Program-made: the position numbers and the translations under genes
Shown here: positions 1 through 64,000 of the stretch, one piece after another
How the letters are laid out: each line of letters starts with the position of its first letter
Numbering within the stretch: position 1 is the stretch's first letter
NCBI RefSeq assembly: GCF_035084215.1
Contig: NC_090337.1
Location: forward strand, 11,718,001 to 11,782,000
Reading direction: 5' to 3'
DNA: 64,000 bases
DNA from: Heptranchias perlo
Taxonomy: Eukaryota
The notes under the pieces: generated by a model
What the model was told of the DNA's origin: nothing
The model's database searches: none
Seen by the model: only the letters and a program-made list of their open reading frames with translations

Positions 1-13269: not shown

Positions 13270-13985
13270 AATGGGGCAGAAATTGTTCAGAGCAGCGAAC
13301 CAACAGTGCTCGCCGCTCCACAGATTTAGAAACAGAGACGAGCCCAGCGTCAGTTCAAGCAAAGCTCGGACCCTGGGAGAAGCGAAGGGATCGATTTCTC
13401 CCCTTGACCAATCAGATCGCAGCATTTTCGACACGCTGCTTAACACTCTCTGCAGGCTTCCAATGTGAAAACCAGGAAGTGAAAAGCACAACATTAAAAT
13501 CATCGTAAAAACAGTCACAGACAGCGAAAAAAGAGAGGGTAAGAAATAATTGAATTAAACAAAATAGACAGAAGGGAAAAGTAAAAACATTTTTAATGAC
13601 CAAAAACTATTAAAATAAGGAGTAATGAGACTCCACATTTTTAAAAGTTAATTTTTAATTGTTTAGCAGTCATTAAGACTTACCACGTTAAAACTTAGTT
13701 TAGACGTGGAATTTTTAAGCGTACCAGTTTTGTGGCGGTATTAGTTTCTTTCCAGCAGGGCAGATGAGCAAGTTGGTGCTTTATCAATGATTTCACTGAT
13801 TGCAGCCAGCATTATACCTTTAATTCAAAGCTGTCATATTGCCGGTGAACCACTAGGAGCAAGTTCCGGATTTCAGCGTTTCACTGTGGACGTGCGAACC
13901 CCGAAACTTGCTCCTCCATTTCGCCACTAACAACAATGAACGCTGTTGAGCTCACCGTTATTTTGCAAGCAATTTCTGCCCCATT
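13270..13985. mobile_element. Non-autonomous DNA transposon with perfect 16-bp terminal inverted repeats
   Basis: aatggggcagaaattg (13270-13285) and caatttctgccccatt (13970-13985). Confidence 0.8.
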
Positions 13986-14614
13986 GATTATTATTATTAA
14001 TGGTCACTTCTAGTGACGGATCCTCAAATTTGACATTTGTCATCAAAATATTTATAATAGTTGCCTTAAAATGAATGGCCTCAATTCAACATACTCTAGT
14101 TAGTGTGTATTACACATGTGGATACATTATGACAAATCTATTAAATACCATCTTTGATCCTCCATTGCAAAGATGGAGTCCCATTTGAATTCAAAACGCC
14201 CACAGGTAGGTAATGCAAGAGAAAGCTACATCAAGAGATGGAGGCATATCCGTCAGATTCTGACCTGGTGAGGAGTAAATTAATCAACTCTAAGCTTCAA
14301 AACTTAATTGTCCTTTTGAAAATCCGAAGTTGGAAAAGTACTTTTTATTCAACAGTACACAAACTTTCAACATGTCCCAGAAAAAATGTTCCAGCTGCCA
14401 ACATTAAACATACCCCACCCAAAAAAAAACTAACAAACTGAATACTTCATATAGCTGAAAAGGCAAAATTTGCTTGACCATTTTAATTTCTTTCCTCCTG
14501 CGTTTTGCTTCCATTAAAGTAGAACTGGATATAGACAGTGCGCAGTAAAGCTAGGGCTTAGGCATGCGCGCGCGCACACGCACACACACAGTATCCCAGA
14601 TAGATAAATCTGTG

Positions 14615-14902
14615 TCCTTCCATAAAACTTCAAGATAATCGGCAAAAAAGCCAGGGGGGAGATGAGGAGACATTTTTTGATGCAGCGAGTTGTTGTGATC
14701 TGGAATGCACTGCCTGAAAGGGTGGTGGAAGCAGATTCATTGGTAACTTTCAAAAGGAAATTGGATATATACTTGAAATGGAAAAATCTGCAGGGCCGTG
14801 GGGAAAGAGCAGGGGAGAAGGGCTAATTGGACAGCACTTTCAAAGAGCTGGCACAGGCACGATGGGCCAAATGGCCTCTTTCTCTGCTGTATGATTCTAT
14901 GA
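14615..14902 (+). mobile_element. CR1 LINE 3' end
   Basis: Same tail family; ends gctgtatgattctatga. Confidence 0.85.
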
Positions 14903-17330
14903 GTCCATTTAAGCAACTCTGTATTTATACCTCACAAATGAGTTTTGCGTGCTCCACTTTGTCAACCTACCATCCAGTGAAGGGATCCCAATTGTAAATT
15001 TGAGACAGATTGATTTCAGACGATGACCACATGGTAACAGTGATGCATTTGAAACCGACAAATAAATTCCAGTTTTGCAATTCTGGATTTAATAAACAAT
15101 TCAGAGTCTGCATGCACAATGTGGTCAGGCCACACATGGGAAACAGGGACCGATTGCAAATGTGCTTTGTTTTTTTTCCCCCTTAAAGGTCATCACTCCA
15201 CTTCACCCCTCCCCTTGGACAACGCCACCAAATATTAACACAAGCTGCTAGTGTCATCAACAAGCAACCCATTCCTGTGCTCCACTCATCAGACTCTGAT
15301 CACAGAATCATAGAAATTACTGCACAGAAGGCATTCAGTCCATCGCACCGGTGCCTATGACCGTGTCAGATCCTCAGCTGGAGTGAACATGTACAATGCA
15401 AGTTCAGAAACAGGCATAATCAACATAAACAATGTCATGTACTGAGGCATCGTATGTATAAAACAGCTGGAAAACAAATGAACAGTTTAACATAAAACAT
15501 TTCCCAACATCCCTGCCAAACTTCCTAATAAATTAAAGATGATCATCTCTGGCAAGATAGTGGATATATGCCAGATATATATACATATATGTAGCATTTA
15601 CAATAAATAATTGGTTCAAACACAAATCTTCAACTGTGTAGGAAATGTTTTAGTTTAATCCACACACAAATCCTTTGGATGAACTACAGCAACAAGATTT
15701 ACAAATGTTTTTATTTATTTATATTGTTTAGATGCCAGCTAAATACCATTTGGGATTCATTCTAATGATTTATGACACCATCTAAAAAAACCCTTGATAA
15801 GATTACAGCTTTTTTTTGGTATCACTCTTCAGTACATCTTGTTCTCTTGTACAAAACATTTGAATAGATTGGATTACAGCACTGCATTAAATTTCACCTA
15901 TCCAGTGTTCTGCTATATCTAACTGTTATATTTCGTCCCTTTGATCATCCCCTCCCACCAGGATTGTCATTGCACTCCCTCTGACTTAACTATGACTAAC
16001 AGCCTCAGCTTTGATTTTTCAGCTCGTTGCCAATGGAATTTGTTATGTCATGTTTCTCGTTCAGGTGCTAACACCCCAAGAATCACAACTCATGAAGTCT
16101 ATAAACAAGTTCATTTTAAAAAAATTGACAGATGCCTAGACTTTTGGGTTATTTTGTTACCTTTGGTTTAAACAACGTATTGAGGAAAAGTATGGATTGA
16201 ATGCAGTTCATGCATTACTGCAGGATACTCGAGGAACACACACACACGTACATTTGGGGTTTTCAGTCAAACCATTTCAATCAATAGACTCAATAGCAGT
16301 TCTGAATGTAGACCTGGACTGTATGATGTAGAAGTTGTACTTTTTTCTGTAATCTGTCCTTACAGGAGTAGACGTCCTATAGGGTTAACAGTTATTCTAT
16401 TTGCAGTGGTCGGCATATTGCATTAAACATAGTATCACACCACATTACCACTGTCATTGAATTGACAGAATATCGAACACAAATTGAAGGCCTTTCAAAA
16501 ACAGGCCAAAGCAACTAAAATATTTACAAATACAAGGGGCAAAAAACAAAAGCACGACAGAATTCAGCAGATACTAAGAATGCAACACAGCAATCTGATA
16601 AGCAATGCCTTCTCCTAAAGTACTTACAACTACAATTAAGTTGGGGAAAAGACTGAACTTAACAAGATCACATCCAGAAATGCTTATCCAAAATCCACTT
16701 CAAACATACAAACAGATTTCTATAATTATTAAACAGTCTGCTACCAAAGCTCAACATTATTTATATGTATAGGAAATACAATAGATAAACCATTAATTCC
16801 CTCCAGTTGGAGTAAATTCTGCTCATCATGTTGATGCTGTCATTGGCATTTTAAAGCAGCGCATTAAACTCAGTAGGAACAAAGGACATCTTGTGTTTAG
16901 CCTTTGACAAGGAATATACCATTTGTAATATATACAGCTGCAACATATTATGTTACACATCATTTCAGGTCTTCTCTATCAAACTGTATATACCATGCTC
17001 TTAATAATGTCGGGGGAATTATCAAAACCTGTTTTATATTACATGCAATTTAAAAAGAAAATTGTGATTACGTTTTTGCATCTCTTTTGGTGATAAATCA
17101 CACCACTTTATTAATATTTTAATGAACTGTAAAGGAAATCCTGCTGAGTTAATTTCTTTCCTGCTTTCTGATCTAGCTGTGCTTAAGGTAGCTACTAGTC
17201 GAAAACAAAACCTTCTTAACTGAATGAATCAATAAAAGTTTTTTTCCTTCCAGTGACTTGGTACATTTTTTCAACAAAGTATAAGCTAATGGGACATTAC
17301 ATCAACTGCATGATGGGATGGCCCAGGTAT

Positions 17331-18175
17331 TAGGGTTCCCAACCCTCCTGGAATGACTGGGACTTTCCCGGATTGGGGGGGGGGGGGGGGAGTTCCTCTC
17401 CCGACTGCACTGTGCCCCCTACCACCGCCCCCCTCCCAAACACCAGCTCAGCGACGTCACTCGCACACAGCCGCGACAATGTGGAGTGCAGTTGGGAGGG
17501 GGCTGGAGAGTTGGGAATCAGGGAGTCTCGGTAATCAAGGGGTTGCACTGAAATGAGGGGTTTTGTGTGAAATGGGGAGGGCTCGACAGGGTACATGCAA
17601 GGAGGATGTTTTCCCTGGCTGGGGAATCTAGAACCAGGGGTCACAATCTCAGAATAAAGGGTCGGCCATTTAGGACTGAGGTGAGGAGAAATTTCTTCAC
17701 TCAGAGGGTGGTGAATCTTTGGAATTCTCTATCCCAGAGGGCTGTGGAGACTCAGTCATCGAGTACATTCAAAACAGAGATCGATAGATTTCTAGATATT
17801 AAAGGCAACAAGGGGTATGGGGATGGTGCAGGAAAACGGTGTTGAGGTAGAAGATCAGCCATGATCTTGTTGAATGGCGGAGCAGGCTCGAGGGGCCGGA
17901 TGGCCTACTCCTGCTCTTATTTCTTATGTTCTTATGGGAGGGGGGGTCCCTCTTTCCCCGCCCCCTGTATCCCTCCTGGTTTTTGGAACTTCTCGCACAA
18001 CAGCTGCTGGCAAGAAACCACAAGGAAATATACTCAACTACAGGGGACCCAACCTTTATACGGTAAATGCAATAACATTTGTAGAAGTCACGTGATCGTA
18101 TGATCAAGCATCACATGGGCAGATGTCATGTGGTTAGAATGTCACATGATCAAACCTCCAGAGTTGGCAAGTCTA
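17331..18175. mobile_element. Non-autonomous hAT-type DNA transposon (MITE) with a nested CR1 fragment
   Basis: Terminal inverted repeats (TIRs) tagggttcccaac / gttggcaagtcta; 8-bp TSD ccaggtat (17323-17330) and ccaggtgt (18176-18183). Confidence 0.82.
17572..17935 (+). mobile_element. CR1 LINE 3' end nested in the hAT MITE
   Basis: TRGHNLRI, FFTQRVVNLWNSL; ttcttatgttcttatg tail. Confidence 0.88.
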
Positions 18176-18725
18176 CCAGGTGTTCGTACCAGTTCTAATT
18201 CCAAAACGGTGGCTCGTGAAAATGTTAGGGGAAGTCCTGGTCAATAAAATACATATTTCTGTTAAGTTTCAAACTAATATTTTAACACAGATTGTTCTGA
18301 GGGGTTCTGGGCATCAGAGCATTAAAATGAGTGAGGCATATACCTCTTTTGAAGTATGAAAAGGATGGAAAGCTACATCATTATTCCTAATATGCTGAGA
18401 TGATGTTTTGGAGAGACCCTTCCATTTTAGCCATTAAGGCAGCATAAGCAAGCAGCACAATGATTGGTATGACATTATTGTGATGGTAAAAACATGCAGA
18501 ACCATGTATTTTCAAACAGTATCGTGGAACGATACAGCATAGAAGGAGGCCATTCAGCCCATCGTGTCTGTGCCGGCAAATGTGACAAGAACTATGACAA
18601 AGATCCCTTTAATGCGGTCGGTGCAACATTAGGTTAATGCACAAAATACCCCCGATTTAAAACATATCGATTTCCTCAAATGCTTTACAGTACTGAAAAC
18701 CAGTCAAACTGTGCTGCACCACAGA

Positions 18726-18913
18726 GGGGGCAACTTTAACCTAACCCGCCTGTCGAGAAATTGACTGGATCGAGCGACAAGCTGGTTTTACACCCCACCC
18801 AATTTTACTCTCCAGTGAAGGCACTGGAAAGTAATATTGGGCAGGGTGTAAAACCGGCATTCCACCCGATCCCATGGGTCTCCCGTCTGGCGAGTTAGGT
18901 TACAATTACCTCC
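18726..18913. mobile_element. Palindromic MITE, about 190 bp
   Basis: gggggcaactttaacctaac ... gttaggttacaattacctcc with the internal inverted pair ggttttacaccc / gggtgtaaaacc. Confidence 0.8.
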
Positions 18914-19049
18914 AGTGCCTCAGGAAAGCATGTATAAACACAAATTTCAATCCAGTTTAGTGGATCTGGTTGGATCCCACACTTCTGCCACCTGACGCCA
19001 TTTTGAAAACCACCACCAATAGCCATTTTGGCCAACCACCAAGCAGCAT

Positions 19050-19522
19050 GCAACAGCAACCCAAAAGAAAGAACTTTCATTTATATAGCACCTTTCACAA
19101 CCTCAGGATGTCCCAAAGGGCTTTACAGTCAATGAACTACTTCTGAAGTATAGTCACTGTTTGAATGTAGGGAAACGTGGCAGCCAACTTGCGCACAGCA
19201 AGGTCCCTCAAACAGCAATGCGATAAGTGACCAGATAATCTGTTCTGGTGATGTTGGTTCAGGGATAAATGTTGGCCAGGACACCGGATGAACGCCTCTG
19301 CTCTTCAAATAGTGCCACAGGATCTTTTACGTTCACCTGAAAGGGCAGGCGGGGCTTCGGTTTAACGTCTCATCCGAAACGGCACCTCCGACAGTACAGA
19401 ACTCCCTCAGTACTGCACTGAAGTATCAGGCTGAATTATGCGCTCAAGTTTCTGGAGTGGGGCTTGAATCCACGTCCTTCTGACTCAGAGGCAAAAGTGC
19501 TACCCACTGAGCCACGGCTGAC
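19050..19522 (-). mobile_element. Deu-domain tRNA SINE, full length
   Basis: Reverse complement of the 11378 family; ends cccactgagccacggctgac. Confidence 0.82.
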
Positions 19523-19956
19523 CCACCAAAGACTTCTTCAGCCAATTCTCCCTCATCCTGAAGGGAGACATCACAGCCTCTGCCTGGAAGTACGACCGTC
19601 ACAATATGCAACCACTCAGTTTGGGAATTAACTAGAATAAGGGAAACAAAAACTGCCTCCTATGAATCCAAGACTCAGAGTGTTAATGCTCCAGTGCTCA
19701 GTTTCACCGCTATTCACATCTCTTTGAATTACTAGTAAATGTTTGTGCACCAGTTTCATTTTTTTTTAAAAGTGCTTTTAGGAAATTGCTGCAGAAGCAT
19801 TAATCATCAACACGGCTGTACACACCACCTTCTGCAGGTTTGCTCACGGATTAATCCTGCTGACCAGGATAGCCAGGTGGAGACTTTGAAGTTTATGCAG
19901 TAAATTGAGTGCTGGATTTGAAGAAGCAGAAACTAAAATTGCCCCAACAGAAGGAG

Positions 19957-20415
19957 GAATCATAGAATGATACAGCATAGAAGGAGGCCATTTGGCCCAA
20001 TGTGCCTGTGCCGGCTCTTTGATAAGAGTTTTCCAATTAGTCCCACGCCCCTGCTCATTCCTTATAGCCCTGTAAATCTTTTTCCTTCAATTATTTATCT
20101 AATCCCCTTTTGAAAGTTACCATTGAATCTGCTTCCACCACCCTTTCAGACAGTGCATTCCAGATCATAACAATTCGCTGAGTAAATTTTTTTTCCCCTC
20201 AGGTCATAGAATCATAGAATGGTTACAGCACTGAAGGAGGCCATTCGGCCCGTCGAACCCATGTGCTGGCTCCCTGCAAGAGCAATCCAGCTAGTCCCAC
20301 TCCCCCGTCCTTTCCCCGTAGTCCTGCAATTTTTTTTCCTTCAAGTACTTATCCAATTCTCTTTTGAAAGCCATGACGACCCTTTCAGGCAGTGCACTCC
20401 AGATCATAACTACTT
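19957..20415 (-). mobile_element. Two tandem CR1 3' ends
   Basis: Two atcatagaat...aaggaggccatt starts, near 19958 and 20203. Confidence 0.82.
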
Positions 20416-21044
20416 GCTGGAAGTGCGAGTGAGGGGACGCTGGGCGAGAGCAGGATCGGACTTTGGCTGTGCTACTCCCAATACACACCTCACCCTAGAG
20501 TCGAACAACCTGCTTGACCGTCGTCATCAAGGCTCATGGACTAACAATGACAATTTGGGCAAGGTAGCAGAGGGTGGTCATCACCTGTGGAACTGATCCC
20601 CAGCAAAGTGTCAATGAAATCGCAAAGCAAGGGCGCAGAGAAAAAAAGAGAGAGAAACTTTTTTTTTTTTAAAAGTCAGAAAAACTTATGACACTACTTT
20701 TGATTACAGTTTTATAGAATTAATGGTGCTATAAGGGCATTTGGGAACTCTCTACAGCTAGAAACAGATATTGTCGTGCTCCTAACAGGACTGATGAAAT
20801 AACCAGACTGTGTTGCAGTGCAAAAATGCCGGGTACCCATTGTGAATACCTTAGCATAACTCAATACGAGTTATTTATTAATGATATTACACAAGGATGG
20901 TATGCACGCGCAATGAGCATATGGCACCCATTACATTTCAAATGTCCTGAAGAGCAAAAGGATCTCTTTTCTGGGTGTACACTGAAAGGACACTACTTGC
21001 TTTGACAAAGTTAAGATCTACATTGCATGATGTACTTCAGGTTG

Positions 21045-21845
21045 CCAGCGTTCACTCAATCGGTAGCACCCTCACCTCCGAGTCAGAAGGTTGTGGGTTC
21101 AAGCCCCACTCTAGCACGTAATCTAGGCTGACACTTCACTGCAGTATAGGTCTTAAACAGGATCTTTGGATTTATTCAGTTGAGTCATGATGAGCTGGCT
21201 TCACAATCTGCTCTGCATGGTGTTCCTTAACTGGATCAGAAGGTTTGATTTTTAACCAAGCTATGTGCTAGTTGTATAACGGAATAAGTGGCAAAATATA
21301 AATATAAATGAAAATGTTATCAACTCCTCCTATTCTTTACAATCCAGTGAGATGCTTCAAATATGGAATTCTTCCATTGAGCGGCGCTTTTTTTTAATCC
21401 CCCTCCCTCCCAAGCCATTCTCAGTCAAAAGCCCCTGCCAATGTCATCTGAGGCCACTTCGAGGTGCGTTTGGCTGTACCACAATGTCGCAAACTTTCTT
21501 TCCAGTGCAGTGCTGAGTGTTGTCCTTCAGATGAGTTGCTAAACTGAGGCCCCATCTGCCTGTCTTGGCGGAGCAGGGTTAAAGATCCCATGACACAAAA
21601 GCAGAGAATTCTACCAGTGTCCTGGCCAACATTTCTCTCTTAACCAACATCAAAAACAGATCAACTAGCCATTATTCTCACTGCCAACCATGCAATCTTG
21701 CTGTCCACAAAATGGCTGCCACGTTTGCCTATATAAGAGGCAATCAATTTTAAAGTAATTAATTTTAAAAAATTAATTACTTTAAATTCGATTGCCTCTT
21801 ATAAATGTGACAAGGTGTTCTATAAACAGAAGTGCTTCTTTCTTC
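21045..21845 (+). mobile_element. Deu-domain SINE pieces (head 21045-21150, body and tail 21500-21845)
   Basis: gggttcaagcccc B box; aaactgaggccccatctgcc core. Confidence 0.65.
21732..21803. repeat. AT-rich near-perfect palindrome, 72 bp
   Basis: tataagaggcaatc..aaagtaattaatttt / aaaattaattacttt..gattgcctcttata. Confidence 0.9.
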
Positions 21846-22099
21846 TCCCCTCCCTCCCCTCCACCAGTGGGGAAATACATACAGCAAAGCTACAGTCACC
21901 CCTTATACTGCATTCCCTTCACAGAGGAGTCATCTTAGGAGCTGCCATGAATTGAATGTAGTCAAATCAGACAACTATGATTATTTTCTTTTTCCCCTCA
22001 CCAGAAACATCGCATTACTGCATGAAAAGTAAGCTTGAAATTCTTTATTTAAGTACTGTCTTATTTTCTCACCCCTTTCTGAAGTCCACAGATCATTAC

Positions 22100-23012
22100 C
22101 AAGGATAACGGGCAAATAAAAAGGACAAATGCGTGGGATTCTGAGTTTCATATACATGGGCATGGAATACAAATCTTGTACAAGATATTGGTAAAGCGAC
22201 AATTAACAGCACTGTGTGCATTTCTGAGCACCTCATTTTAGGAAAGATATTGGAGCCCTAGAAAAAGTGCAATGTTGATTCATTAGGATGATGCCAGGGA
22301 TGAGACTCTTGAAAAACTAGAGCTCTATTCACTGCAGCCGAGAAGGTTCAGGGAGCATTAATAGAAATGTTCAAAATTAGAGAAAGTAGCGAAAAAATAT
22401 TTCCATTGGTCAGTGAATTAGTAAGAAAAAGACACACAAAATTAGTACTAGATATACAGAAATAAACCTTTACAGATCACTGGTTAGACCTCAGCTAGAC
22501 TATTGTTTCCAATTCTGGGCACCACACTTTAGAAAGGATGTCAAGGCCTTGGAGAGGGTACGATGGAGATTTACCAGAATTGTACCAGGGATGAGGGAAT
22601 TCAGTTATGTGGAGAGACTGGAGAAGCTGGGATTGTTCTCCTTAGAACAAAGATGGTTAAGGGGAGATTTAATAGGGGTGTTCAAAATTATGAAGGGTTT
22701 TGATAAACTCCAACTGTTTCCATTGGCAGGAGGGTCAGTAACTAGAGGACACTGATTTAGCATAATTGGCAAAAAAAGCGAGGGGGGAGATGAGGAGAAA
22801 TTTTTTTACTCAGCAAGTTACGATGATGTGGAATGCACTGCCTGAAAGGGTGGCGGAAGCAGATTCAATAGTAACTTTCAAAAGGGAACTGGGTATGTAC
22901 TTAAAAAAGAAACATTTGCAGGGCTATGGGGAAAATGCAGGTGAGTGGGACTCATTAGATAGCTCTTTCAATGATGGGCCGAATGGCCGCCTTGTGTGCT
23001 GTATGATTCTAC
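22100..23012 (+). mobile_element. Older CR1 fragment followed by a younger CR1 3' end
   Basis: RLEKLGLFSLEQR.LRGDLI, TRGH, WNALPE. Confidence 0.85.
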
Positions 23013-23754
23013 AATTCCACACAGGTGCTGAAAACTGTTCCCGTTTTCAGGCGGAGTGGACTTTTTCTTCCAGTAGACGGTACGATGCCCAACTGGCCTT
23101 AAGAAAATGGAGCTGGAATAGAAAACCTAGCACAAACAGAACAAGAAAAATCACAGCAGAGAAAACTGCAGCAATTGGACTCCATGATTAATTCTGCCTG
23201 GGGCCCCAAAGATATAATTTCACATCTTGGAGGTTACTAAATACCTAACATTGTGCTGTGATATTTCAGTGTTAAGTCTGGAAACAATAAGTACAAAAGC
23301 CTGGGATGTACCAGTGGACATTGGTAGCAGTAGCCTTTTTTTCTGCTGGCTTTACCTGATGTGAATTAAATCAATTTTTTCCCTGACACACATACTGCTG
23401 CAGCTGTATGTCCTAATCCAGGGGTATCAAACCTGGATCCTTCTTCGTCTGTAGGAAACAGGGCCACGCTGGGCTGTACCATGATGAGTGATTGCTAACC
23501 ATCAGTGAGAGATGACAGCATTGTACACAAAAATAAATACCGCCAGCTAAAAGGGCCCCAACAGTCAAATGTACTGATTACACTTGATTTTTTTTGAAGC
23601 AATTGCTAGAGTTTTTCCCAACAAAGGACACCCCATAGCATGTAGCCATGTCGAATACATTTTTTTTTTTAAAACTGTTGGTGACGAGGGCCTGACCTTT
23701 GCTCTTTGAAAATCCCACGTGGGACGGTTGGAACAATCTGAATGTTTGTAACAC

Positions 23755-23845
23755 CCATCACCACCTTTGCGAGGGCAATTAGGGATGGGCAATAAATGCT
23801 GGCCTTGCTAGTGATGTCCATATACCTAGAATGAATAAAAGAAAA
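23755..23845 (+). mobile_element. 3' tail fragment of the same LINE family as 39897-41280
   Basis: gggcaattagggatgggcaataaatgctggcc...gaatgaataaaa is shared. Confidence 0.8.
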
Positions 23846-23879
23846 CACAGAAGAGCATCTGAGAACACGTTACAAGAAG

Positions 23880-24014
23880 TGGAGATGCCGGTGATGGACT
23901 GGCTCACTCACCTGACGAAGGTGACTCGCTCACCTGACGAAGGAGAAAGCCTCCGAAAGCTTGTGATTTTCAAATGAAACAGTTGGACAATAACCTGGTG
24001 TTGTAAGATTACTT
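23880..24014 (+). mobile_element. Penelope pLTR footprint with a minimal hammerhead ribozyme core
   Basis: TCAC-CTGACGA-A-GGAG..CTCC-GAAA-GCTT-GTGA at 23930-23966; 13-bp TSD acgttacaagaag at 23867-23879 and 24015-24027. Confidence 0.82.
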
Positions 24015-24564
24015 ACGTTACAAGAAGGAGGAGGTGGAGGAGACAAGAAAAATTAAAGTGGGGAAATGGAGCAAGGTAGCAGGATAAGGTGGTTTTGAGG
24101 CAGAGTTTGAAGTGAAGGGGGTTAGTGATTGAAAGATTGGTCTCCATGCTGGAGCAGGTGAAGTGGGTATGGAGGAATAATCCAGTGTCAGAGGATCAGA
24201 GGGAACATACTGAAACGTATGGGTAGGGCAGTAGATGTGTCATTCCGGAAAATATTTAATTTAATAGACCATGGATAAAACTGACAGTAAACAGGCCTCT
24301 TCCACCAACATCCATGGAGGTATTTATTGCTTCCAGACTTACAACACTGAAATACCAGCACAATGGCTAGCAATAGTTTTTAGTGAACTCCAATATAAGA
24401 AACTATAACTCAGTTTTGAGAAGTATTTTTACAGCTGAAACGTCAACTGTCTCATGTTTTCTCGACAGATGGTGCCTGACCTGCTGAGCAATCTCAGCGT
24501 TTTCTGCTTTCGTTTCAGATATCCAGCATCCGCAGTATTTTGCTTTTTGTTTATATGAAAATAT

Positions 24565-25330
24565 GGGCCAGGTTTTGCTGACAAAATAACGGTGTTATTT
24601 ACACGCAAATGATACAGCAACATCAAGCGAGGGGCAGATGTGCAGTTAAACTCAAATATCCAAAAGTTGCTGTCCGAGTTGCGCCGTTCCTCCGTTAGAT
24701 TCACGGAAACCGTATCTCGCCGTTTGCCTCACCACTGACAGGCATTGAATGGCGTGAAGTTGCTGTATTTGCGCGGTAGATACGAACTAAACTCGCCACA
24801 GAAAGTTAAGGCTTGTCCATTTCAGTTTAATACCCTTTTAACTACGTGATGTGTTAATTACTGTCAGTCAACCTCTCTGGCACTGAAAATTAACCAATAC
24901 AAGTGTGAAGATTCATTCCTTCAGGTTTTAATTATTGTTGGAGGTTTTAAAAATGTAAAATGTAAAATTAAGTTTTTTTTATTTTTCCTTTCTTTCTCTT
25001 TTTTTTCCTCTCTTAATCCAATCTTTCTTTCCCTCGCTATTTCTCTTTTTGTACCTGATTTGGCATTGAATTCGCCCACTCTAATTTATAGTTCCTTCTC
25101 AGCCCTTGTGCCGTTAATTTCACAATCCTTCAGTCTGATCGGCTAAGGAGATACACAGTTGCTTGCCCTGTTCACTCAGGTCCCTGATGCCCGGTTTCCC
25201 TCGCTGCGATGTTATCAGCTTGCGCTTTCAGCAAATTGCCACGCAAAAAATTTAAAAGCTTAAACGCGCACGAACAAATCTAACTAACGGCAGACGCTGT
25301 TACATGCCCTACTACAGCAAATTACGTTCC
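24565..25330. mobile_element. Related non-autonomous DNA transposon in the opposite orientation to 13270-13985
   Basis: Start gggccaggttttgctgacaaaataacggtg resembles the reverse complement of 13945-13982; similar internal T-rich block. Confidence 0.6.
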
Positions 25331-25684
25331 AATGTCTGTGACTGCACTGTGTAGAATCCCTCATCAATTCCAGTCTCAGCTGTGATTTTTCTTATTGCAT
25401 TTGTGCTAGGTGTTCCATTCCAGCTCAGATTTTCTCATGTGGAGAATTAATTATACTTTGTCTACCGATAGAAAAGTTCTACTCTAACATGAAAACATAG
25501 GGAACTATCTTCTCCTCTGCAGGAACTAAAAGGCATAATTTTCCTCACTGACTACGAACAGGGGCTTGGGGAAAACTGACTTCGTGCTTACTCTCTAAAT
25601 TTTTTTTGCTCTTCTTTCATCACCACAGACTGGCCCAAATTAAAGCAGGTTATCAAAGCCTGTGTGGCACTAAGACAATAACAG

Positions 25685-26010
25685 CATAAGCGATAGGAGC
25701 AGGAGTAGGCCATTCGGCCCCTCGAGCCTGCTCTGCCATTTAATGAGATCATGGCTGATCTGATTTTTACCTCAACTCCACTTTCCTGACTTTTCCCCAT
25801 TTCCTTTGACTCCCTTGCTGATCAAAAATTTGTCTAACTCAGCCTTCAACTCAGTATTAAATGACTCAGCCTCCACAGCTTTTTGGGGTAAAGAATTCCA
25901 AAGATTTACGACCCTCTGGGGGAAGAAATTCCTCCTCATTTCCATCTTAAACGGGCGACCCCTTATTCTGAGACTATGTAGCACCTTATCGAATGCCTTT
26001 TGGATTAATA
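25685..26010 (-). mobile_element. CR1 LINE 3' end
   Basis: RRNFF.QRVVNLWNSLPQKAVEA on the minus strand. Confidence 0.85.
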
Positions 26011-26059
26011 TTTGTTCTTATTTCTACCTGCACCATTTAGAACAGTTATGCTGCAAGAA

Positions 26060-26540
26060 AGAAAGACTTGCATTTGTTTAATGCCTTTCATGACCTCAGG
26101 ATGTCCCAAAGCGCTTTATAACCAATTATGGACTTTTGAAGTGTAGTCATTACTGTTGTAATGTAGGGAAACGTGGCAGCCAATTTGCACACAGTAAGCT
26201 GCTACAAAAGGCAATGTGATAATGAACAGATAATCTGTTTTTTTTTATAAAAGTAGTGTTGGTTGAGGGATAAATATTGGCCAGAACACCAGGGAGAACT
26301 CCCCTGCTCTTTTTCGAATAGTGCCATGGGATCTTTATGTCCGCCCAAGAGGGCAGACAGAGCCTCGGTTTAGCGTCTCATCTGAAAGACAGCACCTCCG
26401 ACAGTGCAGCACTCACTCAGTACTGCACAGGGACCATCAGCCTAGATTTTGTGCTCAAGTGTCTGGAATCGGACTTGAACCCACAATCTTGTAACTCAAG
26501 AGGCGAGAATGCTACCCACTGATCCACAACCGACACCTTG
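26060..26540 (-). mobile_element. Deu-domain tRNA SINE, full length
   Basis: Same family; contains gacagtgcagcactcactcagtactgcac and ggacttgaaccc. Confidence 0.82.
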
Positions 26541-27044
26541 AGTAGAACAACAAGATAGACTTTGGACAAGTGAATCAACATTAAAACAGTAACATTACAG
26601 TCGCACCTGGTGAATGACACTTGATCCATTTCAAGTTCCGATGCATGGTCAGTCGAAGCACATGCAGTGGAGCTCAGTTCTGGACGAAACCAGAATTTGT
26701 ACCTTGTGGCTAACTATCCCCAACCATGCACTCAATCTCGTGTCTTGTACCAGGCGCAGCTGTTTTACTGGAGCTGACTAGGTGAAAACTCACACAAACC
26801 TATATTATTTGGAGGGCATGAGAGGAAGTGAAACAAGGGTATTGATTCCAGAGATGTATACAAATACGGTTATACCGGCAGTCTGGTGCCAGCTTTACGT
26901 CTACACTATGGCAATTTGATAATATAACAGCAGTATTACTTTCCATTTCATGTCCATTTCTATTAGTTTTCCAAAAGTGAAGAGCAGAAAAGGGCTGCAA
27001 GTACAATGTCCCATCCTCACAAGCCCCTCAATCCAAATGATAGC

Positions 27045-27222
27045 ATATAAAGCAAAATACTGCAGACACTGGAAAACTGAAATAAAAACAGAAAAAGCTT
27101 GAAACACTCAGCAGGTCAGGCAGCATGTGAGACGAGGGGAAGATAGGGTCGATGACCTTTGGTCAGAACCCATGACAAAATAGATGCTGAGTGTTTGCAG
27201 CATTTTCTGTTTTTATTCTCAG
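27045..27222. mobile_element. Second Penelope-type tail family, inverted arrangement (related pieces near 5710-5810, 24430-24550, 45115-45190, 54345-54455)
   Basis: Recurrent gctgagtgtttccagcattttctgtttttatttcag...cagtattttgctt tail; degenerate CTGAnnAAAGGTCATCGACC core on the minus strand near 27147-27168. Confidence 0.6.
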
Positions 27223-28006
27223 CACATCGTGTTCACTTTAAATGATTCACCAACTTCACTCCCCTCTTGCATTTCTGTGGAGCAAGCTGAAACGCATCAA
27301 TGTGGAAAAAGTATCCCACAGCAGTGGGCCACCACGCCATGATGCAACATCCTGCCTTTGCGGCTAGGAACAATCAACCCTCACATGTCCCAACACAACA
27401 GGTCTTTTTATATTCACCCGAATAACTGAGTATTGGGCACATGCTACAATCCTGAACGCAGTGATCCAAAGGAAAAACAGCAAAATACATCAAAAGACCA
27501 ACTGGCCAACTTTTACCAACAGAACCCTTTGCAGGCTGAAGGATAAAAGGTTTTGTACAGAATAGCAGTGACTGATTGTCTAAAGGAGAAGAAAGTTTGC
27601 ACAGGCTGTATAAGCAGCCTAATAAATGTAATTATTAGGGTTGCCTAATCCGGGAACACCTCGATTTTAAAATTCTGATCCTTGTTTTCAAATCCCTCCA
27701 TGGCCTCGCCCCTCCTTATCACTGTGACCTCCTCCAGCCCCACAACCCTCCGAGATCTCTGCGCTCCTCCAGTTCTAGCCTCATGCATGCCCCCGATTTT
27801 AATCGCTCCATCATTGGCGGCCGTGCCTTCAGCCGCCTAGGCTCTGGAATTCCCTCCCTAAACCTCTCGCCTCTCTACCTTTCTTTCCTCCTTAAAATCT
27901 ACCTCTTTGACCAAGATTTTGGTCACCTGTCCTAATATCTCATGTGGCTCAGTGTCAAATTTTGTCTGATAACACTCCTGTGAAGCGTCACTGCTGCACG
28001 CAGCCC

Positions 28007-30215
28007 TAGGGTTGCCAAACCTCCCGGATTGTCCGGCAGTCTCCCGGAATCGAGGATTGATCCCCTGGGCGCTGCTGCTGGTGACCCGGGAGAAAATGCG
28101 GAAGTAGAGTTTGCGCGCGCGTGACAGCTTCAAGTTCAGGCGCCAAACCCTTCCTGCCTCCCCAGTGTCATGAACTCAGGAAAGGCTGTAGACAGCGGTG
28201 TCCAGCAGTTAACACTGGACAAAGTGCATGGGCGGCACCAGTGGGAGTGCCAAGTTTGTATCAAGTCCAAAACCGGACAAGAGGTGAAATGGATTCATAA
28301 CATATATGTTAAGCCACAAATAAATTTTAAATCAGAGCCACCTTCAAACTATATTTCTTAACAAAGATGTGTTGTACAAAAAGGATACAAAAAACACACA
28401 CATAACCATTGGACTGCACTACTCTATTTCATTGTCCAATTAAAGCAATTTTGATAAACCAGGAGTCTTCAAGTATTTGTTTAGCTTAAGCAAACTTCAT
28501 TTGAAATAAAATTTAATCAAAATGACACCACTGTATTTCAATAACTGTATAAATATCCATGATGTGGATACCCTAACCACGTCAAAGAGGCCATCCCCTA
28601 TGGACAGGCCCTGCGAATACACAGGGTCTGCTCAGACGAGGAGGAACGCGATGGACACCTACAGACGCTGAAAGACGCCCTCGTAAGAACGGGATATGAT
28701 GCTCGACTCATCGATCGACAGTTCCGACGGGCCACAGCAAAAAATCGCATAGACCTCCTCAGAAGACTAACACGGGACGCAACCAACAGAGTACCCTTCG
28801 TCGTCCATTACTTCCCCGGAGCGGAGAAACTACGCCATGTTCTCCGCAGCCTTCATCATGTCATCAATGACGACAAACACCTCGCTATGGCCATCCCCAC
28901 ACCTCCACTACTCGCCTTTAAACAGCCACCCAACCTCAAACAGACTATCGTTCACAGCAAATTACCCAGCTTTCAGGAGAACAGCGTCCACGACACCACA
29001 CAACCCTGCCACGGTAACCTCTGCAAGACATGCCAGATCATCGATACAGATACCACCATCACACGAGAGGACACCACCCACCAGGTGCATGGTTCATACT
29101 CCTGTGACTCGGCCAACGTTGTCTACCTCATACGTTGCAGGAAAGGATGCCCCAGAGCATGGTACATTGGCGAGACCATGCAGACACTGCGACAACGGAT
29201 GAACGGACACTGCGCAACAATCGCCAGACAGGAGGGTTCCCTCCCAGTCGGGGAACACTTCAGCAGTCAGGGACATGCAGTCAGGGACATTCAGCCACCG
29301 ACCTTCGGGTAAGCGTACTCCAAGGCGGCCTTCGAGACACACGACAACGCAAAATCGTCAAGCAGAAATTGATAGCCAAGTTCCGCACCCATGAGGACGG
29401 CCTCAACCGGGATCTTGGGTTCATGTCACGCTACACGTAAGCCCACCAGCGAACAAAAGCTATCTGTTTTTAATATAACGGGTCATTTGCTGGCTTTCTC
29501 TGCCTTCAAGATGTTTCTGCCTCTCTTTTTTTTTCCTGTTTGTTTTTTTTGTTGAATGTATATTCGGGGGTTCTGGAGGTAACACCTCTCTGTCTGAACA
29601 CGGTGATTGCCTTGGCAACGGGCAGTTGCAAAGGCTGTCTGTAAATCACCATGTATTGTTCTGTGATTTATAAATGCGTAGGCTTCGAGGAGTTCCTGAC
29701 ATTTACCTGAGGAAGGAGGAAGCCTCCAAAAGCTTGTAGATTTCAAATAAAATCGTTGGACTATAACTTGGTGTTGTAAAATTGTTTACAAATGTATAAA
29801 TATCAACATACAAAAATAAATCAAAGCACATAGGAGATAAAACTGGACAAATAATGATTTTTTTTTGCTAAGTAAACTGCTATGAAATCAAGTACAAGCT
29901 CAGATCCTCTGAATTTAAGTAAAATTCACTTGGACTGACGCAACTTAAGAACAAGCCCAAAAATGTGATGTGCCTTGCAAATCTTGCCTTTGCAATAGAT
30001 GAAATGGTTACAAAAAAAGAGTCCACTTTTACACAGAATGGGTATTCTTTAACTATACTTGTATTTTTTTCTAAAAATGCTGTTATGCGCAAAGACACTC
30101 AACTACAGGGACTCCAACCTTCATAAGGTAAATGCAAAACGTTTATAAACTGCAGGCAGATGTCAGACGCCACCGATCAAACGAGGAGTACATTCAACCA
30201 GAGTTGGCAACCCTT
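28007..30215. mobile_element. Related hAT-type element hosting the Penelope insertion
   Basis: TIRs tagggttgccaaac / gagttggcaaccct; the internal block actcaactacaggg..ccaacct..ggtaaatgcaa (about 30097-30137) is shared with 18032-18072. No clean TSD. Confidence 0.68.
28558..29792 (+). mobile_element. Penelope-like retroelement (Neptune-type), 5' truncated: RT thumb, Cys linker, GIY-YIG endonuclease, pLTR
   Basis: IPYGQALRIHRVCSD, FKQPPNLK, CHGNLCKTC, NVVYLIRC...WYIGET.QTLRQRMNGH. A 14-bp duplication (gcagtcagggacat, 29263-29290) shifts the frame. 12-bp TSD tgtataaatatc at 28546-28557 and 29793-29804. Confidence 0.93.
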
Positions 30216-30269
30216 GGAACCCAGGAGAAAAATTATGGGGAATTAGCAGTAGAGTTGGCAACCCCTAGC

Positions 30270-30644
30270 TCTCACTCGCTCGCTCGCCTGCCTACTCCCA
30301 GTAATGCTCTTTCAGTGGAAGTGATAGCATAGCAACCATCGGCAGGCTGAGTCAGAAACATGCAGCACACGCCGGCCACGGACCAATCACAAGTGCATTT
30401 GGCGGGAGATTGACTGTGGAGTGGGGAGCACGGGAACTGCGAGTTACAATAATCCCAGGGACTGCTAGTCCACAGATGCTGTTCCATGCTGCACTCAACA
30501 GGAGGGTCTGCAACAAAGAGGGGGGGGGGGGGGGGGGAGAAAGAGAGGCTGCTCTTCAATTATTTGTTCAAAGGGTGTTGTAGCCTTTTTCTAAAATCAG
30601 GACTTGTTTGTATTTTTTTTTTGAGTTCAGGTAATTAAGTAAGT
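30270..30644 (+). promoter_or_regulatory. Candidate promoter and non-coding first exon
   Basis: Clustered GGAAGTG (30317), TGAGTCA (30348), GACCAATCAC (30381) and TTTGGCGGGAG (30398), then donors CAG|gtaatt (30631) and gtaagt (30639). Confidence 0.35.
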
Positions 30645-31589
30645 CACGCAGAATCCATGATGCTTAGATTCTAAATAGCCTGTGGATGCAGCAAGCTCAA
30701 GGAACTGATTAGTCATTCACCTAATCATGCTATCTTATGTAAACAGAACAACAAAACTAATGAGTCATATCTGTGATCAGATAAACACCCTACATGAAAC
30801 GTGAAACTAAATAAATTGTAGATGGCCCAATAGTTTGGACCTCGTCTTTTCACCTAGATTCCATTCCAAGATGTTTTCTTAATGGTGGTTTGAAGGGGCT
30901 GAAATAAAATGAGTTTGGCTAGTCTTCAGCACAAAATTGACAATATTTCAGTAGAAATCGGCAACTTCCACAAGGATAGTTAGCATGTGAAACTAACGGT
31001 GAAAAGATTAACTGCTCATGTAATACTTAACAGACAGCACATATCAATTAGCAAATCAGCATCACAATTGTAATGCGTGATACTTTACCTGGGTGTGTTT
31101 AGCTGTCCACATTGCGCAAGAAAAAGTTTAAAGTTAAATTTTGGTAAAAAGGTGAGTGGCGATAGCCCTGATAAATCTAAACAACTACACGTGCAGGCTG
31201 ACCCAAAAAACAGAAGCAACATCTGAACAGTATTATAATCAACAATAGTAGACAAGATATTAACATACATGTGGATAAGGAAGATCATTGAGCCCATCAT
31301 AATCATCACACTACCGTACCCAATATGAGCTACTTGTCTTATGGTTATGGTTTGATTTTAAGTGGTGATCCAGATGTACCTTTTATCTTTAACCTCTTTG
31401 TCGCCTCCTTTCAAGGCTGAAAAGGCCAAGTTTTGACAGCATTTCCTCATAACTCATTTGTTGGTTTACAACCACAAGCTCCAGCCTCCAACCAATTCTG
31501 TACTTCTAAACTAAAGCTGGCATTAAACATGGCACCAAACTTTATGCAAGCCATTTCACCTGAACATGCATCTGTATTTTAGAAGAAAA

Positions 31590-32430
31590 GCTGACCTCCC
31601 TGTCTCAATCATTAATTAAATTTGCCGATCACACTAAGTAGGGGGAAGTGTGCACTTGGAGTAAGCAGCCAAGAGTTTACAAAGGCAGTGTGACAGGGTT
31701 TACACCTGGTCTGATCAGTGGCAAATGAAGGTCATTACAGATAAATTCTTCATATTGGAAGTAATGGAAGACATATGTACTTCAAGGATACAATTAAAAT
31801 TGCCTGGGGAAAATTTGAAGAGTCCCAAGAATTAACCTGTTGACGCCATGCCATGACAGTAATAAACAAAATTAACAGAATGTTGGGTATTATTGCCAAA
31901 TCAGTTGAGTTTAAATTCCTAGAAGTCACGCTCAAGCCATAATAGTGTCCCGCTCAAGTCACGCCTGGGGAACTGGATACAGTTCTGGTCAAGGTGACAT
32001 AAGAGGGCATCCAAGCCCTGGAGACAACGCAGAGGAAACGATGGGGCTGATCTCCAGTCTCAAAGGGAAGAGCTATGAGGAATGACTTCAGCTAAGATTT
32101 TTCATCCTCAGAAAGGGTTGTCTCAGAGGAGACATTATAGAGGTATACAAGATTCTTAATAGGATAGGGAAAGTAGAACAGAGATAGCAGGACATGAGGG
32201 CACTTCGCCACAGCTACAAAGGACAAGTTGGAACTTATGTCAGTAAGCATTTCTTTACACAGGTGATCAACAGCTGGAACAAGTGTCTGGAAAAGTGGTT
32301 CAGGCCAGGGCACTGGATTAATTTAAGAAACAGCTAGATGCTAAAATGGGAAGACTGTAGGCTTGGTCAACTGGAAGGATGAGATCAAATGGACTAAGAG
32401 GCTTTCCTCGCCTGAAGATATCCTGTGACC
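31590..32430 (+). mobile_element. Old, highly decayed CR1-type RT 3' region
   Basis: aaatttgccgatcacactaag (KFADDTK-like), cagtggcaaatgaag and cagttctggtca in the expected order. Confidence 0.6.
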
Positions 32431-33699
32431 CGTACAACTTCTATCTCACGCTTGAAGCAAGGAAGGGTACCATCAGGTGATTTGGGATTCCGGACGCAGT
32501 TTACAAAAAAGCAAGTTGTAACTTAAATGTACATCTTAACTTTAATCATTCCTTCTCAAGTTTATGCGGCTTTGGAGAGAAGCAGCATCAACATTTCTCT
32601 CAGCCATTAGGTGGTTTATTTTGAAATTATTAAAAAAATATACTGATCTAAAAGCCTCAGTTTAAAAATAAATGAAACGCAGTTCTGAAGAGTAATCTGA
32701 TGAGTCCAGTTATTAACATTCTTTATTATTTACTCAGAACACGTACAGACCTGTTATGAGTGGCAACGCATTACGAGCCTTCTCAGCAGTCAAGTTTGCT
32801 CCAAAGGGTGGTCGACAGGTTTCAACAAAACAAATTGATGCAAATATGAATTCAAGTTCTTTCATAATCTATTACTGCAAAAAACGGAGTACAGAAACAA
32901 GCAAAAGGAAAACTTGGATCCTTTCACAGACGTTTTATGTACAGCGTGAATTTAATCGTGTTTAAACAGTGTCTCCAACTACCAGTACAAGGAGCCGCGA
33001 AGCACTTATCCGACATCTTACTCATTTTGCACAGGTAACCCTTTTAAAAATATATATTTATGTTTGATTTGACTTGACTGCATTATCCGGATAGAATAAT
33101 GCAGTAAACCAGTCACTCAACTGTGTCTGGATCAGAGTGTTATATATATGTTTAATACAATGTGGATGGCATTAGAAATTAACATTTAGAAAAGTCAAAC
33201 AGTAGCATGTTGGTATTTCACCAAGTATGACTCTTAACTATATCTAGTTTCCAGTAACAACATAGATAGGGTTAATAACATATATCACATTCCTACAATC
33301 TCACATTGTTAACGCCACAGGGTTAAATACCTCAATGGATGAGGATGCTATCTGTTTGTTAAGTTTATTCTAACATCTGCTAAGGGATGGTTTGTTAAAG
33401 CTGCCTGCTGGGCAACCCATTGGTGAGCACACAGCAAGCTACGGCAAAGAGCAGTAGAGAGCAGTAGAGCGCAGTCTCTCGTCATCAATTCCGACTTTTC
33501 TGGGCAAGCTGAAATGCAGAGGTTGTACCCTTCCCCAAAACAAGGGAGGGAACAGCAGAAAATGTCAGCCAGTGGCCTTCTCATGCACTTTCAAAATTTG
33601 TCAGCTGTGTAATGTAGAGATACCAGAAACCTCAGGCTAAGTACAGGTGTGTGACCCCAAGCTATACTTCCTTCCCCACATCCATTCCATGACTAAGGC

Positions 33700-35985
33700 T
33701 ACAATCCTCCTCCAGCCCTACAACCCTCCAAGATCTCTGCACTCCTCCAATTCTGGCCTCTTGCCCCGATTTTCTTCGTTTCACCACTGGCGGCCGGGCC
33801 TACAGCTGCCTAGGCCCGAAGCTCTGGAATACCCTCCCTAAACCTCTCCGCTTCTCTACCTCTTCCTCCTCCTTTAAGACGCTCCTTAAAACCTAACTCT
33901 TTGACCAAACTTTTGGTTACATGTCCTAATATCTCTTTATGGCTCGGTATCAAATTTTGTTTGATAATCACTCCTGTGAAGCACCTTGGGATGTTTTATT
34001 ACATTAAAGGTGCTATGCAAATGCAAGTTGTTGTTGTTTATAACATCGGCCTGCATCTGCTCCCCTCTACCGTCAAAAGTCTATTCAGGACCTATTTCAC
34101 ATTGAGTCTTGACTTCACTTCACTCTTCTTGCTGGCCTCTACCCTCCATGAAATTACAACTCATCCAGAATGCCATAGTCCACGTCCATACCCGTACAAA
34201 GTCCCACCTTCTACCCTTCCCCTCCCACGGCCTTGCCAAGTATCACTGGCACCCTGCACCCAACAAATTAATGCCAGGATCCTCATACCCAATTTCATAT
34301 TTTGTGACAGCCTCATTCCACTCGACCTGTACAATCTCTGAGCCACATATCTCCCACTGAACACGCTCCATGACGATGCCAAGTAATCTGTGCCCCGATC
34401 CATCCTCCCCACCATCAGCAGTCACTCTTTATCCTGCTACGCCTTAGAGAGGGTGCAGAAGAGATTTACTAGAATGATTCCAGGGATGAGGGACTTTAGT
34501 TACGTGGATAGACTGGAAAAGCTGGGGTTGTTCTCCTTGGAATAGAGACGGTAGTGAGGAGATTTGATAGAGGTATTCAAAATCATGAAGGGTCTAGAGA
34601 GAATAGGTAGAGAGAAACTGTTCCCATTGGCAGAAGGGTCAAGAACCAGAGGGCATAGATTTAAAGTGCTTGGCAAAAGAACCAAAGGTGACATGAGGAA
34701 AAACATTTTTTTTTTAAAAACACAGCAAGTGGTTAGGATCTGGAATGCACTGCCCGAGGGTGTGGTGGAGGCAGATTCAATCATGGCCTTCAAAAGGGAA
34801 CTGGATAAGTACTTGAAAAGGAAAAAATTTGCAGGGCTATGGGGATAGGGCGAGGGAGTGGGACTAGCTGGATTGCTCTTGCATAGAGCCGGCACGGGCT
34901 CGATGGGTCGAATGGCTTCCTACCGTGCTATAACCTTTCTATGATTCTATGATACTCTCTCTGGAACTCCCTCCAGCTTGTTATCTCCCTCCCCACTTTC
35001 TAAACCTTCCTGGCCGACCATGCGTTCTGCCCCTCTCTTTTTGTTGGCTACTCTCCACCTGCAAAGTACTTTGAGATGTCTCCCTTACGTGAGGATGGCT
35101 GTAGAAATGTACGTTGTAAACATGGGGTCAACTTCCACATGTACGCCAACCACATCTAACTCAGCACTAACTCTCCGCTGCCTCTTGTGCCGTCAATCCT
35201 GGACGAGCAGCAATTTCCTCCAGTTAAACATTTGGAAGACCAACGCCTTCGGTCCCTGCCGCAAATTTTTCACCTTTGCCACCGATTCCATGCCCCTCCC
35301 TGTCCAATATAACTTTGGTGTCCTATTTGAGCCTGAGCTGAGCTTCTGAGCCCATATCCTCACCATCACAAAGACTACATCATCTACCTCCAACTCTAAC
35401 ATCGCCCACCACTGCCCACCTGCTGCTGAAACCCTCATCCATGCCTTTTGTCACCTACTGACTTGACTATTCCGATGTTCTTCGAGCCAATCTCCCATTC
35501 TCCACCCTTTGGAAACTTCAGCTCCTCCAAAACTCTGCTGCCTGTATTCAATTGCATACCTACTCCTGCTCACCTACATTGGCTCCCGGTCCCCCAAAGC
35601 CTCAAATTTAAAATTCTGATCCTCATGTCTAAATCCTCACATGGCCTTGCCCAGCCCTAACTCTAACTTCCTCTAGCTCGACAACCCCCCCCCCCCCCCC
35701 ACCCTGAACTCCCTGAATCTGGTCTTGTTCACCCCACCATTCGTTTGGCCCCACCATAATGGCTGTGCCTCTTGCCATCCAGACCCCACACTCTGGAATT
35801 CCCTGCCTAAATCTCTCTCCTCCGATAAAGACCTCCTTAAACCCCACCACTTTGACCAAGCTTTTGGTCACTCCTCCTAATATCTCTTAGTTTAGCTCAG
35901 CATATTTTTGATTATGCCTCTGTGAACTTCTTTGGGGTGTTTCTCTACATTAAAGGCATTATATTAATGCAAGTTCTTGTTGTTA
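33700..35985 (+). mobile_element. Cluster of L2-type LINE 3' fragments (similar pieces at 27660-27990, 36390-36595, 47940-48200; minus copy at 600-1085)
   Basis: FLQLNI.KT, FGVLFEPELSF, LHWLPV...FKILIL; aaatgcaagttgttgttg tails. Confidence 0.72.
34438..34955 (+). mobile_element. CR1 LINE 3' end inserted into an L2-type fragment
   Basis: LERVQKRFTRM, TRGHRFKV, WNALPE; ttctatgattctatga tail. Confidence 0.88.
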
Positions 35986-37754
35986 TAAAACTGTGCTTTC
36001 TTGTTAGTGTGTAAGTGGTAATTATGATAATGTGGTTGTATGATCCATTCGTGCTTTGTAATCAGGTGCTGGTCAACTAATGCAAATCAGGGAAAGCTGA
36101 TCTAGTTCCTGGGTTGTCACTTACCTATAATTGCACCATGCACTCTAGCTTCACTGCAACATATTCCTTTAGTGAGCACGAGTTGGGTAAAAAGTACAAG
36201 TTATGACTCCCAAAATTTATAGTTACAGTCACAACACTAACTACCTAAATATTTCTGTTCATTTATCCCCTTTAATTTCACTTACTGAACTTATGCTAAC
36301 ACTGGTCACTGGAATTAAAGGTGATAGTGAACTGATAATTGAGAACTTTGGAGTACATGACTTGTTTCTTGTTTATACTCAACATCTGATGGTAGGCCCT
36401 AAGTTCTGGAATTCACTCCCCAAACCGCTCCACCTTTAAGATGCTTATAAACGACCCCCTTGACCAAACTTTTGGTCACCTGTCCTAATGCCTTCTTGTT
36501 TGGCGGGGCTGTCAATTTTTGTCAGATTACTGTGAAGCACCTTGAGACGCTTCACTACGTTAAAGGCGCTATATAGATACAAGTTGTTGTTGTCGTCTCC
36601 TGCCACTCACCTTTTCATAGATTCACGGGAGGTCACTTTAACTTTTAATGGAAAAGAAAATCGGGTAAGGTGTAAAACGGGTTGCTGTTTCGTTATCACC
36701 AATTTTTCACCTGGTCATAAAATTATCCCCATAGAAATTTCAGGACAGAAGGATTCAGCCAACCATGCCTACGCTGGCACTAGCTTTGTGTCAGAGTGAT
36801 CTACTCTATTTCCCTGTTCTTTTTCTTATATCCCTTAATTTTCTTCTTTAAAGTGCCTATCAAATTCCCTCTAGCTTCCTCAGTTGCTTAAAGTGCCAGT
36901 GAGATTTGTTGACCAGCTGGTGCATTCAACAAGACACAGGCCCCTTTAACAGCTGGGCAGCTGTGAAATGTTTCACCAACTTTTATATGAGAAGTTACCA
37001 TTAAAAGTGGTTAAAGAAAGTACACATTAAATCCTAGTTGGCCGTTTAAGTTCAATGCAATGAACTTGTTACAGTGAACAAATTTGACGTCCCAACAAAT
37101 GCTTCTAATAACAAATTTACAATGTGTGTGCTAAGTAGTAAATGTAGTACGGATGCTGTTTTGAAAAACGCCCCAATTCCCTCCTCGGTAATCATCCACT
37201 GAAAGAATTACGGGGTACAGAACCAAGGCAGGTAGATGGAGTTAAGATATAGATCAGCCACGATTTAACTGAATGGCAGAACAGGCTGAATGGTCTACTT
37301 CTGTTCCTATGAAAACCAATGTCAAAGTCAAATGCTCTGGGTTTGATGCTGATCTAAACTAGACCTTTCAGAGAACCACAACAACCAAGAAAACTTTAAA
37401 TTCAGATTATAATCTTGCTTCAGAATAAACTTTATCTATAGCCAAAGGGGAAACTGGGCTGCCAATTCCTAATGATCATCTAACTTCCCACCACAATTAT
37501 TGATGGGGATGAGCAAACTATTAAGTAATGGCTAATGTGAAACTTAATGTGAATGCAGACAGGTTTCCTATTGAACTGACTTTTAAGCTACTGAAGGTTT
37601 TCAGCAGTGCATCAATTTGCAACATCTTCACAAGTATAATTTAAAATACCACAAAAGAACTTGAGTGGAAATAGCACATAAGACCGAACACCTTCTCAAC
37701 CCACAAAAGTCACCGTGATAGTTCATGCACTTTGCTAGGTATTCTTTTGTGGCA

Positions 37755-38910
37755 AAATTAGTGTACGTTACTGGCAAGGAGGAAATGAAATAGTGCTGTT
37801 GGGGAAGGTTTAAACTAGAGTGGCAGGGGGATGGGAACCTGAGCGGGGAGTCAGAAGGGAATAAAGTTGAGAGCAGCAAGAGAGGGGAAGACCCAGGGGA
37901 AATCTACAATACAAATAGTACAAACAGTTGTTCAAGAACAAGTGAAAGGGAAAAGCATAGAGCAGCGGAAAGAAAGTGTACTTTAGGCACTTTAGGCAAG
38001 ACAGATAAAATGAAAACTAGAAGGCGTAAGGCGATTAACCCAGCATCAAAGCTGTGGCAGGGGGTTGGGAACCTGAGCAGGGAGACAGAGCAAAGCGTAT
38101 CAGGAAGGGACAGAAGGTATGGAGTAAAAGGTAAAGTGTTAAAAAAGGAAAAAGCAGGAATTAAGTGTCACAAAACATATTTGAAAGTTCTTTATCTGAA
38201 TGCACGTAGCATTCGTAACAAAATGGACGAGTTAACGGCACAAATAACGACGTATGGGTATGATCCTGTGGCCATTACAGAAACATGGCTGCAGAGTGAC
38301 AACGACTGGGAATTAAATATGCCAGGGTATTTAACAATCAGGAAGGACAGGCAGGAAGGAAGGGGAGGTGGGGTGGCTATGTTAATAAGGGAAGGAATCA
38401 CTGTAATACAGAGAAAAGATATTGGGACAAAGGATCAGGATAATGAAACAGTTTGGGTAGAGATAAGGAATAATAAGGGGAAAAAAACACTCGTGGGCGT
38501 AGTATATAGGCCTCCTAATAGTTGCAACTCTGCTGGAAGAAGTATTAATCAGGAAATAGTCGGGGCATGTAATAAGGGAACAGCTATAATTATGGGGGAT
38601 TTTAACTATCATATTAACTGGACAAATCAAATTGGGCAGGGTAGCCTTGAGGAAGAGTTTATTGAGTGTATTAGGGTTGGATTTCTTGAGCAGTATGTAA
38701 CTGAACCTACAAGGGGGCAAGCAACCTTGGACCTGGTCCTGTGTAATGAGCCAGGATTAATTAATAATGTCCTAGTTAAGGATCCCCTTGGAATGAGTGA
38801 CCATAACATGGTTACATTCCATATCCAATTAGAGGGTGAGAAGGTTGGTTCTCAAACAAGCGTACTGAGCTTGAATAAAGGAGACTATGATGGTATGAGA
38901 GCGGAATTGA
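37755..38910 (+). mobile_element. CR1 LINE fragment: ORF1 end plus ORF2 endonuclease domain, 3' truncated
   Basis: YLNARSI, ITETWL, YRPP, GDFNY, SDHN; shares the agtggcagggggatgggaacc junction motif with the 59874 copy. Confidence 0.9.
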
Positions 38911-39896
38911 GGATGTGAAAGGTGCCAAATAAATGCAAGTCTTTCTTTCTTGCTGCAACTGAGCTCAGCTGTTGTGCCATTTCCACATAGTTACCTTATT
39001 TATAGTCAGCTGCCTTTTGCTAACAACTGTGGTTTAACACCACAGTGGATAATTTACCAGAATTATAACTCAGGGGTTCTTTTCGAATCAAGCCCAGTGT
39101 TATATTTTTTTCATGGTTTGATGTCAAGAGCTGAGAGATTCTGAAAGCCTGAACTCTCCCCATCAAAATAAAATACAGACGACTATCTTCACATGCACTT
39201 GCCAAGAGAATGCAGAGCTGCAATCAATGCCGTGCCGAACAGGGTTGTTTTACTTTGGGCCGCTGCTTGCTCCTGAGCCGGTCAGCGGCAACATTGCTGC
39301 GCACTGCAGGTCAGAGAGAGAGACCAGAGCCAACATTCTCAGAAACTGAGCACGTTCTAGTTACTTGCAACTACAAGGACCACAAATCGATGGCTATTTT
39401 GGGGAAGATTAAAAAAAAGTTACTATGAAGACATTTCTGCGGAATTTGTAAGTCAGCCAGCACGGCTTTTATGAATATTATGGTGATTTGTAGCAAATGG
39501 TGGGGTCATGGGAAGGATATACCGTGAAAACTTTCTTCCATTAAAAGACATTTATACCCACTGTGGTGAAATTAGCTTAAGCATCATCACTATAATGAGA
39601 CTGTCTGTAGTCTTATGTCCCTTTTATACTACAGAGTTGCCTCCCTTGGCAAAAGACTCAGAGGCAACTCTTTCCTTTAAATAGCCCCCTTGCTCTTGCC
39701 ATTGGTGGCAATGAAGCTCGGTTGGAGCAAGGATTTCACCGCATGCCTCTAACCAAAAGTGCCAGAAACAGCAAATATAAACAACTTGTACCGGAAGAAT
39801 TTGGCTCTGGCTCACCAATTCAGGTCTGGCGATGGAAAGGATGAACTGTCAGCATGCCAACATAAAAGGACTTAGCTACCATTGCATTCTTTAAGC

Positions 39897-41280
39897 AGCA
39901 ATCCGGCCAATTACCGCCCCATCAGTCTACTCTCAATCATCAGCAAAGTGATGAAGGTGTCGTCGACAGTGCTATCAAGCGGCACTTACTCACCAATAAC
40001 CTGCTCACCGATGCTCAGTTTGGGTTCCGCCAGGACCACTCGGCTCCAGACCTCATTACAGCCTTGGTCCAAACATGGACAAAAGAGCTGAATTCCAGAG
40101 GTGAGAGTGACTGCCCTTGACATCAAGGCAGCATTTGACCGAGTGTGGCACCAAGGAGCCCTAGTAAAACTGAAGTCAATGGGAATCAGGGGGAAAACTC
40201 TCCAGTGGCTGGAGTCATACCTAGCACAAAGGAAGATGGTAGCGGTTGTTGGAGGCCAATCATCTCAGCCCCAGGGCATTGCTGCAGGAGTTCCTCAGGG
40301 CAGTGGCCTAGGCCCAACCATCTTCAGCTGCTTCATCAATGACCTTCCCTCCATCATAAGGTCAGAAATGGGGATGTTCGCTGATGACTGCACAGTGTTC
40401 AGTTCCATTCGCAACCCCTCAAATAATGAAGCAGTCCGAGCCCGCATGCAGCAAGACCTGGACAACATCCAGGCTTGGGCTCATAAGTGGCAAGTAACAT
40501 TCGCGCCAGAAAGTGCCAGGCAATGACCATCTCCAACAAGAGAGAGTCTAGCCACCTCCCCTTGACATTCAACGGCATTACCATCGCCGAATCCCCCACC
40601 ATCAACATCCTGGGGGTCACCATTGACCAGAAACTTAACTGGACCAGCCATATAAATACTGTGGCTACGAGAGCAGGTCAGAGGCTGGGTATTCTGCGGC
40701 GAGTGACTCACCTCCTGACTCCCCAAAGCCTTTCCACCATCTACAAGGCACAAGTCAGGAGTGTGATGGAATAATCTCCACTTGCCTGGATGAGTGCAGC
40801 TCCAACAACACTCAAGAAGCTCGACACCATTCAAGATAAAGCAGCCCGCTTGATTGGCACCCCATCCACCACCCTAAACATTCACTCCCTTCACCACCGG
40901 CGCACTGTGGCTGCAGTGTGCACCATCCACAGGATGCACTGCAGCAACTCGCCAAGGCTTCTTCGACAGCACCTCCCAAACCCGCGACCTCTACCACCTA
41001 GAAGGACAAGAGCAGCAGGCGCATGGGAACAACACCACCTGCACGTTCCCCTCCAAGTCACACACCATCCCGACTTGGAAATATATCGCCGTTCCTTCAT
41101 CGTCGCTGGGTCAAGATCCAGGAATCCCCTTCCTAACAGCACTGTGGGAGAACCGTCACCACACAGACTGCAGCGGTTCAAGAAGGCGGCTCACCACCAC
41201 CTTCTCAAGGGCAATTAGGGATGGGCAATAAATGCTGGCCTCGCCAGCGACGCCCACATCCCGTGAACGAATAAAAAAAA
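39897..41280 (+). mobile_element. L2/CR1-group LINE, 5' truncated RT with 3' UTR and A tail
   Basis: NYRPISLLS, DIKAAFDRVWH, GVPQGS.LGP, FADD across frameshifted ORFs; ends gggcaattagggatgggcaataaatgctggcc...gaataaaaaaaa. Confidence 0.9.
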
Positions 41281-41539
41281 AGTACTAAGTCTCATTCTTC
41301 AACCAATAGCTTTTGTCTTCTACACTAACAGCCTCACCTTCTGTGAGATAGTTATCAAACTGTGCAGCAATAATCATTACAGAATTCTGAAGAAAAAATT
41401 TTTTAAAAACAGACGCAGAAACATAGGCAGCCAGGTTTCTTTAAAACTGAAAGGGCAGTCAGGTGCAGCAAAGGACTGCAAGAAGTTGAGAATACAGGAG
41501 TGTAGTTAGGAGGTTTTTTTTTTAAGTCTATGGGGTCCT

Positions 41540-42125
41540 GGGCATTATTAATAGAGGCATAGAGTACAACAGCAAGGAAGTTATGCTAAACCTTTATAAA
41601 ACATTGGTTGGGCCTCAGCTGGAGTATTGTGTCCAATTCTGGGCACCGCACTTTAGGAAGGATGTCAAGACCTTAAGAGAGGGTGCAGAAGAGAATTGAT
41701 GGAATGCTAGCAGGGTCGAGGGACTTTAGATATGTGGAAAGACTGGAGGAGCTGGGATTGTTCTCCTTAGAGCGGAGAAGGTTGAGAGGAGATTTGATAG
41801 AGGCGTTCAAAATCATGAAGGGTTTTGATAGAGTAAATATGGAGAAATTGTTTCCAATGGCAGAAAGGTCAGTAACCAGAGGACACAGATTTAAGGTGAT
41901 CGGCAAAAGAACCAGAGGCAACACGAGGTAACTTTTTTTTTACGCCGAGAGTTGTTATGATCTGGAATGCACTGCCTGAAAGGGCGATGGAAGCAGATTC
42001 AATACTTACTTTCAAAAGGCAATTGGATAAATACTTGAAGGGAAAAAATTTACAGGGCTACGGGGAAAAAGTAAGGGATTGGGACTAATTGGATAGCCCT
42101 TTCAAAAAGCCGGCACAGGCACAAT
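41540..42125 (+). mobile_element. CR1 LINE 3' end
   Basis: RLEELGLFSLERRRLRGDLIEAFKIMKG, TRGHRFKV. Confidence 0.88.
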
Positions 42126-42507
42126 GCTTACCTGAGGCACAATATTCCAGGTGAGGCCGAAGTAATGGCAGCATAGACCTTCCAAAGCTATTCTTACTGG
42201 CATAGAGGAAATTAAATCAAAAGGGACCAACCAGCCTCATTATTTGGGGCATTCCTTAACTAATAGTTTTTTGTAACTAAGCAGTATTTTTCTCCCCAGA
42301 ACAGGATTTAGAAATTATACAAATCAATCTTAGCTGCATCCCGGTTTTGGCTGCACACATTCTACTCACTCTGACAAGCCGAGAAGATAGTGTGTTCTCT
42401 TTGGATTTCTCGACTGAAGTTTCTGCAGGTAGATTTGTTATCCTGCGCTACTGCATGACGGGGCCATTTACATCCAACCTGATGGATCACTCGCAGACGG
42501 ACTTACA

Positions 42508-42674
42508 GAGGGCACTTTTAACCTAACCCGCCCGTCGGGAAACTGACTGGATCGGGTGCAATGCTGGTTTTACATCCCGCTTGATTTTACTCTCCACTGA
42601 AGTCAGAGTGTAAAACCAGCATTCCACCCGATCCTGTGGTTTCTCGCTTGGCGAGTTAGGTTAAAAGTGCCCTC
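42508..42674. mobile_element. Palindromic MITE, about 165 bp
   Basis: gagggcacttttaacctaac / gttaggttaaaagtgccctc perfect 20-bp inverted ends. Confidence 0.85.
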
Positions 42675-44224
42675 ATTGTATCTTGGAGGTTAGGGTCACA
42701 CTGTTTCTGTGTCTTGAACAGTCCTCTCTCTTAGGGTCTGATGTCTGATAACTTATCCCCTCACCCATCGCCTTCTGCCCAGAAATGTCTCCAATCCCAT
42801 TCTCTCGCTGTTTTGGAGCAGCTTGTGCCTTTCTTCAGTCTCCTCCCTTAATTCCTTTCTCCTCCCAAGGCTGTGGCTTTGTTGCATCATCCTGTTTTAA
42901 ACCCAGCTCCTTCAATGCATGTCTGGTCCTAGCCAAAACTTGCTATTTTTTTGTTAAATGTAAGAGGGATGGGGGCTCCACTCCTTTTCTTCTGCAAGTT
43001 GGAATGACAAACAATCCTTTCCATTCCCCTCCTTCTTCCCACATGCTGCCCTCCACCCTCTGAGCACTTGGCTGCTTTATTCTATATATTTCATTTGCCC
43101 TCAACTGTTTGCCGGAGACCTCAGTTCTTTTGGCTCTTGAAACCTCATGCTTCATTTCCTTGAATTGGGTAAAAATGTAAAGAACTTGGCTTTGAATTGC
43201 CTGCGTATTTGTGACCAGGGGCACGCACAATCGGGGCGCAAAGCAATTACGCGGCCTAAAAGATCTTGGAATTATGGCCATAAGTGAGTTAAGTGTGCAA
43301 GTGCAATATGCCCTAATCGCCCTGATCTTTTACAATCGTCCATCGATCCTTCCACCCGAACACTTCTCCGCTCACAATACTGGCCCCGCCCCCAAGTAAC
43401 AGAGCCTCGTACGTGAGTTTCCTGCAATTGCGTTTGCTCAGAGGCTCCCTTCAAATTCCGACCAGATTTTCAGGCACAGAAGGAAATGAAATAATTGTTC
43501 AGGTGTTTTATTGCAATTTTTCGAGCGTTTCAGTTTTTACTTTATCTTCACTGCAACCCGCACTGTATTTTCTTATTCTTTCAATGCGTTTTTATGTAAT
43601 CAGTACAAGTCACATTAAAAGCTGAAAAGCTTCCCAGATTGCAAGTTCTTAAACATGGTGTGACTACTGTGCCTGAATGATGGTTAAAATTTAAATTTTC
43701 ATACTTGAAGAATTATATGGTGAGAGTTCAGTGCTTTCCTTGGGCCTTGATTTTTTTTCCACTGATTGACACTCATTTTTACATTTAAGCACGTGCTAAT
43801 GAGATTGGCAGGAAATTTGAGCGTAACTTGACATCGGCAGACTGGGCGCAAGAATGGGCATAACTTCGGGTGCAACTTCTGGTTTGCAGCCCCGCATGAA
43901 ACTCTAGGCCCAAGTATTTTTCTTTAGAAACATTCTCTTCATTATTTCCTCTTAAAAGTCAAAAGGATACCAGTAACTCTAATTACGTTTAACACACCCC
44001 AATACAATTTACTTGCATTACTGTACCCCAAGTAACCACCAGGGTCAAACTGCTGAAACATCTTTTGTCCGTCCTACTGTAGCCTCTGTCTGCACCCTGC
44101 TGTTAGTCTATGTGATACCTTTTCTATTGTCGCTGTTTTTGGAATATTTGTACAGAAACTGAGTACTGAGATCATCAGCGACACTGGCTTGGATGTGTTA
44201 CTGAGCCTAACAGTGCACGAGAAA

Positions 44225-44670
44225 GGAAGAAAGAAAGCTTTGCATTTATAAAGCGCCTTTCAAGACCTTAGGACATCCCAAAGCGCTCTACAGCCAATGA
44301 AGTACTTTTGAAGTGTAGTCACTGAAGTAATGTAGGAAATGCGGCAGCCAATTTGTGGACAGCAATGAGATAATAACCAGATAATCTGTTTTAATTATGT
44401 TAGTTGAGGGATAAATATTGGCCAGGACTCTCCCAAATATTGGGAGAACTCTCAAAATAGCTCTATGGGATCTTTTACATCCACCTGAGAGGGCAGATGG
44501 GGCCTCGGTTTAACGTCTCATCCAAAAGACTGCACCTCTGACAGTGCAGCACTTCCTCAGTACTGCACTGAGGTGTCAGCCTAAATTTTGTGCTCAAGTC
44601 TCTGCAGTGGTACTTGAACCCACAACCTTCTGACTCAGAGGCGAGAGTGCCACCCACTGAGCCATGGCTG
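44225..44670 (-). mobile_element. Deu-domain tRNA SINE, full length
   Basis: Same family; ends cacccactgagccatggctg. Confidence 0.82.
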
Positions 44671-45295
44671 TTAAACTGTTAGAGAGTTAAATTAACCACT
44701 GGAAAGACAAGAAATTTGAATGGTCCTGGGTAATTGATTGAACTTTTATTGTTGGTTCACTTCCTTCACACTGCTGCACTCAATTACTTCAAGGTTATAA
44801 GCCTCTGATGGTGTCAAATATTACATTTAAACAGAAATGGACAATGTAAAAACATTAAACTGAAAAGGGAAGAGCAAGAGTGATCCCAGATGCTTTGATG
44901 CACTTCCCAGGAGATGGTCATGGAAACTGGAGAGAGCTGAGAGCAGGTCACCTCCCTATCCAATTGGTAGCAGTGGTCTTGGCATGGAGTGGCCACAGAC
45001 AGAGGAAGATACATTGATCATAACATTCTTTATTCCAGATATTTATTAAGAATGTTCAGTAACAAACATTTTTGAAAACTGCAAGTGTAAATAAATACAC
45101 AGCAGCGCGGTCAACAGAGGGTCTAAACCGAAAAACATTCACCTGTCTTTTCTCTTTCCAGATGCTGAAGTACCTGCAGTGCATTTCACGTTTACATTTA
45201 AGGCATGAAGATTCTGCTTAAAATTTGTTTTACCCAGTCTGCCACGATTACTCTAACTCTTGCTCCTCTCCCCCTCAAGGATTTAGCGCGAAGAA

Positions 45296-46309
45296 ATGAA
45301 TGCAACGCACAATATAACTTCAAACCGTAGGTTGTGTTCAAGGGACAGTTGGATTACTGAAGTAGTTTACCCAATACTCTACTCCATCATCTTCTTCATA
45401 AGCTTTACGCTAAACAGTCTGGCGATCTGGATATTCTTCAAGATCAAGAAAACGAGGAGCTTTGTTTTCTACCTTAAAAACCTGATCGTTGCCGACTTGT
45501 TAATGACATTCACATTTCCATTTAAAATACTCAGTGATTCGGAGCTCCTGCCCTGGCAACTGACCTGGTTTGTGTGCCGTTACTCAGCTGTAGTTTTCTA
45601 TCTGAACATGTACGCCAGCCTCCTCTTTCTCAGCCTGATCAGTCTGGACAGGTGCCTGAAAATCATGAAACCATTTGGAAACTCCATATTGCACGACACT
45701 AACTGCGCAAGGATATTCTCAGCAGGGGTGTGGCTCTTCATGTTAACTTTGGGGGTTCCGAACATGATTCTAACCAACAAACAGGCGACCCCAAGGAACG
45801 TGAAACACTGCGCCTCGCTTAAGAGTTCTCTGGGGAAGCACTGGCACCAGGCGGTGGTCTACATCGGCATTGGAATATTCTTTGCTGGATTTATGGTTCT
45901 AATTGTTTGCTACTTCTTCATAGCGAAGGAAATCCACAAATCTAATAAAAAATTCAAGTCTTCCATCAAGAAAAACAGTAAGACTAACCAAAACATAGCC
46001 TGTGTGGTCGCTGTATTTTTCATTTGCTTTGTGCCTTATCACCTTTGGAGAGCGCCATTCACAGTCAGTCAGATAGATTCGATATTCAACTGCACAGTTG
46101 AAAATATCTTGTTTCACGGGAAAGAAATCACACAATTCCTGGCCGCTTGCAATGGATGCCTCGACCCGATTATTTACTTCTTCATGTGCAAATCATTCCG
46201 TGAATTGTTACTGAAGAAGTTCAACATTAAAATGAAAATTGCTGGCCCACAGCTATCTCATAATTATGAAAGGTCCAATGTTCGGACATACTGTGAGAAC
46301 ACTATGTAA
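45296..46309 (+). CDS. GPR87: GPR87-like / P2Y12-group GPCR (337 aa, single coding exon)
   Basis: 7TM ORF. GPR87-type motifs KPFG, IHKS, NQxI.VVAVFF, PYHL.R.PFT, KEIT.FL.ACN.CLDPIIYFFMC. Lies between the P2RY13-like and P2RY14-like genes. Branch-like ctctaac plus polypyrimidine acceptor ending 45279; in-frame TAG upstream of the ATG. Confidence 0.72.
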   Translation: MNATHNITSNRRLCSRDSWITEVVYPILYSIIFFISFTLNSLAIWIFFKIKKTRSFVFYLKNLIVADLLMTFTFPFKILSDSELLPWQLTWFVCRYSAVVFYLNMYASLLFLSLISLDRCLKIMKPFGNSILHDTNCARIFSAGVWLFMLTLGVPNMILTNKQATPRNVKHCASLKSSLGKHWHQAVVYIGIGIFFAGFMVLIVCYFFIAKEIHKSNKKFKSSIKKNSKTNQNIACVVAVFFICFVPYHLWRAPFTVSQIDSIFNCTVENILFHGKEITQFLAACNGCLDPIIYFFMCKSFRELLLKKFNIKMKIAGPQLSHNYERSNVRTYCENTM

Positions 46310-47289
46310 GCAGTTACTTGGAAGGAAACTTTCCTCCATCTGTAGCACGTGGTAGACCTGCTGCTCCAAGCACCTCTGGACCTCTATTCACGTGACCGTA
46401 GGAGGTTGGCTGTTCCCGGGTTCAACGCTGTTGTTCTCCAACCAAAGATGGCATGGGAATGCTATTAAAAAACAGGTTCCTTACAAGCGAAAGGACCCTA
46501 CATAAACGTAACTAATAAAATTGTCTACTGATTCTATTTTGTGTCCCTCCCTCTTCCTATGCGGAAGTGCCTGGCCTGCACTTGACAATTCCCTACAGTA
46601 CCACGAATGAAATCAGAGACTCTGTGTGGGGAATTTGCAGGCACATATCTGTGTCCCATCCACAGCTGCAGTATGTTTACAGATTTCCTGATGTTGACAC
46701 TCCAACGCGAGATTGATTGTGATGTTAGGCTTCGACAAAACATTAGCATAATTGGATATATAATTGAAGAGGAAAAATTTGCAGGGCTATGGGGAAAGAG
46801 CAGGGGAGTTGGACTAATTGGATAGCTCGTTCAAGAGCCGGCACAGGCACGATGGACCGAATGGCCTCCTTCTGTGTGGTATGATTCCATAAAAGGCCAC
46901 TGAAACATTCCTGTTGGCAGTACAGTAAACATCATAGTTTTTACAATCCTGTGCTATATGGACCTTCTGCCAATGAAATGAACATTGAAGCTCAACCAGA
47001 AGCATTTTGTGAGTTTCATGCAGTCCTTGCATGTGTGCTACATCTTCTCAATGTCTTATTGTAATGTATTATATATAATTCATTAAAATTCTCATATTGC
47101 TAAAAAGTGTCTGATGCAATTGAAATGATAATTAACTACTGAACGAATGGAATGTTTCTGTAATGTCACACAATTAAAAAAAAACAATTTCAAAAACACA
47201 AGTCAATTGCAAAAATGTTGCAAAATTATTCCTCGAACTGATACTGCAGTTGTAAGAATTTCACCCAGAATAACTACAACTGGCTTGTA

Positions 47290-47655
47290 ATGAAAGAACT
47301 TGGATTTATATAGCGCCTTTCAAAACCTCAGGACGTCCCATAGCACTTTACAACCAATGAATTACTTTTGAAGTGTAGTTACTTTTGCAGTGTAGGAAAT
47401 GCGGCAGCCAATTTGCAGACAGCAAGATCCCACAAACAGCAATCAGATAAATGATCAATTAAACTGTTGCAAGGTGTTGGTTATGGGATAAACAGGGCCA
47501 GGACAACTCCCCTGCTCTTCTTTGAATAGTGCCATTGGATCTTGAGACAACAGATGAAAACTCAGTTTAATGTCTCATCCAAAAGATGGCACCTTCGACA
47601 GTGCAGCGCGACCTTCCAACTCAAAGAGTGCTACCACTGAGCCAAAGCTGACATC
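47290..47655 (-). mobile_element. Deu-domain tRNA SINE, internally deleted
   Basis: Same tail and head motifs. Confidence 0.75.
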
Positions 47656-48194
47656 TAAGCTCTCTTATCTACCAATTTTTCCTTTAAATTCGTACAGCTA
47701 TGACAGGAGATGGGGGTACTTAAGATTAAAAATATTCTTCTCTCTCTGCCTGACAGTATTGTTTCCCTTTAATATTTGGTTGAAAGTGCTTCTTATAAGC
47801 TCTAAAAGCATGGTCAAAGAGGTAGGTTTTAACGAGGTCACCCATCTGAATATTTCCTTCTTTGGCTCAGTGTCAATTTTTGTCTGCTTGCGCTCCTGTG
47901 AAATGCCTTGGGACGTTATCCTATGTTAAAGGTGCTACATAAATGCAAGCTGTTGTTGCACCTAGCACCCTCCGTAAACTTGAGTTCATACAAAACTCTG
48001 CTGCCCATATCCTAACTCACACCAAGTCCCGTTCACCCATCACCCCTGTGCTCGCTGACCTACATTGGCTCCCGGTCCGGCAACATCTCGATTTTAAAAT
48101 ACTCATCCTTGTTTTCAAATCCCTCCATGGCCTCGCCCCTCCCTATCTCTGTAACATCCTTCAGCCTTACAACCATCTGCGCACCTCCAATTCT

Positions 48195-48540
48195 GGCTTC
48201 TGAGTCCGATGGGATGGGTTCAAGTCCCACTTCAGAAACTTGAGCGCAAAATCTAGGCTGGCACTCCAGTGCAGTACTGATAGTCGGAGGTGCCGTGTTA
48301 CGGATGAGATGTTAAACCGAGGCCCCATCTGCCCTCTCGGGCGGACGTAAAACACCCCACAGCACTATTTCGAAGAAGAGCAATGGAGTTTTCCATGTTG
48401 TCCTGGCCAATATTTATCCTTCAACCAATATCACTAAAAAACAGATTTGTGGGACCTTTCGATGTGCAAATTGGCTGCCACGTTTCCTATATTACAACAG
48501 TGACTACACTTCAAGAGTACTTCATTGGCTGTAAAGCTGA
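48195..48540 (+). mobile_element. Deu-domain tRNA SINE, partial
   Basis: gggttcaagtccc B box and Deu core. Confidence 0.75.
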
Positions 48541-50219
48541 CAACAAAGTGTCAAAGCTGACAATGGTGTGGAAGAAGGTGGATGGACAGATGTAGGCGTA
48601 GAGAAGATATTTTCACTTGTGGGGGTGACCAAAACTAATGTTTCAACCAAAACATTAAGCAAAACAAAAATAAGAGAGTCACTAATAAATCCAATAAGGA
48701 ATTTAGGAGAAACTTCTTTGCCCAGAGAGTGTTTAGAATGTGGAACTTGCTACCACAAGGAGTGATTGAGGCAGATAATATAGATGCATTTAAGGTGAAG
48801 CTAGATTAAGTACACAAGGGAGAAAGGAATAGAAGTTTATGCTGATAAGGTGAAATCAAGTAAGGTGGGAGGAGGTTCGTGTGGAGCATAAACACCGGCA
48901 CAGACCAGTTGGGCTGAATGGCCTGTTAATTCTATGTAATCAGCTGTGAAAGTGCCAGAGGTACCTGAAGAGCAGCTACAAGTTGGAGCGGTGGAGGAGT
49001 GAACCAGGATGCACGGACAGCGCATCCCTCCCGTTTGTAAATGGGGAGGAGACGGGGGGGGGGGGGGTGTTTGGTAATGGTATCATTCTAATCTGGCAAA
49101 TGCAAAGGCTGGTGAGATAGAAGGTGAGGACAAGGAGCATCTTGAAATGGTTATGAGAGGAAGTGTGTGTGTGTTGGGTGGGTGGGGGGGATGTGGGAGA
49201 GAGGAAGTGAGACCAGATCCATTCTTTCCCATAAATGCTGTTGCAGACAGGTGGCAATTATAATGTCACAGCAGCAATCAGGCGGGACGCAGGGCTGTTT
49301 GTCACAGGTAAGGGGACCCATCCATTCAATATGAAGACCAGTATCCCGTAGGTCTTTGATTGGCGGCTCTATTTGTGTGGGCAAACATAATATAATGAGA
49401 CATGCGTTGTACGTATCCTGTGTTTTGGTGCAACGTCAAAGGATTTTGGATGATACAGCTGAGGCTGACCTTCTGCGTCAGTCTGAAGCCAGCAGGAATA
49501 GGGACAAGCCAAAGACTGCATTATAACAAACTGTGTTTCAAGGTTCCGATTAATACGGAGGCTTACTGCAGGGGAAGTGGCTTTGTTGTTTCCGATATTA
49601 TGAGAATACTAAAGCTTTAATTATTATAAACCCACTGTTTTCACTTAATACTGATCATTTATCTGTTAAATAAATCTGATTAGTTGTATAGAGCCAACGC
49701 CATGATCTGGTGGAATTCTTTCATCTACTGAATGTAAGGAAATCATGAAGGGTATGTGGTACATTCAGCTACAATACAACAATGAGCAATCTCTGTTTGA
49801 TCCTGGGGCGCACTACAATCACTTAGATATTGGTAAAGACACACTCCAGGTCCTAGGGAATGGTCTGTGGCACTGAACCCAAGGAAAATATCTGGTGTGT
49901 AAAATAAAAAACACAAAATAACAACTTCAACAAATTATTCACTAGTCTAACCTATTAACTGCATCAAAAATTTGCAGTTCAAGAGTAATTCATCAGCTGT
50001 GATTTCAACGGAAAGAAAATCCAACAGGTTCGACAATGGGTGGACCATCTGTTCCACCAGGTTACCCCATTACGAAAGTTCCAGGACTGAAAGGTTACGT
50101 ATTCTCCTCTTAGTCCAAAGAAAAGATTGACAAAAGGGCCCAAATATTACTGGGAGATGCTGAACACCATTGCCACATCTCCTGTGTGTTGAACAGTATC
50201 CCTATTTCTTATCCTACAG

Positions 50220-50534
50220 GCTAAAAACAGGAAATAGTAACTTCCTCAAAAATATTACTGCTGACTAACATTTCTGACATCAGCCAACGGTGACAGAAGT
50301 AACAACTGGCATCTGCTTGTTCATCTTCACAGTTACTCTACATATCACAAAATGAACGTAACGCCTTCAATGAAGGGCTTGGACCTACTTTCTTCTACTT
50401 AAGATACAGCTTCATCAGTTTTAGGTCGACTTACACATGTTGGAATTGTGCGCTGACATAAGATAGAGTTACTGAAAGGATCGGCTGGAAAGTTTTGTGG
50501 GAAGGACCAAGATCTGAAGGTGATCCAAGTAAGT
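50220..50534 (+). promoter_or_regulatory. Candidate 5' non-coding exon or promoter of the P2RY14-like gene
   Basis: Acceptor tttcttatcctacag ends 50219; ETS/PU.1-like AGGAA (50229) and ACTTCCTC (50240); donor CAA|gtaagt at 50529. Confidence 0.35.
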
Positions 50535-50660
50535 GCTCATTTTTCGATTTTTTAAAAAAATAAAACGTTAAAACTGGGGATGTTCATTGGTACCATTGTA
50601 ATAGTACAGGGCCAAAGTTAGAAAGAATAGGAGAGAATGCAAAAACACAATGGGGTCAAT

Positions 50661-50769
50661 TTTCAACTTGTTGAGGTGTAAAACAAACCAATGCAAATGA
50701 AAATCGGGCGGTTTCCATAAAGGGCAGAGCCTGTTTTACGCCAAGGCAGTAAGTTGAAAATCTACCCCA
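50661..50769. mobile_element. Short MITE related to the palindromic family (similar pieces near 36626-36732 and 62900-63012)
   Basis: ggggtcaattttcaactt / aagttgaaaatctacccc inverted ends. Confidence 0.6.
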
Positions 50770-50945
50770 GTATGTTGGAAATAGAGGTCAGTCAGTTTCT
50801 GAAAGCGAAAGGCAAGTTAATACTTGTGGTGGAAGTACTAGTCAGAATTCCTGACACAGTCGTTCAAAGAATGCAAAAGATGGATTATGCAAGGAAGCAG
50901 TTCTACGGTTTTGAGGTCGTAAGAAGTAATGTCTTTATGAAAAGA

Positions 50946-51133
50946 TGTAAGGAGTCGCACAACATCAGGTTATAGTCCAACAGCTTTATTTGAAATCACA
51001 GGCTTACGGAGCTTTGCTCCTTCGTCAGGTGAAGCTCCGAAAGCTTGTGATTTCAAATAAAGCTGTTGGACTATAACCTGGTGCTGTGCGACTCCTTACA
51101 TTTGTCCACCCCAGTCCATCACCGGCATCTCCA
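50946..51133. mobile_element. Penelope pLTR fold-back insertion (inverted pLTR pair)
   Basis: 70-bp inverted arms 50945-51014 and 51032-51101; 13-bp TSD ctttatgaaaaga at 50933-50945 and 51134-51146; same family as the 23880 footprint. Confidence 0.88.
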
Positions 51134-51967
51134 CTTTATGAAAAGACTTGGTGACATCAATTCGGATGTGAATACACAACAAAAACAAATTTCAAGGTCT
51201 GACAATTGAATTGCAGGATTATTCAAGCAGTAGAGAAAACAAGAGTTGCAGTTCCAGATAAGAGTTAAATCCAAAGAATGGGAGCGCATGAATGTGAAAA
51301 AACAAAAGATCGGTCTATGGATTCACTAGATTTCGTTTTGATGCTTAAAATATGGATGAACTCTATTCTGACGTATTTGAGCCCTGTTTGCCTGTAATTC
51401 TATATTGCATTAATCTTGGACCTTCCGGATTAAGGGGGTGGGTAGCCGAGGCACACATGCCAGGAGAGGAAAGGTTCAATCTCCAAATACTGGAACTCAT
51501 CTGATGCAACGGTGTAGATGCTATAACCGACCTCAGGACCTCTGGGCTGGGGTGGGGGAGAAGAGAGAAGCAGACAAGGTTGCCACTTCTGAGAATTGGG
51601 CGAGGTGCCAGAGAACATTTGGGAAAGAGTGGAGAAAACTGGCAGAAAAAAGCAGCAAAAAACAGGGTGATGGAAACAGCAGCCCGGTAATGCACCAATG
51701 CAGGCACCAATACGTGGAGGGACACAAGGTTTAACTCCAATTCCTCGAGGTCCCTAAGCTGGAGAAGACAGATAACCTCCCACAGAGAGGGTGCAAACAG
51801 CAACGACATGAGAAAAAATCCCAGTGGTGGAGAGCTGTTGGGAACCATAGGTCCAAAGACACCTTAGTTGACAAATTTTTCATATACTGTAACACAAAGT
51901 TATTTTCCGAAAAATCTTTCCAATTTCAACATGTTTTTTTCTTCCCTATTTGGAGAAAAGTACAGAA

Positions 51968-52737
51968 ATGAATACGAGCACAGATTCTCCCAACACCACC
52001 AACTGCAGAGACTTGCGCAATCCCACAGTGACAAAGGCGGTCCTTCCACTCTGAGCATAATATTCCTCGGCCTGATCAGTTTTGACAGGTATCTGAAAAT
52101 TGTACAGCCCAGTAAAAGACTCACTGTGCAAAAGGTCACATTTGCCAAGGTCATATGTGCGAGTTGCTGGGTCCTCATGACGGGCTTTGCGCTACCAAGC
52201 ATCATTTTGACAAACAAAATCCCAACAGAGAAAACTGCGGCACGGTGTCTGCAGTTGAAAAGTAAACTGGGTGTAACTTGGCACCATTTTATAGTTTTAA
52301 AATGCAAAGTTATTTTCTGGATCACTTTTGTGTTGCTCATTGTGTGTTATTCGGCCATCGTAAAAAAAATATATTGGTCCGACCAAAAATTCCAAAAGGA
52401 TTCCAGCAATGTGAAAAAGAAAGCTAATCGTAACATATTCAGCATCATAGCCGTCTTCATCATCTGCTTTGTGCCGTATCAATTCATCAGACTCCCGTAC
52501 GATAACAGCCGACTAGATAAGAGAAACTGTACAACATACAATATACTGCATTATGCAAAGGAGGCCACACTGCTACTGTGCGCATGTAACATTTGGCTTG
52601 ATCCAGTCCTCTACCTCCTGCTGTGCAAATCATTCACTAAGCTGCTATTTAAAAAGATGCAAGTGCAACGATACCTTGGTATAGAAATGTCTAAGGACAG
52701 ACACAAGAAATCACTGTCAAATGAGACGTGCACATAA
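51968..52737 (+). pseudogene. P2RY14: P2RY14-like GPCR disrupted by a frameshifting internal deletion (TM1 to mid-TM3 missing)
   Basis: ATG 51968 reads MNTSTDSPNTTNCRDLRNPTVTKAVLPL then TGA at 52052-52054. Another frame from 52051 reads LSIIFLGLISFDRY...LKSKLG..WH...IFWITFVLLIV.Y.AI.KKI...VKKKANRNIFSI...KEATLLL...LDPVLY, which is P2Y14-type. Confidence 0.8.
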
Positions 52738-52768
52738 TAATCCAGCTCCAACAAACCCAAATCGCAAC

Positions 52769-52887
52769 AAGCTGCTATTTAAAAATACGTGAGTACAAAG
52801 AAGCTTCATTGCAGATCTGTCTGAAGTGAGAAGCAAGAAATTGCTGCCAAATAACATGTCCAATTGATCTCCCAGCTCCAACAAACC
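52769..52887 (+). pseudogene. Diverged duplicate of the P2RY14-like C-terminal tail and proximal 3' UTR
   Basis: Ungapped 130-bp-period repeat of 52639-52757, 84/119 identical by hand count; reads KLLFKNT*VQRSFIADLSEVRSKKLLPNNMSN*. Confidence 0.8.
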
Positions 52888-53369
52888 ACTGGTCTCCAAG
52901 TTGCTTTTGATATAAAAACTCCCTCAACCAAATCATTAGCTTCTACTACAAATGCTAAGCCAACTATTTACTGCACCATACCTACATGCCTGCAGCAAAG
53001 TGTCATCACAACCTCCATCAAAAACCTCAACTTGGGTTGAAACAGTTGGCTTTCCGACATGAAAGTGTTGCGTACCTCTCTACCCATCCAGAAGGGTCAA
53101 TTTTCTTTCCCTTAAAGTGTTCTAGCAATAGCTTGTAGTTTACTTTCATGAATTTTCAACACCTGAACAGATGTCATGTGCTTTGTCATTCCTTCCCTGT
53201 TCTTTTTAAGAAAAAGAGATGAACATGAATGTGGATAAAAGTAATTTGGTCACGAAGTGTGAAAAACATAACCTTTAAATTGGCCACAGTACCACCTCCA
53301 GGTTGCTATGTAGTGCCGTTTGCAATTGTTTCATCTGCACACCTTCCATATTGTAAAGCTAAGTGGTAA

Positions 53370-53770
53370 GCCACTTAGCACTCTCACCCGAGTCAGACGA
53401 TTGTGGGTTCATGCTCCACTCCAGAGGCTTGAGCCCATAAACTGAGCTGACTCTTCAGTGCAGTCCTGAGGGAATGCTGCACTGTCGGAGGTGCCATCTT
53501 TCAGGGGAGATGTTAAACTGAGGCCCCATCTTCCATCTCTGCTGCACACAAGAGATCCCATGTCACTATCTGAAGAAGAGCAGTCGAGTTGCCCCGTGTG
53601 TCCTGCCCAATATTTATCCCTCATCCAATACCCTAAACAGATGATCTGGTCATTTAGCTCATGGCTCTTTATGGGACCATACTGTGCCCAAATTGGCTAT
53701 CACGTTACCCCACATTACAACAGTACTGAATTGGTTTTGAAGCACTTTGGAACAACCTGAGGTCGTGAAG
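53370..53770 (+). mobile_element. Deu-domain tRNA SINE
   Basis: gctgcactgtcggaggtgccatctttcag...gttaaactgaggcccc core. Confidence 0.75.
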
Positions 53771-55188
53771 TGGTCAGCTGGGTGGCAGATACAATTTAAT
53801 GCAGAAAAAAAAATGAAATAGTACCATTTAGGAAAAACCATGAAAGGAAATATAACTCAAAAGCCCTTAACAGAGTGGAACAGAGAGATCCAGGGACATA
53901 GAGCCAGGGTCCAGGGATATATAAAAGTTAAAGATATTGGTTAGGCCGCAGTTGGAGCACTGCATGCAATTTTAGGTGCCCAATTATAGGATGATCATTA
54001 GGGTTATAGAAAATATACAACAAAGATTCACTTACATTAAGATTCAAACAATTAGGGCTTTTATCATTGCAACAAAAGTTAAGGGGGCTGGGATCTTTCA
54101 CAAGTCTCAAGAGTATTCAGAAGGTAAATAGTGATAGATTATTTCTACCGTTTGCCAAATTGGTAACAAAGGGACTTAGACTCAGGAATTTCACGAGAAG
54201 AATGAAGGAGGAAGTTAGAAGAATTTTTTCACACAGGGTTATTAGAACACGCTTTATACAGTGGAAATTGAGGCAGAAACTCTTATTTGAAATTTTGGAT
54301 ACACTCAATAAGTCAGACAGCATTTGTCCAGGACACACAAGTTGATGTTCGGATCGTGAACCCTTCCTCTGTTCTGTCAGGTGCTGTCAGGAGCGGAGTG
54401 CTTTCTGGTTTTGTTTCAGTTTTCCAGCATCTGCAGTATTTTGCTTTCTGTTCATTATAAAACGTTCTTTATTTGCACAGCTCGGTGTCTACCACATGCG
54501 GAATCCCATCATCACATTTAAGAGTCTCCAACTCAGCTGGAGAAACCTACACCAATGGCAGAGTTTCTATTTCTGTGTCATGTGGAGTGCACACACATTC
54601 TCCATAGGAACACATTCCGCTTGGACAAGTGTTGAGCGCTTAGGTGCTCTTTGGTAGAGCTATGACATGGTTGGCCCCCCAAGTGTGCCAGAGTTATTTA
54701 AACTCCAGCAGTACCTAAGATCTTGTAGCTCAGAAGAACGGATTCCTGCTCAGCTTTACACTGATTATCAGGACTATCCTACTCGGCAGTGCTATCTGGA
54801 GCTCAGTAAGAAAAATGCCACGTCCCAACAGTTTTGTCCCTCCAGATTAGAAGAAGTGATCCAAACTATCATTTAAAAGAGCATTAGATCAGGATTTGAA
54901 AATAAAAAATATCAAAGTATATGGGTACAGGGCAGGGAAATGGGATTACACCAGACAGCTTCCATTCAAGAACCCCAGCGTGATGGGCTGAATTGCCTAC
55001 TCGTGGCAGTAATTTCTATGAATCTGGAGTAAATGACAAGCTTGCCAGATTAAATGAGCTTGAGCAGGAGACAGTCACTTGTTGTAAGCAACCAATTCTG
55101 AGTCCAACATTCACCGTGGAACATTAGCAAATTAATACAAGCACTGCAAAATGGGTTTACACTCGGCTCTATCTATCCACTTTATAAC

Positions 55189-55280
55189 TGTAAACAATTT
55201 TACAACACCAAGTTATAGTCCAGCAATTTTATTTTAAATTCACAAGCTTTCGGAGATTTCCTCCTTCCTCAGGCAAATGT
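55189..55280 (-). mobile_element. Penelope pLTR 3' fragment with a hammerhead core
   Basis: Reverse complement reads CTGAGGA-A-GGAGG-AAA-TCTCC-GAAA-GCTTGTG followed by the same tail as 29700-29790. Confidence 0.82.
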
Positions 55281-56379
55281 TTTAACTAACCAGGGCCAGT
55301 TTGCAGGCTCATGCTTAGTTTGACTCATTCACTTACTGTCTGATAATTCTATTGATTCCACTCTCAAAACGTTTCTTGGAAATATATAAGGAACATGCAA
55401 TTAATTATCCGTTGCTGCAAAAAGATATGCATTAATACACACTGCCTCTCGCTGCACAACCACAACTGGACTAAAGACAAAAACCCAAAGTGAAAATTAA
55501 TTTTGATTTTGTGACTTAATATAAAAACATTGTAAGGAAATGAAAATCTGATTGCATCTCTTCAACTCTGTGTAGCAGCCTGTGAAATGCGGAAACAGAA
55601 TAGATCAGTGAGTAAATGCACCACCCAGTGCTGTGTTCAGCTATACAGACCCAGAAGGTCGCAGATTCAACCCTTAAGTCTGTGTTGAATTAGCTGATCT
55701 TACCAAAGTAGTTACAATCCAGGGAAGAAAAAAAAATTAGTTAAGAATTCAGATCTCAGTTGCTGTCCAGTGGCCCCTGCTGGAAAACACAGGCAAGGAC
55801 AGGAATGCTCTGATGTGAGATCTCTCACAGTTGATCGAGGCGGTTAAGTCTCACAGTCTACGCTCACATGAAGGGGCCACTTGGGCCGAGTACCGAATGG
55901 CTGCTGGTGCACTTGGAACAAACCTTCAGGCTTCATTCAAATGTTCTCATATTTTTTTCCACAATATTTTGCTCCTATTCTGTAATTGGAAGGAGAGGCA
56001 GACTGTATACAAATTTTTTAAAAGTCAGTTTATGAGAAGTGTCGCACCTGATCATACTTTGCCATTCCAACTCGCGGCCTCCATTCTGGCTCATGATTTT
56101 GTGATTACATTTCAGTGCAAGTGGTCTTTACAGGCCACCAGGATCAATAACCACACCACTGGCCTGTATGGGTACAGTGAGAGCTCAGCGCACCCACAGC
56201 CAGACAAATACAGGTTGCTCACATGCTGTGCGTGCATTTCTAAATCTCATCACCACGTTGCAGATTGGTAGTCTCACCCATGGACACCTTCTCTCGGGTG
56301 ATATGAAGACCCAGGCCTTGCACCAGTGCACTTGTTTGCTTTGCCATGAAGCTAGACAGAAACTGACTATTTGCCCCCA

Positions 56380-57340
56380 ACCTCTCCCAAAACATATACC
56401 CTGCAAATCGATGAGTGGGATTGTGGAGTATCGACAGAATGCAAATCATTTGAAAAATGAAGAACATTCTGCAAAGCAGGTTAATCTACCTTTTTCATTT
56501 TACATTCTCGAAGCACACGAAGGGGATACGAAAGCAGTACAGTTTAGGAGAAGGAGACCTTGTGAAAGTGGTATTACACCAGCTGCCTGGATCAATCCAC
56601 TAAGGTTGTTGGCATATGCTGCAGTTGAGACAATTTAACTAGTCAGCAAATGTGGATTGCACTCTTGCATGTGCCATCAATAGACATCTGGCTGACAGAT
56701 TATCAAGAAGCAAGTGCAATGATGTTTAACTGGGGCCCGGGCAACCCTCCCTACAGATGGCAGCAGTACAAGATGGGCTCGACCAACCATCCAGCTGTCA
56801 ACCACGTGATTACCAGTTTAGCTTTTGTCTTTGCCTTTAAAGAAAATAAAGACAAACATATCAAAATGAGGGGCAAGAAAAGACCAGCTGGTCCATTAAG
56901 CCTGCCCCACATTATAACTGTCGACAATTTCCAAATTGCAGTACGAAAAGCGAAATATCATGAAGCTCTGCAAGAATCTACATAGTGACGATGGCGTTTC
57001 CGCTCAGTCTTGTATGGCAGTGAACAAGAGAAATGGGACAATTTCTTGACCCAAATCAACGTCAGGTAAAAACTATGAGCGAATCCACAGACTTGGACAG
57101 AATGCCAAATTAAATACAGCTGTTTGCAATTCACTAATTCTGCACGCCAAAACTAACGCTAACATTCCAATTTTCCAAGTAACAAATTTAAGCCACACAA
57201 AGAGATTCAAATGTGGGTACAATTTATGAAAAACTAAATTGGACAATTTCCAATTTGCTTGCATAAAATTGAACACCAAATGCTCCGGCAACCTGTTGAG
57301 ACCAGTCCCCTGCAGGTGGGAACCATATATTGTCACAGAT
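56380..57340 (-). mobile_element. Decayed DIRS-type tyrosine-recombinase retrotransposon relic
   Basis: Minus-strand peptides WKLSNLVFHKL..LKFVTWKIGMLALVLACRISELQ, FLP, TAGWLVEPILYC and SIDGTCKSA are in the order of DIRS YR motifs as I recall them; many stops and frameshifts. Confidence 0.6.
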
Positions 57341-58729
57341 GTAACTATTACCGGTGTTTTTTGCGGGATAACCTCTTGAAGAAGCTCTCCCGCACAACGT
57401 TGTCACCATGGGAGATCTCCACAGTGCTGAAGCATTAAAAGGGTGATCGAGGGGCAAAGGGAAACCTGGGGAAAAAGCACAGCTGCAGAGGCAAAACATA
57501 ACAGTACGAAATTCCATCAGTACTTCAACATTAAAAGTTCGGTCAGAGAAAAGGTGAGAACCACGAAAGACAAAAAACAGGTTTGAAACAGAGGATGACC
57601 ACAAGATAATGAATATTCTGAATAATTACTTTCTCAGTTATTCACAAGAGACAACATGAGCAATATGCCCTCAGAGATAACCAAAATGACGCCCGAATTT
57701 CATCAATCTTTTGCACTGGTTCTCCAAAATCTCCAGTGGAATCCTCTGCCACTCATTAACATAGCTCCACCCTCCAAGCAAAAGTGCAGATCGTGCAAAT
57801 TTCCTCAATTTATAACAGTTCTGAATGGGCTGTAAATCTACGCCTAAAATCTTAGCCGCAAAACAACACGTCATATTTCTGGTGTTTTATGACGTTACTT
57901 TCAGCAATTTTTTCAAATTTCTCCTCACGGAGACCGAAATGTATTTTCTCTATCTTTGGATGCACCATCATGGCATCAGAATTGTTTGCATTAAAAATCT
58001 TATGAAACATTCGGTGCCTAATGTGCATAAATGATGATTTGCTTGATTCAAACTTTAATTTTCATCAGGTACTTGAAGAAGGAATATGTTGTAAGTTTCA
58101 GGTGACTCTTTACGCTGATTTCCACTTGTTTTACACCAGTTTTTACATTCCAGTTCATAATAATCAAAATCTCAGGAAATTTCAGCACAATTCACCGACA
58201 AGATGATTGGTGGAAATTTCAGTGTAACTTACCAGTTACGCTGTTTCAGGAAATTCCGGGCCAAAGTGAGAATTAGCCTATCAATAGTAATCTAGTAAAC
58301 AGCAGTCATCGTGGATTCAGAAGGGGAAGTTCTTCTCTAACCAACCTGCTTAACTTGTTTGAGGAAGCAACAACCCAAATTTCTTCATGTGCTAGCCCTG
58401 GATTTGTCTTGTGCCTCTTTTTTAAAAAAATCTCATTTTAATTGTTTTTTCTCAACTCATTCAAGTAATTCCAGTTTTCATTTGATCACCATTTCTTCGT
58501 GGGCATATGTCTAGTCTTAACACAAATCATCTCTTGTTTGAACATTTCCCATTATTTATCCACTGGCTCATCTGCCCATTTTTCTTCCCAATAACTTTTT
58601 GAAGTGAAGAGGATCCTAACTTTACTTAATATAGTGTGCCGATCCAATCAATGCCATACATAGAGTTAATGTGATCCCTCTGAAACACTAAGCAGAAACA
58701 AACTACTTATGTTCTTATGATTGTCATAT

Positions 58730-59030
58730 TGATCATAAGAAATAGGCCATATGACCCCTCGAGCCTGCTCCGCAATTCAATAAGATCATGGCTGATCTTT
58801 GGCCTCAGCTCCACTTTCCCACTCGATCCTCATATCTCTTGATTACCTTAGAGTCCAAAAATCTATTGATCTCAGCCTACTCAATGACTGAGCATCCACA
58901 GGCCTCTGGAGGAGAGAATTCCAAAGATTCACAACCCTCTGAGAGTGAAGAAATTCCTCCTGATCTCAGTCCTAAATCACCGACCCCTTATCCTGAGTCT
59001 ATGCACCCTAGTTCGAGATTCTCCAGCTCC
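58730..59030 (-). mobile_element. CR1 LINE 3' end
   Basis: gagcctgctccgcaattcaataagatcatggctgatc tail, as in the 25685 copy. Confidence 0.8.
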
Positions 59031-59873
59031 AGAATCTGTGTTTCAATAAATACTGGGTTTCGAATTTACTTAGAAACATAAACGTGCAGAAATAGGAACA
59101 AAAAAAACAAGATAAAACCACAGACTAGTCTGGTGGGTTAACACATTTCGCCTACATTTTTGATCTTAGAATGTCCCCAACATCTGCACTTTCACTTCTT
59201 CGATCTGGGTTCAACTCAATCCGAGATTGATGGTATCAAAATTTCCCACTCTCTTTAAGCTGTCAGGATCCCATGTGACATGTTTGTAAGAGCCTCAGTC
59301 CAAAGTTCGTGAGAAAATTTATCTGCACCGAGAGCTGGTCATCAATAGTAGATTGTAATTACTATTTCTTGTCTTTCCACTATGATATCTATCTATCCTT
59401 TTGACAGCTTTCATATTGTCCTTTACCAACAAGGCTACTTCCTACACCAAGCCTCATGGGTCCATCTTTCAGAAACAATCTACATTGTCTAAATCAATGA
59501 ATCAAATCATTTTTCCTTGTTTCAATTTCTTTTTTTTTTACACACACACAAGGTGAGGGCAAGACTCCCTTTTTTAAAGTATGTCTTTTCCCCTTCATCA
59601 TTCTTGAGTGTTCCCATCGCTAGACAGGCGGGCTGCTACTCGGCCTCAGTCTGTCAATGAAACTTGCCACTAAGAGGAAGTTCACAAAAAGGAATTTTGA
59701 GGTAACTCTTCCTTAGATTTTATCCCTTGGAAGATCCTCAAACTTTAATTAGTAGCACCCACCACAGCAGGGCTGAGATCGTTAACTCTTTAATGGCTCC
59801 TCATAAGTACAAACCTAAACTCTATGGGGCTCATTTTCACCTTCAGAAAACCAGTGAAGCAGATCACCAGCCT

Positions 59874-62800
59874 AAAGTGGCAGGGGGATGGGAACCGATG
59901 CAGGAAGTCAGTGGGAAGTAAAGTGGTGACAGAAACAAAAGGCAATAAGGGAGAGTGTACAAAACATGACCGGACAGATGGTCTGAGAAAGCAGGGCAAA
60001 GACCAAGGGAAGTCTAGATTAAATTGCATTTACTTCAGTGCAAGAAGTCTGATGGGCAAGGTAGATGAACTCAGGGCATGGATGGGTACATGGGACTGGG
60101 ATGTTATAGCTATTACTGAAACATGGCTAAGGGAGGGGCAGGACTGGCAGCTAAATGTTCCAGGGTACAGATGCTATAGGAAAGATAGAGCAGGAGGTAA
60201 GAGAGAAGGGGGAGTTGCGTTCTTGATTAGGGAGAACATCACGGCAGTAGTGAGAGGGGATATATTCGAGGGTTCGCCCACAGAGTCTATATGGGTAGAA
60301 CTGAAAAATAAGAAGGGAGAGATCACCTTGATAGGATTGTACGACAGACCCCCAAATAGTCAACGGGAAATTGAGGAGCAAATATGTAAGGAGATTACAG
60401 ACAGCTGCAATAAAAATAGGGTGGTAATAGTAGGGGACTTTAACTTTCCCAACATTGACTGGGACAGCCATAGCATTAGGGGCTTGGATGGAGAGACATT
60501 TGTTGAGTGTATTCAGGAGGAATTTCTCATTCAGTATGTGGATGGCCCGACGAGAGAGGGGGCAAAACTTGACCTCCTCTTGGGAAATAAGGAAGGGCAG
60601 GTGACAGAAGTGTTAGTGAGGGATCACTTTGGGACCAGTGATCATAATTCCATTAGTTTTAAGATAGCTATGGAGAATGATAGGTCTGGCCCAAAAGTTA
60701 AAATTCTAAAGTGGGAAAAGGCCAATTTTAATGGTATAAGACAGGAACTTGCAGAAGTTGATTGGGAGAGTCTGTTGGCAGGCAAAGGGACATCTGGTAA
60801 GTGGGAGGCCTTCAAAAGTGTGTTAACCAGGGTTCAGGGTAAGTACATTCCTTATAAAGTGAAGGGCAAGGCTGGTAGAAGTAGGGAACCTTGGATGACT
60901 CGGGAGATTGAGGCCCGAGTCAAAAAGAAGGAGGCATATGACATGCATAGACAGCTGGGTAGAAGTGGATCCCTTGAAGAGTATAGAGATTGCCGGAGTA
61001 GAGTTAAGAGAGAAATCAGGAGGGCAAAAAGGGGACATGAGATTGCTTTGGCAGATAAGGCAAAGGAGAATCCAAAGTGCTTCTACAAATACATAAGGGG
61101 CAAAAGAGTAACTAGGGAGAGAGTAGGGCCTCTTAAGCATCAACAAGGTCATCTTGTGGCGGAACCACAAGAGATGGGCGAGATCCTAAATGAATATTTT
61201 GCATCGGTATTTATGGTTGAGAAAGGTATGGATGTTAGGGAACTTGGGGAAATAAATAGTGATGTCTTGAGGAGTGTACATATTACAGAGAGGGAGGTGC
61301 TGGAAGTCTTAACGCGCATCAAGGTAGATAAATCTCCGGGACCTGATGAAATGTATCCCAGGACGTTATGGGAGGTTAGGGAGGAAATTGCGGGTCCCCT
61401 AGCAGAGATATTTGAATCATCCACCGCTACAGGTGAGGTGCCTGAAGATTGGAGGGTAGCAAATGTTGTGCCTTTGTTTAAGAAGGGCGGCAGGGAAAAG
61501 CCTGGGAACTACAGACCGGTGAGCCTGACAACTGTAGTGGGTAAGTTGTTAGAGGGTATTCTGAGAGACAGGATATGCGGGCATTTGGAGAGGCGGGGAC
61601 TGATTAGGAACAGTCAGCATGGTTTTGGGAGAGGAAATGTCTCACAAATTTGATTGAGTTTTTTGAAGGGGTAACCAAGAAGATAGATGAGGGCTGTGCA
61701 GTAGACGTGGTCTACATGGACTTTAGCAAAGCCTTTGACAAGGTACCGCATGGTAGGTTGTTACATAAGGTTAGATCTCACGGGATCCAAGGTGAGGTAG
61801 CCAATTGGAAACAAAATTGGATTGACGGCAGAAGACAGAGGGTGGTTGTAGAGGGTTGTTTTTCAAACTGGAGGCCTGTGACCAGCGGTGTGCCTCAGGG
61901 ATCGGTGCTGGGTCCGCTGTTATTTGTTATTTATATTAATGATTTGGATGAGAATTTAGGAGGCATGGTTAGTAAGTTTGCAGATGACACCAAGATTGGT
62001 GGCATTGTGGACAGTGAAAAAGGTTATCTCGGATTGCAACGGGATCTTGATAAATTGGGCCAGTGGGCCGATGAATGGCAGATGAAGTTTAATTTAGATA
62101 AATGTGAGGTGATGCATTTTGGTAGATCGAATCGGGCCAGGACCTACTCCGTTAATGGTAGGACGTTGGGGAGAGTTATAGAACAAAGAGATCTAGGAGT
62201 ACAGGTTCATAGCTCCTTGAAAGTGGAGTTACAGGTGGATCGGGTGGTGAAGAAGGCATTCAGCATGCTTGGTTTCATTGGTCAGAACATTGAATACAGG
62301 AGTTGGGATGTCTTGTTGAAGTTGTACAAGACATTAGTTAGGCCACACTTGGAATACTGTGCACAGTTCTGGTCACCTTATTATAGAAAGGATATTATTA
62401 AACTAGAAAGAGTGCAGAAAAGATTTACTAGGATGCAACCGGGACTTGATGGTTTGACTTATAGGGCGAGGGTGGATAGACTGAGACTTTTTTCCATGGA
62501 GAGTAGGAGGTTGAGGGGTGATCTTATAGAAGTCTATAAAATAATGAGGGGCATAGATAAGGTAGATCGTCAAAATCTTTTCCCAAAGGTCGGGGAGTCT
62601 ATGACGAGGGGACATAGATTTAAGGTGAGAGGGGAGAGATACAAAAGGGTCCAGAGAGGCAATTTTTTCACTCAAAGGGTGGTGAGTGTCTGGAACGAGC
62701 TGCCAGATGCAGTAGTAGAGGCGGGTACAATTTTGTCTTTTAAAAAGCATTTGGACAGTTACATGGGTAAGATGGGTATAGAGGGATATGGGCCAAATGC

Positions 62801-62895
62801 AGGCAACTGGGAATAGCTTAGTGGTATAAACTGGGCGACATGGACATGTTGGGCCGAAGGGCTTGTTTCCATGTTGTAAACTTCTATGACTCTAT
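59874..62895 (+). mobile_element. CR1 LINE, near-complete ORF2 (APE endonuclease + RT) with 3' tail
   Basis: ITETWL, GDFNFP, SDHN, PGPD, NYRPVSLT, DFSKAFDKVPH, GVPQGSVLGP, FADD. One frameshift near 61630-61650; ttctatgactcta tail. Confidence 0.95.
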
Positions 62896-64000
62896 TATAG
62901 AACCCACTGGATTTTCCAATCCAATGGAAACGAAAATCTGGCAGATTCTATAATGGGCGAGCGATCCACTCAACAGTTCACAGCCCAAGCGGTGAAGGTG
63001 AAAATTACCCCTTATGTCGCCATGGCTCAGTTCATTGGTGCTCCAAGGTGTCAGCCATAGCTCAGTGGGAGCACTCTCGCCTCTGAGTAAGACCCACTCC
63101 ACAGAACGGGGAACTGAGTAGTTCTGTATCAAACTACGACTCCTTTGAATTTTTATTTAATCCTTGTAGTAAATAACCTCTGCTTAACTCCTCTCCTCCC
63201 CAATCTATCCCCACCCTATAAATCAGCCAGAATAATCAGGAACTCACAAAGTAAGAATGGGGCAGGTAAATTCACATTCTATCAGAGTATTAATGCACCA
63301 TAGAACTGCCTGTTGGACTCCTGGAGGATTGAAAATGCTAACATTTTGAGGACTATGACACATTTACAAAAATTCCATTTGACCAGAAGATACTGTTCAA
63401 TTGTTCTTCAAAAAAAACTCCTCAAACCCTTTCTTTGATGAAAAAGAATTACAGAATGCAGATGTTGCAAAAATTCTATCATAGACATATCATTGAAGTT
63501 CCATTGGAAGTTTCACACTTCCACAGCCCACTGTCTTACTCAGGCTCCATCCTTGACGCCTGCTCTTTTATCTTAGTCCAAAGAAAACATTGGCAAAGGG
63601 CCCAAGAGTTACACTTTATTGGGGGACACGAAACATCATTGCCACAGCTCCAGTTTGGCTAAAACACCAATGCAGTAGACTTTCAACTTGCTGACTGGGT
63701 GTTGCGAATTGGTTGCCTGTTGAAGTGCCCTATCTAAAGATTTAAAATAATAAAGGAAGTAGTAACTTCCTGAAAAGTGCTTCAGCTGAGTAACAGCAAC
63801 CCAAAGTAATACACAAGTTTGATACAGTTGTCACTTATCATCTGCTTACACATTTTCAGTTACTCCACACACCAGCAAATGGCATCAGACTGTGCAGCGA
63901 ACTTGCTTCCTTTTATTTAAACTTCAACTCCACCAGCTTTGGATCAACCTGGAGTTAGAGTTGTGTGCTGACAGAATTATCAAAAGGATCATTATCTGGA

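Follow-up and report, generated by a model that had tools for sequence, protein, structure and literature searches.

P2RY14 of vertebrates encodes a UDP-sugar receptor of the P2Y12-like subfamily. In humans the gene lies in a P2RY12-P2RY13-GPR87-P2RY14-GPR171 cluster opposite MED12L. Birth-and-death with gene conversion is a textbook mode of evolution for tandem receptor arrays. Concerning ligand recognition, the residues K2.60, D2.64, K7.35 and E7.36 (KDKE) together with R6.55 have been tied to UDP-sugars, KDKE being common to P2Y12 and P2Y13 as well (PMC10642967). KDKE is thus not diagnostic of P2RY14 alone. The main text of the same article does not mention sharks (PMC10642967), and a literature search covering listings and abstract openings brought up nothing on the duplication or conversion of P2RY14 in sharks.

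Here we examined a P2RY14-like gene of the shark Heptranchias perlo in a stretch of 64,000 nucleotides (contig NC_090337.1, positions 11,718,001 to 11,782,000; hereafter the window). The earlier note on this DNA had proposed that a P2RY14-like receptor was knocked out by a frameshifting deletion, and that this represented a lineage-specific receptor loss. The knocked-out copy was borne out, but not the receptor loss, as two intact copies are located 16.8 and 33.0 kb downstream, beyond the window end. Taken as a whole, we consider it very probable that the gene is copy 1 of three tandem P2RY14-like genes (Table 1), and that it carries a real 238-bp break, likely tolerated because two intact copies adjoin, with the history proposed below. 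The shark differs from the vertebrate system in having three tandem copies rather than one, and in that copy 1 is without TM1-2.

Table 1. Features of copy 1 (window positions) and positions of the two intact copies
Feature	Position	Strand	Remarks
Copy-1 5' exon	50388..50528	+	Diverged paralog of the copy-2/3 5' exon; putative start; intact donor GT at 50529
Pyrimidine tract and acceptor region	51931..51955	+	Spliced copy-2/3 contigs join at 51954
Original start and short frame	51968..52054	+	ATG 51968, 28 codons; TGA 52052-52054 made by the frameshift
Deletion junction	52050..52053	+	238 bp gone; 2-nt microhomology
Remaining receptor core	52051..52660	+	Nearly identical to copy 2; likely gene-conversion tract
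C-terminal tail and stop	52661..52737	+	Type as in copies 2 and 3; 8/77 sites differ from copy 2
Duplicated unit (~16-17 kb), first part	52738..64000	+	Runs past the window end to both intact copies
Fossil second C-terminus	52769..52887	+	Diverged tandem counterpart of 52639-52757; 84/119 identical
Copy 2 (L002)	G000:C13:11786556-11787563		Open frame, 335 aa
Copy 3 (L003)	G000:C13:11802711-11803718		Open frame, 335 aa

The structure of the lesion agreed with what had been described. Translation from the original ATG runs into the TGA at 52052, and the TM3-TM7 remainder follows in a different frame that is open to the TAA at 52735-52737. The loss, put at about 238 bp (79 codons plus 1 nt), was found to be a single alignment gap of exactly 238 columns after 52050 when copy 1 was compared with both intact paralogs, and the microhomology that had been suggested as worth looking for amounts to 2 nt relative to these paralogs. 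The deletion removes residues ~29-108 (copy-2 numbering), that is, TM1, TM2 and the start of TM3, and with them K2.60, D2.64 and the TM3 cysteine. TM2 being deleted, copy 1 retains only the ligand residues of TM6 and TM7, and it does not contain the seven TM helices in one frame that define a functional class A GPCR. Genome-wide, the 238-bp block was located only twice, once in copy 2 and once in copy 3, and a search beyond these copies found no relocated block. In copy 2 the lost block starts and ends with an identical 7-mer, a property of 31 of the 165,090 deletions of 100-400 nt in the copy-2 coding sequence, bearing in mind that the pair was spotted post hoc, that copy 3 deviates at one letter and that copy 2 stands in here for the pre-deletion copy 1. 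The pair hints at a slippage step with a further short loss after it, or at mis-primed repair.

Near-identical tandem copies are prone to misassembly, and an assembly error had been suggested. A 58-nt contig of junction-only words (52023-52080) with zero mismatches was present in DNA runs X3 and X4, which are from one sample, that is, one individual and possibly the assembled animal. Its length is that expected by arithmetic for 28 junction-only 31-mers given the 2-nt microhomology; with 28-30 letters on each side, the contig is below the bridging rule of 31 letters a side. The depth of the region shared by all three copies (30.7 in X3 and 23.3 in X4) was about three times that of copy-specific contigs (9.2-13.2 and 6.3-8.4, respectively). 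The junction piece was not among the contig pieces listed for runs X1 and X2. With junction-only 31-mers in read-derived contigs of two runs and threefold depth in the shared core, an assembly or consensus error in the array is scarcely credible; the deletion is real.

The deletion could also be a segregating allele, with an unbroken copy 1 on the second haplotype or in further individuals. Only 3 changes are specific to copy 1, so that its present sequence is young, and one individual was sampled. Against this, the junction contig had a depth of 14.4 in X3 and 7.1 in X4, close to the 13.2 and 8.39 of the copy-1-only contig upstream and not half of it, and the sampled animal is thus probably homozygous. 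The assembly holds no fourth copy, and the canonical acceptor AG of copy 1 is also altered. We regard a segregating allele as improbable but worth keeping in mind; it is compatible with the tolerated break of a tandem copy and would change only the stage at which we observe it.

When the 228-residue remainder of copy 1 was searched against its own genome, two more matches were found on the same contig (96% and 90% amino acid identity), followed by matches of only 42-43%. Genome searches with both the remainder and the missing block turned up no fourth copy. Copy 2 has an identical database row, which bears the name "P2Y purinoceptor 14-like" and is from Heptranchias perlo. In a phylogenetic tree, the three copies grouped with tetrapod P2Y14 and not with P2Y12, P2Y13, GPR87-like or GPR171-like proteins (a 15-row clade with moderate support, 80/96, in a tree that has no verified GPR87 or P2Y12 reference from another species). 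Among solved structures, P2Y14 was the best match of the copy-1 remainder, and copy 2 scored 328 bits with P2Y14, higher than with P2Y13 (302) or P2Y12 (272). K2.60, D2.64, K7.35, E7.36 and R6.55 are all kept in copies 2 and 3. As for position, the local gene order and exons of a MED12-family gene (Med12-LCEWAV, minus strand, C13:11.888-11.955 Mb) agree with the human locus; the gene at 12075 is P2RY13-like, as had been noted, and L004 and L006 would be P2RY12, L005 (at 45287) putatively GPR87 and L009 GPR171. The tree, best structural match, motif and position indicate that the three genes are likely co-orthologs of P2RY14, alike to the vertebrate receptor in each of these respects. Two other database proteins, P0099 and P0072, bear the names GPR87 and GPR171 and yet group with mammal and bird P2Y14; they have likely been misnamed through the shared locus.

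Two motifs of the remainder, PYQ in TM6 and NIWLDP in TM7, had been put forward as possible signs that selection had already relaxed. Both are present as described, and both set shark copies apart from vertebrate P2RY14 (copies 1 and 2 have Gln at 6.52, and all three have the Trp of NxWLDP). However, NIWLDP is found in both intact copies (2/2) and PYQ in copy 2, and Gln 6.52 is common in elasmobranchs, occurring in 24 of 38 other elasmobranch proteins (20 rows from other species and 18 cluster members, 9 clusters having been looked up). The two motifs were accordingly rejected as marks of relaxed selection. The Trp was present in 3/3 local copies and in 0/38 of the same proteins, all 38 of which have NxCLDP, pointing to a derived change shared across old loci.

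This unusual NxWLDP in all three copies, and the removal of K2.60, D2.64 and the TM3 cysteine by a deletion that is real, are what can be said for the view that this lineage has lost its P2Y14 UDP-sugar receptor. The earlier note had allowed that an intact P2RY14 elsewhere in the cluster would remove the gene-loss reading. Two such copies exist, with their ligand residues kept and with spliced contigs, and receptor loss is thereby refuted at the level of the gene and has next to no probability. What we observe is the ordinary loss of a likely redundant duplicate. Copy 1 carries a disabling lesion, has intact paralogs and retains its intron/exon structure; it would thus be a duplicated (unprocessed) pseudogene and, as intact counterparts are present in the genome, is not a unitary one. 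Its intron and 5' exon, tandem site, single lesion and patchy identity to its neighbours are those of duplicated pseudogenes arising under birth-and-death with ectopic conversion. It departs from this textbook model in that the broken shark locus is likely the older positional paralog and not the newest duplicate.

We then consider the 5' exon and the protein predicted from copy 1. In runs X5, X6 and X7, contigs break off at 51954, and their loose ends match an exon further upstream that has GT directly after it. This exon is located ~4.5 kb upstream of copy 2, where it ends 33 bases beyond the window end, and 5.4 kb upstream of copy 3. The spliced contigs carry copy-2 or copy-3 letters and intact sequence. 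Taking into account that the RNA status of these runs is the guess of a tool, backed by the splice junction, it is likely that the intact copies, at least, undergo transcription and splicing. No RNA data set is listed for copy 1. Neither the junction nor the copy-1 exon was found among the listed contigs of X5, X6 and X7, presence-only data that give no sign of silence. In run X9 (organism B), a single contig of the intact type showed the copy-3 letters at 52106, 52199 and 52218; it is uninformative on copy 1 of that organism. The 5' exon region of copy 1 is identical to that of copy 3 at 182 of 245 sites (74%). Near these exons we also observed a short high-copy repeat fragment in the copy-1 intron (51815-51865; summed depth in thousands) and, just upstream of the copy-3 5' exon, an inverted partial copy of that exon region (L017:4397-4630, minus strand; 234 bp, 98%).

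A database protein of 268 aa, P0122, matches an open frame of 268 codons from ATG 51931, raising the possibility that copy 1 produces a truncated receptor of about five helices, perhaps modulating the intact ones. The ATG has an A at -3, and the donor of the copy-1 5' exon is kept. However, this ATG falls in the pyrimidine tract of what is intron in copies 2 and 3, and the first 40 residues correspond to the acceptor region and an out-of-frame reading of the normal N-terminus. The acceptor AG of copies 2 and 3 reads GG in copy 1, where a further AG follows after 2 nt. A transcript joined from the copy-1 exon to 51956 would gain no in-frame ATG for the 3' ORF, the next in-frame Met being at 52177. 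A truncated receptor is thus very unlikely, and the P0122 model has likely arisen artefactually from the frameshift.

The distribution of differences among the copies was uneven. In the exon, the comparison of copies 1 and 2 gave differences at 3/97 sites before the junction, 1/610 after it (52051-52660) and 8/77 in the tail, whereas in the spacers 349 of the 11,224 sites aligned are different. The segments before and after the junction differ with a Fisher P of 0.009 and the core and tail with a Fisher P of 1.5e-7, and the core falls below the 3.1% background of the flanking unit with a binomial P of 9e-8; as spacer divergence is itself uneven (0-8.7% per 500 bp), the binomial value overstates certainty, and with tract limits picked after seeing the sites, the P values are indicative. 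Gene conversion characteristically leaves a stretch that is much more similar between copies than the sequence around it, and 52051-52660 is likely a recent conversion tract with copy 2, although part of the core identity could be explained by purifying selection until recently. The changes specific to copy 1 number only 3 in 52051-52737, all in the tail and none in 52051-52660. This makes dN/dS on the remainder unusable, and with a chance of 0.87 that 3 changes introduce no new stop, the clean frame says nothing about function. The cleanness had been taken as a sign that the loss was recent, polymorphic or an assembly error. With the remainder likely homogenised with copy 2, it is weak evidence of recency and cannot date the loss; the deletion would be no older than the exchange between copies 1 and 2, or would lie at the edge of that exchange.

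Copy 2 resembles copy 3 upstream (1027/1064 sites) and copy 1 downstream (52051-54953 at 95%). Together with the similar spacers, this is the pattern expected from unequal crossing-over. The coding parts of copies 1 and 3 are 95% identical over 52051-52757, and the close match stops at 52757, the 3' flanks agreeing at 138/166 sites (83%). After the stop, copies 1 and 2 possess a second, diverged tail that is absent in copy 3. This fossil tail scored 70 with a paralog of Pristiophorus (b) and 52 with Heterodontus, compared with 30 for the present tail of the locus and 43 for that of copy 2, and none of 500 shuffles reached either score; the tie of copy 1 to the b-type paralog of other species is based on short tail peptides. 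Judging from these comparisons, copy 1 is probably an old paralog in which sequence from copy 3 has replaced the coding exon, by way of a tract that ended out of register.

We propose the following order of events. The loci that are now copies 1 and 3 would have arisen by an old duplication, followed by drift of their 5' exons and 3' flanks to 74-83% identity. A conversion of copy-3 type may then have overwritten the copy-1 coding exon through its stop, leaving the older tail as the fossil. Unequal crossing-over between the matched coding exons would have doubled the 16-17 kb spacer and produced a chimeric copy 2, and later conversion may have homogenised the cores of copies 1 and 2. Finally, a deletion, presumably guided by microhomology, would have removed TM1, TM2 and the start of TM3 from copy 1, leaving only the 28-residue peptide. 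The array as a whole is one of birth-and-death with concerted evolution.

Other members of the cluster have been duplicated as well. L004 and L006, which precede the window start by ~0.7 kb and 30 kb, are intact, nearly identical P2RY12-like genes that arose by tandem duplication of ~23-33 kb. Between the GPR171-like gene and the P2RY14 copies, L008 and L010 (G000:C13:11.82-11.85 Mb) form a further receptor lineage, whose long branch in the tree falls outside the named subtypes. L013 (G000:C13:11837205-11840642) is a second broken duplicate when compared with L008: it is frameshifted by 2 bp after TM6 and has lost 6 bp and, with them, the ECL2 cysteine, and is nearly identical to L008 in its coding part and upstream, but unlike it after the tail. 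With a second frameshifted duplicate and a duplicated P2RY12-like gene in the cluster, the event in copy 1 is ordinary for this locus. Within the window, the intergenic ORFs at 28563-29312, 37794-38918 and 59794-62816 presumably are retrotransposon fragments (endonuclease, reverse-transcriptase-like), as judged by resemblance.

The closest counterparts of the array are the P2Y14-like sets of other elasmobranchs (Stegostoma, Rhincodon, Chiloscyllium, Pristiophorus, rays and skates), several of which have near-identical cores and distinct termini. At least 2 distinct P2Y14-like proteins, some of which may be alleles, were present in 12 of the 20 other species of our set. In the Stegostoma pair, core segments are identical at 75/75, 65/65, 49/50 and 39/40 residues and the termini at only 17/25 and 8/21, and each terminus matches a Rhincodon paralog (tail 20/21 and 25/29). 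Carpet-shark paralogs split by terminus type in the termini tree, where the two within-species pairs tested were rejected; in the core tree, the four proteins with a-type termini were rejected as a clade (p-AU 0.0007). Since the termini supplied the group names, the core test is the only independent one, and these protein-level results cover 15 of 45 aligned rows, with a termini tree of 54 columns that carries a long-branch warning. There are exceptions: Cetorhinus has two proteins whose cores are well diverged, and Hypanus c falls together with Hemitrygon c (33 of 45 rows in the tree). Heptranchias differs from the other sets in that conversion likely ran through the tail and stop, and in that one copy is broken. 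Considering that the conversion tract starts at the junction, that the 7-mer bounds the lost block and that a fossil tail is present, one tentative possibility, which we think rather doubtful, is that conversion has repeatedly homogenised the receptor core in an old shark and ray P2RY14 array, with the promoters and tails remaining specific to each paralog, that a mis-primed conversion from copy 2 excised the 238 bp, and that the fossil tail is an earlier misaligned overwrite.

By itself, a broken spare copy carries little weight. As a practical point for users, the 268-aa database protein for copy 1 is likely an artefact. More generally, the age of a gene loss within a tandem array cannot be read from an undamaged remainder, since the latter is reset by conversion. 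The P2RY14 paralogs of sharks and rays, homogenised in their cores and distinct in their termini, may be of interest for the evolution of purinergic receptors or of shark immunity.
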